DNA from: a phage
Sequence record: PZ379179.1
Length of the DNA: 39,736 nucleotides
Direction: 5' to 3' (one strand)
How positions within the stretch are numbered: position 1 is the stretch's first letter; every line of letters starts with the position of its first letter. This document shows, piece after piece, positions 1-39,736 of this stretch. A model generated the notes under the pieces. The model was not told the DNA's origin. It made no database searches and was given only the letters and a program-made list of their open reading frames with translations. The position numbers were made by a program, and so were the translations under genes.

Positions 1-161
1 CCTCAAGTCTCCCCATAGGCCCTCTTTAAGTCAAGACCAAAGGCCCTACCCATAGACCTTCGGTCTAAACTTCAGGTCATTGACTCAAGGTTGACCAAAA
101 GTCATGACGATAGGTCTAGGCTATGGCTTAGGGAAGGACGATAGGTAGGGACTATTGGTCT
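1..161. repeat. Left direct terminal repeat (161 bp)
   Basis: Bases 1-161 are identical to 39576-39736 (CCTCAAGTCTCCCCATAGG...GGGACTATTGGTCT); T7-like genomes carry ~160-bp direct terminal repeats. Confidence 0.9.
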
Positions 162-164
162 GTC

Positions 165-340
165 TTTGAGTCTCTATCTGTATAACCATAAGTCACAACC
201 ATAGGTCACAGCCTACCTCTCACAACCATAAGTCATAACCTACAGTCTCACTAACCTACAGTCTCAACCATAAGACACCAACACCTACAGTCATAGACCT
301 ACAGTTAATAGACACAAGGCTATAGACTTAAGGTCTAAGA
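165..340. repeat. Array of short degenerate direct repeats inside the left end
   Basis: Reiterated units such as AACCATAAGTCA and CCTACAGTC (e.g. 195-310); no coding signal. Comparable to T7 end-proximal short repeats. Confidence 0.5.
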
Positions 341-556
341 CATGTTAGTCAAAGACTATATCCTCTTACACCATGGGGCCGACGATAGCTTAATCAATAT
401 TATTTCGAATTACCTATTGACTATAGGTCCAGACTATGGCCTAATAGCTTCCGTCAACACGACACGGCAACAACCGGATAGTGAAGACGCCGGTCCGGTC
501 CGGTTAAGTAGTCAGCCTGTAAGACATACGAACAACAGGCAACCGACAGAAAGTAG

Positions 557-586
557 TTGACAGGCAGTAACGACTTAAAGTAATAT
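557..586 (+). promoter_or_regulatory. Candidate host sigma70 early promoter (A1-like)
   Basis: TTGACA (557-562), 18-bp spacer, TAATAT (581-586); lies upstream of the first early gene, where T7 has its strong E. coli promoters. Confidence 0.45.
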
Positions 587-736
587 GTACCACATCGAAA
601 CAACGGTGATGACCAACACTGAATGGTCTACCTGAAGTCCTCTGACTGAAGGGAATGCTCTTTAACAATCTGGATAAACTCTTAATGTGCGCCGATAGCG
701 ACTAACTACAGGGCCTTTGAGTCTACATCTGAAGGC

Positions 737-756
737 CCTGACTGATAGTCACTAAC
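737..756 (+). promoter_or_regulatory. Conserved early-region box CCTGACTGATAGTCACTAAC, copy 1
   Basis: 20-nt box also at 1054-1073 and 1782-1801, each preceded by ACTACAGG and 8-29 nt upstream of an early gene start; candidate RNase III processing or regulatory site. Confidence 0.35.
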
Positions 757-772
757 TTAAAGGATGGACACT

Positions 773-1018
773 ATGAAACACTTAAGCACAATCACTAATC
801 GCAATGAAGTATTCGTGAACACTAAAGGTTATGCGTGGATTCAGCTTAAAGAGGTGACAGGAGCGCGTCACCGTGTGGTAGTGCGCAAGGTATCAAGCAA
901 GCAGTTCAGCAACTACAGCGTCGATACTGTGCGTATAGACAACGAGACATACCTGATAGACTCGCAGATAACCGTGAGTCCTACAGTGGGCGTCTCAGCT
1001 CCTTATTTCGCTAACTGA
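773..1018 (+). CDS. Hypothetical early protein, first gene of the genome (81 aa)
   Basis: Track ORF 764..1018; the AGGA overlaps the ATG at 764, so the ATG at 773 (8 nt downstream) is the better start. No recognisable domain. Confidence 0.55.
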   Translation: MKHLSTITNRNEVFVNTKGYAWIQLKEVTGARHRVVVRKVSSKQFSNYSVDTVRIDNETYLIDSQITVSPTVGVSAPYFAN

Positions 1019-1053
1019 GAGTGATTAACTACAGGTCGTTAGACTGATAGCGG

Positions 1054-1073
1054 CCTGACTGATAGTCACTAAC
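1054..1073 (+). promoter_or_regulatory. Conserved early-region box, copy 2
   Basis: Identical 20-mer CCTGACTGATAGTCACTAAC, 29 nt upstream of the Ocr-like gene start. Confidence 0.35.
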
Positions 1074-1101
1074 ACATACTTAACTTTGAGAGGATATAAC
1101 T

Positions 1102-1605
1102 ATGGAACGTAATGCTAACGCATTCTATGAGCTGCTGGCTGCAACCGTTGAGGCATTTATCGAGCGTATTCAGTACGACCACCTGACTCAAGATGACGAC
1201 TACAGCGCTGCGCTGCATGAGGTCGTAGACGGTCAGGTTCCACACTATTACCACGAGATTTTTACGGTGATGGCTGCTGATGGTATAGACAACGAGTTCG
1301 AAGACTCTGGGATGATACCTGAAACCAAGGACGTAACGCGTATCCTACAAGCTCGCATCTATGAGGCACTTTATAACGACGTGTCTAATAGCTTGGATGT
1401 AGTCTGGTTTGAGGATGAAGAGGCAGACGAAGAGGATGAATATTGGGTAGTTGACGCTAAAACAGGCGCAATAATTGTGCAAGCTGTAGCTCTTGAGGTC
1501 GCTACTGCATGTGCCAAGGTCAACTATGTGATAGGTCGCCACCTTCAGGTGGAAGACATCAATGATAACGTAGTGTTTGACCCTGCTGCTGAGGACTGCG
1601 AGTGA
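1102..1605 (+). CDS. ocr: Ocr-like anti-restriction DNA-mimic protein (T7 gp0.3 homolog) with C-terminal extension
   Basis: 167 aa; [43 protein letters not shown] matches recalled T7 Ocr ([43 protein letters not shown]). Acidic run [10 protein letters not shown], then ~50 extra residues absent from the 117-aa T7 protein. GAGAGGA RBS 7 nt upstream. Confidence 0.85.
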   Translation: [167 protein letters not shown]

Positions 1606-1781
1606 TGGTAACTTATGGCCTCTGCCAGCACCACGTCACTAACGCCCGGCTTATGGTCAAGACCGGGCAGTTAGACCACGATTGGGCTATGCGTCTCTTG
1701 AAAGTGGTCTACAGGAGACGCAAGCGTATACACGACAGTTTACACGCTAAGTGACAGACTACAGGTCATCAATGCTGGTGG

Positions 1782-1801
1782 CCTGACTGATAGTCATTAA
1801 C
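1782..1801 (+). promoter_or_regulatory. Conserved early-region box, copy 3 (CCTGACTGATAGTCATTAAC)
   Basis: One mismatch to copies 1 and 2; 8 nt upstream of the ATG at 1809. Confidence 0.35.
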
Positions 1802-1808
1802 AACTGAG

Positions 1809-2045
1809 ATGGAAGATATGAACACAATCACTGGTGCCATAACCAAAGGTTTTCGAGCAATTTTCGGTGAAACGCAAGAAGTATGCACCAATCATAAATT
1901 CGTACTTTCTTGCGTAGCAGGTGACGAGTTTGACGGGTTCGATAAACTGGTGGTTTGCGACCATTGCGGACAAGAGGCTATCCAACACTCAAACGGTAAA
2001 TTTGAATTAATAGACGATAGCCTTACAGAAGGAGACGGCGAGTAA
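1809..2045 (+). CDS. Hypothetical early protein, Cys-containing (78 aa)
   Basis: Track ORF with ATG start; contains CDHCG and other Cys residues (possible metal site). Sits where T7 has genes 0.4-0.6; no similarity recognised. Confidence 0.5.
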   Translation: MEDMNTITGAITKGFRAIFGETQEVCTNHKFVLSCVAGDEFDGFDKLVVCDHCGQEAIQHSNGKFELIDDSLTEGDGE

Positions 2046-2177
2046 CCTAAATAAACAGGAGAGAACCAAATCATAGCTTGACCATAACACTGACGTGATG
2101 GTACTGAGTGATAGACGAGAGGTCATCGACTGATAGGTGGCCTCAAAGATTACCACTTACATTGATAGGATTTAACT

Positions 2178-2282
2178 ATGAGCACTGCAATCATCTGGAC
2201 TATCTCAGGCTTCGTAGCGTGGGGAATGTTTACTCTAGTCTGCAAACTACCGGTCCTTACTCAACTGTTATGGGGCTTATGA
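2178..2282 (+). CDS. Small hydrophobic peptide (34 aa), candidate membrane protein
   Basis: ATG at 2178 with TAGGA RBS 7 nt upstream; MSTAIIWTISGFVAWGMFTLVCKLPVLTQLLWGL is one predicted TM helix. Below the track size cut-off. Confidence 0.35.
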   Translation: MSTAIIWTISGFVAWGMFTLVCKLPVLTQLLWGL

Positions 2283-2482
2283 CTATGGGTCTTGCACTAT
2301 TGATAGCCATAGGCTATGGACTTATCGCCTACGTGCTGGTGAGAGACATCAACAAATCGCGTAAAGTCTACAAATTCAAATATGTACGTCTGGGTAGCTG
2401 GACTGTACGTCAACCTAACGGACGATTCATGCGTAACTTAGCGAACGTCTGGGATATAGCAACACTTGGGAGCAAACTGTAA
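2270..2482 (+). CDS. Small membrane protein (about 65-70 aa), start uncertain
   Basis: The track ORF 2108..2482 opens with GTG and no RBS. In-frame ATGs at 2270, 2279 and 2285 (the last is 3 nt after the stop of the 2178 ORF) precede a hydrophobic segment LALLIAIGYGLIAYVLV. Stop overlaps the next ATG. Confidence 0.35.
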   Translation: MGLMTMGLALLIAIGYGLIAYVLVRDINKSRKVYKFKYVRLGSWTVRQPNGRFMRNLANVWDIATLGSKL

Positions 2483-2808
2483 TGAACAAGTCATACGGGA
2501 TTAATCTGGTACACTCTATGGACGCAGACATGCAAATGTTAAGCCTACTGGCTACCGGGTATCGTCACGGAACGTCAAGTCACTCCGCACGTCAACAGCA
2601 GGAGCGGGACCGGGTACTGCAAGCAAGACTCCGGGCTGAGGGCCATAAGTCCGAACTAATGTGTCTGGCGTATGGTGGACGACCAATCACTGACGATGGT
2701 AAACTTTTAGTCTCAGGCTGGAAGGCGATAGACCAACGGTCAACCATCAAGCACACGACTCATGGTGACTTCAGTCATCTCCACGCTAACCCGCTGATAT
2801 GCAAGTAA
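2482..2808 (+). CDS. Hypothetical early protein (108 aa)
   Basis: ATG overlaps the upstream stop (TAATG), suggesting translational coupling. Last ORF before the RNA polymerase; no recognisable domain and no kinase motifs. Confidence 0.5.
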   Translation: MNKSYGINLVHSMDADMQMLSLLATGYRHGTSSHSARQQQERDRVLQARLRAEGHKSELMCLAYGGRPITDDGKLLVSGWKAIDQRSTIKHTTHGDFSHLHANPLICK

Positions 2809-2813
2809 TTCTG

Positions 2814-2836
2814 ACTTAACTATCACTATAGGACTC
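2814..2836 (+). promoter_or_regulatory. Phage RNAP promoter upstream of the RNAP gene
   Basis: TTAACTATCACTATAGGA matches the genome-wide promoter consensus; predicted +1 G at 2831. Followed by direct repeats AAGTGAAAGAC (x2) before the RNAP start. Confidence 0.6.
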
Positions 2837-2905
2837 AAGGTCTAAGACTCCAAGTGAAAGACCAAAGAGACTTTAAGTGAAAGACTAATAACAAGGACTT
2901 TAAGT

Positions 2906-5587
2906 ATGAGCGTCATCTCTATTGACAAGCACGACTTCTCTGATGTATCGAACGCCATTGAGCCGTTTAACCTACTGGCTGACCACTACGGGCAAGACCT
3001 TGCAGTCAAACAGCTTCAGCTTGAGCACGAGGCATACACTGAAGGCGAGCGACGTTTCATCAAGAACCTTGAGAGACAGACTGAGCGAGGGGAACTGGCA
3101 GACAATCAGGTCGCCAAGCCTTTGATGCAGACTCTGGTCCCTAAGATTGCGCAAGCCGTCAAGGAGTGGCATGAAGGTCCAGACGGGAAGCTGTCAACCT
3201 CTCGTCCGAGCGTAGCGTTCACCATGTTGAGCACTGAAGAGAAGGCCGTAAAGGTCCGCTCTTTGCGCATCTCCTGCGAGTCTGCTGCGGTTATCATACT
3301 GAAGGTCATACTCTCCAAGCTGGTCAAGCCTGAAGGGATACCGATTACACCGATGGCCTCAGCGATAGGTCGCACACTTGAGGACGAAATCCGCTTCGGT
3401 CGCATCCGTGACAAGGAGAAAGAGCACTTCAAGAAGGCGATAGCTGATAACCTGAATAAGCGGGCCGGGGCGTCCTACAAGAAAGCCTACATGCAAGCGG
3501 TCGAGGCATCCATGCTGGAGCAAGGCCAACTGGAAGATGCGTGGGGGACTTGGAGTCCGACCGAGGCTGTCCACGTTGGAATCAAGATGCTGGAGATTGT
3601 CATCCAGTCCACACAACTGGTCGAGCTTAAGCGTTACGGTGCTGGCAATGCAGCGGCTGACGTTGAGATGGTCCACCTGTCAGACTTCTGGGTCAAGAAG
3701 ATGGCACAACGAGGATTCAGCCTTGCGGGTATAGCTCCAGTCTACCAGCCTTGCGTCGTTCCACCTAAGCCGTGGACTGGTGTCGTAGGCGGTGGGTACT
3801 GGGCCAAAGGACGCAGACCATTACCACTGATTCGCTTAGGGTCTAAGTCTGCGGTAGCACGCTACGAAGACGTGTATATGCCTGAAGTCTATGACGCTGT
3901 GAACATCATTCAGAATACACCTTGGAAAGTGAACAAGAAGGTTCTGGAAGTGGTGAACATGGTCGAGAAGCTGAACAACACGCCTATTGATGACATCCCT
4001 CAGATGGAACCGCTGAAGCCTGAGGACTATGCGGGTGAGACTGAAGAAGAACTCAAGGCATGGAAGAAGGCTGCTGCTGGTATCTATCGCCGCGAGAAGG
4101 CCAGACAGTCACGAAGATTGTCACTGAGCTTTATCGTCAACCAAGCGAACAAGTTCTCTCAGTTCAAGGCCATCTGGTTCCCGTATAACATGGACTGGCG
4201 CGGTCGCGTCTACGCTGTGCCGATGTTCAACCCTCAGGGTAACGACATGCAAAAGGGTCTTCTGACTCTGGCAGTCGGTAAGCCTATTGGTGCTGATGGT
4301 TTCAAATGGCTGAAGGTCCACGGTGCAAACTGCGCGGGTGTCGATAAAGTCACCTTCGAGGAGCGTATCAAGTGGGTGGAAGATAACCACGAAAACATCA
4401 TGGCTGCTGCCAAGGCACCGATGGATAGCATTGAGTGGTGGGGCAAGTTAGACTCTCCGTTCTGCTTCCTAGCGTTCTGCTTCGAGTATGCTGGCGTAAT
4501 GCACCACGGCTTGTCTTACTCCTGCTCGCTGCCGATAGCGTTCGATGGGTCCTGCTCTGGGATTCAGCACTTCAGCGCTATGCTTCGCGACCACATCGGT
4601 GGACATGCAGTAAACCTGACGCCATCCGGTAAGGTACAAGACATCTACCGAATTGTGTCTGACCGCATTGAGGAGCAGCTTAAAGTCCTGCTGATTAACG
4701 GTACTGACAACGAGATGGTCACTCACGAGGATAAGAAAACTGGTGAGATTACCGAACGTATCAAGCTGGGGACACGAGAGCTGGCCCGTCAGTGGCTGAC
4801 ATACGGTATGTCACGCAAGGTCACTAAGCGTTCAGTCATGACTCTGGCATACGGGTCGAAAGAGTACGGCTTCGCAGACCAAGTTTACGAGGACATCGTG
4901 ATGCCAGCGATTGACTCAGGGTATGGCGCTATGTTCACCGAGCCAAGCCAAGCGTCTCGATTCATGGCTAAGATGATTTGGGAAGCTGTGAGTGTGACCG
5001 TAGTTGCTGCGGTTGACGCGATGAAGTGGCTTCAAGGTGCTGCCAAGCTGCTGGCTGCTGAAGTGAAGGACAAGAAGACTGGCGAAATCCTGAAGCCATG
5101 CCTTCCGGTACACTGGGTAACACCTGATGGTTTCCCTGTCTGGCAGGAATACCGCAAGAAGGATACCACTCGTCTGAACCTGATGTTCTTAGGGTCATTC
5201 AACCTTCAGCCTACAGTCAACAAAGGAACGAAGAAAGAGCTTGACAAGCACAAGCAGGAGTCAGGCATTAGCCCTAACTTCGTCCACTCACAAGATGGTA
5301 GCCACCTGCGGAAGACTGTAGTCCACACTCACCGCAAGTATGGCGTGATGTCATTCGCAGTGATTCACGATAGCTTCGGGACCATCCCTGCTGACGCTGA
5401 GTATCTGTTCCGTGGTGTCCGTGAGACGATGGTCGAGACATACCGCGATAATGATGTGCTGCTTGACTTCTACGAGCAGTTCGAATACCAGCTTCATGAA
5501 AGTCAGCGCGACAAGTTGCCTGAGCTTCCGAAGAAAGGTAAACTGAATATCGAAGACATCTTGTCTTCAGACTTTGCATTCGCTTAA
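2906..5587 (+). CDS. Single-subunit DNA-directed RNA polymerase (T7 gene 1 homolog)
   Basis: 893 aa; collinear with recalled T7 RNAP, including AFDGSCSGIQHFSAMLRD, VIHDSFGTIPAD and the C-terminal DFAFA. AAGGA RBS 8 nt upstream. Confidence 0.97.
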   Translation: MSVISIDKHDFSDVSNAIEPFNLLADHYGQDLAVKQLQLEHEAYTEGERRFIKNLERQTERGELADNQVAKPLMQTLVPKIAQAVKEWHEGPDGKLSTSRPSVAFTMLSTEEKAVKVRSLRISCESAAVIILKVILSKLVKPEGIPITPMASAIGRTLEDEIRFGRIRDKEKEHFKKAIADNLNKRAGASYKKAYMQAVEASMLEQGQLEDAWGTWSPTEAVHVGIKMLEIVIQSTQLVELKRYGAGNAAADVEMVHLSDFWVKKMAQRGFSLAGIAPVYQPCVVPPKPWTGVVGGGYWAKGRRPLPLIRLGSKSAVARYEDVYMPEVYDAVNIIQNTPWKVNKKVLEVVNMVEKLNNTPIDDIPQMEPLKPEDYAGETEEELKAWKKAAAGIYRREKARQSRRLSLSFIVNQANKFSQFKAIWFPYNMDWRGRVYAVPMFNPQGNDMQKGLLTLAVGKPIGADGFKWLKVHGANCAGVDKVTFEERIKWVEDNHENIMAAAKAPMDSIEWWGKLDSPFCFLAFCFEYAGVMHHGLSYSCSLPIAFDGSCSGIQHFSAMLRDHIGGHAVNLTPSGKVQDIYRIVSDRIEEQLKVLLINGTDNEMVTHEDKKTGEITERIKLGTRELARQWLTYGMSRKVTKRSVMTLAYGSKEYGFADQVYEDIVMPAIDSGYGAMFTEPSQASRFMAKMIWEAVSVTVVAAVDAMKWLQGAAKLLAAEVKDKKTGEILKPCLPVHWVTPDGFPVWQEYRKKDTTRLNLMFLGSFNLQPTVNKGTKKELDKHKQESGISPNFVHSQDGSHLRKTVVHTHRKYGVMSFAVIHDSFGTIPADAEYLFRGVRETMVETYRDNDVLLDFYEQFEYQLHESQRDKLPELPKKGKLNIEDILSSDFAFA

Positions 5588-5602
5588 CAGGAGGAGAAGT
5601 AT

Positions 5603-5833
5603 ATGTCAATGAAACTTGTAGCACACAACAGGACATACAACGATGGGTCGGGACGTTGCCACGTAGAGCTGACTTATAAGGATTTAATCATTCTCCGAGA
5701 CAGATTACAGTCGGGTGTGACTGGGTGGATTCAACCTAACGAGTACAACCTTATAGCTTCGATTGATGAAGTTCTTAACGCGTGGATGGAAGACGAGCGC
5801 ATTCAGTATCCGTCATTCCCTCTAATTAGATAA
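5603..5833 (+). CDS. Hypothetical protein downstream of RNAP (76 aa)
   Basis: ATG with GGAGGAG RBS; no T7 counterpart at this position that I recognise. Confidence 0.55.
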   Translation: MSMKLVAHNRTYNDGSGRCHVELTYKDLIILRDRLQSGVTGWIQPNEYNLIASIDEVLNAWMEDERIQYPSFPLIR

Positions 5834-5843
5834 GGAGAGAGTT

Positions 5844-6059
5844 ATGAAATTTGCACACAAGCATACTGGCGTTAATGGTGGGACTCAAATCGTGACCGTA
5901 ACAGAACACAACGGCAAGGGTCTGGTGAAGACCACGGTCATCCCTACCGAGATGTCCAAGCAGCTTAACATCCCGTTCAAGACTCTTGTATATCTGGTCG
6001 AGTCCAGCCACGAGAAGTACCTGAAGGACGCAGTGTCCAAGCTGGAGCAGGCCAAATGA
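5844..6059 (+). CDS. Hypothetical protein (71 aa)
   Basis: ATG with AAGGAGA RBS; phage-typical codon usage. Confidence 0.55.
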   Translation: MKFAHKHTGVNGGTQIVTVTEHNGKGLVKTTVIPTEMSKQLNIPFKTLVYLVESSHEKYLKDAVSKLEQAK

Positions 6060-6124
6060 CAGACATACAGTTACTGGCCCTGTGGCTGGGAGCACTCGCA
6101 GTATTCACTTTAATCCAACGCAGA

Positions 6125-6147
6125 AGAGGTTAACCCTAAACTATCAC
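6125..6147 (+). promoter_or_regulatory. Phage RNAP promoter (phi1.1-like)
   Basis: CCTAAACTATCACTATAGGA; predicted +1 G at 6142. Confidence 0.7.
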
Positions 6148-6200
6148 TATAGGATTAGACTCAAGGTCATGACTCAAAGTCGTGGCCTTCATGATTAACC
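6144..6200 (+). ncRNA. Candidate RNase III processing hairpin (R1.1-like)
   Basis: GATTAGACTCAAGGTCATGACTCAAAGTCGTGGCCTTCATGATTAACC; related copies at 13375-13417 and 36131-36171. Resembles the T7 R1.1 site as I recall it (ACTCAAGGTCATTCGCAAGAGTGGCCTTTATGATTGACC). Confidence 0.45.
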
Positions 6201-6230
6201 CTAAATAAACACTACTGGAGATTTAACCGT

Positions 6231-6410
6231 ATGTATCAGAACACTATCAACTTCGAGCGCATCCGCGAACGTCAGCAGACTGAAGGTTACATCCCTAAGG
6301 GCCGCAAGCTGAACAAGACTAAACGTGGAGGAGGTATCAAAGGTGCTTTCCGTAACGCTGAAGGTAAAGACTCTATGGTTAACCAAGAGAAATACTTCGT
6401 AGGAGCATAA
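6231..6410 (+). CDS. Gene 1.1-like small basic protein (59 aa)
   Basis: GRKLNKTKR matches recalled T7 gp1.1; below the track size cut-off, found by manual translation. Confidence 0.65.
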   Translation: MYQNTINFERIRERQQTEGYIPKGRKLNKTKRGGGIKGAFRNAEGKDSMVNQEKYFVGA

Positions 6411-6414
6411 CCAA

Positions 6415-6678
6415 ATGGGCCGACTTTATAGTGGCAACCTCAACGATTTCAAAGCAGCGTGTCACAGGCTTTATCAGTTAGACTTCGCTGTCATATCTCA
6501 GGAGTTTCAAGACTATACGTCACGCCAAGAGTGTATGAAACTCAGGGTGGAGGACCGAGCTGGTAACATCTTCGCGCTTGAGACCTTCGCACACTACGAT
6601 GAAGACGTGCTGTATAATACCGCAACCGACTACCTCAACGGTCTCGCTGACCATCTCGACACATGGAGAAAAGAATAA
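6415..6678 (+). CDS. Gene 1.2-like inhibitor of host dGTPase (87 aa)
   Basis: MGRLYSGNLNDFKAA...LRVEDRAGN...HYDEDVLYN closely matches recalled T7 gp1.2 (MGRLYSGNLAAFKAA...LRIEDRSGN...HHDEDVLFN). AGGAG RBS. Confidence 0.85.
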   Translation: MGRLYSGNLNDFKAACHRLYQLDFAVISQEFQDYTSRQECMKLRVEDRAGNIFALETFAHYDEDVLYNTATDYLNGLADHLDTWRKE

Positions 6679-7706
6679 TGACAACTATCAAAACTAACCC
6701 TCACCGCGCTGTAGATTACTCTGAGTCTGGAATTAAGAAGGCACTGGAAGCAGCCGGGTCTCTGGAAGCTGAAGTGAAGTACGATGGTGTGCGCCTGAAC
6801 CTCCTGGTCCTGCGTGAAGGTGAGACCTACTGGCTTAGCCGCGAGTCGAAACCTCTACCAGCCTTGGAGTGGATGAACTCTGAGTTAGGTAATGCGTGGA
6901 CCCAAGCTGACTGGCGATGGTTCCTGCGTCAATCCGGCTACGAAGGTGTGGGCATGATGATTGATGGCGAGGTCATGGTCAAAGGTGTAGACTTCAACAC
7001 CTCCTCAGGTCTCATCCGAACGAAGTGGCTCAAGCCTAACAACGAGGAGTTCGCTGAATACTATTCGCCGGCGACTGGTGGAAAGAAGCTCCCGTTCTGG
7101 GGATCCCGGTCACGACTTCAGGTTGTGGTCTACGGTGTCATTGACATGACAACCATTGCTGACCCGAAAGCCGAAGGTCCTATCCATAGCGTAACCCGCC
7201 TGAAGGCCGAAGCTATCGTCCCTCTTCTCCAGAAATACTTCCCGGAAATCGACTGGGTTCTGTCTGAGAGTCATACAGTGTTCAACCTTGAGTCTCTTCG
7301 TGATTTGTACGAGGAGAAGCGAGCAGATGGACATGAAGGTCTGGTAGTCAAGGACCCACTGGGCAAATACAAGCGTGGTAAGAAGTCTGGTATGTGGAAG
7401 ATGAAGCCGAGTGAAGAGGCAGATGGTCACGTTGTTCGCCCGGTGTGGGGAACAGAAGGCCTAGCCAACGAAGGCATGGTCATCGGCTTTGACGTTATGC
7501 TCGAGAACGGGATGGAGGTCTCCGCAACTAACATTAGTCGCGCCCTTATGTCCGAGTTCACGGAGAACGTTAAGTCAGACCCTGACTACTACAAAGGGTG
7601 GGCTTGCCAGATTACCTACATGGAGGAGACACCAGATGGCTCATTGCGACACCCCTCGTTCTACCAGTGGCGTGGAACTGAGGATAATCCTACAGTCAAG
7701 ATTTAA
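6678..7706 (+). CDS. ATP-dependent DNA ligase (T7 gene 1.3 homolog)
   Basis: Adenylation motif KYDGVR; MTTIKTNP...SYWLSRESK...HEGLVVKDP...KRGKKSGMWKMKP...WACQITYMEETPDGSLRHPSF collinear with T7 ligase. Track ORF begins at 6663; the ATG at 6678 overlaps the gene 1.2 stop. Confidence 0.93.
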   Translation: MTTIKTNPHRAVDYSESGIKKALEAAGSLEAEVKYDGVRLNLLVLREGETYWLSRESKPLPALEWMNSELGNAWTQADWRWFLRQSGYEGVGMMIDGEVMVKGVDFNTSSGLIRTKWLKPNNEEFAEYYSPATGGKKLPFWGSRSRLQVVVYGVIDMTTIADPKAEGPIHSVTRLKAEAIVPLLQKYFPEIDWVLSESHTVFNLESLRDLYEEKRADGHEGLVVKDPLGKYKRGKKSGMWKMKPSEEADGHVVRPVWGTEGLANEGMVIGFDVMLENGMEVSATNISRALMSEFTENVKSDPDYYKGWACQITYMEETPDGSLRHPSFYQWRGTEDNPTVKI

Positions 7707-7707
7707 A

Positions 7708-8118
7708 GTGGACGAAAGGTCGGCCTCCGGGCTGGCACTCCACTCTGGACGAAAGGTAGGAAGTAAGAAGAAGTCCGGCTATTGGACGATAAACGTCAGG
7801 ACACCGTGGGGCCGAAAGCATCTACAGGTTCATAGGGTAATATGGGAGATGACACACGGTCCCATACCAGACGGCATGGAGATTGACCACATTGACCGGA
7901 ACCCTTCTAATAACAGGCTGTCCAACCTGCGACTGGTGACTCACTCCGAGAACAACCAGAACAAAGGACAGATGTCCACCAACACTACCGGAGAACGTCA
8001 CATCTCAAAGGTGAAAGGTCGAGAGCTTTACTGTATCAAGAAGGTGGTCAACGGAGAGCGCTTGGTCCTATATGCCAAGACCATAGCCGAGGCAGTAGCC
8101 TTAAGAGATTCATTATAA
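7708..8118 (+). CDS. HNH homing-type endonuclease (copy A)
   Basis: HNH core [46 protein letters not shown]. The track ORF starts inside the ligase gene; alignment with the paralog at 36668 puts the N-terminus at GTG 7708, directly after the ligase stop. No in-frame ATG is available. Confidence 0.7.
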   Translation: MDERSASGLALHSGRKVGSKKKSGYWTINVRTPWGRKHLQVHRVIWEMTHGPIPDGMEIDHIDRNPSNNRLSNLRLVTHSENNQNKGQMSTNTTGERHISKVKGRELYCIKKVVNGERLVLYAKTIAEAVALRDSL

Positions 8119-8123
8119 TGTCA

Positions 8124-8156
8124 ACCCAGTGGTCTTATGACTGCTGGGTTTCTTTG
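8124..8156 (+). terminator. Rho-independent terminator (TE-like early terminator)
   Basis: ACCCAGTGG-loop-CTGCTGGGT hairpin followed by TTTCTTTGCG, resembling the T7 TE tail TTTCTGCG; sits after the ligase/HNH unit. Confidence 0.6.
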
Positions 8157-8177
8157 CGTACGGGCCACCAGCTAGAC

Positions 8178-8200
8178 CCTAAGCTATCACTATAGGACAA
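8178..8200 (+). promoter_or_regulatory. Phage RNAP promoter
   Basis: CCTAAGCTATCACTATAGGACAA; predicted +1 G at 8195. Confidence 0.65.
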
Positions 8201-8226
8201 CCCTAACCGACCAAAGGAGAAACCTT

Positions 8227-8481
8227 ATGTCTAAAAACTTAATGTTCAACCGATTTACTCGAAGCTTCCACCTGTCGCATAGCCCATTCAGCTTCCATAA
8301 ATCTAATCAACCATTACCCCGCTTTGGTAAGACAGTGGCTCTGTCTCCCACAGTTCATGCGCTAGTCACCCGCAAGTCTATGCTGAAGGCTATGGATAAA
8401 GAACAAGTCGATGTACCTGTTGTCGTTACAAAATGGCCTCGCATTAAGCTGGCCCTTCTGGTAATTAAGGAGGTGTTTTGA
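8227..8481 (+). CDS. Hypothetical protein (84 aa), gene 1.6 position
   Basis: ATG with GGAG RBS 7 nt upstream; no recognisable domain. Confidence 0.5.
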   Translation: MSKNLMFNRFTRSFHLSHSPFSFHKSNQPLPRFGKTVALSPTVHALVTRKSMLKAMDKEQVDVPVVVTKWPRIKLALLVIKEVF

Positions 8482-8819
8482 TGGCATATTGTGATAGCAC
8501 CACATACTGTGAAGCATGTAATGGTGATGACCGCTTCCCACACGTTGGTAAACTTGTAGGTAACAAGCTGCAAGAAATTGATGGTGTACGCAAGCCATCC
8601 CACTATCAGGTCTTTGATGGCGTGGAATCCATTGAGATTATCGCACGGTCAATGACTGTGAGTGAGTTCCGTGGGTTCTGCATGGGTAACGTCCTGAAGT
8701 ATCGACTCCGGGCTGGTAAGAAGTCAGAGCTGGCAACTATGGAGAAGGACCTGAACAAAGCAGCCTTCTATCAGGAGCTATTCGACCTGCACAAAGGTAA
8801 GTGCTATGACTCCGAGTAA
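8481..8819 (+). CDS. DUF3310 / gp1.7-like protein (putative nucleotide kinase family)
   Basis: 112 aa from the ATG at 8481 (the track ORF opens at TTG 8478); AAGGAGGTG RBS. Motif FCMGNVLKYRLRAGKK resembles the DUF3310 signature associated with T7 gp1.7. Confidence 0.55.
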   Translation: MAYCDSTTYCEACNGDDRFPHVGKLVGNKLQEIDGVRKPSHYQVFDGVESIEIIARSMTVSEFRGFCMGNVLKYRLRAGKKSELATMEKDLNKAAFYQELFDLHKGKCYDSE

Positions 8820-8901
8820 GTGGTGTGAAATGATGTTCGAGAAGACAGGTAACACTGACTACCTTGAATTGTATAACCAGTGGAAGGAGCGCGGTTTATG
8901 A
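8806..8901 (+). CDS. Small ORF (31 aa), gene 1.8 position
   Basis: ATG 8806, stop overlapping the gp2 start; [31 protein letters not shown]. Short and without homology support. Confidence 0.3.
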
Positions 8902-9056
8902 CTGAGGTTGAGAAGAAATACATCGTGGAGCTTGAGGGTCGCGTTCAGTCCTTCGAGGTTCCGTTGTACGCAAAGTCTCTTGAAGAGGCTACCCTGAAGT
9001 CCCAAGAGTATGAGGACGCTGGGTTTGTGGTCGGACGGATTCGCCCTGAGACCTAA
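8898..9056 (+). CDS. Gp2-like inhibitor of host RNA polymerase (52 aa)
   Basis: [14 protein letters not shown]...[10 protein letters not shown] matches recalled T7 Gp2 (SFEVPIYAETLDEA...AGFEVTRVRP). Below the track size cut-off. Confidence 0.8.
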
Positions 9057-9074
9057 ACTATCACTGTAGGACAG
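9052..9074 (+). promoter_or_regulatory. Phage RNAP promoter, variant (CACTGTAGG)
   Basis: CTAAACTATCACTGTAGGACAGA, with G at -2 relative to the consensus; upstream of the SSB gene. Confidence 0.55.
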
Positions 9075-9114
9075 ACGTCCAGTTAGTAACTTTTAAATTA
9101 GGAGATTTACACCG

Positions 9115-9809
9115 ATGGCTAAAGAGCAACTGAAGACTTTCACCACTCCGGTAGCTGGTATCGTTGAGCCTTACGCATGGCTGAACAAAGCAGACACCAA
9201 GTTTAACGAGCGTGGTGAGCATAAGGTTAACCTGACGTTCGACCTGAGCGACCCGAAGGTCCGTAAGATGATTGATGTCTTACAGAAGATTCACGACGAT
9301 GCGTATGCAAAAGCACTCGCAGACCACGAGAAGAACCCCCTCAGGTTCAGCGTGGCAAGAAGCCTATTGAACCACGAGAAGGCGACATGCCGTGGATTGA
9401 GAATGGTGACGGTACTGTTACCCTTAAGTTTAAATGCTTTGCGTCTTACCTGAAAGACGGCAAGTCCGAGCCTATCGTATTACGGTTCTACGACACCGAT
9501 GCTAAACTCATCCGTGACGTCCCGAATATCTGCGCTGGGTCTAAGCTGAAGGTCAAGTTTAAAGTCCTGCCGTTCAAGTGGAACGCTGCGACTGGTGCAA
9601 GCGTTAAGCTCCAGCTTGAGTCCTGCCTTCTGGTAGAACTGAAGGAGTGGAAAGGCGATGGTGGCGATGGTGGCTGGGGTGATGATGAAGACCTTGGTAC
9701 TGGCTACAAAGCGTCAACCGTTGGTGACTTCGGTGGTGATGACTTTGGGTCTGACGATGGTTCCGAAGGTGGTGACGACTCCAGCTCTGATGGCGATTAC
9801 GACTTCTAA
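9115..9809 (+). CDS. ssDNA-binding protein (T7 gp2.5 homolog), frame interrupted at a C5 run
   Basis: Track ORFs 9115..9453 and 9387..9809 together align with T7 gp2.5 (N-terminal part in one frame; PPQVQRGKKP...MPWIENGDGTVTLKFKC...GSKLKVKFKVLPFKWNAATGASVKLQLE and the acidic C-terminus ending DGDYDF in the other). The frames meet at CCCCC 9336-9340. Confidence 0.85.
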
Positions 9810-10261
9810 TGGCCCAATGGTCTGCAAAACGGGGGCACTCTGTGGGTGCCTACCGCTCTGGACTTGAAGCCAAGAACCAGCAGTGGCTGGAACAGAACGG
9901 CGTCAAAGCGGAGTACGAAAGCCATTATATCAACTATGTGATTCCGGCTTCCGACCACAAGTACACACCAGATTTTATCCTTCCTAACGGTATCATCGTG
10001 GAGACCAAAGGTATCTTCGATAGTGATGACCGTAAGAAGCACCTTCTGGTACGAGAACAGCACCCAGAGTTAGACATCCGGTTCGTGTTCTCAAGTTCAC
10101 GCTCCAAGTTATACAAAGGGTCTCCAACCACGTATGGCGCATGGTGCGAAAAGAACGGCTATAAGTATGCCGATAAATTCATCCCGGTTGAGTGGCTTCG
10201 AGAGGCGACTGTACGTCTGCCTTCAGGTATACTCATCCCCAAGAAGAAAGGAGTTAAGTGA
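9809..10261 (+). CDS. Endonuclease I, Holliday-junction resolvase (T7 gene 3 homolog)
   Basis: 150 aa; VGAYRSGLE...YVIPASDHKYTPDFILPNGIIVETKG...DDRKKHLLVREQHPELDIRFVFSSSRSKLYKGSPTTYG nearly collinear with T7 endonuclease I. Confidence 0.93.
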   Translation: MAQWSAKRGHSVGAYRSGLEAKNQQWLEQNGVKAEYESHYINYVIPASDHKYTPDFILPNGIIVETKGIFDSDDRKKHLLVREQHPELDIRFVFSSSRSKLYKGSPTTYGAWCEKNGYKYADKFIPVEWLREATVRLPSGILIPKKKGVK

Positions 10262-10485
10262 TGACTCAAGAATTTAAGGTCGTTCGTAAGCGTCTGACCA
10301 TTGATAAAATCCCGGTAGGCTATGCGTTTATCGTCCACGGTAAGCCGGGTGAAGTGTACGTGAAGATTAGTAACTCTCACGTCTTCAACCATAAGTTGCT
10401 CCAGATGCACACCACGGATGCTAACCGCTTCCAACGTCATCTGAACCTCGTAGCTGTAGAGCTGGTGGTGTACGATGGTGAGTAA
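10261..10485 (+). CDS. Hypothetical protein (74 aa) between endonuclease I and lysozyme
   Basis: ATG at 10261 overlaps the upstream stop (TGATG), with AGGAG 7 nt upstream; the track ORF opens at GTG 10258. No T7 gene occupies this position. Confidence 0.5.
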   Translation: MTQEFKVVRKRLTIDKIPVGYAFIVHGKPGEVYVKISNSHVFNHKLLQMHTTDANRFQRHLNLVAVELVVYDGE

Positions 10486-10933
10486 GGTTCAGTTCAACCC
10501 ACGGTCCCTGACTGACGCTATCTTCGTTCACTGTAGCGCAACCAAGCCAGAGATGGACATCGGGGTAGAGACCATCCGTATGTGGCACAAGCAGCAAGGC
10601 TGGCTGGATGTAGGCTACCACTTTATCATCAAGCGTGACGGTACTGTGGAAGAGGGTCGCCCGGTCAATGTCGTAGGGTCACACGTTAAGGACTGGAACT
10701 CCAAGTCCGTAGGCGTCTGCCTTGTAGGTGGCATCAACGCTAAGGGTCAGTTTGAAGCTAACTTCACTCCAGCCCAGATGAACTCCCTGCGCAACAAGCT
10801 GGCTGACCTGAAGGTCCTGTATCCTCAGGCAGAAATCAAAGCACACCATGACGTAGCACCTAAGGCGTGTCCAAGTTTTGACTTGCGATGGTGGCTAGAT
10901 ACCAATGAACTGGTAACTTCCGACCGTGGTTAA
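10475..10933 (+). CDS. Lysozyme / N-acetylmuramoyl-L-alanine amidase (T7 gene 3.5 homolog)
   Basis: 152 aa; DAIFVHCSATKP...WLDVGYHFIIKRDGTVEEGR...GVCLVGG...APKACPSFDL...ELVTSDRG matches T7 lysozyme. Confidence 0.95.
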   Translation: MVSKVQFNPRSLTDAIFVHCSATKPEMDIGVETIRMWHKQQGWLDVGYHFIIKRDGTVEEGRPVNVVGSHVKDWNSKSVGVCLVGGINAKGQFEANFTPAQMNSLRNKLADLKVLYPQAEIKAHHDVAPKACPSFDLRWWLDTNELVTSDRG

Positions 10934-10954
10934 TAAACTCTAAAGGAGAGTGAT

Positions 10955-11218
10955 ATGGCAACTTTAACAAAAAAAGAACGGGCATGGTTGAACGAATTAC
11001 AGGACGTTCTTGATCGCTGTCCATCACCGAAAAAAATTGGCTTTTACACCATTGGCGATAAAAGCATTTACCTGTATGACCTGCGCCGCATGGATGAAAT
11101 AATGGAGGCTCTTGATAATCGTTCGTCGATGGATTGGTGTGTTGCTGTTCATGATATGAATGCAGGGTTTGATGAAAAGATTTTGTTCCCCTCATCAGTT
11201 GAAAGCACTGCGGGTTAA
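10955..11218 (+). CDS. Hypothetical accessory protein (87 aa) with atypical codon usage
   Basis: ATG with AAGGAGAG RBS. Lower GC and AAA-rich lysine codons (ACAAAAAAAGAA, CCGAAAAAAATT), in contrast to the AAG-rich backbone. No recognisable domain. Confidence 0.6.
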   Translation: MATLTKKERAWLNELQDVLDRCPSPKKIGFYTIGDKSIYLYDLRRMDEIMEALDNRSSMDWCVAVHDMNAGFDEKILFPSSVESTAG

Positions 11219-11228
11219 GGACTAACAC

Positions 11229-11426
11229 ATGACCACTATTACAAAAGAGCGACTACTGACAATCAAGCAGTGGCGCGAAACATACGGACATGGTAGCAAC
11301 GTTGTACTGCCAGCAGAAGAAGCGGAAGAACTGGAACGAATTGCACTTGCGTCACTGGAAGCTGGCATGAAGGCACGTCAAGCTGACACCAAAGCTGACC
11401 AGTTGGCTCAGTTCTTCAAAGCCTAA
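11229..11426 (+). CDS. Hypothetical accessory protein (65 aa)
   Basis: ATG with AAGGA RBS 8 nt upstream; the stop codon is part of the following promoter. No recognisable domain. Confidence 0.55.
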   Translation: MTTITKERLLTIKQWRETYGHGSNVVLPAEEAEELERIALASLEAGMKARQADTKADQLAQFFKA

Positions 11427-11444
11427 ACTATCACCTTAGGGATT
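11422..11444 (+). promoter_or_regulatory. Phage RNAP promoter, variant (CACCTTAGGG)
   Basis: CCTAAACTATCACCTTAGGGATT; upstream of the primase-helicase gene. Confidence 0.5.
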
Positions 11445-11491
11445 GGACCTTGAGTCCTTTCCCTTTGTTCGCATTTGTGAGTAAGGAGTGA

Positions 11492-13195
<1,704 letters not shown>

Positions 13196-13374
13196 GGAGG
13201 AGTACATTGCTAAGAAAACTTAAAGCTCGATACCATAGGTTCATGTACAAATGGTGGAGTGATGAAGCAACCTGCCTGTCCAACATTCTGGGAGACCAGA
13301 GGTTCGACTCTAAGGCATGGAAGAAAGCTAACCGGAAGTTTATGTACCACTTCTTGCGTACAGACTTCTAGGTC

Positions 13375-13417
13375 TAGACTCAAGGTCATTCATAGCGAGT
13401 GGCCTTTATGATTAGAC
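13375..13417 (+). ncRNA. Candidate RNase III processing hairpin
   Basis: TAGACTCAAGGTCATTCATAGCGAGTGGCCTTTATGATTAGAC, closely resembling the recalled T7 R1.1 site; lies between the gene 4 and gene 5 homologs. Confidence 0.45.
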
Positions 13418-13435
13418 TAAAGCGGAGGATTAACC

Positions 13436-15607
13436 ATGTTTGACCTTAAGAGTATCTGGGGTTCTGACATCGAGACCAACGGTCTCCTTGATACAGTCTC
13501 CCAGTTTCACTGTGGGGTCCTGATTAACGCCGAGTCGAATGAGACCCTTAAGTATGGGGTAGCTCCGATGGTCGGTATCGTCGGTGGCTTCAAAGAGTAT
13601 GTGCAGAAGGTGGAAGAGATTGCCGCATCACCTGATGGTATGCTGGTATTCCACAACGGTATCAACTATGACGTCCCGGCTATTGACAAGCTGAAGCGTC
13701 TGTACTTCGGGAAACGCTTTAACTTCCCGAAACACAAGATGATTGATACCTTGGTGCTGGGTCGCTTGATGTATCCCAACATTAAGTTCTCAGACATGGG
13801 CGCGGTGAAAGCTGGTCGTCTGCCTCCTAAGATGATGGGACGCCAGTCTCTTGAGGCTTGGGGCTATCGTCTCGGTGAGATGAAAGGTGAGTACAAACAC
13901 GATTACGTTGCCAAATGCAAGGCTGAAGGTATTGAATATAAGGCTGGTGACGAATGGTTGTTCCCATCTCAGGAGATGCTGGACTATAACGTTCAAGACG
14001 TTGTGGTCACACTGGCGTTGTTCAAGAAGTTCCTGACTGACAAGTATTACTTCCAGTCTGAACAGTTCGCTTTCGACCAGATTTATGCGTTGCGTCTGGA
14101 ACATGATGCTGCGTGGACCTGTGCGAAGATGGAACGTAACGGCTATCCGATGAACACCGAGATGGTCGAAGGCTTATATCGTGAACTAACCGTCAAACGT
14201 GCAGAGCTACTGGACAAGCTGCGCTCTACTTTCGGTAGCTGGTATGCACCAAAGGGAGGCAAGGAGTTCTTCAGGCATCCACGGACAGGTAAGGATCTTC
14301 CGAAGTATCCGAGAGTCGTGTATCCCAAGGTCGGTGGCATCTTTAAGAAGCCTAAGAACAAAGCTCAACGCTTAGGTCTTGAACCTTGTGAACGCGATAC
14401 GCGAGACACGATGGAGGGAGCACCATTCACGCCAATCACTTACGTTGAGTTTAATCCGGGAAGCGGAGACCACTTAGCGAAAGTCCTGATGGAGCGTGGC
14501 TGGGAGCCTGTGGACTTTACTGACACCGGGAAACCTGTAGTCGATGACGAGACGTTGGAACACGTTAAGTTACCAGACGCAGAGGCTCAGGCTTGCGTAG
14601 AGCTGGTCCGTGAGTATCTGGTAGTCCAGAAGCGCATCGGTCAGGCGGCTGAAGGTAAGAACGCATGGTTGAAACTTGTAGGTCCAGACGGACGTATGCA
14701 CGGCTCAATAAACCCATGCGGGGCAGTAACCGGACGTGCGACCCATAGTTCACCAAACATGGCTCAGGTCCCGGCTAACGGTGCTCCATATGGTGAGACT
14801 TGCCGTGGTGCTTTCGGTGCAGCGTGGAACAAGAAGGACGGTAAGCCAGACCCTTGGATTCAAGTTGGTGTGGATGCCTCAGGTCTTGAGCTTCGTTGTC
14901 TTGGGAACAGAGCGGCTCCGTTTGATGGTGGTGCATATGCGAAGACTGTGGTAGAAGGTGACATCCACTGGGCCAACGCAGTAAACGCTGGGTTAGCACC
15001 TAACGTCCAACGCGATAAGTCTAACCACGACCATGAGGCTTTCCGTAACAACGCTAAGACGTTCATCTACGCGTTCCTGTATGGTGCAGGGGCCGCTAAG
15101 ATTGGACTGATAGTAGGCGGTGGTAAGAAGGAAGGTTCAGCTCTGATGAAGAAATTCATTGAGGGTACACCAGCCATCAAGGACCTCAGGGAAGCTGTGA
15201 GTAATACGTTAATCTCAGACTCTAAGTGGGTGGACGGAGAGAACATCGTTAAGTGGAAACGCCGTTGGCTGCGTGGACTTGATGGTCGCCGCATACACAT
15301 CCGGTCGCCACACTCAGCACTTAACGCCCTACTTCAGGGTGATGGTGCGGTTGTCTGTAAGCACTGGATGGTACTGACTGAGAAGAAACTTGAAGAGGCT
15401 GGTTACGGTAACGGATGGGACGGCGACTTTGCGCTAATGGCTTGGATTCACGATGAATTGCAGATAGCGTGCCGTACTCAGGAGATAGCAGAAGATGTCG
15501 TCCGTATTGCTCAAGAGGCGATGCGCGAGGTCGGACGCTTCTATAACTTCAAGTGTGAACTTGATACGGAGGGTAAGATTGGACCAACGTGGAAAGAGTG
15601 TCATTGA
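13436..15607 (+). CDS. DNA polymerase (T7 gene 5 homolog, family A)
   Basis: 723 aa; exonuclease and polymerase motifs (DIETNGL, DASGLELRCL, IHDELQ); GCGGAGGAT RBS. Confidence 0.96.
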   Translation: MFDLKSIWGSDIETNGLLDTVSQFHCGVLINAESNETLKYGVAPMVGIVGGFKEYVQKVEEIAASPDGMLVFHNGINYDVPAIDKLKRLYFGKRFNFPKHKMIDTLVLGRLMYPNIKFSDMGAVKAGRLPPKMMGRQSLEAWGYRLGEMKGEYKHDYVAKCKAEGIEYKAGDEWLFPSQEMLDYNVQDVVVTLALFKKFLTDKYYFQSEQFAFDQIYALRLEHDAAWTCAKMERNGYPMNTEMVEGLYRELTVKRAELLDKLRSTFGSWYAPKGGKEFFRHPRTGKDLPKYPRVVYPKVGGIFKKPKNKAQRLGLEPCERDTRDTMEGAPFTPITYVEFNPGSGDHLAKVLMERGWEPVDFTDTGKPVVDDETLEHVKLPDAEAQACVELVREYLVVQKRIGQAAEGKNAWLKLVGPDGRMHGSINPCGAVTGRATHSSPNMAQVPANGAPYGETCRGAFGAAWNKKDGKPDPWIQVGVDASGLELRCLGNRAAPFDGGAYAKTVVEGDIHWANAVNAGLAPNVQRDKSNHDHEAFRNNAKTFIYAFLYGAGAAKIGLIVGGGKKEGSALMKKFIEGTPAIKDLREAVSNTLISDSKWVDGENIVKWKRRWLRGLDGRRIHIRSPHSALNALLQGDGAVVCKHWMVLTEKKLEEAGYGNGWDGDFALMAWIHDELQIACRTQEIAEDVVRIAQEAMREVGRFYNFKCELDTEGKIGPTWKECH

Positions 15608-15638
15608 CCCTCGAACCCAGACCCTACGCTTCCACACC

Positions 15639-15920
15639 ATGCCTACCGGATGTATCGTCTGCGTGTCCCACAAGAGGAACCAAGATGGGTACTTCCGGTA
15701 CTCCATGGGAAGCTACAGGAAGGGCAACAAGTTCGCCTTCATGTTCCACCGATGGGTGTGGGAGCAGAAGCGCGGACCTATACCAAATGGCTACGAAATA
15801 GACCATTTGTGCTTGAACCGTGGGTGCTGCAACATAGAGCATCTACAGTGTATTCCAAAACGCGAACACGTCATTAAGACGAACCGTGAGCGCAAACTTG
15901 TTAAGAAGGAGTGTCACTAA
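15639..15920 (+). CDS. HNH endonuclease (T7 gene 5.3 position)
   Basis: 93 aa from the ATG at 15639 (the track ORF starts inside the polymerase gene); HNH with Cys ligands, HRWVWEQKRGPIPNGYEIDHLCLNRGCCNIEHLQ. Confidence 0.65.
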   Translation: MPTGCIVCVSHKRNQDGYFRYSMGSYRKGNKFAFMFHRWVWEQKRGPIPNGYEIDHLCLNRGCCNIEHLQCIPKREHVIKTNRERKLVKKECH

Positions 15921-16204
15921 TGGCTATTACTAAACGTATTCGTGTGAGTTTTGATCTGAAGATGGTTGTTAACTCAAAGGAAGAAGATACCATGTGTCGC
16001 CAACTGGCTGAGATGACTAAAGCCTACGCTGAGGGTGAGGAGCTGGATGGTCTTCAGTTGGCTCTGGTCAAAACCGCAATCGAGTCAGGCCCTGAGTCTG
16101 CCCTTGAAATTGCCCTCAAGAAGACCATCAAGGAGGAGCTGGTAGACGACTTTGGTTATGGCCAGTTCGGAGTATCTAACCTGCGATTCGAGGTCAAGCA
16201 ATGA
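15920..16204 (+). CDS. gp5.5-like protein (putative H-NS-binding)
   Basis: ATG at 15920 overlaps the upstream stop; AAGAAGGAG RBS. N-terminus MAITKRIRVSFD resembles recalled T7 gp5.5 (MAMTKKFKVSFD). Confidence 0.6.
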   Translation: MAITKRIRVSFDLKMVVNSKEEDTMCRQLAEMTKAYAEGEELDGLQLALVKTAIESGPESALEIALKKTIKEELVDDFGYGQFGVSNLRFEVKQ

Positions 16205-16410
16205 GTGAATACTTACGGGTCCTAGCGGCCCTTAAGTCCTGCCCGAAGACCTTCCAGTCCAACTACGTGCGCAACAATGCGGCACTGGTGGCTGAGGCTG
16301 CGAGTCGTGGACATCTGAGCTGTCTGTCTATGGACGGGCGTAACAACGGTGCGTGGGAGATTACCGCTGCTGGCACCAAGTTCCTGAACCAACATGGAGG
16401 ATGCCTGTGA
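16201..16410 (+). CDS. gp5.7-like protein
   Basis: 69 aa; LKSCPKTFQSNYVRNNAALVAEAASRGHLSC...GAWEITAAGTKFL nearly identical in pattern to recalled T7 gp5.7. Confidence 0.85.
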   Translation: MSEYLRVLAALKSCPKTFQSNYVRNNAALVAEAASRGHLSCLSMDGRNNGAWEITAAGTKFLNQHGGCL

Positions 16411-17273
16411 GCGAAAAGAAAATAGCTCTTGTGTTAGATGGTGACTATCTGGTCTTCTCTTCTATGGCTGCTGCCGAGGACGAGACAGACTGGGGCGATG
16501 ACATCTGGACCCTTATCTGCGACCATGCAAAGGCTCGTCGTATCCTTGAGAACACCATCGCTGAAATCGTTAAGAAGCGCAAGGCGTGGAAAGACGCTAA
16601 GATTGTGATGTGCTTCACTGACGATTACAACTGGCGTAAGGACGTCCTACCTACCTATAAGGCCAACCGTAAAGGTTCTCGCAAGCCTGTAGGTTACAAG
16701 AAGTTCGTAGCCGAAGTGATGGCTGACCCACGGTTCAACAGCTTCCTGCGTCCTGCGCTTGAAGGCGATGATTGTATGGGTGTCATCGGGACCAGACCTC
16801 AGATTGTAGGCTGTGACCATGCTGTTCTGGTGTCCTGTGATAAGGACTTCAAGACCATCCCTAACTGTGAGTTCTTCTGGTTAACCACTGGTGAAATCCT
16901 GAGTCATACGACTGCTGAGGCAGACTACTGGCACATGGAGCAAACCATCAAGGGTGACACCACAGATGGCTACGGTGGCATTCCGGGGATGGGTGAGGAT
17001 ACCACACGCGCGTTCCTTGACGAGCCGTACTACTTCGTACAGGAGAGCCGTGAGCTTAAGACTGGTAAGAACAAAGGCCAGATTAAGACTGAGTGGAAGA
17101 AGTATCCAAAGCGTGACGACATGACGCTGTGGGACTGCATGGTGACTCTGGCTGCTAAAGCTGGGATGACCGAGGAGGAACTTCTGGTCCAAGCTCAGGT
17201 CGCTCGTATTTGCCGAGCCTCCGACTACGACCCTAAGTCCAAGGAGGTCATCCTATGGACACCATCCATGTAA
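16401..17273 (+). CDS. 5'-3' exonuclease (T7 gene 6 homolog)
   Basis: LVLDGDYLVF...CDHAKARRILE...YKANRK...KPVGY...SCDKDFKTIPNC...KGDTTDGYGGIPG...LWDCM...AKAGMTEEE collinear with T7 gp6. The track ORF opens at 16353 inside gp5.7; start is the ATG at 16401 or GTG at 16407 after GGAGG. Confidence 0.92.
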   Translation: MPVSEKKIALVLDGDYLVFSSMAAAEDETDWGDDIWTLICDHAKARRILENTIAEIVKKRKAWKDAKIVMCFTDDYNWRKDVLPTYKANRKGSRKPVGYKKFVAEVMADPRFNSFLRPALEGDDCMGVIGTRPQIVGCDHAVLVSCDKDFKTIPNCEFFWLTTGEILSHTTAEADYWHMEQTIKGDTTDGYGGIPGMGEDTTRAFLDEPYYFVQESRELKTGKNKGQIKTEWKKYPKRDDMTLWDCMVTLAAKAGMTEEELLVQAQVARICRASDYDPKSKEVILWTPSM

Positions 17274-17347
17274 TTTACTGGGTCGGACTTCTGGCCCTTT
17301 ACTGCATGTACAAGTGGTTCGGGTCGAACAACCGTCCGAAACACTAA
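17255..17347 (+). CDS. Small hydrophobic ORF (30 aa), gene 6.3 position
   Basis: ATG with AAGGAGG RBS 7 nt upstream; MDTIHVIYWVGLLALYCMYKWFGSNNRPKH. Below the track size cut-off. Confidence 0.4.
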   Translation: MDTIHVIYWVGLLALYCMYKWFGSNNRPKH

Positions 17348-17399
17348 GTCTAACCGATAGTCATATCCTATCAATCCAACAGTCATCCATAGGTGAAAC

Positions 17400-17422
17400 A
17401 CTAAACTATCACTATAGGGACT
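17400..17422 (+). promoter_or_regulatory. Phage RNAP promoter (phi6.5-like)
   Basis: ACTAAACTATCACTATAGGGACT; predicted +1 G at 17417. Confidence 0.75.
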
Positions 17423-17483
17423 TTAGGACCTAAGATATGACTATAAGATAGACTTTAGTCTTAACTTAAAGAGGAGATTCAAG

Positions 17484-17756
17484 ATGGCGCTTAATGCTAT
17501 TGAAAACGTTGTTAAGCAATTACAGGAAGAAAGACTTGATGTCCCGAACATCTCCCAGTCTGCCATCCAGTTCCTGCACGTACTGTTCAACGCAAGCTAC
17601 GCTGAGAAGATGGGAGCTATCAGTCTCCTCAAGCAGCAAGGCTACAGCGATGCGTTCATTGCCGGGTTCATCAAGGGTCTCCAGTATTGTTCTGACACTC
17701 TCGACTCTGCGATTGCTATGCGTCGTGAGCTGAAAGATACCGTTCAGTTCGATTAA
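17484..17756 (+). CDS. gp6.5-like protein (90 aa)
   Basis: ATG with GAGGAG RBS; position and size match T7 gene 6.5. Confidence 0.6.
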   Translation: MALNAIENVVKQLQEERLDVPNISQSAIQFLHVLFNASYAEKMGAISLLKQQGYSDAFIAGFIKGLQYCSDTLDSAIAMRRELKDTVQFD

Positions 17757-17770
17757 CTGTAGGAGGGACT

Positions 17771-17995
17771 ATGTGTTTCAGTCCAAAGATTAGCACTCCG
17801 AAGCCTTCGGTCCAAGCACCTGAACCAGCACCTCTGAGTGAGGAAGTTGCGTCAGTTGACATCGGGGCCGAATCGGATGTGGACACCAACGAGACCAAAG
17901 GTATCAAAGACCTTAAGGTTAAGAAGGAGTCTGCACCTAAAGATAAATCGTCAGTGAGTCGCGCTATGCGAGCCTCTGGCGTAAACATGGGGTAA
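17771..17995 (+). CDS. gp6.7-like virion protein (74 aa)
   Basis: N-terminus MCFSPKISTPK matches recalled T7 gp6.7 (MCFSPKIKTPK); AGGAGGG RBS. Confidence 0.8.
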   Translation: MCFSPKISTPKPSVQAPEPAPLSEEVASVDIGAESDVDTNETKGIKDLKVKKESAPKDKSSVSRAMRASGVNMG

Positions 17996-17999
17996 GACA

Positions 18000-18422
18000 A
18001 TGCTACCATATCTCAACTCACGCGAAGGTCGCCACATGTGCGCCTGCCGCCTCTGGGAAGACGGGCAGTCTAACTTCAAGTCATTCGAGGACTTCAAGGC
18101 TCATACTTACCGTATGGCTGACGAGTTCGACGGTGAAGAATACACGATCTACGATGTCTCAGGTCAACCAGTAGCGTATCTCTACATGCTGGCTACCACA
18201 TCTTGGCACCGACCGACTCCCGGTCTTGACCTTTCAATCGTCGCTATTCGTCGTGACTCGCAGTCCTCCCGCAAGGTTCTTGAGACTGTCAGGTACATCA
18301 TAGACGAAGAGTGCAAGCGTTGGGGTCTTGGCTGGTATTCTCGTGTCAAGCATGTTTCCGGGTCGGTAGACATCGTAACAACCAAGTGCGTTAGCACGAA
18401 CAAGGAGATTAACCGTGGGTAA
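18000..18422 (+). CDS. gp7-like virion / host-range protein (140 aa)
   Basis: ATG ORF at the T7 gene 7 position; assigned by position and size only. Confidence 0.5.
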   Translation: MLPYLNSREGRHMCACRLWEDGQSNFKSFEDFKAHTYRMADEFDGEEYTIYDVSGQPVAYLYMLATTSWHRPTPGLDLSIVAIRRDSQSSRKVLETVRYIIDEECKRWGLGWYSRVKHVSGSVDIVTTKCVSTNKEINRG

Positions 18423-18663
18423 ATCAATCAGTAAGGCCTTCAGTAAAGTAGTAAAAGGTGCTTTAGGGACCGTTGGTCTTGGTTCTAACGATGCACCTAA
18501 GGTTGTTGAGGCTCAGACCCCAGCAGCGCCAGTGGAAGTACCGAACGACAAAGTGGAAGATGTGGATACCGAAGCGACTGCATCTGACGAGAAGAAAGTG
18601 AAGCGTTCCGGTAAGCGGAGCCTTCAGGTCTCTCGCACCTCTGGTGGCGGTATTTCTATATAG
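18415..18663 (+). CDS. gp7.3-like tail protein (82 aa), GTG start
   Basis: MGKSISKAF...RSGKRSLQVSRTSGGGISI resembles recalled T7 gp7.3 (MGKKVKKA...SLSVARSSGGGINI). GTG start with AAGGAGA 7 nt upstream. Confidence 0.75.
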   Translation: MGKSISKAFSKVVKGALGTVGLGSNDAPKVVEAQTPAAPVEVPNDKVEDVDTEATASDEKKVKRSGKRSLQVSRTSGGGISI

Positions 18664-18673
18664 GAGGTGACGG

Positions 18674-20242
18674 ATGGCTGAACGTGAAGGATTTGCTGCT
18701 GAAGGCGCGAAGTCAGTTTATGATAGACTGAAGAACGGTAGACAGCCATACGAGACACGCGCTCAGAACTGTGCTGCTGTCACTATCCCGTCACTGTTTC
18801 CTAAGGAGTCCGACAACTCGTCTACGGAATACGTGACGCCGTGGCAAGCTGTAGGTGCTCGCTGTTTGAACAACTTGGCTGCAAAGCTGATGTTGGCGTT
18901 ATTCCCTCAGTCACCGTGGATGCGACTGACAGTCTCCGAATATGAGGCTAAGACATTAAGTCAGGACTCAGAGGCTGCTGCTCGTGTTGACGAGGGGCTT
19001 GCTATGGTCGAGCGTGTGTTGATGGCCTACATGGAGACAAACAGTTTCCGTGTTCCATTGTTCGAAGCTCTGAAGCAGCTTATAGTCTCCGGTAACTGTC
19101 TGCTCTACATTCCAGAGCCTGAACAGGGAACCTACAGTCCTATGCGAATGTACCGCTTAGTGTCCTACGTTGTCCAACGTGATGCGTTCGGTAACATCTT
19201 GCAGATTGTGACTCTCGACAAGGTAGCGTTTAGTGCTCTACCGGAAGACGTGAAGTCTCAACTCAACGCAGACGACTATGAGCCTGACACCGAGCTTGAA
19301 GTGTATACGCACATATACCGTCATGACGACGAGTATCTGCGTTACGAGGAAGTGGAAGGCATTGAGGTGACAGGGACCGATGGTTCCTACCCGCTGACTG
19401 CATGTCCATACATCCCTGTACGAATGGTTCGACTGGATGGTGAAGACTACGGTCGTTCTTATTGCGAGGAGTATCTGGGGGACCTGAACTCGCTGGAGAC
19501 GATTACAGAAGCTATCACCAAAATGGCTAAGGTAGCCTCCAAGGTGGTGGGCCTCGTTAACCCGAACGGTATCACGCAACCTCGTCGTCTGAACAAGGCG
19601 GCTACAGGTGAGTTCGTGGCTGGTCGCGTTGAGGACATCAACTTCCTGCAACTGACGAAAGGTCAGGACTTTACGATTGCCAAGTCGGTGGCTGACGCTA
19701 TCGAGCAACGTTTAGGATGGGCCTTCCTTCTTAATAGTGCTGTTCAGCGTAATGCTGAGCGCGTGACTGCTGAAGAGATTCGTTATGTTGCTGGCGAACT
19801 GGAGGCGACCTTAGGTGGCGTGTACTCAGTGCAGTCACAAGAGCTTCAGTTACCTATAGTCCGTGTGCTGATGAACCAACTTCAGTCTGCTGGCATGATT
19901 CCTGACCTTCCGAAAGAAGCGGTAGAGCCTACTGTCTCCACTGGTCTGGAAGCTCTGGGCCGTGGTCAGGACTTAGAGAAGCTAACTCAGGCAGTCAACA
20001 TGATGACTGGGCTACAACCTCTGCAACAGGACCCAGACATTAACTTGCCGACCCTGAAGCTGCGACTGCTGAATGCCTTAGGTATTGACACTGCTGGTTT
20101 GCTGCTGACGCAAGACGAGAAGATTCAGCGCATGGCTGAGCAGTCGTCACAACAGGCAGTTGTCCAAGGTGCTAGTGCTGCTGGTGCTAACATGGGTGCT
20201 GCTGTAGGTCAGGGAGCTGGTGAGGACATGGCTCAAGCCTAA
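18674..20242 (+). CDS. Portal (head-to-tail connector) protein (T7 gene 8 homolog)
   Basis: 522 aa; ETRAQNCA...TIPSLFPK...TPWQAVGAR...LYRLVSYVVQRDAFGN...RMVRLDGEDYGRSY...ERVTAEEIRYVA collinear with T7 gp8. Confidence 0.96.
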   Translation: MAEREGFAAEGAKSVYDRLKNGRQPYETRAQNCAAVTIPSLFPKESDNSSTEYVTPWQAVGARCLNNLAAKLMLALFPQSPWMRLTVSEYEAKTLSQDSEAAARVDEGLAMVERVLMAYMETNSFRVPLFEALKQLIVSGNCLLYIPEPEQGTYSPMRMYRLVSYVVQRDAFGNILQIVTLDKVAFSALPEDVKSQLNADDYEPDTELEVYTHIYRHDDEYLRYEEVEGIEVTGTDGSYPLTACPYIPVRMVRLDGEDYGRSYCEEYLGDLNSLETITEAITKMAKVASKVVGLVNPNGITQPRRLNKAATGEFVAGRVEDINFLQLTKGQDFTIAKSVADAIEQRLGWAFLLNSAVQRNAERVTAEEIRYVAGELEATLGGVYSVQSQELQLPIVRVLMNQLQSAGMIPDLPKEAVEPTVSTGLEALGRGQDLEKLTQAVNMMTGLQPLQQDPDINLPTLKLRLLNALGIDTAGLLLTQDEKIQRMAEQSSQQAVVQGASAAGANMGAAVGQGAGEDMAQA

Positions 20243-20260
20243 ACTATCACTATAGGAACA
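20238..20260 (+). promoter_or_regulatory. Phage RNAP promoter (phi9-like)
   Basis: CCTAAACTATCACTATAGGAACA; the portal stop codon TAA is embedded in the promoter. Confidence 0.7.
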
Positions 20261-20336
20261 ACACCGTAAGTCCAACTCTAGGTGAGTCAACTAGACGAGG
20301 CAGGTGTTACCTATTAACTACCAAAGGAGAGACTTA

Positions 20337-21221
20337 ATGTCCCAATCAGTTTATGCCGAGTTCGGCGTTAGCTCTAATGCAATCACTGGTTCCGTTGAGG
20401 ACCTGAACGAACACCAGAAGTCTATGCTTGAACAGGACGTAGCGGTACGTGATGGCGACGACGCTATTACCTTCAAGCAACTGGAAGCCGAAAACGAAGA
20501 GGCTGCCGAAGAAGACGAGAACGTCGAAGAGACTGAAGGTGAAGAAGACCACGAGTCCGATGACGAAGAGTCTGAGACCGATGGTGAACAACCTGAGTTC
20601 GTCGAACTGGGTGATGCACCTAAAGAGCTGACCGAAAGTGTCACCGCTCTGGATGAAAACGAAGCTGCATTTGACGACATGGTGTCTTCTGCTGTAGAAG
20701 CTGGCAAGGTCACTGCTGATGAAATTACCGCTATCAAGGCTGAATACGCCAAGGACGGTAAGCTGTCTGACGCATCCTACGCTAAGTTGCAGGAAGCAGG
20801 TTACACCAAGCGCTTCGTAGATTCGTTTGTCCGTGGTCAGGAAGCTCTGGCTGAACAGTATGCCGCTGGTGTGGTTCGCTACGCTGGTGGTGCTGAACAG
20901 TTTAATCGCATCCTGTCACACCTTGAGTCCAACGACCCGTCAACTCGTGAAGCATTGGAAGCTGCCATCGTTCGTAAGGACATTGCGACTACCAAAGCTC
21001 TGCTGAATCTGGCTGGCAAGACTCTGGGTAAAGCTGTGGGTGTTAAACCTCAGCGTACCATCACCACTCAGGCTAAACCTGTGGTCGCACCTAAGGCTCC
21101 TCAGACCGAAGCATTCAGCTCCAAGGCTGACATGATTAAGGCTATGAGTGACCCGCGATACCTGCGTGACGCTAAATACACGATGGAAGTTCGCGCTAAG
21201 GTAGCTGCCTCAAGCCTGTAG
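20337..21221 (+). CDS. Capsid assembly (scaffolding) protein (T7 gene 9 homolog)
   Basis: 294 aa from the ATG at 20337 with AAGGAGAG RBS (the track ORF opens at GTG 20304); strongly acidic central region; lies between portal and capsid. Confidence 0.85.
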   Translation: MSQSVYAEFGVSSNAITGSVEDLNEHQKSMLEQDVAVRDGDDAITFKQLEAENEEAAEEDENVEETEGEEDHESDDEESETDGEQPEFVELGDAPKELTESVTALDENEAAFDDMVSSAVEAGKVTADEITAIKAEYAKDGKLSDASYAKLQEAGYTKRFVDSFVRGQEALAEQYAAGVVRYAGGAEQFNRILSHLESNDPSTREALEAAIVRKDIATTKALLNLAGKTLGKAVGVKPQRTITTQAKPVVAPKAPQTEAFSSKADMIKAMSDPRYLRDAKYTMEVRAKVAASSL

Positions 21222-21222
21222 G

Positions 21223-21245
21223 ACTAAACTATCACTATAGGGAGA
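21223..21245 (+). promoter_or_regulatory. Phage RNAP promoter (phi10-like, full consensus)
   Basis: CTAAACTATCACTATAGGGAGA, including the GGGAGA initiation region typical of strong late promoters; upstream of the capsid gene. Confidence 0.85.
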
Positions 21246-21347
21246 CCAAGAGAAAGACTCAAGGTTTCCCTATTACTTCAGTCCATACGGATTGGGCATA
21301 CAGTAAGTAATAAACTTTATCTTTCAATTGAATAGGAGAATTATCAT

Positions 21348-22397
21348 ATGGCAAACGTTCCGGGTCAGAAAGTTGGTACAGACCAAGGTAAAGGCAAATC
21401 TGGTTCCGACGCTCTGGCGTTGTTCCTGAAGGTCTTTGCTGGCGAAGTCCTGACAGCATTCACTCGCCGCTCTGTAACTGCTGACAAGCATATTGTCCGT
21501 ACCATTCAGAACGGTAAGTCTGCTCAGTTCCCGGTCATGGGTCGCACCTCTGGTGTGTATCTGGCTCCGGGTGAGCGACTGTCCGATAAGCGTAAAGGTA
21601 TCAAACATACCGAGAAAGTGATTACCATTGATGGTCTGCTGACTGCCGATGTGATGATTTTCGACATTGAAGACGCGATGAACCACTATGACGTGGCTGG
21701 CGAGTACTCCAACCAGTTGGGCGAAGCTCTGGCTATCGCTGCCGATGGTGCGGTACTGGCTGAGATGGCTATTCTGTGTAACCTACCGGCTGCATCTGAT
21801 GAAAACATCGCTGGTCTTGGCAAAGCGTCTGTGCTGAAAGTTGGTACTAAAGCAGACCTGAACACTCCGGCTAAGCTGGGTGAAGCAATCATCGGTCAAC
21901 TGACCATTGCTCGTGCGAAGCTGACATCCAACTACGTTCCTGCTGGCGACCGTTACTTCTACACCACACCGGACAACTACTCTGCAATCCTCGCGGCTCT
22001 GATGCCGAACGCTGCTAACTATGCTGCGCTGATTGACCCAGAGACTGGTAACATCCGTAACGTAATGGGCTTCGTGGTTGTTGAAGTTCCACACTTGACT
22101 CAGGGTGGTGCTGGGGAAACTCGTGGTGCCGATGGTATCACTATTGCGACTGGTCAGAAGCACGCCTTCCCAGCTACTGCTACTGGTGATGTTAAAGTTG
22201 CTCTGGACAACGTTGTGGGCCTGTTCTCTCACCGTTCTGCTGTAGGTACTGTTAAGCTGCGTGACTTGGCGCTGGAACGTGACCGCGACGTCGATGCTCA
22301 GGGCGACCTGATTGTTGGTAAGTACGCTATGGGCCACGGTGGTCTGCGTCCAGAAGCAGCAGGCGCACTGGTTTTCACAGCGGCGTCAGCGGGTTAA
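21348..22397 (+). CDS. Major capsid protein 10A
   Basis: 349 aa; LALFLKVF.GEVLTAF...SGKSAQFPV...HTEKVITIDGLLTADV...EDAMNHYDV...AILAALMPNAANYAALIDPE...RNVMGF.VVEVPHLT...RSAVGTVKLRDLALER...AMGHGGLRPEAAGA matches T7 gp10A. Confidence 0.97.
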   Translation: MANVPGQKVGTDQGKGKSGSDALALFLKVFAGEVLTAFTRRSVTADKHIVRTIQNGKSAQFPVMGRTSGVYLAPGERLSDKRKGIKHTEKVITIDGLLTADVMIFDIEDAMNHYDVAGEYSNQLGEALAIAADGAVLAEMAILCNLPAASDENIAGLGKASVLKVGTKADLNTPAKLGEAIIGQLTIARAKLTSNYVPAGDRYFYTTPDNYSAILAALMPNAANYAALIDPETGNIRNVMGFVVVEVPHLTQGGAGETRGADGITIATGQKHAFPATATGDVKVALDNVVGLFSHRSAVGTVKLRDLALERDRDVDAQGDLIVGKYAMGHGGLRPEAAGALVFTAASAG

Positions 22398-22660
22398 CGA
22401 CCTTTAAGGCCCTCTCTACAGAGGGTCCTACCTTAGAGACGTATAGTTCTACGGTGGGAACCAGCCTGAAGGTTGACTTCCCTGAGCTTTCAGATGTGAC
22501 CGATTGGTCGCTGCTTGAGGTGACTACGCCTGATGGTGTTAGCTACTCCCGTAGAACCAACAGTCTCTACTTCAAGGCCACCTCTGGCGTGGAAGGTCTG
22601 GTGATTGTTGGGTATGACGGTACGCCTGTGCGTTCCTTCAACGTATCTTTCACAAACTAA
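21348..22660 (+). CDS. Minor capsid protein 10B, predicted -1 ribosomal frameshift product
   Basis: Slippery G_GTT_TTC at 22370-22376 lies 7 codons before the 10A stop. The -1 frame is open from there to 22660 (about 94 extra residues), analogous to T7 10A/10B. Confidence 0.5.
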
Positions 22661-22664
22661 TTGA

Positions 22665-22703
22665 AACCCCTTGGGTGCCTTCGGGTGCTTGAGGGGTTTT
22701 TTG
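22665..22703 (+). terminator. Tphi-like late terminator
   Basis: AAACCCCTTGGGTGCCTTCGGGTGCTTGAGGGGTTTTTTG: GC-rich hairpin plus U-tract, closely resembling the T7 Tphi terminator downstream of gene 10. Confidence 0.85.
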
Positions 22704-22717
22704 CTTAAGGAGGGACT

Positions 22718-22807
22718 ATGGTCCTTATTTACACAGGGTTAGCACTATTCGTCTTATTCTGGGCGTACCTGCTGTCCAGCTCACCGTCTAGCGCCTATGA
22801 CCGTTAA
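22718..22807 (+). CDS. Small hydrophobic ORF (29 aa)
   Basis: ATG with AAGGAGGG RBS just after the terminator; MVLIYTGLALFVLFWAYLLSSSPSSAYDR is one predicted TM helix. Below the track size cut-off. Confidence 0.4.
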   Translation: MVLIYTGLALFVLFWAYLLSSSPSSAYDR

Positions 22808-22818
22808 GGAGTAAACCT

Positions 22819-23385
22819 ATGGCTCAATACATTCCACTGAATGCTAACGATGACTTAGATGCCATCAACGATATGTTAGCAGCTATCGGTGAACCAGCAG
22901 TCCTACAGCTTGACGAAGGTAACGCTGACGTCTCGAACGCTCAACGTATCCTGCATCGTGTCAATCGTCAGGTCCAAGCTAAAGGCTGGAACTTTAACAT
23001 CAACGAAGCTGCTGTCCTGACACCTGATGTCCAAGACAATAGGATTCGATTCCTGCCGTCTTACCTTCGGGTCATGACTGCTGGTGCTACCAGTTACTAC
23101 AGCAACATGGGGGGCTATCTCTATGACCTCTCCACTCAGTCCACGACCTTCACTGGACCAATTACAGTCGAACTGGTGGAGATGAAACCGTTCGCTGAGA
23201 TGCCTGTAGTATTCCGTGACTACATCGTTACCAAGGCTAGCCGTGAGTTCAACGCTAAGTTCTTCGGTAGCCCAGAGTCTGAACTGTACCTTCGTGAGCA
23301 GGAAGCAGAACTCTACCAGCAGGTGATGGAGTACGAGATGGACACTGGTCGCTACAACATGATGTCCGACATCGGGAGGGACTAA
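22819..23385 (+). CDS. Tail tubular protein A (T7 gene 11 homolog)
   Basis: 188 aa; AINDMLAAIGEP, RILHRVNRQVQAKGWNFN and IVTKASREFNAKFFG match T7 gp11 motifs. Confidence 0.93.
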   Translation: MAQYIPLNANDDLDAINDMLAAIGEPAVLQLDEGNADVSNAQRILHRVNRQVQAKGWNFNINEAAVLTPDVQDNRIRFLPSYLRVMTAGATSYYSNMGGYLYDLSTQSTTFTGPITVELVEMKPFAEMPVVFRDYIVTKASREFNAKFFGSPESELYLREQEAELYQQVMEYEMDTGRYNMMSDIGRD

Positions 23386-23612
23386 TGGCTAGTCACAACC
23401 TGAAGATTCACCGCCAGCACTTTGGTCCGGTACAACTAGGTCTAAAGACAGCAGAGCTGAGACTTAACGACCGGGACTTTAAGGTTGGCGACTGGCTTAT
23501 CCTGAATGAGTGGGACAACGGGTATACTGGACAACAGGTAGCACGTAAGGTTGTCCACATTGCTGACGTTGGTGACATCGCTGAGGGATACGTCCTAATG
23601 AGTATGATTTAA
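23385..23612 (+). CDS. ASCH / DUF3850-like (PUA-fold) small protein inserted between tail genes 11 and 12
   Basis: 75 aa; start overlaps the gp11 stop. LKIHRQHFGPVQLGLKTAELRLNDRDFKVGDWLILNEW fits the DUF3850/ASCH pattern as I recall it (ELKIWPEYF...GRKTFE.RKNDRDYKVGD.L.L.E). Confidence 0.6.
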   Translation: MASHNLKIHRQHFGPVQLGLKTAELRLNDRDFKVGDWLILNEWDNGYTGQQVARKVVHIADVGDIAEGYVLMSMI

Positions 23613-23621
23613 GGAGGGCCT

Positions 23622-25979
23622 ATGCCACTAATTACTCAATCAATCAAGAACCTTAAAGGTGGCATTAGCCAGCAGCCAGACATCCTGAGGTTCTCGGACC
23701 AAGGAGAGGAACAGGTAAACTGCTGGTCATCAGAGAGTGATGGCCTACAGAAGCGTCCACCTACAGTCTTCAAGAGACGTCTTAACATCGACGTTGGGAG
23801 CAACCCTAAGTTCCACCTGATTAACCGTGACGAGCATGAGCAGTATTACATCGTGTTCAACGGGTCAAACATTCAGGTAGTTGACTTGAGTGGTAATCAA
23901 TACTCAGTTTCCGGTGCGGTAGATTACGTTAAGTCGTCCAACCCGCGAGATGACATCCGTGTCGTTACTGTTGCAGACTATACGTTCATCGTGAACCGTA
24001 AGGTTGTCGTTAAAGGTGGAAGCGAGAAGTCACACTCTGGTTATAACCGCAAAGCACGAGCTTTAATTAACCTGCGTGGCGGACAGTATGGTCGAACCCT
24101 TAAGGTGGGAATCAACGGTGGCGTTAAGGTCTCGCATAAGCTACCAGCAGGTAATGATGCCGAGAATGACCCACCTAAGGTGGACGCTCAAGCCATCGGT
24201 GCAGCTCTGAGAGACCTTCTTGTTGCTGCTTACCCTACCTTCACGTTCGACCTTGGGTCTGGATTCCTGTTAATCACTGCCCCTTCAGGGACTGACATTA
24301 ACTCAGTGGAGACGGAGGATGGCTATGCTAACCAGCTAATCAGCCCAGTACTCGACACGGTGCAAACAATCTCTAAGTTGCCTCTTGCAGCTCCAAATGG
24401 GTACATCATTAAGATTCAAGGTGAGACCAACAGTAGCGCCGATGAATATTACGTGATGTATGACTCCAACACTAAGACGTGGAAGGAGACAGTAGAGCCG
24501 GGAGTGGTCACTGGGTTCGATAACACCACAATGCCTCATGCTCTGGTGAGACAATCTGACGGCTCCTTTGAGTTCAAGACTCTGGACTGGTCTAATCGTG
24601 GTGCTGGTAATGATGACACAAACCCTATGCCTAGCTTCGTGGATGCTACGATTAACGATGTGTTCTTCTACAGGAATAGGCTGGGGTTCTTGTCAGGCGA
24701 GAACGTAATCATGAGCCGTTCAGCCAGCTACTTTGCGTTCTTCCCTAAGAGTGTGGCTACACTGAGTGATGATGATCCTATTGACGTAGCTGTAAGTCAT
24801 CCTAGAATCTCAATCCTTAAGTATGCCGTTCCGTTTAGCGAGCAGCTACTACTTTGGTCGGATGAGGTGCAGTTCGTGATGACAAGCTCTGGGGTCCTTA
24901 CCTCGAAGTCTATCCAGCTTGATGTAGGCTCAGAGTTTGCTTTAGGAGATAATGCCAGACCGTTCGCTGTAGGACGCTCAGTCTTCTTCTCAGCGCCTCG
25001 TGGGTCATTCACCAGCATTAAGCGATACTTCGCTGTAGCAGATGTGTCTGACGTGAAGGATGCTGATGATACCACTGGACACGTACTATCCTATATCCCT
25101 AACGGGGTGTTTGACATTCAAGGTACAGGGACTGAGAACTACATCTGCGTCAACTCTACAGGTGCATACAACCGAATCTACATCTACAAGTTCTTGTTTA
25201 AGGACGGCGTACAGCTTCAAGCCTCTTGGTCGCACTGGGAGTTCTCTAAATCTGATAAGATTCTGGCGTCTGCGTCGATTGGCTCTACCATGTTCATTGT
25301 TCGTCAGCACCAAGGCGGAGTGGACCTTGAGCACCTTAAGTTCATCAAGGAGGCAACCGACTTTCCGTTAGAGCCATATAGACTCCACGTTGACTCCAAG
25401 GTGTCTATGGTAATACCAATTGGCTCATACAACGCTGACACCTATAAGACTACGGTTGACATTGGTTCTGCTTATGGTGGAAACGCTCCGTCTCCCGGTA
25501 GGTACTATCTGATTGACAGTCAGGGTGCCTACGTGGACCTTGGTGAATTGACCAGCATCTCAACTGTGTCTGTACTCAATGGCGATTGGTCAGGACGTAC
25601 AGTGTTCATCGGACGGTCTTATCTGATGTCCTACAAGTTCTCACGGTTCCTGATTAAGATTGAAGACGAGAGTGGCACTCAGTCTGAAGACACTGGTCGT
25701 CTACAGCTTCGTCGTGCTTGGGTAAACTACAAGGACACTGGCGCTCTGAGACTCATTGTCAGAAACGGTGAGCGGGAGTTCGTGAACACCTTTAATGGGT
25801 ACACCCTTGGTCAGCAAACCATAGGGACTACCAACATTGGGGATGGTCAGTATCGATTCGCTATGAATGGCAACGCATTAACCACGAGTCTAACCTTAGA
25901 GTCCGACTATCCTACCCCAGTGTCCATCGTTGGGTGTGGCTGGGAGGCGTCATACGCTAAGAAAGCTCGTTCCGTTTAA
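23622..25979 (+). CDS. Tail tubular protein B (T7 gene 12 homolog)
   Basis: 785 aa ORF with TAAGGAGGG RBS, at the T7 gene 12 position and of matching size. Confidence 0.9.
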   Translation: MPLITQSIKNLKGGISQQPDILRFSDQGEEQVNCWSSESDGLQKRPPTVFKRRLNIDVGSNPKFHLINRDEHEQYYIVFNGSNIQVVDLSGNQYSVSGAVDYVKSSNPRDDIRVVTVADYTFIVNRKVVVKGGSEKSHSGYNRKARALINLRGGQYGRTLKVGINGGVKVSHKLPAGNDAENDPPKVDAQAIGAALRDLLVAAYPTFTFDLGSGFLLITAPSGTDINSVETEDGYANQLISPVLDTVQTISKLPLAAPNGYIIKIQGETNSSADEYYVMYDSNTKTWKETVEPGVVTGFDNTTMPHALVRQSDGSFEFKTLDWSNRGAGNDDTNPMPSFVDATINDVFFYRNRLGFLSGENVIMSRSASYFAFFPKSVATLSDDDPIDVAVSHPRISILKYAVPFSEQLLLWSDEVQFVMTSSGVLTSKSIQLDVGSEFALGDNARPFAVGRSVFFSAPRGSFTSIKRYFAVADVSDVKDADDTTGHVLSYIPNGVFDIQGTGTENYICVNSTGAYNRIYIYKFLFKDGVQLQASWSHWEFSKSDKILASASIGSTMFIVRQHQGGVDLEHLKFIKEATDFPLEPYRLHVDSKVSMVIPIGSYNADTYKTTVDIGSAYGGNAPSPGRYYLIDSQGAYVDLGELTSISTVSVLNGDWSGRTVFIGRSYLMSYKFSRFLIKIEDESGTQSEDTGRLQLRRAWVNYKDTGALRLIVRNGEREFVNTFNGYTLGQQTIGTTNIGDGQYRFAMNGNALTTSLTLESDYPTPVSIVGCGWEASYAKKARSV

Positions 25980-26003
25980 CTTATTGAAGGGCCTATAGAT
26001 TTA

Positions 26004-26026
26004 CCTTAACTATCACTATAGGGACT
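26004..26026 (+). promoter_or_regulatory. Phage RNAP promoter (phi13-like)
   Basis: CTTAACTATCACTATAGGGACT; predicted +1 G at 26021. Confidence 0.75.
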
Positions 26027-26055
26027 ATAGGCCCTTAAGGTTATAAGGAGACTTT

Positions 26056-26526
26056 ATGTATATTCGCAAGGCTACGGAACAGGATGTCCGCTACTTTCTG
26101 TGGCATCTTTCAGTAGATGACGTTAAGGAATGCAAAGCAAACTACGGGTCAACCGTGGGTCTCTCTGAAAGACTGCTTACGCATCTAACTCCGTCATCTG
26201 TGGTTTTAACTAACTGTGTAGGAGAAGTGTTTGCCTATGGTGGGAACCAAGGTGATAACGTGTGGTTCCTGACTTCCGGTCTTGTCCATAAGCTGAGACC
26301 TAAAGAGAAGAGAGAGTTCATTCAGCGCATCTCTGAGTACAGGGACTTAATGTTAGACCAATACGGGACCATCTGGAACTACGTGTGGTCAGGCAATAAG
26401 TCTCACATTAAATTCTTGAAGTTGCTTGGGGCTAAGTTCCATGATGATTGGACTATCAGCCCGGTAACTGGTGAGCATTTTCAATTATTCACTATCTCTA
26501 AGGAGGACGTATGTGTGAACCCGTAA
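26056..26526 (+). CDS. Internal virion protein A (gp13-like)
   Basis: 156 aa, AAGGAG RBS; precedes gp14 as in T7. Confidence 0.6.
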   Translation: MYIRKATEQDVRYFLWHLSVDDVKECKANYGSTVGLSERLLTHLTPSSVVLTNCVGEVFAYGGNQGDNVWFLTSGLVHKLRPKEKREFIQRISEYRDLMLDQYGTIWNYVWSGNKSHIKFLKLLGAKFHDDWTISPVTGEHFQLFTISKEDVCVNP

Positions 26527-27098
26527 GTATCGGCATGGGTATCATGGCTGTAGCCGGGGCCACTATGTCCGCATCCCAGCAGGCAAAGGCCGAAGGTGCA
26601 GCAATTGACGCTCAGAACCGACAGGCTCAGGAAATGGTTAAGCAGATGAACTACTCTGACGCCAACCTGAGAATGCAGGAGCGAGACCTGAAGGAGCAGC
26701 AGATGGCTGAACTGACAGAGACCACGCTCAACGGTATTCGCAATCAGGGTATGGTACGAGCTGCGGTGGCTGAGTCCGGTCTGGAAGGTAACTCTATGGA
26801 CAGGATTGAACGTCAGGTCGCAGGAGATACAGTCAAGGAGCGAGCAGGGATTACCGAAAGTTACAACCGAGACTATGCGGCTATCTTCGGGAACCGTATC
26901 GCCAACATTGAGAACACCAAGTCTGCTATCCGTGGTCAGGGTAAAATCATCAAGACCAGCCCACTGGCTCATGCACTTAATGTTGCTACCGCCGGGATGC
27001 AAGGTTACGCCGCTGGTAAGTCAATCTCTGGAGCGTCCAGCTCTGGCGGTGCTGCACCAATTAGTGCTGCTAAAGGTACACCTACAGGTCATAGCTAA
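26511..27098 (+). CDS. Internal virion (core) protein B (T7 gp14 homolog)
   Basis: 195 aa; NSMDRIERQVAGDTVKERAGITESYNRDYAAIFGN...ISAAKGTPTG resembles T7 gp14 (SSMDRIKRVTEGQFIREANMVTENYRRDYQAIFAQ...VAAKGTKTG). Confidence 0.85.
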   Translation: MCEPVSIGMGIMAVAGATMSASQQAKAEGAAIDAQNRQAQEMVKQMNYSDANLRMQERDLKEQQMAELTETTLNGIRNQGMVRAAVAESGLEGNSMDRIERQVAGDTVKERAGITESYNRDYAAIFGNRIANIENTKSAIRGQGKIIKTSPLAHALNVATAGMQGYAAGKSISGASSSGGAAPISAAKGTPTGHS

Positions 27099-27109
27099 GA
27101 GGAGGACTA

Positions 27110-29392
27110 ATGGCTAGTAATATTGAATCAGCTCTGGCTAATCGGACTATGGGTCGTGGCAGAGCGCCTGGTAAAACTATAGCCGTCAACTATCAAGCAG
27201 CCAACGTTCAGGCCCCTACTGGTGACTCAGGTCTGGCTCGTGCGTTAACCAACTTCGTTGAGTCTGGGACTGGATTATACAAGCAGTTCAAAGACGATGA
27301 GAAGACACGGGCCGACGAGCGGTCTAACGAGATTATCCGTAAGCTGACACCTCAGCAAAGACGTGAGGCTATCCAGAACGGCACATTGCTGTATCAGGAT
27401 GACCCTTACGCTATGGAAGCACTTCGAGTCAAGACTGGTCGTAATGCTGCCTTTGCGGTGGATGACGAGATTAACGTTAAGATTCAGAACGGTGAGTTCC
27501 GTACACGTCAGGACATGGAAGAGTATCGCCACCAGCGACTTCAGGACGCCGCTAAGTCCTATGCTGAAGAGGCGGGTATTAACCCTACCGATGAGTTCTT
27601 CCAGCGCGGGTTCAACGATAACATCACAGACCGCAACATCGCTATCTATGGGTCTTTCAATAAGTATTTCAGCAAGCAGTCTGAAGAGACAGCAATGTTG
27701 AACACTCGTATTGAGATGAACTCATTCCTGAACGATGGGGACCTGATGCGTTCTCCTGAGTCTGGAAAGACCTTCATGGCCTACCTTCGGGATGGACTAA
27801 CGACTGCTGCTATCCCTTCGGACCAGCGAGCACGAGAGGTCATTACCCAGACGGTCAGTGACGCAATCCAGAAGTCAGGCGGCTCAAACTTCCTACAGCA
27901 AGTACGAGGCGAGCGAATCACCCTTAACGGCGTGGACGCTACAGTCGAAGAGATTGTAGGACCTGATGTCTTCAACGCTGCTATTGTTGAGGCACAAGGA
28001 ACTGAGTACAAGCTGGTGGCTAAGTATCAGGAGGACTTATCGTTAGGCGTTCAGTCTGCGATTCTTCAGGACGACCCAACCATCGGTCTTGCCCAGATTC
28101 AGAAACTCAAGGAGCAGAACAACCTGCTTCAGCCGGGTGAAGAACTCACGCCTCAGCGTCAGATGCTTATTAATGCTGAAGCGAGCTTACTGGAAGCGGT
28201 CAAGCGTAAGTCTGCTGAACAGGCTAAGGAGAACACTAAGTTAATCCAGACTCAGAACAAGCAACTGGTCATTGACCAAGTGTATCAGCGACGTCTGGCT
28301 GGAGACAATGTGTCCACCAACTATGAGGACCTTCCGGTATCAGATGCTACAGGAGAGTTCAAGCGTTCGGACATGAACAACTATGCGTCTTCTAAGCTAC
28401 AGCAGATTGACCATATGGACATCCCTGAGGCTGCTAAGGACGCACAGAAGGTTGCATTATTAAGAGCTGACACTAACAACGGTCCGTTCCGTAATGCCTT
28501 CCAAACGCTTACTCAGGACGCTGCTGGTGAGTGGCAAGCTGCTGTCATCCGTGGACAGTACGACCCAGACAAGATGAAACGCTTCGAGTCTCTTCGTCGT
28601 GCCTACACTCAGGACCCTTCAAGTTTCGCTGCTCTGTATCCTGACCAAGCTCAGTTGTTCTCTACGTTCGACCAGATGGACAAGATGGGTCTGGACCCTC
28701 AGACGATGATTGAAGCTGATAAGCAAGCTGCAAGTCAAAGCCGTGAGATGCGCATGGAGTCAGACAAGGCGTGGCAGGAGTTGAAGAACGACTCTCGGAA
28801 TAAGGACCTTTCGCGTCTTCCTACATCTCTGGACGCAAGTGCTCGTAAGGTCTGGGACTCATGGTACTATCGTACAGGTAACGCTGACGCTGCAACTCAG
28901 CAGACTCAACGCTGGCTGAATGAGAACACCGTAACGTTCCAGTCTGAGGGTTCTGATGGTAAGTCCATAGGCATGGTGTCCAAACACCAGCTTATGGTCG
29001 GGGATAACCCAGAGTCGTGGCAGGTGGGGCGAGACATTATCGACACCGCTCGTAAGCAGCTCATTAAGGCTAACCCTTGGGTAGTGAACTCTCAGTTGTC
29101 CGTTGTTGAACAGAACGGCTCTATCTTCCTCCAAGACGCTACAGGGACTATTCGTATTCGCTACGATAAAGAACTTGTAGGTAAACTCTACCGCGAACAA
29201 CAGCAGAAGGCACAAGATGCCGCATATGCTCAGGCAGAACGTGACGCTAACAAGAGAGCGCGTATCGTCGGGACTAAAGCTGCTGGTGACAAACGTCGAG
29301 CTGACCGAGAGGCCAACATCGAGAAGCGCGGAGGGATGTACAATGACGTCTCACTGGAGGGTATCGCAAACGTACTAATCGGTAAGGAGTAA
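27110..29392 (+). CDS. Internal virion (core) protein C (T7 gp15 homolog)
   Basis: 760 aa; DERSNEIIRKLTPQQRREAIQNGTLLYQDDPYAMEALRVKTGRNAA and IRIRYDKEL align with T7 gp15. Confidence 0.93.
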   Translation: MASNIESALANRTMGRGRAPGKTIAVNYQAANVQAPTGDSGLARALTNFVESGTGLYKQFKDDEKTRADERSNEIIRKLTPQQRREAIQNGTLLYQDDPYAMEALRVKTGRNAAFAVDDEINVKIQNGEFRTRQDMEEYRHQRLQDAAKSYAEEAGINPTDEFFQRGFNDNITDRNIAIYGSFNKYFSKQSEETAMLNTRIEMNSFLNDGDLMRSPESGKTFMAYLRDGLTTAAIPSDQRAREVITQTVSDAIQKSGGSNFLQQVRGERITLNGVDATVEEIVGPDVFNAAIVEAQGTEYKLVAKYQEDLSLGVQSAILQDDPTIGLAQIQKLKEQNNLLQPGEELTPQRQMLINAEASLLEAVKRKSAEQAKENTKLIQTQNKQLVIDQVYQRRLAGDNVSTNYEDLPVSDATGEFKRSDMNNYASSKLQQIDHMDIPEAAKDAQKVALLRADTNNGPFRNAFQTLTQDAAGEWQAAVIRGQYDPDKMKRFESLRRAYTQDPSSFAALYPDQAQLFSTFDQMDKMGLDPQTMIEADKQAASQSREMRMESDKAWQELKNDSRNKDLSRLPTSLDASARKVWDSWYYRTGNADAATQQTQRWLNENTVTFQSEGSDGKSIGMVSKHQLMVGDNPESWQVGRDIIDTARKQLIKANPWVVNSQLSVVEQNGSIFLQDATGTIRIRYDKELVGKLYREQQQKAQDAAYAQAERDANKRARIVGTKAAGDKRRADREANIEKRGGMYNDVSLEGIANVLIGKE

Positions 29393-29396
29393 CATA

Positions 29397-32300
29397 ATGG
29401 CGACTCGTGGTATTCGCAATAACAATCCGGGTAATATCCGGGTAAGTAAGGACCAATGGGAAGGAATGACTGGAGATGATGGCGCATTCGTCACCTTCGA
29501 TAGTCCAGAGTCTGGCGTCCGAGCTTTAGGTAAAAACCTGCTGTCCTACGGTCGCCAAGGTTATGACTCTATCGAGAAGATTATCAACCGATGGGCGCCT
29601 CCTAACGAGAACGACACTAAGGCTTATATTGACTCAGTAGTGGCTGCAACTGGTATTCCAGCTACCCAGAGTCTCGACCTATCGAACCCGGACACCCTGT
29701 CTTCTCTGGCTCAAGCTATTAGCTTCCATGAGACAGGCTCCCGGTACAATCCTGAAGTCTATCAGAAGGGAGTCGAAAGAGCACTTAACGGCATTAGCCC
29801 AAAGACTCCACCAGTAAGCGCTAACGTATTTGACGCACTCACGGAAGGACTCAAGGCTAAACCTAAAGTAGCTCTGGGTGAGAACCTTCCGACCGCTGCT
29901 GGTCTAAACATTGAGGGTCAAGCACCTGAAGCTCCCAACGAATCGTTCGGTGAGATGTTCTATAAGTCTACTGGCGAGACCATGCAGGAACGAGAGGATC
30001 GCTCTACGTGGTTCGGTTTCGGCTCGGCTACAGAAGCTGAAGTGAAGAACTCTATGGTCGGCGTGGCTATCCGCGCTGGTCAGACCGAGGACTCACTTGA
30101 TGTCATTGGCGATGTGTTCAACCCTACCCGCTGGAACAACCATAAGTGGTCTCGTGAGGAGCTGGACCAGATTCGTAACGCTGGAGTTCTCCCTCAGTAT
30201 TACGGTGTCATTACTGGTGGCTCTCCTCAGAACCTGACCGAGCTTATTAACTTGGCGCTTGAGAACCAGAAGTTGGACCAAGAGAAGGCCAAGGCTGGGA
30301 CTGGTGCTCAGCTAGCAGCTGGTGTGATTGGTGCTGGTGTAGACCCGCTGACCTACGTTCCTATCGCTGGACAGGTTGGCAAAGGTGCGAAGCTGGTCAA
30401 CAAGATGTTCGCCGTGGCTGCTCAATCTGGAGCACTTGCTGGTGTATCAGAGATGGCCCGTACCTCAGTGGCTGGTGGGGATGATCATGTGGCTGAAGCT
30501 ATCCTTGGTGGTGCTCTCTTTGGTGCTGGTATGACTACCATCGCTGATGGGTTAGGCAGAGCCTTAGGTCGAAACACTAATGAGTTTGCTGGCCCAGCTA
30601 CACGTCTGGAAGCTCGTGAGACCGCTCGTAACGTTGATGGTCAGGACCTGTCTCGTCTTCCTATTCAGGAAGGTGAGCAGACCTTTAGTCATCAAGGCGT
30701 TAAGTTCGCTGACGTTCAGAACGAGCCGGGTAGTGTACGACTGGAAGATGGTTCAATCCTGATTGGTGAGAACCCTCTGAACCCTAAGACACGTCAAGTC
30801 TTTGACGAAGTGATTGAGCCTGAACGTGCCGCTGCGGGTGTGAACCTTGGTGGGCTGACTGAGATTGGCCTGAAGCTGCTTCGGTCTGAGAACCCTGAGA
30901 TTCGTGGAGTCGCTGCGGACTTAGTGCGTTCACCGACTGGTATGCAGTCCGGGGCCTCAGGTAAAATCGGGACCACTGCGTCAGACGTATTCGAGAGACT
31001 TCGTGCTGTGGACCATCGGTTCTACAACGACATCGACGATGCGGTTACTGAGGCACTAAAGGACCCGTACTTCCAGACAGCATTCTGGCGAGACTCTGGC
31101 GCATTCCGTCAGGACATCTACCAGCGTGTGTCTATGGCTATCGAAGATGGTAGCGGAAACCTGAAGGCTGAACTGACTCCGGGAGAACTGAAAGTCTATG
31201 ACCTACTGAAGAACCAGTTTGACGCCAAGCGTGAGATGATGGAGAACCCAGCGATGTTTGGTCGCCCAGACGCTAAGTCTATCTTTCCGGGCAGCCGCTT
31301 CAAGGGAACATACGTCCCGCATGTGTATAGCAACCAGATGAAGGAGCTGTACATCAAGGAGCTTGGGAGGCCAGAGGCACTACAGGAGGCCATCAAGAAG
31401 TCATGGTTGACCAGCTATGCGTCTCGACCTGAAGTCAAGAAACGTGTGGACGAGGCACTCTTAGAGGCTGACCCTACGTTGACTCCAGAAGGACTTGCGG
31501 CTGCGGTCGATAAGTACGCCAACGATAAGGCTTATGGTATCTCTCACACCGAGCAGTTCGAGCGTTCATCCATAATGGAAGAGAACATCAATGGTCTGGT
31601 GGGTCTGGAGAACAACAGCTTCCTTGAGGCTCGTAACCTGTTCGATAGCGATATGTCAATCGTCCTACCTAACGGTCAGACCTTCAGTGTCAACAACCTG
31701 CGTGAGTGGGACATGGACAAGATTGTCCCGGCCTACAACCGTCGAGTTAATGGCGATATTGCTATCATGGCTGGTACAGGCAAGACCACGAAGGACATGA
31801 AGGACTTGGTTGAGACCCTGATGAACAAGGCTGGGGATGACGGTAAGTTGAAAGGTGAAGTATCTACCTTACGTGGCACTTTGAAGATTCTAACTGGTCG
31901 TGCTCGACGTGATGGTGCTGATGATGCGGCCTTCGCTACCGTGATGCGCACAATGACAGACCTATCGTTCTTCGCTAAGAATGCCTACATGGGTGTTCAG
32001 AACTTAACGGAGATTGGTGGTATGCTGGCTCGTGGTAACGTTCGTGCAATGCTTCATGGAGTCCCAATTTTCCGTGACCTAGCATTCCGTAACAAGAAGG
32101 TTGGGGCCTCAGAGATTAAGGACCTGCACAATGTTATCTTCGGTAAGGAACTGGATGACTCAATCCGTCCGTCTAAACAGGATGTCATTGACCGTCTGCG
32201 ATCTTACAGTGACCTCGGTCGTGGTACAGCTACAGCTCTTGGGACTGCCAAGTATTACACTGGCGAACTTGCAGTACGCTCTCCGTTCACTAAAGTCCTC

Positions 32301-33284
32301 AACGGTACGACCAACTACCTGTTAGATGCTGGACGTCAAGGCTTCCTGTCTGACATCGTGGAGCACAGCCTGACTGGTAGTAAGCGTAAGTTCGATGACC
32401 GCTGGCTGAAGACCGCTGGTATCTCTGACGAGCAGTGGAAGGGCATTAAGTCCCTAATCCGTGAGTCAGTGACTCGTGGTCCAGACGGGAAGTACACCAT
32501 CAAGGATAAGAAGGCGTTCAGTCAGGACCCAAGGGCTATGGACCTGTGGCGTATGGGTGACACCATCGCTGACGAAACGTTACTCCGGCCCCACAAGCTG
32601 TCAAACATGGACGCCAAGGCTTATGGTCCTCTCGCTAAGACTGTCCTTCAGTTTAAGAACTTCGTCATCAAGTCTATCAATGGGAGAACCATGCGAACCT
32701 TCTATAACGCCACGAAGAACAACAGAGCGATTGACGCTGCACTGTCGACCGTGATGTCTATGGGTCTGGCTGGTATCTACTACATGGCTCAGGCGCATGT
32801 CAAGGCTTATGCTATGCAGGATGGTCGAGACCGTGACTACCTTAAGCAAGCTCTGGACCCAACGATGATTGGCTATGCGGTCCTGTCCCGTAGTTCACAT
32901 CTTGGTGGCCCACTTGGGGTAGCTAACATTCTGGGGGGCATCGCTGGGTATGAGGACACTAAGATGCTCCGTTCGTCTATCCTACCTCGTTCGCCTACAG
33001 AGAAGCCTGAGCGTGCCATCGCGTATGGTGCAGCTACAAGTGACCCTGTGATGAATGTTGTTGGTAACTTCTTGGAGCAGGTTCCAGCTTTCGGATATGC
33101 TGCTAACGTTGGCGCTTCGGCTTACAACTTGGCTGGCTACCTCAAGGCTGATACTCGTGTCAACGAGCGTGACTACATGACCGGGATGTATAATACGTTC
33201 CGTGAACTGGTTCCGAACGACCCAATTACCCAGAAGCTGCTGCTTGGAACGTTTGAGGAGCAAGGCATCCACATCAAGGACTAA
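29397..33284 (+). CDS. Internal virion protein D (T7 gp16 homolog) with divergent N-terminal domain
   Basis: 1295 aa; from about residue 200 collinear with T7 gp16 (TWFGFGSATEAE, RWN.H.W..EELD.IR, GVDPLTYVP, MRLEARETARN, SPTGMQSGASGK, GTYVPHVY, NNSFLEARNLFDSD). The first ~130 aa (MATRGIRNNNPGNIR...) do not resemble the T7 lytic-transglycosylase N-terminus as I recall it. Confidence 0.93.
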   Translation: MATRGIRNNNPGNIRVSKDQWEGMTGDDGAFVTFDSPESGVRALGKNLLSYGRQGYDSIEKIINRWAPPNENDTKAYIDSVVAATGIPATQSLDLSNPDTLSSLAQAISFHETGSRYNPEVYQKGVERALNGISPKTPPVSANVFDALTEGLKAKPKVALGENLPTAAGLNIEGQAPEAPNESFGEMFYKSTGETMQEREDRSTWFGFGSATEAEVKNSMVGVAIRAGQTEDSLDVIGDVFNPTRWNNHKWSREELDQIRNAGVLPQYYGVITGGSPQNLTELINLALENQKLDQEKAKAGTGAQLAAGVIGAGVDPLTYVPIAGQVGKGAKLVNKMFAVAAQSGALAGVSEMARTSVAGGDDHVAEAILGGALFGAGMTTIADGLGRALGRNTNEFAGPATRLEARETARNVDGQDLSRLPIQEGEQTFSHQGVKFADVQNEPGSVRLEDGSILIGENPLNPKTRQVFDEVIEPERAAAGVNLGGLTEIGLKLLRSENPEIRGVAADLVRSPTGMQSGASGKIGTTASDVFERLRAVDHRFYNDIDDAVTEALKDPYFQTAFWRDSGAFRQDIYQRVSMAIEDGSGNLKAELTPGELKVYDLLKNQFDAKREMMENPAMFGRPDAKSIFPGSRFKGTYVPHVYSNQMKELYIKELGRPEALQEAIKKSWLTSYASRPEVKKRVDEALLEADPTLTPEGLAAAVDKYANDKAYGISHTEQFERSSIMEENINGLVGLENNSFLEARNLFDSDMSIVLPNGQTFSVNNLREWDMDKIVPAYNRRVNGDIAIMAGTGKTTKDMKDLVETLMNKAGDDGKLKGEVSTLRGTLKILTGRARRDGADDAAFATVMRTMTDLSFFAKNAYMGVQNLTEIGGMLARGNVRAMLHGVPIFRDLAFRNKKVGASEIKDLHNVIFGKELDDSIRPSKQDVIDRLRSYSDLGRGTATALGTAKYYTGELAVRSPFTKVLNGTTNYLLDAGRQGFLSDIVEHSLTGSKRKFDDRWLKTAGISDEQWKGIKSLIRESVTRGPDGKYTIKDKKAFSQDPRAMDLWRMGDTIADETLLRPHKLSNMDAKAYGPLAKTVLQFKNFVIKSINGRTMRTFYNATKNNRAIDAALSTVMSMGLAGIYYMAQAHVKAYAMQDGRDRDYLKQALDPTMIGYAVLSRSSHLGGPLGVANILGGIAGYEDTKMLRSSILPRSPTEKPERAIAYGAATSDPVMNVVGNFLEQVPAFGYAANVGASAYNLAGYLKADTRVNERDYMTGMYNTFRELVPNDPITQKLLLGTFEEQGIHIKD

Positions 33285-33302
33285 ACTATCACTATAGGAA
33301 AC
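33280..33302 (+). promoter_or_regulatory. Phage RNAP promoter (phi17-like)
   Basis: ACTAAACTATCACTATAGGAAAC; the gp16 stop TAA is embedded in the promoter. Confidence 0.7.
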
Positions 33303-33348
33303 GGGAGGCGCTACCATAGGTCTCCCTTTAAATCACAAAGGAGGCATA

Positions 33349-35529
33349 ATGTCCACGATTACACAATTCCCTTCAGGAAACACTCAGTACAGGATTGAGT
33401 TCGACTACCTAGCCAGAACGTTTGTTGTTGTTACGCTGGTGAATAGCTCTAACCCTACCCTGAACCGTGTACTGGAAGTTGGTCGAGATTACCGATTCCT
33501 TAATCCAACGATGATTGAGATGTTGGCTGACCAATCAGGTTTCGACATCGTTCGTATTCACCGTCAGACTGGAACTGACTTAGTGGTAGACTTCAGGAAT
33601 GGCTCAGTGTTGACGGCTAGTGACCTGACAAATTCAGAGCTTCAGGCTATCCATATTGCAGAAGAAGGTCGAGACCAAACGGTTGACTTAGCGAAGGAAT
33701 ATGCCGATGCTGCTGGTAGCTCTGCTGGCAACGCTAAGGATAGCGAGGACGAAGCACGCCGAATCGCTGCGAGTATCAAGGCAGCTGGTAAAATTGGCTA
33801 TATTACCCGTCGCTCCTTCGAGAAAGGCTTCAACGTTACAACATGGAACGAGGTCCTGCTATGGGAAGAGGATGGTGATTATTACCGCTGGGATGGTACA
33901 CTTCCAAAGAACGTTCCCGCTGGTTCAACTCCTGAATCATCTGGTGGTATTGGGCTGAGTGCGTGGGTTAGTGTTGGGGATGCGTCACTTAGAGCAAACC
34001 TGTCTGATAGTGATGGCGCTAAATACATAGGCAGTGGAGAAAGGACATTACTTGAGCACAGCAATGATGTTTTGCACTCAAAAGACTTTCCAACACTGCA
34101 GGCAGCTATAGATGCATCTTTGCAAAAAAATGATCTACTGGTGTCTCCTGGCAATTATACTGAAAAAGTTACTATTGGAAACGCGCAGTTAAAAGGTGTT
34201 GGCGGGGCCGCGGTACTAAAAACTCCGGCAGACTTTACAAACACTGTTCAGGTTAATTTAGCTACACCTCATTGGCAATTCCGCCATAGTGGTGGTTTTG
34301 CTATAGATGGTTCCGGGACAACCGGAGCCGTAGGTATTAGTTTTGACCCGTCAGACCAATATTCCGGACGTCATAATTTTAGTGATGTATACATCCACAA
34401 CATCAACAAGGCCCTTCAGAAGCCTTCCGGGAACATCGGCAATACTTGGAGAAATATTGGGATATCTACGTGTGATTGGGGGTATTACGCGATTAGTGGC
34501 TCAGAGACGCATTGCGGGGCCGATACCCTCTACAATATCCACTTCGATGGCATCTCCACCTATGCAGTCTATCTAGACGGCACTGTCGATAATGGCGGGG
34601 TGGGCGCATGGTGGCTTAAAGACTCCATTATTGAGGCTTCCGGAGGTGGCGGGATATACTTAAAAAGTAAATCGGGCGACTGTCCTACATCTCCATGCGG
34701 GGTATCCAATATATGGATGGAAGCTATCGCAACATCACCGGCTGTTCAGGTAGACGGCGTGGCGCAAAAACCGCGAGTTCTCAAGTTGGTAGACACAGCG
34801 ATATTCTTTGCTGAGTATTCTTATCTCAACAACATCGAGCTATCCAACTCCAACTTAGTAACTTATGGTTGCCGTTTTGACAACGCTGATGGCAATCAGG
34901 ATATTGTCGTGGATGCACAAAGTACCATTGTAGCCCATGACGTGTATTTAAACGGCAGTTCTGGAAAGGACGTTATTGTGGAGTCCGTAGCATCGCAATC
35001 TGCAACGATAGCTGCCACAAACTTATCTCTGAGGGGCAACTTAACAAGAGGGAGAGTATTTAATACGCCGACAGGGAATAAATTAATGGCTATCACATTT
35101 GACTCAGGTAGCCATTATTTTTCTGGCAGCGGCACCGTTAACGGTTCGACTGTATCTGACGGACTTCACTCCGCTACATGTACCGAATTTTCATTCCCCG
35201 GAGCCGGTTTATATGAAATGGGAGCGACAAGAACAGCCATTACATCCGGTAGATGGTACGTGTGGGGAGTTAACTCACGCCTACAATCTGGCTCGGCGGA
35301 TATTAGTATAACGTCAGGTATTACCATGGGTAGTGTTTACACAAAGCCGGGGGAGTGGATTAGCACTTTCGGTGTAGGAAAGGCATCTACCACTGGCACT
35401 GTAGCGCTATACGTTTCCACAGGAGGAGGTTCGGGAGCTACGGTCAGATTCAGTGACTTTTTCATCGCTGAGTTTACGACGCAAGCTCAGGCTTTAGCTT
35501 TCGCCAATTCAAGGATGTCGTTATCATAA
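33349..35529 (+). CDS. Tail fibre / tailspike: T7 gp17-like N-terminal anchor fused to a beta-helix (depolymerase-like) C-terminal domain
   Basis: 726 aa; N-terminus (EFDYLARTFVVVTLVN, DYRF, LVVDFRNGSVLTASDL, AIHIAEEGRDQTV) matches the T7 gp17 tail-attachment domain. From about nt 34000 codon usage becomes AT-rich and the protein shows Gly/Asn/Ser-rich repeats typical of right-handed beta-helix tailspikes. Confidence 0.9.
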   Translation: MSTITQFPSGNTQYRIEFDYLARTFVVVTLVNSSNPTLNRVLEVGRDYRFLNPTMIEMLADQSGFDIVRIHRQTGTDLVVDFRNGSVLTASDLTNSELQAIHIAEEGRDQTVDLAKEYADAAGSSAGNAKDSEDEARRIAASIKAAGKIGYITRRSFEKGFNVTTWNEVLLWEEDGDYYRWDGTLPKNVPAGSTPESSGGIGLSAWVSVGDASLRANLSDSDGAKYIGSGERTLLEHSNDVLHSKDFPTLQAAIDASLQKNDLLVSPGNYTEKVTIGNAQLKGVGGAAVLKTPADFTNTVQVNLATPHWQFRHSGGFAIDGSGTTGAVGISFDPSDQYSGRHNFSDVYIHNINKALQKPSGNIGNTWRNIGISTCDWGYYAISGSETHCGADTLYNIHFDGISTYAVYLDGTVDNGGVGAWWLKDSIIEASGGGGIYLKSKSGDCPTSPCGVSNIWMEAIATSPAVQVDGVAQKPRVLKLVDTAIFFAEYSYLNNIELSNSNLVTYGCRFDNADGNQDIVVDAQSTIVAHDVYLNGSSGKDVIVESVASQSATIAATNLSLRGNLTRGRVFNTPTGNKLMAITFDSGSHYFSGSGTVNGSTVSDGLHSATCTEFSFPGAGLYEMGATRTAITSGRWYVWGVNSRLQSGSADISITSGITMGSVYTKPGEWISTFGVGKASTTGTVALYVSTGGGSGATVRFSDFFIAEFTTQAQALAFANSRMSLS

Positions 35530-35673
35530 AAACAACCTCAGCCGAATCGGGTTATTTATCATCAGAACGGTATTGAATCATCGAAGGTTGTGGAGGTAGA
35601 GGCTAACTACACGTTGACCAACGTATGATAACAACTTTGGGTCACGGACGACCCGCTTTAAACTGGAGGTTTT

Positions 35674-35868
35674 ATGATTGAGTTAGACTTCAAGAATGAG
35701 GTCCTCAAAGCCTCGCCTATCGTCGGGACCGCTGCGGCTGATGGTGCCAGTCGGTTCTTCTTTGGGCTAACGCTCAACGAATGGTTCTACGTCGCTGCTA
35801 TCGCGTACACCGTGGTGCAGATTGGCGTCCTAATTTACAAGACGATTAAGAGCGGAGGTAAGACATGA
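35674..35868 (+). CDS. Class II holin (T7 gp17.5 homolog)
   Basis: 64 aa; FFGLTLNEWFYVAAIAYTVVQIG matches T7 holin FFGLSLNEWFYVAAIAYTVVQIG. Confidence 0.9.
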   Translation: MIELDFKNEVLKASPIVGTAAADGASRFFFGLTLNEWFYVAAIAYTVVQIGVLIYKTIKSGGKT

Positions 35869-36128
35869 CGCAGATGGACTTAGAGAAGTTCCTGTTAATG
35901 CTGGACACAGAACGTGCTAGACTAATGCTGCAAGACCTGCGGGATGACTCTAAGCGTTCGCCCCAGCTCTACAACGCCATTGAGAAGCTACTGGCTCGTC
36001 ACAACTTCGTGCTAAGCAAGGTGTCTGTTGACGAGAAGACGCTCGCTGATATGGAGGCCCTGAACGCAGAGTACGATAAGGTGCTCTCCGCTACGGAAGA
36101 TAATGACACAGGGTATGGTGTTCAATAA
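35865..36128 (+). CDS. Terminase small subunit / DNA maturation protein A (gp18-like)
   Basis: 87 aa ORF between holin and spanin with overlapping start; assigned by position and size. Confidence 0.65.
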   Translation: MTQMDLEKFLLMLDTERARLMLQDLRDDSKRSPQLYNAIEKLLARHNFVLSKVSVDEKTLADMEALNAEYDKVLSATEDNDTGYGVQ

Positions 36129-36130
36129 GT

Positions 36131-36171
36131 GTTAGACTCAAGGTCATCGTCAGGTGGCCTTTATGGTTAAC
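36131..36171 (+). ncRNA. Candidate RNase III processing hairpin (R18.5-like)
   Basis: GTTAGACTCAAGGTCATCGTCAGGTGGCCTTTATGGTTAAC, the third copy of the element at 6144 and 13375; at the position of T7 R18.5. Confidence 0.45.
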
Positions 36172-36224
36172 ACTAACTAGTGGAGGAGACTCTACGTGAA
36201 ATCTGATAAACCGGGAGGGCAACT

Positions 36225-36671
36225 ATGCTCGAATTTTTAAAGAGAGCGGCTCCGTGGTTACTTTCAGCAGTGATATTTGCTGGTGGCTACCACACCGCTA
36301 ACAATAAGTGGGAGGCTAAGGTCAATGCAGAATACACCTCGAATCTTAAGGCATCGGAGGATACAAGACTTGCTGTCCAAGCTGAAGTCAACAAAGTGTC
36401 CAAACGGTTTCAGGACGAAATGTCCTCGCTGGAAGGCAGCACTGATAGGATTATTGCTGACCTTCAGTCTGACAATAAGCGGTTGCGCATCCGAGTCAAA
36501 CCTACGAGTGGAACCACGCAAAGTGACGGTCGATGCGTCATTGATGGTTACGCCGAACTTGACGAACGAGATGCTAAACGTCTTATCGCCATCGGAGTGA
36601 AAGGAGACAAATGGATTAAGGCGCTTCAGGACACTGTGAGAGCCTTGCAGCAAGATAAGGAGGCCCAATGA
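36225..36671 (+). CDS. i-spanin, Rz-like (T7 gp18.5 homolog)
   Basis: 148 aa; MLEFLKRAAPWLL...LEGSTDRIIADLQSDNKRLRIRVK...LDERDAKRLIA...GDKWIKALQDTVRALQ matches T7 gp18.5; N-terminal TM segment. Confidence 0.9.
   Translation: MLEFLKRAAPWLLSAVIFAGGYHTANNKWEAKVNAEYTSNLKASEDTRLAVQAEVNKVSKRFQDEMSSLEGSTDRIIADLQSDNKRLRIRVKPTSGTTQSDGRCVIDGYAELDERDAKRLIAIGVKGDKWIKALQDTVRALQQDKEAQ
36325..36600 (+). CDS. o-spanin, Rz1-like lipoprotein embedded in the +1 frame of the i-spanin gene
   Basis: Track ORF 36277..36600 in an alternative frame inside gp18.5; contains a lipobox-like LTISGC after a hydrophobic stretch LIGLLLTFS. Start uncertain (first ATG at 36325). Confidence 0.45.
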   Translation: MQNTPRILRHRRIQDLLSKLKSTKCPNGFRTKCPRWKAALIGLLLTFSLTISGCASESNLRVEPRKVTVDASLMVTPNLTNEMLNVLSPSE

Positions 36672-37108
36672 TGCTCAGTGATTCGTATGTCTATGATGAG
36701 TCCAGTAAGTCTGGCCTGAAGTCCCTGCGTTCTGGTAAGGACGTGGGGTGTGTGGGAAACCACGGGTATTATCAGGTAGGAACTCGACGTCATGGACTCC
36801 TACTGGCCCATAGAGTCGTCTGGGAACTAACCCACGGTCCTATACCAGAAGGTATGGAGATTGACCATATTGACCGCTGCCGGACTAACAACAGGCTGGA
36901 CAACCTCCGGCTAGTTACTTCAAGCGAGAACTCCTGCAACACCTCAGGACATTCTGACTCAAAGACTGGAGTTAAGAACATATCGTTCCATCAGAATGGC
37001 TACGCTATCGAGGTCATGCGTAAGGGAGTCCGTATGCGAACAACACGTCCTACTTTAGAGGAGGCTATCTCTGTCCGGGACCTAATGCTGGAGGGACTCT
37101 ATGTCTAA
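36668..37108 (+). CDS. HNH homing-type endonuclease (copy B, paralog of 7708..8118)
   Basis: 146 aa; [13 protein letters not shown]...[41 protein letters not shown], about 60% identical to copy A across the core. Overlaps the gp18.5 stop and the terminase start. Confidence 0.8.
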
Positions 37109-38867
37109 GAAAACACCTGCTGAAAGACAGGCTGAAATGACCCAAAGGATGAGGGACGACTTCGTGTTCTTCATCTTCGTTCTCTGGAAAGCTCTTAGCC
37201 TTCCGGTTCCAACCCGCTGCCAGATAGATATGTGTAAGAAGCTGGCTGCTGGGGATAATCGCCGCTTCATCCTTCAGGCTTTCCGTGGTATTGGTAAGTC
37301 GTTTCTGACCTGTGGTTTCGTGGTCTGGAAGCTATGGAACAACCCAGACTTGAAGTTCATGATTGTGTCGGCCTCAAAGGAACGAGCTGATGCTAACTCC
37401 ATCTTCATCAAGCGAATCATCGACCTCATGCCTCAGCTTCAGGAACTCAAACCTAAGCAGGGACAGCGAGATGCGGTTATCAGCTTCGACGTTGGTCCCG
37501 CCAAGCCAGACCACTCACCTTCGGTTAAGTCCGTTGGTATCACTGGTCAGTTGACTGGTAGTCGTGCTGACATCCTGATTGCTGATGACGTGGAGGTTCC
37601 GAACAACTCAGCGACTCAGGCTGCCCGGGACCGTCTGTCAGAGCTTGTGAAAGAGTTCGACGCTATCCTGAAGCCTGGAGGTACAATCATCTATCTGGGT
37701 ACTCCTCAGAACGAGATGACCCTATACCGTGAGCTGGAAGGTCGTGGGTACACCACTACTATCTGGCCCGCTCGTTATCCACGCGACAGGAAGGACTGGC
37801 AGTCTTACGGCGACCGTCTGGCTCCTATGCTTCAGGCAGAGCTGGAAGAGGACCCTGAGTCCTTCTACTGGCGTCCGACTGATGAAGTACGCTTCGATGA
37901 TACGGACCTGAAGGAACGTGAGCTGTCCTACGGTAAAGCTGGCTTCGCTCTACAGTTCATGCTTAACCCTAACCTGAGTGATGCCGAGAAGTACCCTCTG
38001 AAGCTCCGTGACCTTATCGTAGCAGACTTGGACCCAGCGTCTAGCCCAATGGTCTACCAATGGCTTCCTAACCCTCAGAACAAGCGTGAGGACGTTCCTA
38101 ACGTTGGACTCATGGGTGACTCGTACCACACGTATCAGACTGTAGGCTCTGCCTTCAGCGCGTACACTCAGAAGATTCTGGTCATTGACCCTAGTGGTCG
38201 TGGTAAGGATGAGACTGGCTACGCTGTTCTGTACCAGCTCAACGGCTACATCTTCGTGATGGAAGCTGGTGGTATGCGCGGTGGGTATGAGGACTCTACG
38301 CTGGAAGCACTGGCTAAGATTGGTCGTAAGTGGAAGGTCAACGAATACGTCATTGAGGGTAACTTCGGTGATGGTATGTACCTTGAGCTATTCAAGCCTG
38401 TAGCGGCCCGTATACATCCTGCTGCTGTAACTGAAGTGAAGAGTAAGGGTCAGAAAGAACTCCGCATCTGTGACGTTCTGGAGCCTATCATGGGGTCTCA
38501 CCGACTTATCGTCAACGCTGCTGCTATCGTCCAAGACTACCAGTCGGCCTCTGATAAGGATGGTGTTCGTAACCCTATCTACTCTCTCTTCTACCAGATG
38601 ACACGTATCTCTCGTGAACGTGGAGCCTTGGCACACGATGACAGACTTGATGCTCTGGCTATCGGTGTACAGTTCTTCGTTGAGTCTATGGCTAAGGATG
38701 CCAACAAAGGCGAACGTGAAGTCACTGAGGAGTGGCTGGAGGAACAGATGGAGAACCCACGGAAAGGCTTCGAGTCCATCCACACTGAGTTCTGGGACAA
38801 TGGGGTCCGGGTGACTCACGATACGGACGACGAGCTGGGACTAGGGTCCTACGTTACGTTCCACTAG
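37101..38867 (+). CDS. Terminase large subunit / DNA maturation protein B (T7 gene 19 homolog)
   Basis: 588 aa; Walker A-like [10 protein letters not shown], ATPase and nuclease regions; position and size match T7 gp19. GGAGGGA RBS. Confidence 0.95.
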
Positions 38868-38961
38868 CTGAATGAATAACTATAGGCGAAAACTGAGTTA
38901 ATAAGCAGTTAGTAACCTATAGTTACTACCAGTCTAACCTACTGTTTTACAAGGAGTTTGG

Positions 38962-38984
38962 ACTTAACTATCACTATAGGGAAG
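38962..38984 (+). promoter_or_regulatory. Phage RNAP promoter near the right end (phiOR-like)
   Basis: CTTAACTATCACTATAGGGAAGA; flanked by degenerate promoter-like palindromes (AACTATAGGCG, AACCTATAGTTACT, TATTACTATAGTGAAT). Confidence 0.7.
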
Positions 38985-39163
38985 ACCCCCGGTTACTTAT
39001 AGTATTACTATAGTGAATATACATATGCAGACTTTATGCAAGACCTTAGGAGGCAGACTCCGAGTTCTTACCTAAGGCTTGCACCGATGGGAGGAGGTGA
39101 TATTAATCATAATACCTCCAATACAGATAGTCACAGACCATAGATACAGGAGGTATGTAGCAT

Positions 39164-39322
39164 ATGGCAAAGACCAAAGCTGTACTTAAAGCTCTGGCGA
39201 CCAATCGAGCTACATACAGGTTTCTTGCTGCTGTTCTACTTGCTGCTGGCGCTACTACTGGAAGTCAGTGGGTCGGGTGGGTCGAGACTCTCGTATGTTC
39301 TCTGGTGTCTGAGTGTCGTTAA
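39164..39322 (+). CDS. gp19.5-like small protein (52 aa)
   Basis: ATG with GGAGG 10 nt upstream; MAKTKAVLKALATNRATYRFLAAVLLAAGATTGSQWVGWVETLVCSLVSECR. Last ORF before the right terminal repeat, as T7 gene 19.5. Below the track size cut-off. Confidence 0.45.
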   Translation: MAKTKAVLKALATNRATYRFLAAVLLAAGATTGSQWVGWVETLVCSLVSECR

Positions 39323-39352
39323 CGCCGTAATGGTAACAATCAACGAAAGCAA

Positions 39353-39397
39353 GACCTAAGGTCAGTTCATAGCTGACGCTACTCTACTGACCTTAGC
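39353..39397. repeat. Inverted repeat / hairpin (10-bp stem) downstream of the last gene
   Basis: CCTAAGGTCAG (39355-39365) pairs with CTGACCTTAG (39387-39396) around a 21-nt loop; no U-tract follows, so it is not a classic terminator. Confidence 0.4.
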
Positions 39398-39439
39398 TAC
39401 TGTAGTCAAGGACTTTAGGTAACACCTTAATAGAAGCTC

Positions 39440-39575
39440 ACTTAGGGTCATCCTACTTATTGGTCTATCCTAGTGTCGCCTGACCTACGGTCCTTGACCT
39501 ACAGTGGCTGTGGCCTACAGTAGTGACGATGAGTTTTGGACCAAAAGTTTGAGACCACATCTCACAGTTCAAGAA
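39440..39575. repeat. Short degenerate direct repeats inside the right end
   Basis: Reiterated CCTACAGT / CCTACGGT / GACCTAC units (e.g. 39481-39535), mirroring the array at the left end. Confidence 0.45.
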
Positions 39576-39736
39576 CCTCAAGTCTCCCCATAGGCCCTCT
39601 TTAAGTCAAGACCAAAGGCCCTACCCATAGACCTTCGGTCTAAACTTCAGGTCATTGACTCAAGGTTGACCAAAAGTCATGACGATAGGTCTAGGCTATG
39701 GCTTAGGGAAGGACGATAGGTAGGGACTATTGGTCT
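39576..39736. repeat. Right direct terminal repeat (161 bp)
   Basis: Identical to bases 1-161. Confidence 0.9.

Follow-up and report, generated by a model that had tools for sequence, protein, structure and literature searches.

The gene at positions 33349 to 35529 encodes the tailspike with which an LM33_P1-type T7-like coliphage (Kayfunavirus) binds its receptor, and the protein is a three-part mosaic, consisting of a T7 gp17 anchor, a Tail_spike_N domain and an exchangeable receptor-binding module (residues 216–726). The chimera is real, and is shown directly by homology breakpoints; the decisive evidence for it is comparative, together with codon usage. Overall, this is probably the single receptor-binding tailspike of an LM33_P1-species Kayfunavirus, with a module acquired at a hinge, which as a homotrimer would bind the O25b O-antigen and cleave it hydrolytically. 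The features identified in the window (the whole stretch of DNA that was analysed, 39,736 nucleotides, record PZ379179.1) are as follows:

33285..33302, + strand: phage RNA-polymerase promoter-like element ACTATCACTATAGGAAAC, directly 5' of the gene (motif matches).
33338..33344, + strand: Shine-Dalgarno sequence AAGGAGG, 4 nt 5' of the ATG (read from the sequence).
33349..35529, + strand: tailspike or 'tail fibre' gene (gp17 orthologue), 726 amino acids (ORF list, PHROG, nucleotide identity).
33349..33696, + strand: T7 gp17-like tail-attachment (anchor) domain, residues 1–116 (Pfam PF03906, PDB).
33697..33798, + strand: Ala/Glu/Asp-rich linker, residues 117–150 (between two Pfam domains).
33799..33981, + strand: Tail_spike_N domain (CBA120 TSP1/gp66-type N-terminal domain), residues 151–211 (Pfam PF18668, PDB, AF2).
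33979..34062, + strand: flexible hinge, residues 211–238, containing the recombination junction (AF2 pLDDT, homology ends).
33994..35579, no strand assigned: exchanged cassette, DNA absent from Kayfunaviruses of other specificity (blastn, codon usage).
34063..35043, + strand: N-terminal cap helices and right-handed parallel beta-helix, residues 239–565, with conserved acidic residues.
35077..35526, + strand: C-terminal beta-sandwich (CBM-like) domain, residues 577–726 (AF2, Foldseek).

The 726-residue open reading frame occupies exactly 33349–35529 on the + strand, and its product matches PHROG 27367 over its full length (1319 bits). Its nucleotide identity to BOX15_gp44 of LM33_P1 is 99.2% (99.1% for the anchor DNA, 99.2% for the module DNA), and the encoded LM33_P1 tail fibre Gp17 (YP_009324518.1, Kayfunavirus LM33P1) has equal length, genomic position, neighbours and junctions. 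The two proteins are identical at 715 of 726 residues, with 10 of the 11 substitutions located at residues 219–630, in the receptor-binding module. The surrounding backbone is only ∼96% identical to that of LM33_P1-type phages, and the window holds an additional HNH endonuclease gene, which LM33_P1 lacks. The same gp17 gene is found in eleven more deposited genomes, at 95.6–99.2% identity.

Its location is that expected of a T7 gp17-type gene in the late region, after the large internal virion protein, the counterpart of gene 16, and before the holin and terminase. The upstream neighbour encodes 1295 residues, and its LM33_P1 annotation is that of an internal virion protein with an endolysin domain; the downstream genes correspond in the same annotation to a holin, a small terminase and an Rz-like spanin. 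The promoter-like element at 33285..33302 lies within backbone DNA common to other Kayfunaviruses, and is one of ten + strand matches in the window (≤3 mismatches; 0.03 expected by chance), all of which have ACTATCACT(A/G)TAGG in common. No convincing intrinsic terminator was found right behind the gene; the terminator-like site nearest to its 3' end (35468–35490) is within the ORF, and has a weak T tail.

A preliminary description of this DNA had assigned the N-terminal ∼200 residues to the tail-attachment domain of T7 gp17. This homology is real, but encompasses only ∼116 residues, while residues 151–211 form a Tail_spike_N domain. The Pfam family Phage_T7_tail (PF03906) matches residues 10–115 (59.9 bits, gathering cut-off 25.2), covering only positions 16–115 of the 157-position profile. 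T7 gp17 chains from the PDB (7boz, 8dsp, 8e4g) align to residues 6–116 only, with E=3e-16, and no T7 gp17 homology was found past this N-terminal domain. The linker is overlapped only at its start, by a sub-threshold low-complexity LEA_4 match (residues 104–132). Tail_spike_N (PF18668) is matched at residues 151–211 (70.2 bits, cut-off 25), CBA120 TSP1, TSP3 and TSP4 chains from the PDB align to residues 145–230, and this region adopts a small all-beta domain in the AF2 model, with pLDDT values of 83–92. Since the T7 gp17 match is limited to residues 6–116, and the rest consists of Tail_spike_N and a beta-helix, the protein is a tailspike and not a T7-like fibre.

The AF2 pLDDT is below 50 across the hinge (model residues 67–94), and the recombination junction lies between codons 215 and 216 (...SLR before it, ANLSD... 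after it), precisely where the Tail_spike_N domain ends. Three Kayfunaviruses of other specificity, vB_EcoP_F, PE3-1 and IMEP24, possess a gp17 with the same anchor (95–97% nucleotide identity over the first 636–645 nt), and share the upstream promoter region and downstream genes of the phage studied here. Compared to these by blastn, homology is lost at 33984–33993 and resumes at 35580–35592, with 95–97% identity outside the cassette; for these three phages, it is excluded that 33994–35579 is common DNA. Their C-terminal modules (annotated 'lyase' in PE3-1) are unrelated or only distantly related: that of IMEP24 has 37% amino-acid identity, while vB_EcoP_F, to which homology stops at nt 636 of the gene, carries a K1F-type endosialidase beta-propeller. 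A second set of breakpoints is provided by the siphovirus Golestan, whose tailspike is 87.8% identical over 34012–35531. Golestan-like identity begins at ∼33996–34012 and Kayfunavirus identity stops at 33993, so the two breakpoints are sharp, ∼20 nt or less apart. The right end of the exchanged module is located ∼50 nt past the stop codon. The proposal of the preliminary description that the receptor-binding module has been exchanged is therefore borne out, both by the breakpoints and by the identity to the Golestan tailspike.

It could be argued that there is no chimera, and that the break is ordinary compositional noise within a vertically inherited gene. Anchor and module indeed show no significant difference in GC (0.486 and 0.467, Fisher p=0.43) or GC3 (0.440 and 0.433, Fisher p=0.87), and GC3 has no significant change point within the gene in a single-split test (permutation p=0.35). 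On these grounds, I reject a step in GC or GC3 at the junction; none is seen because GC3 is low over the entire gene. However, the amino-acid-normalised codon score, which is ∼0 for the backbone, differs between residues 1–215 (−0.064) and residues 216–726 (−0.231; t-test p=6e-5). The change point in codon usage is best placed after codon 203 (nt 33958), at the place where a break had been proposed, and codon usage is atypical throughout the exchanged cassette (z = −6.7). This codon-usage break refutes the noise explanation, as do the sharp breakpoints relative to three Kayfunaviruses and a Kagunavirus, and the occurrence of the module behind unrelated anchors; its probability is close to nil.

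The other compositional claims of the preliminary description stand in part. The codon usage of the N-terminal part resembles that of the backbone only incompletely, its GC3 of 0.44 ranking at the ∼1st percentile among backbone windows and its codon-score z being −2.3. The AT-rich string cited in support of a compositional turn is present, at 34018–34056, and belongs to a local trough at codons 226–345 (GC3 0.308, against a minimum of 0.350 for backbone windows of the same length), but this is not sustained, as GC3 recovers to 0.62 by codons 351–400. Low GC3 at codons 226–345 followed by high GC3 at codons 346–500 is a pattern intrinsic to the module, also seen in the Golestan and P22-like copies. 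The Golestan tailspike shows a plain step between anchor (GC3 0.545) and module (0.437), and in the P22-like prophage copy the module (GC3 0.37) is in line with the neighbouring genes.

A tblastn search located the module in 42 deposited phage records, among them phages of the Kagunavirus, ES17/myPSH and Bp4/PD38 types. It is fused to T7_tail and PF18668 (726 residues), to PF18668 alone (661 residues), to the P22-type head-binding domain PF09008 (644 residues, in a prophage beside an integrase), and in an 842-residue and other architectures. The boundary at residues 211–216 also serves PF09008, PF18668 and further anchors. Since at least four other types of anchor precede the same module in unrelated phages, the module was gained through recombination at the hinge. 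Tailspike modularity with conserved recombination motifs at the anchor end has been described (Witte et al. 2023, PMC10408124); the text of that paper does not mention LM33_P1, Golestan or O25.

The Kagunavirus tailspikes (VB_EcoS-Golestan ORF30, phiEc3/phiEc4, 22664BS2, fEg-Eco06) share the module from residue 216 to the stop (87.8% nucleotide and 88–91% amino-acid identity), but these siphoviruses have a different anchor of ∼150 residues, lacking the T7 gp17 domain; a resemblance between Golestan ORF30 and the LM33_P1 fibre has been noted (PMC7203180). The exchange had been called recent, which holds only in relative terms: the chimera is a fixed feature of at least 12 deposited LM33_P1-like genomes, and the DNA of the closest copy outside the Kayfunaviruses is ∼12% different. 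A homologous module is also present in the ES17 tail fibre protein (ES17-TFP; also in myPSH1131 and myPSH2311), at 63.7% amino-acid identity over residues 218–725. ES17-TFP is the best structural match in BFVD (query-normalised TM 0.84), but has 1021 residues, belongs to a podovirus of 75 kb and differs in its N-terminal half. ST131 strains are also among the targets of ES17. Purified ES17-TFP bound heparan sulfate on glycan arrays, not LPS (PMC7885116); among the characterised relatives, ES17-TFP is the closest to the module, and its binding counts against the O25b reading.

The E. coli chromosomes that match the host flank of the P22-like prophage copy, at 100% or 99.9% identity, include strains labelled O25b:H4-ST131, which indirectly supports an O25b receptor. 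A blastn search (distant mode) of 5,426 complete E. coli genomes gave no match to the module, and the GTDB species-representative genomes contained no relative; the prophage-based serotype assignment therefore relies on one short-read contig.

As for the fold, the preliminary description had proposed a right-handed beta-helix tailspike on the basis of Gly/Asn/Ser-rich repeats. The composition agrees: Gly+Asn+Ser account for 29.2% of the C-terminal part, compared to 18.6% for backbone proteins, and no backbone window exceeds 24.3%. Self-BLASTP of the module, however, shows only the diagonal; any repetition is structural, in the coils of the beta-helix. The fold itself is confirmed: a confident model and strong matches to solved tailspikes identify a right-handed parallel beta-helix (pectin-lyase-like). 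The C-terminal domain consists of long antiparallel strands (pLDDT 92–98), which Foldseek matches to CBM22 and a porphyran-binding CBM (target-normalised TM 0.58–0.61), and is the part that varies most among homologues. The fold matches include the CBA120 TSPs, Sf6, HK620 and LKA1. P22, Sf6, HK620 and CBA120 TSP1–4 share the layout of the protein, namely a particle-binding N-terminus followed by a hinge, then the right-handed beta-helix, with a beta domain at the C-terminus, and the CBA120 TSPs also have Tail_spike_N in common with it. Similarity in the beta-helix to P22, Sf6, HK620 and the CBA120 TSPs is undetectable in sequence, with 9–17% identity in structural alignments; for Sf6, P22 and HK620 the identity is ∼10–13%. 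The AF2 model is that of a monomer; by analogy, I infer a homotrimer.

Neither residues 216–726 (even at E≤10) nor residues 577–726 alone match any Pfam or NCBIfam family. HMMs for Pectate_lyase_3, Beta_helix, Pectinesterase and other Pfam beta-helix enzyme families gave no match, and the Pfam domains of the K1F gp17 type (endosialidase beta-propeller, Peptidase_S74 chaperone) were not found. Beyond the anchor domains, searches of the PDB by sequence and profile returned only a marginal pectinesterase (8tne, E=0.11), at the helix cap. No transferable catalytic motif was found in the module. A set of acidic residues along the helix (D392, D425, E429, E458, D482, E489, D511, D514, D522) is strongly conserved in homologues down to 33% identity, with D392, D425, E458, E489 and D522 spaced by 31–33 residues.

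The receptor was proposed to be a surface polysaccharide, capsule or O-antigen, and this fits the known hosts. LM33, the isolation strain of LM33_P1, is ST131-O25b:H4 (PMC5434335). Three Kayfunaviruses (22664BS1, 101136BS1, 101118UKE1) and a Kagunavirus (22664BS2) were isolated on O25b-positive strains, the podovirus 22664BS1 and the siphovirus 22664BS2 on one and the same strain (PMC8614997). All four carry the module. LM33_P1 is reportedly strictly O25b-specific and LPS-dependent. Counting against an O25b receptor, the record of one module-bearing phage, vB_EcoP_LNA5, gives the rough K-12 MG1655 as host. Papers citing the LM33_P1 work gave no detail on its receptor or on depolymerase activity.

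The module might alternatively be a capsule (K-antigen) depolymerase and not an O-antigen enzyme. Sister phages do bear capsule enzymes on the same anchor, such as the K1 endosialidase of vB_EcoP_F, depolymerases for Klebsiella and Acinetobacter capsules are numerous among the fold neighbours, and the ES17 homologue has been compared with K5 lyase (PMC7885116). However, what the isolation hosts are documented to have in common is O25b. ST131 strains possess several different K types, which further argues against a capsule substrate, as does the reported O25b restriction and LPS dependence of LM33_P1, and I regard this alternative as very unlikely.

Depolymerase activity on the O25b O-antigen is plausible but no more than an inference, as neither an enzyme family nor catalytic residues could be assigned; no report of enzyme activity for LM33_P1 gp17 was found within the searchable literature. 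The beta-helix could also bind the O-antigen without cleaving it. It would then be a reversible adhesin whose role is to position the phage, the LPS layer being penetrated otherwise. This is rather unlikely, as the O-antigen tailspikes of characterised structure among the fold matches (CBA120 TSPs, Sf6, HK620, LKA1) are nearly all enzymes, and the conservation of the acidic residues down to 33% identity exceeds what binding of different glycans would be expected to demand.

The O25B repeat unit is composed of two Glc, two Rha (one of them 2-O-acetylated) and one GlcNAc (PMC9516715). This reported unit contains no uronic acid, and a lyase mechanism was therefore set aside; should the tailspike act on the O25b O-antigen, it would more likely be a hydrolase than a lyase. 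The acetylated rhamnose (PMC9516715) also raises the case of an O-acetyl esterase, which would remove the 2-O-acetyl group of the O25b rhamnose and leave the backbone uncut. Weak 'pectinesterase' similarities, to PDB 8tne (E=0.11) and in a reported CDD match (PMC7885116), go in this direction. However, that to 8tne spans profile positions 138–205, the N-terminal cap motif of the helix, and the catalytic region is not covered. Known deacetylating tailspikes have SGNH-type domains. None was detected in the module, and an esterase is highly improbable.

The preferred reading is thus a hydrolytic O-antigen tailspike. In this protein, the T7 gp17-type domain (residues 1–116) plugs the tailspike into the tail, and the beta-helix would bind the O25b O-antigen of ST131-type E. 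coli. The tailspike would then cleave the O25b polysaccharide, allowing the virion to move down to the outer membrane, as for the P22, Sf6 and HK620 tailspikes. Cleavage would be hydrolytic (endoglycosidase) and not by beta-elimination, and the acidic ladder D392, D425/E429, E458, E489, D511/D514, D522 is a candidate binding or catalytic groove. Because residues 216–726 have no Pfam, NCBIfam or solved-structure sequence relative, they could represent an uncharacterised O25b-specific glycoside-hydrolase family, and could also bind mammalian heparan sulfate like the ES17 relative; I consider this combination an outside chance.

The chimera itself is ordinary, and has already been described for the LM33_P1-type phage species. 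Conceptually nothing is new here, as Kayfunavirus tailspike chimerism, the likeness to Golestan and ES17, and horizontal module exchange are all in the literature. The tailspike gene determines which E. coli the phage attacks, and phages of the LM33_P1 type are candidates for therapy against ST131-O25b:H4, a pandemic multidrug-resistant clone. The exact module borders (hinge codons 211–216; right end ∼50 nt past the stop) serve host-range engineering by module swaps, and the conserved acidic ladder offers concrete targets for the question of an O25b endoglycosidase. If true, heparan-sulfate binding would give the phage a dual specificity, for bacterial and host-mucosa glycans.

The open reading frame under study encodes the single receptor-binding tailspike of the phage, judging from its position, domains and fold, and its coordinates in the preliminary description proved exact. 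The region comprises the following features:

33285–33302, + strand: phage-polymerase promoter-like element, 5' of the tailspike frame
33300–33330: inverted repeat GGGAG...CTCCC, just 3' of the promoter
33349–35529, + strand: tailspike, 726 codons, from the ORF listing
35640–35656: inverted repeat GGGTC-ACGGAC-GACCC, 5' of the holin gene
36668–37108, + strand: HNH endonuclease, 146 aa (Pfam HNH_3, E=1.9e-21)

The promoter-like element has 10 + strand copies in the window, against a chance expectation of 0.03, and a strong Shine-Dalgarno sequence lies closely 5' of the tailspike ATG. The gene is preceded by that of a 1295-aa internal virion protein, and the LM33_P1 annotation places a holin, a small terminase and an Rz-like spanin 3' of it. 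The short GC-rich inverted repeats, located in the intergenic regions on both sides of the gene, may form hairpins for RNA processing or pausing, and a search for intrinsic terminators called neither of them.

The tailspike gene shows 99.2% DNA identity to the tail fibre gene of Escherichia phage LM33_P1 (Kayfunavirus LM33P1), and 95.6–99.1% identity to ten more deposited genomes. As the window also shows ∼96% identity to LM33_P1-type phages over its first 25 kb, it corresponds to a further isolate of a known phage species. Eighteen nucleotide differences separate the gene from LM33_P1 gp17, and 11 of these alter an amino acid; 10 of the 11 differing residues (out of 726) are found after residue 216 (aa 219–630), in the receptor-binding module. 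This amino-acid-changing share is high for so close a pair, with counts too few for a selection test. Together with the next 144 nt, the gene forms an island of 99–100% identity to LM33_P1 in a surrounding backbone of ∼96%. Identity is patchy across 30349–38700, with some 200-nt bins at 100%, 30400–30599 at 90%, and 33000–33199 (the 3' end of the internal virion protein gene) at 84.5%, suggesting frequent recombination between close relatives. The HNH frame follows the Rz-like spanin and precedes the large terminase, in a position where LM33_P1 shows a gap of ∼430 nt, and the start of the terminase gene (37200–37399) is only 83.5% identical to LM33_P1, against 95–99% for most of the remainder. 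The locus has the appearance of a homing-endonuclease insertion accompanied by a co-conversion tract.

At the level of sequence comparison, the evidence that the tailspike is a chimera is decisive. I compared it to three Kayfunaviruses of other specificity, IMEP24, vB_EcoP_F (K1 endosialidase) and PE3-1, which show 95–97% identity from 5' of the gene through 33984–33993. Similarity is nil past this point, and returns at 35580–35592, ∼50–60 nt beyond the stop codon. In turn, 34012–35531 matches a siphovirus tailspike gene, that of VB_EcoS-Golestan (Kagunavirus), at 87.8% identity. In a multiple alignment, the Kayfunavirus identity ends at ...GATGCGTCACTTAGA (codon 215, ...SLR), and the Golestan-like identity begins no more than a few codons past codon 215 (ANLSDSDGAKYIGSGER). 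The proposed exchange is thus borne out by homology breakpoints, but its description as recent calls for caution, since the chimera is fixed across the LM33_P1 species and the closest foreign copy of the module is ∼12% diverged overall.

For codon usage, each codon was scored by its log-probability given the synonymous usage of the backbone, with normalisation for each amino acid. The score is −0.064 for aa 1–215 and −0.231 for aa 216–726, with the backbone at about 0 (p=6e-5), and the best change point falls after codon 203 (nt 33958), where a compositional break had been claimed. The accompanying turn to AT-rich sequence is real but local: GC3 is 0.308 at codons 226–345, below every backbone window of equal size, and rises to 0.56–0.62 across codons 346–450, while the gene halves do not differ (GC 0.486 vs 0.467, p=0.43; GC3 0.440 vs 0.433, p=0.87). 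For the whole gene GC3 is 0.435, compared to 0.551 for the backbone; this is the lowest among the long genes of the window, with just one short ORF (87 aa) lower. The N-terminal part, too, is therefore not fully backbone-like, contrary to what had been proposed for its codon usage. Its match to T7 gp17 is confined to aa 6–116 rather than ∼200 residues, and aa 151–211 make up a distinct domain, Tail_spike_N (PF18668), of a type that is N-terminal in CBA120 tailspikes. The C-terminal part is enriched in Gly, Asn and Ser (29.2% vs 18.6%), but possesses no sequence-level repeats. The initial observation is partly confirmed, and its interpretation is supported.

I modeled aa 145–726 with AlphaFold2, using an alignment of 40 sequences (mean pLDDT 89.4, pTM 0.79). 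The model consists of four regions:

Tail_spike_N: small beta domain
aa 211–238: disordered hinge, which holds the junction
aa about 261–565: cap helices, then a long run of short strands
aa 577–726: C-terminal domain of long antiparallel strands

The top Foldseek matches in the PDB are CBA120 TSP4/3/1, the Klebsiella K2-2 TSP, the Sf6 TSP and other tailspikes, and, with the model itself, confirm the predicted beta-helix fold. The last 150 residues match carbohydrate-binding modules such as CBM22 (target-normalised TM about 0.6). Sequence searches of Pfam, NCBIfam and the PDB with the module found no relative, and the fold, as modelled, gives no clue to its chemistry.

A search of 5.8 billion proteins identified the module in several architectures, including:

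726 aa: T7_tail and PF18668 anchor
661 aa: PF18668 alone as anchor
644 aa: P22 head-binding domain (PF09008)
842 aa: further proteins, with several other architectures besides

In most of these, similarity starts at query residues 211–216, identifying the hinge as a common module boundary. By tblastn, 42 deposited phage records carry a member of the family, among them podoviruses of the ES17/myPSH and Bp4/PD38 types. No match was found in 5,426 complete RefSeq E. coli genomes, and no relative in 185,579 GTDB species representatives; despite these absences, lytic phage isolates commonly carry the module, and raw sequencing data contain it in P22-like prophages. One record, MZ417522.1 (Mycolicibacterium phage J1, 25 kb), encodes a 70%-identical copy of module aa 218–591, and is probably mislabelled or contaminated.

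The PF09008-anchored copy lies in a prophage, with an adjacent integrase and yfdC-mlaA-fadL next to it. The GC3 profile along the module is alike in the Kayfunavirus, Kagunavirus and P22-like copies. Golestan shows an obvious step between anchor (0.545) and module (0.437), whereas in the P22-like prophage the module agrees with its low-GC3 neighbours; these patterns point, without proving it, to an origin in a temperate-phage gene pool. DNA identity is highest in the central helix (aa 301–550; 90–95% for the Golestan copy, 85–94% for the P22-like copy), with the cap and C-terminal domain far more diverged, indicating sub-module recombination too. Two IMG/VR viral contigs (L017 and L018, both 4001–4642) show 52% identity confined to aa ∼510–723, chiefly the C-terminal beta-sandwich, which may be a separately exchangeable unit.

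Isolation hosts and the prophage flank provide indirect evidence on the receptor, consistent with O25b. Strain LM33 is ST131-O25b:H4 (PMC5434335). Four phages that carry the module, the Kagunavirus 22664BS2 and three Kayfunaviruses (22664BS1, 101136BS1 and 101118UKE1), all come from isolation on O25b-positive strains (PMC8614997). ES17, which likewise targets ST131 (PMC7885116), carries a 64%-identical module. Chromosomal sequence flanking the P22-like prophage copy matches several E. coli chromosomes at 100% identity, and strains labelled O25b:H4-ST131 at 99.9%. The LM33_P1 paper is said to describe strict O25b specificity and LPS dependence. A 98.6% nt-identical tailspike is found in vB_EcoP_LNA5 (MZ311861.1), whose stated host, the rough E. 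coli K-12 MG1655, is hard to reconcile with an O-antigen-dependent receptor; this entry may be a metadata default, or the spike may be dispensable on rough strains.

The spike, presumably a trimer, would bind the O25b O-antigen along its helix and then, most likely, cleave it. Since the reported O25B unit is neutral, without uronic acid (PMC9516715), hydrolysis is likelier than beta-elimination. Across 40 homologues (33–91% identity), nine acidic residues show conservation of at least 93%, and D392, D425, E458, E489 and D522 are spaced every 31–33 residues, a spacing that may place these five on successive coils. Alternatives to such an O-antigen-cleaving spike are one that only binds, a capsule depolymerase, or an O-acetyl esterase.

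The LM33_P1 gene itself is already published, as are the resemblance between the LM33_P1 fibre and Golestan ORF30 (PMC7203180), the relationship between ES17, LM33_P1, Golestan and myPSH (PMC7885116), and the finding that Kayfuna-, Kaguna- and Kutterviruses exchange their receptor-binding domains horizontally at conserved anchor-end motifs (PMC10408124). The chimeric tailspike is thus a correct but ordinary finding, already known. To this, the present analysis adds nucleotide-level boundaries and a codon-usage change point, together with candidate active-site residues and a confident fold model whose C-terminal domain is CBM-like.

Follow-up and report, generated by a model that had tools for sequence, protein, structure and literature searches.

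Between the i-spanin gene 18.5 and the large terminase gene 19 of a T7-like phage lies an additional open reading frame for an HNH endonuclease, and its presence at this place raises the question of what kind of gene it is and by which route it arrived there. The window, that is, the whole stretch of phage DNA that was analysed (39,736 nucleotides; sequence record PZ379179.1), is a complete-length T7-like genome whose tested region most resembles that of K1F-like coliphages (genus Kayfunavirus; 94–97% nucleotide identity). Around the reading frame the gene order is T7-like, with tail fibre, holin (17.5), small terminase (18), 18.5, the HNH reading frame and large terminase (19) following each other. 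A first-pass annotation of the same DNA had described the reading frame as overlapping the 18.5 stop and the terminase start, had noted that this slot is empty in T7, and had proposed that the gene is a paralogue recently spread from a second copy at 7708. The reading frame is present in the sequence exactly as described, and in T7 nothing is annotated between 18.5/18.7 and 19; the origin of the gene is a different matter and is treated below. The three HNH genes of the window are referred to as HNH1, HNH2 and HNH3 in the order of their positions, HNH2 being the gene between 18.5 and 19 (Table 1).

Table 1. Positions of the features discussed, and nucleotide identity of Citrobacter phage CR8 to the window by region.
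Feature	Position	Strand	Remarks
Gene 18.5 (i-spanin, Rz-like)	36225..36671	+	Left neighbour of the HNH gene
o-Spanin frame embedded in gene 18.5	end 36600		Lipobox LTISGC
Shine-Dalgarno sequence AAGGAGG	36657..36663	+	End of gene 18.5; from the sequence and from alignment with phage 6925 and IMG/VR loci
HNH2, free-standing HNN-type HNH_3 endonuclease gene	36668..37108	+	146 aa, ATG start; from reading frame, Pfam, phrog and model
GGAGG, replacement ribosome-binding site for gene 19	37090..37094	+	Inside the 3' end of the HNH gene, 6 nt ahead of the gene 19 ATG
Gene 19 (large terminase, T7 type)	37101..38867	+	Right neighbour; Pfam PF22530, E 1.1e-37 (RNaseH-like domain)
Heavily recoded gene 19 5' end linked to the homing endonuclease gene (HEG)	37101..37156	+	Occurs in every HNH-carrying locus read
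Probable co-conversion tract in gene 19	37157..37400	+	92% to Caroctavirus CR8, against 75–81% downstream
HNH1, distant paralogue after the ligase gene	7708..8118	+	Separate post-ligase lineage; ATG 7636 is a possible true start
HNH3, more distant HNH_3 gene after the DNA polymerase gene	15639..15920	+	Pfam HNH_3, E 4.4e-19
CR8 identity, holin to 18.5			61–64%
CR8 identity, HNH gene			98.4%
CR8 identity, gene 19, first 56 nt			98.2%
CR8 identity, gene 19, next 244 nt (bases 57–300)			92%
CR8 identity, rest of gene 19			75–81%

The ATG start codon of HNH2 (36668–36670) overlaps the TGA stop codon of gene 18.5 (36669–36671) in the tetranucleotide ATGA at 36668–36671, and its TAA stop codon (37106–37108) falls within the first codons of gene 19, which starts with ATG at 37101. 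An alternative in-frame ATG at 36671 has a better spacing to the AAGGAGG sequence and is the start annotated in relatives. In the window AAGGAGG serves the HNH gene, whereas in HNH-less relatives it serves the TTG start of gene 19; the cassette takes the old Shine-Dalgarno sequence of gene 19 for HNH2 and brings GGAGG and an ATG for gene 19. GGAGG is kept in the HNH-deleted relatives Ro45lw, Penshu1 and R1. The final codons of gene 18.5 are unlike those of HNH-less relatives. Mosaicism is a feature of the region as a whole, and the two halves of gp18.5, for example, swap alleles independently of each other.

No promoter motif was found between 33289 and 38877, and the HNH gene, having no promoter of its own, is covered by the late transcript that the phage promoter at about 33289 initiates. 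A search for Rfam families across the whole window gave none, and the search of 36400–37400 for terminal inverted repeats or a target-site duplication gave only short repeats at chance level, by which a transposable element or insertion sequence was ruled out. A gene encoded in an intron, of the I-HmuI type, or another RNA element was likewise rejected, as there is no Rfam family and the reading frame overlaps two complete reading frames. With neither an RNA family nor flanking repeats nor its own promoter, HNH2 is therefore a free-standing late gene that is translationally coupled to 18.5 and 19.

The HNH2 protein matched the Pfam family HNH_3 (PF13392) with 75.9 bits (cut-off 24.8, E 1.9e-21), no other Pfam family being reported at E ≤ 0.01, and it matched phrog_99, 'HNH endonuclease', with an E value of 1.7e-45. 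The HNN-type His-Me finger residues D66, H67, N79 and N91 are intact and invariant in an alignment of 28 sequences. An AlphaFold model obtained from this alignment (pLDDT 90.7) has three parts: N-terminal beta strands, a beta-beta-alpha-metal core at about residues 60–91 (strands 63–67 and 80–84, helix 85–91), and a C-terminal AP2-like sheet and helix at 105–141, in which a three-stranded sheet (strands 105–127) is packed on helix 130–141. The sole significant match among solved structures was the homing endonuclease I-HmuI (PDB 1U3E; phmmer E 0.003, Foldseek E 2.3e-4) from Bacillus phage SPO1; in both proteins a DNA-contact region of beta strands at the N-terminus precedes an HNN-type beta-beta-alpha-metal core. 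The I-HmuI gene is part of a group I intron, and the enzyme nicks a single strand and has helical and helix-turn-helix modules for DNA binding at its C-terminal end, whereas HNH2 is a free-standing gene and its product ends, according to the model, in the AP2-like sheet and helix. For this C-terminus there were weak Foldseek matches to the AP2 domain 7ET4 (probability 0.57) and to a Toxoplasma mitoribosomal chain (probability 0.95), the latter being, we assume, AP2-like as well, and it aligns with the HNH protein P0016, which bears a Pfam AP2 domain. As the isolated N- and C-terminal pieces matched no Pfam family, AP2 included, even at E 10, the AP2-like assignment of the tail is one based on fold and alignment. 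HNH2 is predicted to consist of an HNN-variant HNH nuclease core and a C-terminal AP2-like DNA-binding domain. Compared with the copy of an Enterobacter phage, the gene has 24 synonymous and 7 non-synonymous differences, compared with the CR8 copy 7 synonymous and 0 non-synonymous differences, and dN/dS is about 0.08–0.1; the HNH2 protein is intact and under purifying selection.

The distribution of the gene was determined mostly in the GenBank phage collection, because IMG/VR holds few relatives (16 gp18.5 loci, only 4 of them with an HNH gene of at least 62% identity). Some 252 phage records matched the region when at least 80% identity was required. The HNH2 family is present in 55 phage records, in all of them at the 18.5/19 junction (under or beside the Rz and terminase annotations), with a protein identity to HNH2 of 92–100% in 40 records and of 62–67% in the other 15. 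Most close relatives are without HNH2, many of them at 94–97% identity, and the naive state is the commoner one. When junctions were compared by end-free pairwise alignment, phage 6925, which has no HNH gene and flanks 97.5% identical to those of the window, lost homology at 36663, just after AAGGAGG, and regained it near 37152. HNH2 is thus not a clean insertion, since the swap extends to the final codons of 18.5 and to about 18 codons at the beginning of gene 19.

Junction sequences were read at about 25 loci, and elsewhere the linkage is one of counts (67 versus 55, see below) and annotation strings. Naive genomes read AAGGAGGTGAnGCATTGAGTAAAGACTTAGTGGCGCGTCAGGCGCTAATGACTGC... at the beginning of gene 19, with a TTG start and the protein sequence SKDLVARQALMTARMKAD, whereas occupied genomes read ATGTCTAAGAAAACACCTGCTGAAAGACAGGCTGAAATGACC... 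and have the ATG start of gene 19. The two versions differ by many synonymous and non-synonymous changes and by one codon in length. The recoded version was present in all nine distinct HNH-carrying genomes that were read, namely the window and eight related phages (Zappy, 101120B1-2, CR8, CR44b, two IMG/VR contigs, PRF-SP2 and RDN8.1), and the naive version in 14 of 14 ordinary empty-site loci from 13 distinct contigs. From this linkage, the recoded gene 19 start is a putative cleavage-resistant version of the nuclease target.

With a 56-nt probe, the recoded gene 19 start was detected in 67 phage records, 12 more than the 55 with the HNH gene, and four of the additional ones (Ro45lw, Penshu1, R1 and IME177) were read. 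In Ro45lw the last 53 nt of the HNH reading frame are left directly after 18.5, in Penshu1 and R1 about 30 nt of the HNH 3' end are left, and in IME177 none; all four of these HNH-less genomes retain the recoded gene 19 start. Because what is left corresponds to coding sequence from the 3' end of the nuclease gene, deletion is the parsimonious direction of change. The 18.5/19 locus exists in three states: naive, occupied by one of two allele classes, and emptied and presumably resistant.

Where the cassette of the window has its closest counterpart is evident from Citrobacter phage CR8 (genus Caroctavirus), whose gene 3.8A lies in the same slot and encodes a protein 100% identical to HNH2; the copies of Zappy, 101120B1-2, PRF-SP and RDN8.1 are 98–99% identical. 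At the very start of the HNH gene, the nucleotide identity between CR8 and the window goes up from about 62% to 98%, and on the other side it remains elevated into gene 19 (Table 1). Salmonella phage PRF-SP2 compared with the window is 65–70% identical in 18.5 and 98.2% in the HNH gene, and RDN8.1 displays a similar contrast. In CR44b-type phages the flanks are 95–98% identical to the window and the stretch 36480–37050 is only about 60% identical. CR44b and Hafnia phage Ca carry in the slot a second HNH allele class, which is only about 64–67% identical, has a GTG start, and shares with the allele of the window only the last 50 nt or so and the recoded gene 19 start. The window combines a CR8-type HNH allele with a Kayfunavirus backbone and a rare post-ligase HNH gene. 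As judged from these identity contrasts, HNH2 moves between related T7-like phages, including phages of different genera, and does so together with the recoded terminase start.

HNH2 is already annotated and published. The records of CR8 and CR44b list it under '3.8A predicted homing endonuclease', and dozens of Kayfunavirus records under 'HNH homing endonuclease'. CR8's label '3.8A' derives from a similarity of the core to the HNH endonuclease of T7 gene 3.8, which is 47% identical to HNH2 over a nuclease core of 60 residues but is located before gene 4, is shorter (121 aa) and resembles HNH2 in the core only. In Hafnia phage Ca the gene between the 18.5 homologue and the large terminase gene has been described with overlapping start and stop codons (PMC8861465), arranged at 18.5 and at gene 19 as they are in the window, and a spontaneous variant with a 397-bp deletion in the HNH gene dominates small plaques (PMC8861465). 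HEGs have been reported to cluster beside terminase genes and to bound exchange tracts (PMC10448857). The Xanthomonas phages Xp10, OP1 and Xop411 carry multiple HNN-AP2 genes per genome (PMC2248197); their products resemble HNH2 in the motifs HRxxW, DH, NNR/DNR, NLR and EN and in the layout of nuclease plus AP2, and several paralogues occur in each small genome in intact, truncated and remnant states, which have been interpreted as gain with later decay (PMC2248197). These phages differ from the window in phage group and insertion sites, and in HNH2 the AP2-like call is one of alignment and predicted fold.

Together, these data make it probable (about 0.8 by our estimate) that HNH2 is a free-standing homing-type endonuclease gene specific for the 18.5/19 junction of K1F-like and related T7-like phages, and the part of the first-pass annotation that placed a homing-type HNH nuclease gene in a slot empty in T7 is supported. 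During co-infection the nuclease would nick or cut the naive allele, either within the first 55 nt or so of gene 19 or adjacent to them, with cleavage on the naive junction predicted within or next to TTGAGTAAAGACTTAGTGGCGCGTCAGGCGCTAATGACTGC. Repair of the break from the occupied genome would then copy in the HNH gene together with the resistant gene 19 start, and the repair would leave a co-conversion tract reaching a few hundred bases into gene 19. While the linkage to the site, the step in identity at the HNH start and the tract of raised identity are read directly from the alignments, it is cleavage and its position that we infer from them. The route proposed for HNH2 is the one that Seg and Mob endonucleases take in phage T4, where it has been demonstrated experimentally; the mechanism in HNH2 is derived from comparative data. 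Seg and Mob genes are free-standing between essential genes, the allele lacking the HEG is cut near, and not at, the insertion point, flanking markers are co-converted, and the occupied allele is resistant through sequence differences. Seg proteins are of the GIY-YIG type, and the free-standing homing endonucleases of T4 belong mostly to nuclease families other than that of HNH2. A literature search retrieved no published cleavage or homing assay for HNH2 or its clade.

Two elements of this mechanism could have simpler origins. The recoded gene 19 start could simply have been inherited from the donor lineage, with no selection for resistance, and the sharp left boundary and long right tract in the comparison with CR8 could result from ordinary mosaic recombination at gene boundaries. 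That the cassette is purely selfish is a further reading, and the deletion in Hafnia phage Ca, linked as it is to small plaques, suggests otherwise (PMC8861465).

A reading that overlaps the homing explanation and does not exclude it is that the mobile element is kept for a benefit, either better expression of the terminase or exclusion by the nuclease of markers of co-infecting naive phages. The change of the gene 19 start from TTG to ATG with a new ribosome-binding site would agree with such a benefit, as would the purifying selection on the nuclease, the retention of the ATG allele and of the GGAGG remnant in HNH-deleted relatives, and the association with plaque size in Hafnia phage Ca (PMC8861465); as the naive arrangement is nevertheless commoner among relatives, we give a benefit limited credence. 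Similarly tentative is the idea that the cassette might act as a three-part module, composed of the nuclease, the ribosome-binding site with its ATG, and the recoded terminase N-terminus, which would rewire the translation of the packaging enzyme or alter the enzyme itself and would be kept partly by its phenotype or by the exclusion of naive competitors. If this were true, packaging efficiency and plaque phenotype would shift whenever the cassette was gained, lost or exchanged for another allele, and the plaque-size polymorphism of the Hafnia phage Ca deletion variant would fit (PMC8861465).

More doubtful is that HNH2 is an inactive relic, with a reading frame that is intact by chance or through recent arrival and a dead enzyme that spread as a passenger by ordinary recombination. 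Mosaicism is general in the region, as in the gp18.5 halves that switch alleles, which is compatible with such a passenger; yet the catalytic residues are invariant across the family and dN/dS is about 0.1 or less, the cassette has diverged far less than its flanks in several backgrounds, and the insertion site is the same in 55 of 55 records, and we consider a relic improbable.

That HNH2 could be an accessory nuclease of the terminase, similar to HK97 gp74, an HNH protein that helps the large terminase to cut DNA in packaging, seems more improbable still. To our knowledge, T7 packages its DNA without an HNH partner protein, and the terminase of the window is of the T7 type (PF22530) in a gene order that is that of T7 and not of the HK97 type. 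The HNH gene does abut gene 19 and is translationally coupled to it, but its family is HNH_3 (PF13392) with an AP2-like tail and no other Pfam family, and most close relatives, among them the one that is 97.5% identical, do without the gene and are viable isolates. The dominance of the deletion variant in small plaques of Hafnia phage Ca, whose authors raised the idea of a helper (PMC8861465), is equally well explained by damage to the ribosome-binding site or to the coupling of gene 19, since both signals sit in the HNH 3' end.

The remaining reading is the one from the first-pass annotation, in which the copy at 36668 would be the copy at 7708 spread to a second site in this genome or in a very recent ancestor. 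HNH1 and HNH2 are indeed homologous from end to end (45% identity over 143 aa, E 3e-36; 45–50% over the whole protein), have the same three-part layout, both belong to phrog_99, and are among each other's closest non-family relatives by raw identity (46%). The proposed paralogy holds in this respect, while the identity of about 60% given for the core was imprecise, as the 41-residue core HRVVWEL...SEN is identical at 33 of 41 positions (80%). At the nucleotide level, however, a codon alignment of the two genes has only 55% identity, with 42% at third positions and a longest common run of 14 nt, and dS is about 1.5, i.e., saturated. Near-identical orthologues of each copy exist at the same sites in other phages. 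The 18.5/19 clade is diverse down to 59% identity and lies directly upstream of gene 19 in each locus read. For HNH1, RDN8.1 and TH16 alone have orthologues of 91% identity, located at the same post-ligase site, and the next relatives, at 48–52%, include one in the same post-ligase position of Teseptimavirus pO111 (52%), so that the post-ligase clade spans two genera. In a neighbour-joining tree (48 taxa, capped Kimura distance, 300 bootstraps) the 18.5/19 clade received 91% and the post-ligase clade 74% bootstrap support, whereas sisterhood of the two received 10%. Given this divergence, the same-site orthologues elsewhere and the two clades of the tree, HNH1 and HNH2 belong to old site-specific lineages and reached the genome separately by exchange between phages, and a recent intragenomic duplication is effectively refuted.

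As to the post-ligase site itself, it has a 376-bp internal deletion in phage Vec13, which leaves the first 11 and the last 24 or so nt of the HNH1 reading frame, suggesting that this site may pass through a life cycle resembling that of the 18.5/19 site. HNH1 is independent of HNH2 as an element; its lineage is a sister or cousin one, with the ligase/1.6 junction as the presumed target. The first-pass annotation had considered that both sites might be occupied in all relatives, as ancient fixed genes would be; both are polymorphic, which fits mobile elements. HNH3, which had been called unrelated, also belongs to HNH_3 and aligns with 35% identity over 62 aa, although it falls into phrog_1872. 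No similarity between HNH3 and T7 gp5.3 was detectable, so the label '5.3' is positional only and HNH3 was ruled out as an orthologue of gp5.3. A tblastn search of the window with all three proteins gave no fourth HNH_3 copy, and the window holds exactly three.

The overall picture, in which HNH2 is regarded as a homing-type element of the 18.5/19 junction, will not surprise specialists. For annotation, HNH2 is best named an HNH homing endonuclease of the CR8 3.8A type and not a paralogue born in this genome. Added here are the description of a three-state locus, the signal of transfer across genera and the prediction of the target site, which would lie in the first 55 nt or so of naive gene 19. 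As such elements bias the inheritance of markers and adjoin an essential gene, this prediction could help in the engineering or crossing of K1F-like therapeutic phages. The 18.5/19 locus, with its naive, occupied and emptied states, is a clean small example of the life cycle of a homing element in T7-like phages.

The post-ligase HNH gene, a distant paralogue of the HNH_3 homing-type nuclease gene at 36668-37108, probably starts at ATG 7636 (window 7622-7710). The motif GGAGGAG lies 7 nt upstream of this ATG, from which the reading frame overlaps the 3' end of the ligase gene by 71 nt in a different frame, and the database gene call for the related protein P0015 begins at the equivalent upstream ATG. 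No ribosome-binding site precedes the alternative start, GTG 7708, a codon that is GTA in RDN8.1. Escherichia phage Vec13 lacks 376 bp inside this gene (corresponding to window 7719-8094) and retains the first 11 nt and the last approximately 24 nt of the ORF, a deletion footprint and the counterpart of those at the 18.5/19 site.

The site of the HNH gene following the DNA polymerase gene (window 15639-15920) is also polymorphic: coverage of the region is no more than 87-90% in many relatives, and in some the polymerase gene is split or followed by HNH genes. Similarity between the 15639-15920 product and T7 gp5.3 was not detectable, whereas the 36668 gene is, in its nuclease core, 47% identical to T7 gp3.8.

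The i-spanin gene 18.5 (window 36225-36667) is a mosaic when relatives are compared, its 5' and 3' parts alternating independently between levels of roughly 65% and roughly 95% identity; relative to the window, identity is 95% and then 60% in CR44b, and 67% and then 83% in RDN8.1.

GenBank OR786095.1, "Staphylococcus phage MBBL139" with S. aureus as stated host, is a Kayfunavirus (88% identical) and bears a 36668-type HNH gene (98.6% protein identity); it looks like a case of a wrong host label or a mixed sample. The Enterobacter phage records OP272490-OP272493 and PQ039555 show the HNH and terminase genes in 3-5 pieces, a fragmentation that probably stems from assembly frameshift errors and not from real decay.

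Genes found in relatives around the large terminase gene (gene 19)
Feature	Locus	Coordinates	Position
Small ORF, 53-54 aa	L007 (IMG/VR contig)	about 2940-3100	18.5/19 slot
Small ORF, 53-54 aa	L012 (IMG/VR contig)	about 2940-3110	18.5/19 slot
Further HNH_3 gene	L002 (Zappy)	3969-4148	just downstream of gene 19
Further HNH_3 gene	L010 (39,093-bp IMG/VR contig)	4814-5188	just downstream of gene 19
Further HNH_3 gene	L021 (CR44b)	5169-5351	just downstream of gene 19

Unlike Zappy, L010 and CR44b, the window has no HNH_3 gene immediately after gene 19. A 140-nt stretch downstream of that gene (window 38877-39016) carries four phage-promoter-like sites of the TCACTATAGG type, two per strand, the minus-strand pair being unexpected given the unidirectional transcription of the genome. 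The 18.5/19 slot itself is filled by unrelated small ORFs in the Kayfunavirus-like contigs L007 and L012, both of which keep the naive gene 19 start, that of the HNH-less allele, and the junction therefore also takes non-nuclease cargo.

Follow-up and report, generated by a model that had tools for sequence, protein, structure and literature searches.

In the phage genome analysed here (sequence record PZ379179.1; 39,736 nucleotides, the whole stretch being referred to as the window), translation of the o-spanin gene that is embedded in the i-spanin gene probably begins at a distal ATG at position 36325. Initiation at this codon would yield a 91-residue prolipoprotein with a 53-residue signal, and the N-terminal extension of this signal appears to be largely a passenger of the i-spanin reading frame. 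By homology, the open reading frame (ORF) is a T7 gene 18.7-type o-spanin, embedded in the gp18.5-type i-spanin gene of a T7-like (Kayfunavirus-like) phage.

The embedded gene and its genome context

The window is a complete linear T7-like (Kayfunavirus-like) phage genome, since its first 150 nt are found again at 39576, forming a terminal direct repeat of approximately 161 bp (positions 1-161 and 39576-39736). Its nearest relatives are Kayfunavirus-like coliphages, among which Escherichia phage Zappy shows 95.5% identity across 35600-37200. The gene order is that of a T7-like lysis/packaging block, comprising the holin, the small terminase, the i-spanin with the embedded o-spanin, the HNH endonuclease, and the large terminase. 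The genes of this region are as follows:

33349-35529: 726-aa ORF at the position of T7 gene 17 (putative tail fibre, by position)
35674-35868, + strand: class II holin of the T7 gp17.5 type (Pfam PF10746, E 3.7e-22; PHROG 920)
35865-36128: small terminase
36225-36671, + strand: i-spanin gene, homologue of T7 gp18.5, 148 aa (PHROG 1327 'Rz-like spanin', E 1.3e-59)
36668-37108: HNH endonuclease (PF13392, E 1.9e-21)
from 37101: large terminase

The lysis-cassette context expected of a two-component spanin is present, with the PF10746 holin located two genes upstream. The i-spanin possesses an N-terminal membrane helix (AAPWLLSAVIFAGGY) and scores 23.3 bits against Pfam Phage_lysis, slightly below the 25.4-bit cutoff. 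It is 42-53% identical to the i-spanins of enterobacterial, Yersinia, and Erwinia phages (T7, phiYeO3-12, KP32, and others) and 23-26% identical to those of two Pseudomonas phages. No match to either spanin was found among the NCBIfam models.

The gene for the HNH homing endonuclease (36668-37108) sits between the i-spanin and large terminase genes; its ATG overlaps the i-spanin stop codon (ATGA), and its 3′ end overlaps the start of the large terminase at 37101. Such a gene is missing from the spanin/terminase junction of T7, Ro45lw, and IME278, yet PRF-SP1 has an ORF at the same place, which suggests that the HNH gene is a mobile insertion. In addition, a stable hairpin (36128-36175) is present in the small terminase/i-spanin intergenic region. 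The fold of 36126-36226 has a z-score of -3.0, with none of 200 shuffles folding as well, and a putative RNase III site (R18.5) is annotated at the equivalent place in phiYeO3-12.

The o-spanin ORF lies in the +1 frame of the i-spanin gene and extends from stop to stop over 36274-36600, with the stop codon TGA at 36598-36600. It encodes ...KCPRWKAALIGLLLTFSLTISGCASESN..., and the frame reads ...KCPRWK-AALIGLLLTFSLTISG-C-ASESN... through the lipobox. Its predicted parts and start signals are as follows:

36310-36315, + strand: Shine-Dalgarno sequence GGGAGG for the o-spanin, with a 9-nt spacer to ATG 36325
36325-36600, + strand: o-spanin ORF from the distal ATG, predicted 91-aa prolipoprotein plus stop (PF17531, PHROG 4306)
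36325-36435, + strand: predicted basic N-terminal extension (n-region), 37 residues, MQNTPRILRHRRIQDLLSKLKSTKCPNGFRTKCPRWK, net charge +10
36356-36372, + strand: secondary start candidate, GGAGG 36356-36360 with TTG 36370 (76-aa precursor, 38-residue signal)
36436-36486, + strand: hydrophobic core AALIGLLLTFSLT and lipobox ISG/C, with Cys codon TGC at 36484-36486
36484-36597, + strand: predicted mature o-spanin, 38 aa, CASESNLRVEPRKVTVDASLMVTPNLTNEMLNVLSPSE

The original prediction of an embedded Rz1-like o-spanin in the +1 frame of the i-spanin gene is borne out by the Pfam and PHROG matches and by the lysis-cassette context. The translated ORF scores 92.2 bits (E 1.9e-26) against Pfam PF17531 O_Spanin_T7, whose gathering cutoff is 25 bits, and matches PHROG 4306 with an E-value of 2.1e-37, residues 2-88 being aligned to profile positions 1-83 of 84. 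Homologues of the o-spanin were detected by tblastn in 1075 phage records and, together with the Pfam and PHROG scores, argue that the embedded ORF is not a product of chance. A 91-aa NCBI protein with 97% identity is named 'Rz1-like spanin outer membrane subunit'. In the protein database search, seven clusters matched the o-spanin; matches of this kind are probably scarce because gene callers seldom call embedded genes. The layout, in which 36325-36600 is contained within 36225-36671, is the same as in T7, phiYeO3-12, and Pharr.

The signal-like hydrophobic stretch and lipobox that had been noticed in this frame were likewise recovered. A stretch of 16 uncharged residues (mean Kyte-Doolittle hydropathy 1.9) is located ahead of the lipobox, and I-S-G-C matches the PROSITE-type pattern [LVI][ASTVI][GAS]C at the Cys codon 36484-36486. 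According to the +2 rule, which is established E. coli Lol biology, a lipoprotein without Asp after the lipidated Cys is sorted to the outer membrane; the predicted mature N-terminus here is C-A-S, with Ala and not Asp at +2. The VDASLMV...N(L/Y)T motif of the mature o-spanin is kept in all relatives, and the mature o-spanin of the window contains no further periplasmic Cys besides the lipidated one.

Start codons in the window and its relatives

ATG 36325 is, as was originally stated, the sole in-frame ATG upstream of the Cys codon. Its distance to Cys is 53 codons, and 37 residues precede the hydrophobic core, in agreement with the 'about 36' residues first given. The GGGAGG element that precedes it codes for W-E of the i-spanin and has a predicted duplex energy of -10.2 kcal/mol with the 16S rRNA 3′ end. 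Three other canonical in-frame starts, which the original prediction did not list, are TTG 36277, GTG 36283, and TTG 36370. TTG 36277 and GTG 36283 were rejected, as they are without a Shine-Dalgarno sequence (0 to -0.3 kcal/mol); they are also disfavoured by closure of the frame at these positions in close relatives, e.g., L008.

The PROSITE PS00013-type rule for lipoproteins places the lipidated Cys at residue 15-35, with Lys or Arg among the first seven residues. No canonical start in the window puts Cys in this interval, as it would be residue 54 from ATG 36325, residue 39 from TTG 36370, and residue 68-70 from the upstream GTG or TTG. The distance between ATG and lipobox, described at the outset as unusual, is indeed so for lipoproteins in general, and the position of Cys at residue 54 counts against ATG 36325 in that it breaks the usual rule (15-35). 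Only the non-canonical CTG 36442 puts Cys at residue 15, but the signal then has no Lys or Arg.

For the comparison, the window was combined with 110 related loci drawn from annotated phages and from viral contigs (111 in total), and the set was reduced to 92 distinct sequences in approximately 16 lineages. These include T7, T3/phiYeO3-12, KP32/Pharr, BA14-like, Erwinia, and fPS-53 phages, two Kayfunavirus groups, and Pseudomonas putida phages. A distal start was found 48-53 codons before Cys in all 92 distinct sequences, bar two Pseudomonas phages in which it is located at 37-38, and the codon is ATG throughout except for a single GTG. The distal start is accompanied by a Shine-Dalgarno sequence in 92/92 (median -11.7 kcal/mol, range -13.0 to -7.3), which is strong in nearly all of them. 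The N-terminus read from this start is typically M-S/N/Q-T-x-R, and the frame is open from the distal start to the lipobox in every relative examined. The same frame is closed upstream of the start in 12 of the 14 enterobacterial lineages, often only 0-2 codons away. This pattern of start and open frame is consistent over clades whose i-spanins have just 23-53% identity to that of the window.

In 86 of the 92 sequences, the distal ATG is supplied by the i-spanin Asn codon AAT together with the following G, and AAT is a rare Asn codon in the window genome (20% of Asn codons). When the i-spanin was given synonymous codons at genome frequencies, 15 of the 16 representative lineages kept both a start codon and a strong Shine-Dalgarno sequence in only 7-21% of trials, although these probabilities cannot simply be multiplied, as the lineages are phylogenetically related. 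The exception (L047) has a Shine-Dalgarno sequence of its own (-7.3) that is under the threshold used. The extension was stop-free after recoding in 5-55% of trials, depending on the lineage (7% for the window; P = 0.07), and it is actually stop-free in all 14 enterobacterial lineages, for each of which chance alone would give 0.07-0.55. As far as the aligned sequences can tell, this comparison shows that selection acts on the distal start, on its Shine-Dalgarno sequence, and on the open frame, because synonymous recoding of the i-spanin would often lose them. In the sole sequence with a GTG distal start (L060, IMGVR_UViG_2595698912_000001), the i-spanin Arg codon CGT replaces Asn AAT, and AGGAGGT is retained; such a change would be a start-preserving substitution, and it fits the use of this site for initiation.

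The long distance to the signal had been taken to imply a non-ATG start. This part of the original prediction did not hold: ATG 36325 has a strong Shine-Dalgarno sequence and an equivalent in 92/92 relatives, and a non-ATG start is not required given the conserved ATG, Shine-Dalgarno sequence, and open frame. There is also no need to invoke a +1 frameshift out of the i-spanin frame as the route to the o-spanin, an option that was considered, since the Shine-Dalgarno sequence and ATG are conserved. With regard to RNA structure near the start (36290-36400), the local fold is no better than that of shuffles (z = -0.19).

It is unlikely that the main start is TTG 36370, perhaps used alongside the ATG, with GGAGG 36356-36360 as its Shine-Dalgarno sequence and a 76-residue precursor with a 22-residue n-region as its product. 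In the window, this codon has a Shine-Dalgarno duplex of -9.5 kcal/mol and a 9-nt spacer. Its equivalent is the start given in SpaninDB (LLSKLKSTKC...) for the near-identical EcoDS1 protein and for CR44b, the 'o-spanin' of phage Penshu1 is annotated at 74 aa, a length that suggests a TTG-equivalent start, and an ATG occurs at about the same position (-37/-38) in two Pseudomonas phages and in L039. However, only 6 of the 92 sequences, all of them close relatives of the window, have an internal canonical start that is preceded by a good Shine-Dalgarno sequence (TTG at -38, i.e., 36370), and most genera have no start at the equivalent position. TTG at -38 is present in 13 distinct relatives; its Shine-Dalgarno sequence is kept in six of these and lost in the other seven through a synonymous GAG>GAA change, which argues that it is not under selection. 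In L001, for instance, GAG>GAA leaves the TTG with a duplex of -3.5 kcal/mol. In addition, TTG is a weaker initiator than ATG, the signal would still exceed the 15-35 rule, and the conserved ATG, its Shine-Dalgarno sequence, and 15 open upstream codons would be left unexplained. The SpaninDB entries for EcoDS1 and CR44b begin at the TTG that corresponds to 36370 (76 aa), yet they quote the Shine-Dalgarno sequence of the distal ATG, and the comparative evidence, drawn from the relatives, favours the distal ATG over this TTG. A Met located 31 codons before Cys in T7, L049, and L063 has a weak Shine-Dalgarno sequence (-2.1), and other genera have Thr, Ile, or Asn in its place.

The N-terminal extension and the export of the o-spanin

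With initiation at ATG 36325, served by GGGAGG 36310-36315, the signal would consist of the 37-residue basic n-region, the 16-residue core, and ISG/C. Following established lipoprotein and spanin biology, the n-region would remain in the cytoplasm while the core inserts via the Sec pathway; Cys54 would be lipidated by Lgt, signal peptidase II would cleave before Cys54, and Lnt would acylate the new N-terminus. The Lol system would take the 38-residue mature lipoprotein to the outer membrane, as Ala rather than Asp follows Cys. Finally, the C-terminus of the o-spanin would bind that of the i-spanin, and the complex would disrupt the outer membrane in the last step of lysis. The processed precursor that had been offered as another way to account for the distance would exist in a trivial sense only, as any prolipoprotein is cleaved at the lipobox; the leader removed here would simply have 53 residues. 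The far-upstream position of the start may reflect the placement of the family's ribosome-binding site within the part of the i-spanin gene that codes for the juxtamembrane K-W-x-x-x-V-x-N segment. A Tat signal was rejected, since R-R is found at residues 11-12, 26 residues ahead of the hydrophobic core.

Among the 92 sequences, the synonymous diversity of the i-spanin is 0.35 in the non-overlapped part before the o-spanin start and 0.40 after the o-spanin stop. It is 0.29 over the extension, 0.17 over the strongly constrained hydrophobic core and lipobox, and 0.14, the lowest value, over the mature o-spanin. The contrast of 0.29 with 0.35-0.40 outside the overlap and 0.14-0.17 in the core and mature region indicates that the amino-acid sequence of the extension is weakly constrained. 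This weak constraint counts against the distal start in so far as it would also be expected if the extension were untranslated; in that case, however, there would be no explanation for why the open frame, the ATG, and the Shine-Dalgarno sequence are conserved.

The net charge of the extension is +10 in the window and +6 to +11 elsewhere. Selection for positive charge was rejected, as recoding of the i-spanin yields an equal charge (mean 9.0 for the window, P = 0.31). The charge is, on this comparison, a by-product of the +1 reading of a coiled-coil gene rich in Lys, Glu, Ala, and Gln. Moreover, the length of the extension ranges from 21 to 37 residues, and sequence conservation between genera is poor. 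The simplest reading of these alignments is that the extension must stay stop-free and would otherwise be largely a passenger of the i-spanin frame.

A function for the extension itself, which might tune the export route or timing of the tiny precursor, in the manner of the N-terminal extension of some autotransporter signal peptides, or, as part of the cleaved 53-residue leader, act as a small membrane peptide in lysis, is very unlikely. It is true that the extension is retained in every lineage, that its N-terminal M-S-T-x-R motif recurs, and that, within the T7 clade and the second Kayfunavirus clade, i-spanin synonymous diversity over the extension is two to three times lower than in the non-overlapped parts. 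Nevertheless, the overall constraint is weak (0.29 versus 0.35-0.40), the charge comes free from the i-spanin frame, the length (21-37 residues) and sequence are not maintained between genera, and MSTxR overlaps the conserved N-E-Y of the i-spanin. It is likewise highly improbable that the conserved 32-37-residue basic extension would constitute a functional module, either as an export-delay or targeting device for a tiny lipoprotein exported post-translationally or as a 53-residue membrane-anchored peptide affecting the timing of lysis.

Initiation at a near-cognate codon just before the core (CTG 36442 or ATA 36445) is barely credible: it would place Cys at residue 14-15, and GGAGGG (-9.8 kcal/mol) is found 5-8 nt upstream in several genera (KP32-like, L047, L062), but the window has GGAAGG instead, with a duplex energy above the -6 kcal/mol listing threshold, the resulting 13-14-residue signal would have no charged n-region and indeed no Lys or Arg, CTG and ATA are very poor initiators in E. 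coli, and conservation of the distal start, of its Shine-Dalgarno sequence, and of the open frame would be left unexplained. GGAGGG comes from the codons for LEGSTD, the most conserved motif of the i-spanin, and therefore needs no explanation by the o-spanin. Among the relatives, it precedes the CTG/ATA codons, located 14 and 13 codons from Cys, in L019, L059, and L072 (KP32-like) as well as in L047 and L062 (-9.8 kcal/mol in each case), and the GGAAGG carried by the window (36430-36447) is weaker.

Prior annotation and known systems

The o-spanin gene and its long leader are already known, and the leader had previously been noted by the SpaninDB curators. What is new in the present analysis is the comparative support for the distal ATG, together with evidence, likewise comparative, suggesting that the extension is mostly a passenger. 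In the papers searched on gp18.7, o-spanins, and T7 ribosome profiling, no experimental mapping of the N-terminus or start was found for any gp18.7 precursor, which counts against the distal ATG. The long leader of T7-type o-spanins reveals no new kind of system, and the main value of the analysis lies in annotation, for which at least three start conventions are in use (83-91 aa from the distal ATG, 74-76 aa from TTG, and approximately 55-66 aa from starts nearer the signal). T7-type o-spanins are likely to be overlooked by lipoprotein predictors that allow for short signals only. If the distal start is true, lipoprotein signals of approximately 50 residues would be the norm across this widespread family. 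T7-type o-spanins also offer a clean example of how the ribosome-binding site of an embedded gene constrains synonymous sites of its host gene.

The lengths given in databases, which correspond to four or more different starts, are 91 aa (NCBI), 83 aa (T7), 74-76 aa (Penshu1 and EcoDS1), 55 aa (Stamos, which is L021), and 164 aa (KP32). The 164-aa annotation of KP32 (GQ413937, gene 41; L019) begins inside the small terminase gene. In many records, including those of Zappy, Ro45lw, PRF-SP1, BSP161, IME278, and Bosely, the o-spanin was left unannotated. The SpaninDB curators often picked downstream starts, such as the Met 31 codons before Cys for 13a, and reported that the 76-aa (TTG-start) sequence of the close relative EcoDS1 had no LipoP hit, a hit being obtained only once the start position was changed (PMC6139136); these entries count against the distal ATG.

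This enterobacterial T7-type lysis/packaging block, or its o-spanin, is also present in some records with Gram-positive labels (Staphylococcus phage MBBL139, Micrococcus luteus, and Staphylococcus argensis); the MBBL139 record aligns with 97% of the 1.6-kb query from the window, at 88.7% identity. These records are likely mislabelled or contaminated, because a spanin would find no outer membrane to disrupt in a Gram-positive host.

A close known counterpart is the o-spanin of T7 gene 18.7, which belongs to the same Pfam family, is likewise read in the +1 frame within its i-spanin gene (gene 18.5), and occupies the same site between the small and large terminase genes. The T7 spanins are among the experimentally tested embedded systems (Kongari 2018, PMC6139136). 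T7 18.7 is annotated from the homologous distal ATG with its Shine-Dalgarno sequence, giving 83 aa with Cys at residue 49, and it shares with the window the ISGC lipobox and the VD(A/S)SLMV...NLT motif of the mature protein. The signal core and mature region of the window protein are approximately 70% identical to those of T7. On the other hand, the extension is five residues longer in the window (Cys at 54), there is no counterpart of the internal T7 Met located 31 codons before Cys, and the spanin genes are followed by an HNH endonuclease gene that T7 lacks. The Kayfunavirus proteins EcoDS1 gp18.7 and CR44b are closer still, as their i-spanin and o-spanin are nearly identical to those of the window and the GGGAGG element is also present upstream; the mature EcoDS1 o-spanin is CASESKLRVEPRKVTVDASLMVTPNLTNEMLNVLSPSE, from which the window differs at one residue.

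For lambda Rz1, the prototype embedded o-spanin, a role in disrupting the outer membrane has likewise been proposed (Kongari 2018, PMC6139136). Like the o-spanin of the window, Rz1 is an outer-membrane lipoprotein with a short mature product, and its gene lies wholly inside the +1 frame of an i-spanin gene; however, the two proteins have no detectable sequence similarity and belong to different Pfam families. The signal of lambda Rz1 is of ordinary length (approximately 19 residues), and its start is located near the middle of Rz.

With regard to unusually long signals, the autotransporters EspP and Hbp have Sec signals of approximately 50 residues, in which an ordinary core follows an N-terminal extension of approximately 25-35 residues. 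The likeness to the o-spanin of the window, which combines a core and an extension in a similar manner, is an analogy only. EspP and Hbp are signal peptidase I substrates, their signals are borne by large proteins, and their extension has a conserved motif, whereas the window protein would be a 38-residue lipoprotein processed by signal peptidase II, with a poorly conserved extension, and no homology is expected between them.

Follow-up and report, generated by a model that had tools for sequence, protein, structure and literature searches.

The right end of the phage genome PZ379179.1 is probably the left flank of a concatemer junction and an element-by-element homologue of the T7 right end, as judged from its sequence and that of its relatives. 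The phage is a K1F-like Kayfunavirus of the T7 family. The stretch of DNA analysed here, called the window, covers 39,736 nt, and the right ends of K1F and other Kayfunavirus phages show 94-95% nucleotide identity to it. From left to right, the region contains the terminase stop, the hairpin H1, a phiOR-type promoter, an A+T-rich leader, the hairpin H2, gene 19.5, the inverted repeat H3 and short direct repeats. These are followed by a cut-site box, the terminal repeat starting with TCTCACAG, and TATCTGTAT at the far repeat boundary (Table 1). The terminase gene, phiOR, gene 19.5 and the terminal repeat lie on one strand in the order of the T7 group, when compared with the records of T7, T3, K11, BA14 and gh-1. 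Every right-end element is kept in the relatives. The pairing of H1, H2 and H3 is retained while their stem sequences change, and the non-coding stretch is conserved above the end of the terminase gene among the relatives compared. Such a control region is ordinary for a K1F-like phage, and is expected rather than surprising. The packaging and replication roles suggested for its elements are read from T7.

An initial annotation of this DNA described a T7-type right end with a promoter, a gp19.5 ORF, a hairpin and repeats. Positional counterparts of all of these were found in T7, and the promoter, the gp19.5 gene, the hairpin and the short repeats are retained in the relatives. Each of the features it listed is present, but the coordinates of some are off by a few bases, and H2, the cut-site box and the pause-like TATCTGTAT had been missed.

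Table 1. Elements of the right end and of the matching left end of the window.
Feature	Position	Strand	Description
Terminase large subunit (gp19)	37101-38867	+	588-aa ORF; Pfam PF22530 T7 terminase RNaseH-like domain, E 1e-37
H1 stem-loop	38877-38925	+	outer arms 38877-38886 and 38916-38925; inner stem 38891-38895 with 38906-38910
phiOR-type phage-RNAP promoter	38963-38985	+	19/20 match to consensus; +1 inferred at G 38979
A+T-rich leader	38986-39089	+	non-coding, almost invariant; boxes GGTTACTTATAGTA and CATATGCAGACTTTATGCAAGACCTTAG, stem CCTTAGG/CCTAAGG
Leader box GGTTACTTATAGTA	38991-39004	+	
Leader box CATATGCAGACTTTATGCAAGACCTTAG	39022-39049	+	
Invariant leader stem CCTTAGG/CCTAAGG	39044-39050 with 39071-39077		
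H2 stem-loop	39090-39119	+	GGAGG(T)...(A)CCTCC, upstream of gene 19.5
gp19.5 homologue	39164-39322	+	52 aa, small hydrophobic protein; PHROG 2193
H3 two-tier inverted repeat	39356-39396 (arms 39356-39366 and 39386-39396)		outer 11-bp stem CTAAGGTCAGT/ACTGACCTTAG
Right short-repeat array	39397-39539	+	CCTACRG at 39484, 39498 and 39514; spacing 14-16 bp; degenerate copies nearer H3
Cut-site box ACCAAAAGTTTGAGACCACA	39540-39559	+	adjoins the inferred left-end cut on its left
Right copy of direct terminal repeat	39560-39736	+	probable start, placed by homology with phages of recorded ends
Left copy of terminal repeat	1-175	+	first 16 nt missing from the record
Pause-like TATCTGTAT	175-183	+	right repeat boundary; 6/7 bases of T7 class II ATCTGTT
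Left short-repeat array	186-305	+	8 copies of CC(TAC/ATA)RG

In the record, the exact terminal repeat measures 161 bp (1-161 = 39576-39736), and the repeat had been taken to start at 39576. By homology with K1F and Citrobacter phage SH4, its physical start probably lies at 39560 (TCTCACAG...), 16 nt to the left of that position. The ends of SH4 were mapped by run-off sequencing and gave a 190-bp repeat (PMC4925675). The repeats of K1F and SH4 begin with TCTCACAGTTCAAGAA and end with ...GAGTC(T/C)C(T), and the 30 nt preceding their recorded starts are identical to window 39530-39559. The full repeat would measure 190-191 bp, made up of 39560-39736 and a further 13-14 nt equal to window 162-175, and the record appears to be trimmed by 16 nt at the left and 13-14 nt at the right. 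The T7-group box AAAA(A/G)T(C/T)TGAG-N7 before a TCTCAYAG repeat start was also found in the window. The form AAAAATCTGAG-N7-TCTCAYAG is conserved across genera and here occupies 39540-39567, and a small dyad, GAGA-N5-TCTC, spans the inferred cut. A palindrome by the cut site, TTTTGGACCAAAA (39534-39546), was rejected as an element; its folding z-score is -0.7, and L016 and L025 do not preserve it.

At the far boundary of the repeat, T7 carries ATCTGTT at 161-167, directly past its 160-bp repeat. The T7 class II motif has been described as strictly ATCTGTT, with no change tolerated and A, C or T preceding it (bioRxiv 10.64898/2026.02.12.705533 and 10.1101/2021.01.11.426313). The window has T-ATCTGTA at this place, which departs from the strict form. 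It shares with the T7 class II signals (CJ, PTH and VSV) six of the seven core bases, the preceding T and the position at the right edge, but the seventh base is A instead of T and the polymerase here is of the K1F type. ATCTGTA occurs once on the + strand of the whole window, GAGTCTCTATCTGTAT is invariant in the Kayfunavirus relatives, and TATCTGT(T/A) is found at the same repeat boundary in L015, L019 and L023. By analogy with T7, ATCTGTA may work like the CJ pause site for a K1F-type polymerase.

Short direct repeats are present on both sides of the terminal repeat, and the copies at the right end match those at the left end as had been proposed. CCTACAGT has 14 copies in the window (1.8 ± 1.4 expected), among them two right-end copies (39498 and 39514) and four left-end copies (239, 255, 284 and 298). 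The left array has its copies at 186, 199, 226, 239, 255, 268, 284 and 298, with gaps of 13-27 bp, five of the seven being 13-16 bp. At both ends, the - strand is free of the motif. In T7, 12 copies of the CCTAAAG type lie at 175-355, mostly with 13-bp spacing, and another five between gene 19.5 and the T7 repeat. The repeats flanking the terminal repeat at left and right may be arrays to which terminase binds.

The promoter was searched with a 20-nt consensus (CTAAACTATCACTATAGGGA, -17 to +3) derived from the window's own promoters. The consensus promoter claimed earlier at 38962 was confirmed at 38963-38982 with one mismatch, and is one of 11 such sites genome-wide, all on the + strand, against 0 expected. 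A phiOR-type promoter is present in all Kayfunavirus relatives (24 distinct ones compared), and phiOR is annotated at the equivalent position in the T7, T3, K11 and BA14 records. With one promoter compared per relative locus, L011 and L025 have a different phiOR specificity region, CCCTCACTATAGG. The search found no consensus promoter between the left repeat and position 2815, and no phiOL-type promoter near the left end. Sigma-70 promoters gave three weak matches against 1.1 expected, none of them compelling.

The leader downstream of phiOR is nearly 100% identical in 24 distinct relatives, and in T7, T3 and K11 the distance of TTACTATA(T)AG from +1 is the same as here. RNAalifold predicted 38 pairs over the whole phiOR leader with no covariation, which cannot be scored in this region because the sequence hardly varies. 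A 35-aa ORF in the leader (39036-39143) was rejected as non-coding, with no PHROG match and a frame broken by 1-nt indels in the relatives. As in the primary and secondary replication origins of T7, a phage promoter is followed by an A+T-rich tract (35-37% GC around 38850-39060), but the leader here is much more constrained in sequence than A+T-richness alone demands.

The ORF between phiOR and the repeat is indeed gp19.5-like. A profile search matched residues 2-51 to PHROG 2193 (E 1.2e-23), which the gp19.5 proteins of T7, T3, K11 and gh-1 also match, and BLASTP gave 33% identity with T7 gp19.5 (E 3e-5). AGGAGGT stands upstream of the ATG. No match to this protein was found in Pfam, and its tblastn matches in the phage collection were confined to Kayfunavirus. 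H2 folds weakly by itself (z-score -2.0). When each sequence was folded separately, a hairpin was found at the H2 position with other stems, which are GGAGGG/CCCTCC and GAGGGTG/CACCCTC in relatives, GGTGAT/ATCACC in T7 and T3, GAGGGT/ACCCTC in K11, AGGGATG/CATCCCT in BA14 and TGCACGA/TCGTGCA in gh-1. RNAalifold recovered the invariant inner stem of H2 alone, from an alignment with a misplaced indel.

H3 is the hairpin that had been placed at 39355-39396; it is present, but its outer stem is 11 bp rather than 10 bp. The 19-nt spacer holds an inner stem of 4 bp. The folding z-scores are -4.6 as DNA and -5.3 as RNA, and none of 200 shuffles was as good. Across 24 Kayfunavirus relatives the arms are invariant and the spacer is variable. 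By position and shape, H3 corresponds to the T7 inverted repeat at 39568-39608, and similar hairpins are found in T3, K11, BA14, gh-1 and IMG/VR contigs. Eight different versions of the outer stem occur in the relatives, all with Watson-Crick pairs and without any G.U pair. Genera were compared by per-sequence folding and by counting pairs within groups. Four pairs are changed on both sides in the gh-1 group (1.2 ± 0.9 when shuffled, 0-1 in slid controls), and four in T7/T3/K11 (versus 1.3 ± 0.9). A cross-genus MAFFT/RNAalifold run on H3 predicted nothing, the arms being out of register in the alignment. The centre of H3 lies 184 bp from the inferred repeat start at 39560, compared with 190 bp in T7 (repeat start 39778), 184 bp in T3, 186 bp in SH4 and 184 bp in K1F. 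The distance varies across genera, with 145 bp in K11, 168.5 bp in BA14 and 170 bp in gh-1.

With T7 and T3 as models, the junction may be processed as follows. Phage RNA polymerase would start at 38979 and move to the right, transcribing gene 19.5, H3 and the repeat, before pausing at the class-II-like signal immediately beyond the repeat. The paused polymerase would help to bring terminase (gp18/gp19) and the prohead to the junction, where terminase would cut at the box to give the left end at 39560. The promoter and the A+T-rich leader could double as a secondary replication origin. T3 and T7 have promoters within their packaging recognition sites, and their repeat undergoes selective replication (PMC1828717). 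The repeat copy must be duplicated, because the concatemer has one copy per junction. A hairpin end is said to have been assigned to terminal-repeat duplication by Chung, Nardone and Hinkle in 1990, and from its reported location in T7 we take H3 to be the candidate DNA hairpin for duplicating the repeat copy. The wider proposal, that H3 is a DNA-level hairpin-end site maintained by selection and priming repeat duplication across Studiervirinae and that the nearly invariant leader is a second cis-acting loading site, is put forward tentatively. With its 19-nt spacer, H3 would not readily extrude as a cruciform from duplex DNA, which counts against a DNA role.

Alternatively, staggered nicks at both boundaries of the terminal repeat might start strand-displacement synthesis that duplicates it, with H3 and the short repeats dispensable for the ends. 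This mechanism has been stated for T3 and T7 (PMC5557969), and no sequences of the junction are more widely conserved than the cut-site box and the boundary motif. However, it leaves unexplained why all the lineages examined retain, between gene 19.5 and the repeat, a structured inverted repeat that shows compensatory changes. Staggered nicking is considered a possible but somewhat unlikely explanation.

The hairpins might also act purely as RNA elements of the late or phiOR transcripts, in 3'-end protection, as processing sites or in translation control of gene 19.5, with no part in DNA packaging. H1, H2 and H3 are all transcribed, downstream of phage promoters, and H3 could thus act as RNA. 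The outer stem of H1 is a perfect 10-bp inverted repeat just past the terminase stop, with folding z-scores of -4.3 as DNA and -3.6 as RNA. RNAalifold on 17 relatives gave 14 pairs for H1, five of them with compensatory changes. Because of these changes and the frequent G.U pairs, H1 is probably an RNA structure. G.U is tolerated in most relatives; three of the four kinds of single-sided change in H1 lead to G.U (L101/L108, L105/L109 and L107/L111), and the remaining kind, in L016, gives a U.U mismatch. H3 scores better as RNA than as DNA, and in the gh-1 record a nearby stem-loop past the 19.5 homologue is labelled a putative RNase III site. The RNase III sites of T7 are cut within irregular hairpins of about 20 bp; H1 and H3, each built in two tiers, span 15-19 bp. 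In contrast, the outer stems of H3 are Watson-Crick without G.U in eight lineages, which is unusual for an RNA stem. The Rfam 15 covariance models gave 0 matches at E ≤ 1 in 38700-39736, and 0 intrinsic (class I) terminators were found in the same interval, H1, H2 and H3 being without a U-tract. None of the ten mapped RNase III sites of T7 is known to lie after gene 19 or gene 19.5, which also counts against an RNA role. A purely RNA role for all the hairpins is doubtful; it is likely for H1, possible for H2, and the main competitor of the DNA-level reading for H3.

The CTATAG sites near phiOR had been viewed as degenerate or decoy promoters that bind the phage RNA polymerase. CTATAG is present at 38880, 38917, 38974 and 39008 in the right-end region, and 20 times genome-wide against 8.6 ± 2.5 expected, with nine of the 20 inside promoters. 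Consistent with decoys, three non-promoter sites are clustered inside 140 nt, and a box similar to the promoter core, TTACTTATAG / TTACTATATAG, keeps the same +1 offset in T7, T3, K11 and Kayfunavirus. However, these non-promoter sites all differ from the 20-nt consensus at more than 3 positions. One hairpin accounts for 38880 and 38917, which are the arms of H1; CTATAG stands on both arms because it is its own reverse complement, and the relatives swap it out but retain the pairing. Only 2 of the 22 distinct sequences compared, the window among them, carry the site at 39008, and the other 20 lack it. The palindromes thus exist as described but are not promoter relics, and a decoy function is very unlikely. 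A 9-bp inverted repeat between the promoter core and a downstream copy (38971-38979/39008-39016) was rejected, with the downstream CTATAG in only those 2 of 22.

That the right-end features are chance patterns in a non-coding spacer is hardly credible and already disfavoured by the conservation data. In its favour, lone 6-7-bp stems with 12-36-nt loops are fairly common by chance, the small palindrome at 39534-39546 does not reach significance and the 9-bp repeat is not conserved. Against it, H1 and H3 have z-scores of -4.3 to -5.3, the non-coding stretch outdoes the end of the terminase gene in conservation, and the covariation agrees with the cross-genus collinearity.

In a K1F-like phage, exact coordinates can now be given to phiOR, to gp19.5, to the three structured elements and to both the cut site and the repeat boundaries, with the ends placed by homology. 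Phages of the K1F type serve as agents against E. coli K1, and the non-coding stretch of about 700 bp, conserved above the terminase coding sequence, should be left intact when genomes are rebooted or circularised. The compensatory changes in H3 from T7 to gh-1 and K1F provide a clean disrupt-and-restore target for terminal-repeat duplication. If true, the DNA-level reading of H3 would make the 'hairpin end' model of 1990 general and testable.

K1F (DQ111067, AM084414) and SH4 (KU687350) have the same promoter, the same gp19.5 and identical H3 arms. In K1F and in contig L016, gene 19.5 and H3 are separated by an additional 76-bp insert containing a tiny ORF, which is absent here, and the K1F repeat is 178 bp long with an interior that differs from the window. 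The T7 nucleotide sequence is mostly unalignable with the window apart from short boxes. The promoter specificity region is CTATCACTATAGG here and CGACTCACTATAGG in T7, the short-repeat motif is CCTACAG/CCATAAG versus CCTAAAG, and the repeat probably measures 190-191 bp here versus 160 bp. H3 has the 11-bp stem CTAAGGTCAGT with a 19-nt spacer, whereas the T7 hairpin has AGGGAT and inner stems. The short repeats number 8 on the left (186-305) and 3 on the right (39484-39520), compared with 12 and 5 in T7, and lie on the + strand on both sides of the terminal repeat in both phages. The terminase stop is 112 nt from +1 here and 99 nt in T7, and the gene 19.5 stop is 34 nt and 30 nt from the hairpin, respectively. 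The T7 repeat likewise starts with TCTCACAG, (T)ATCTGT follows directly past the repeat in both, and all right-end elements have the same order and strand in T7 as they have here.

The right end of this phage DNA is of the standard T7-group type, in a new Kayfunavirus genome. Its 937 bases matched 223 phage records, with best identities of 94–95% and nearly all hits in Kayfunavirus (K1F-like, Autographiviridae/Studiervirinae), and no identical record was present in the phage collection searched with them. At the left end, LM33_P1 was the closest match (98.3%). Upstream of the terminase gene, an HNH_3 endonuclease ORF (36668–37108, 146 aa, Pfam E 2e-21), likely a homing endonuclease, follows an Rz-like lysis gene and runs 8 nt into the terminase gene.

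Features of the right end and of the terminal-repeat boundary
Feature	Position	Strand	Description
Terminase large subunit	37101–38867		ORF, T7-type
Non-promoter CTATAG copies near phiOR (n=3)	38880, 38917, 39008
phiOR-type promoter	38963–38982	+	1 mismatch to window consensus CTAAACTATCACTATAGGGA
gp19.5 homologue	39164–39322		52 aa; PHROG 2193, E 1e-23
H3 inverted repeat	39356–39366 and 39386–39396		11-bp arms, 19-nt spacer
TATCTGTAT	175–183		right boundary of inferred repeat

The promoter consensus, with up to 3 mismatches, was found at 11 sites in the window, all on the + strand, versus 0 expected. The consensus promoter that the initial annotation had placed near 38962 is present, and the T7, T3, K11 and BA14 records annotate phiOR at the corresponding place. 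By T7 numbering, its transcription would start at G 38979. In the right-end region no convincing sigma-70 promoter was found, and neither an Rfam family nor an intrinsic terminator is present. In the Kayfunavirus-like contigs L011/L093/L106 and L025/L104, ACCCTCACTATAGG replaces AACTATCACTATAGG at the phiOR position, a substitution that suggests recognition by a polymerase of another specificity, the right ends being otherwise much alike. Far from this region, a promoter-like site at 2815–2834 (CTTAACTATCACTATAGGAC, 3 mismatches) precedes ORF 2906–5587 (893 aa), a putative phage RNA polymerase gene by size and position only, by about 75 nt. If it is the polymerase gene, this promoter would allow the gene to be transcribed by its own product. 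Between the left repeat and 2815 no phage promoter was found, and therefore the genome is without an equivalent of T7 phiOL near the left end.

CTATAG occurs 20 times in the window (8.6 ± 2.5 expected), and 9 of the 20 copies are promoter cores. Around the promoter at 26005–26024, three copies fall within 40 nt (25993–26030), and a second ACTATAGG directly follows the core (GGGACTATAGGCCC). The copies near phiOR had been described as partial promoter-like palindromes. These sites exist, but the first two are arms of one hairpin, H1, in which pairing rather than sequence is kept, and the third CTATAG, within the palindromes read at 38995–39025, is found in just 2 of 22 distinct relatives. The other part of this third site, GGTTACTTATAGTA (38991–39004), is invariant in 24 relatives, and its counterpart in T7, T3 and K11 is TTACTATA(T)AG at the same offset from +1.

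H1 is a perfect 10-bp inverted repeat of 38877–38886 (TAACTATAGG) with 38916–38925 (CCTATAGTTA), which folds with an inner 5-bp stem (z-scores −4.3 and −3.6). RNAalifold recovered it in 17 distinct relatives with 14 pairs, 5 of them changed on both sides (for example TAACTATGGG/CCCATAGTTA and ATACCTACGCA/TGCGTTAGGTAT). Single-sided changes in the outer stem are of four kinds, of which three lead to G.U and one, in L016, to a U.U mismatch. In the inner stem most sequences use G.U. What is conserved is therefore the pairing rather than CTATAG itself, and a single hairpin explains both palindromes, CTATAG being self-complementary. The G.U pattern suggests that H1 works as RNA.

The non-coding leader after phiOR (38982–39100) is A+T-rich (35–37% GC) and nearly invariant, and varies less than the terminase gene does at its 3' end. 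Like H2, the cut-site box and TATCTGTAT described below, it was absent from the initial list of features. The loci compared were picked by an 18-nt leader pattern, itself invariant by construction, and the same conservation was observed in an independent, terminase-selected set of relatives. Such extreme leader conservation may be new to description. The stem-loop H2 (about 39090–39119), upstream of gene 19.5, reappears with other stem sequences in subgroups of Kayfunavirus and in T7, T3, K11, BA14 and gh-1. RNAalifold also paired 38985–38993 (ACCCCCGGT, phiOR transcript start) with 39144–39152 (ACAGGAGGT, gene 19.5 Shine-Dalgarno region); no covariation was found for this predicted pairing, which is weakened in two relatives and is unsupported. 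The proposed gp19.5-like ORF was confirmed by its PHROG match, and gp19.5 of T7, T3, K11 and gh-1 match the same family. The window and T7 proteins share an (R/K)xTYRFL motif and a C-terminal Cys.

The hairpin reported at 39355–39396 is real, but the stem of H3 is 11 bp and not 10 (z-scores −4.6 as DNA and −5.3 as RNA). Its T7 counterpart is the inverted repeat at 39568–39608 (L003 1169–1209). H3 and its counterparts all fold as the same two-tier hairpin (z-scores −2.4 to −5.2); in all of them the spacer is G-poor in its 3' half (..CACTCTAC..) and a (T)AGAGTCAA-type box follows. The eight outer stems differ wholly by lineage (CTAAGGTCAGT, AGGGAT, AGTGATTAT, GCTCAAT, GCTCAAC, GCTCAAG, GTCCAAT, AGGATTA), and every pair is Watson-Crick, without G.U. 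Outer-helix pairing reaches 100% in the gh-1 group, with 4 both-sided pair changes versus 1.2 ± 0.9 in shuffles and 0–1 in slid controls; T7/T3/K11 also gave 4, versus 1.3 ± 0.9. Within Kayfunavirus the spacer is variable and the arms are invariant. The cross-genus covariation that supports H1, H2 and H3 may be new to description. Downstream of the H3 equivalent, the gh-1 record annotates a stem-loop (L091 1001–1070, gh-1 37000–37069) as 'R13; putative RNase III recognition site', and thus other authors had already proposed that structures in this spacer take part in RNA processing. K1F (L002 850–925) and the IMG/VR contig L016 carry a 76-bp insertion between 39350 and 39351, downstream of gene 19.5 and ahead of H3; it includes a GGAGGT ribosome-binding site of its own and an acidic ORF of about 22 codons (MDEESYGSFSEEDYKTEWEYAH). 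The insertion lies just outside H3, and the H3-to-repeat distance is unaltered.

The terminal repeat is exact over 161 bp within the record, but its boundary is probably 39560 by homology with SH4 and K1F. K1F records have a 178-bp repeat that starts TCTCACAGTTCAAGAA and ends ...GTCTCTGAGTCTC. The repeat of Citrobacter phage SH4, whose ends were mapped by run-off sequencing of virion DNA (PMC4925675), is 190–191 bp, shares its first 16 bases with K1F and ends ...GAGTCCC(T). In the window, TCTCACAGTTCAAGAA is immediately left of the 161-bp repeat (39560–39575), GTCTTTGAGTCTC(T) is immediately right of the left copy (162–175), and 39530–39559 is identical to the 30 nt preceding the SH4 and K1F repeat start; the T7 repeat likewise starts TCTCACAG. 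These ends and matching flanks point to a physical repeat of probably 190–191 bp. The record appears trimmed, the left copy lacking its first 16 nt and the right copy its last 13–14 nt, and deposited relatives start at various offsets. A cut-site box, AAAA(A/G)T(C/T)TGAG-N7 preceding TCTCAYAG, is kept across genera. About 25 nt inside the repeat, the C-rich motif CCCC(C)ATAGG(G/C)CC (39583–39597) is conserved from T7 to gh-1.

Where the inferred repeat has its right boundary, TATCTGTAT is invariant in the genus, and three contigs that are more distant carry it at this boundary too; in T7, the terminal repeat is immediately followed by ATCTGTT. ATCTGTA has a single copy on the window + strand. 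A class II signal consists of ATCTGTT with A, C or T as the base before it (bioRxiv 10.64898/2026.02.12.705533; 10.1101/2021.01.11.426313), and the window site fails strict membership by one base. The only other genome copy of TATCTGTAT (39121–39129, − strand), directly 3' of H2 and confined to a K1F-proximal subgroup of relatives, is possibly due to chance.

Short repeats common to both ends, as initially noticed, were recovered: CCTACAGT has 14 copies versus 1.8 expected, 2 at the right end and 4 at the left. CC(TAC/ATA)RG has 8 copies at 186–305 (gaps 13–27 bp, most 13–16 bp) and 3 at 39484–39520; all of these are + strand copies, and the − strand carries none at either end. The corresponding two stretches of T7 contain 12 and 5 CCTAAAG-type copies, and more distant relatives flank the repeat on both sides with their own motif, such as CCTAATG.

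In T3 and T7 the packaging recognition sites contain embedded promoters, and selective replication of the repeat precedes cleavage (PMC1828717). In a competing model, staggered nicks and 3' extension duplicate the repeat (PMC5557969). By homology, transcription from 38979 would run across the repeat, the polymerase would pause near 175–190, the terminase would cut at 39560 and the repeat would be duplicated after this cut. The hairpin follows the gene 19.5 stop by 30 nt in T7 and 34 nt in the window. Chung, Nardone and Hinkle (J Mol Biol 1990) reportedly mapped, in T7, a right end formed by a hairpin and lying about 190 bp to the left of the repeat; if so, H3 would be the equivalent site. From hairpin centre to repeat start, the distance is 190 bp in T7, 184 in the window (to 39560), 184 in K1F, 186 in SH4 and 184 in T3, and is shorter in K11 (145), BA14 (168.5) and gh-1 (170).
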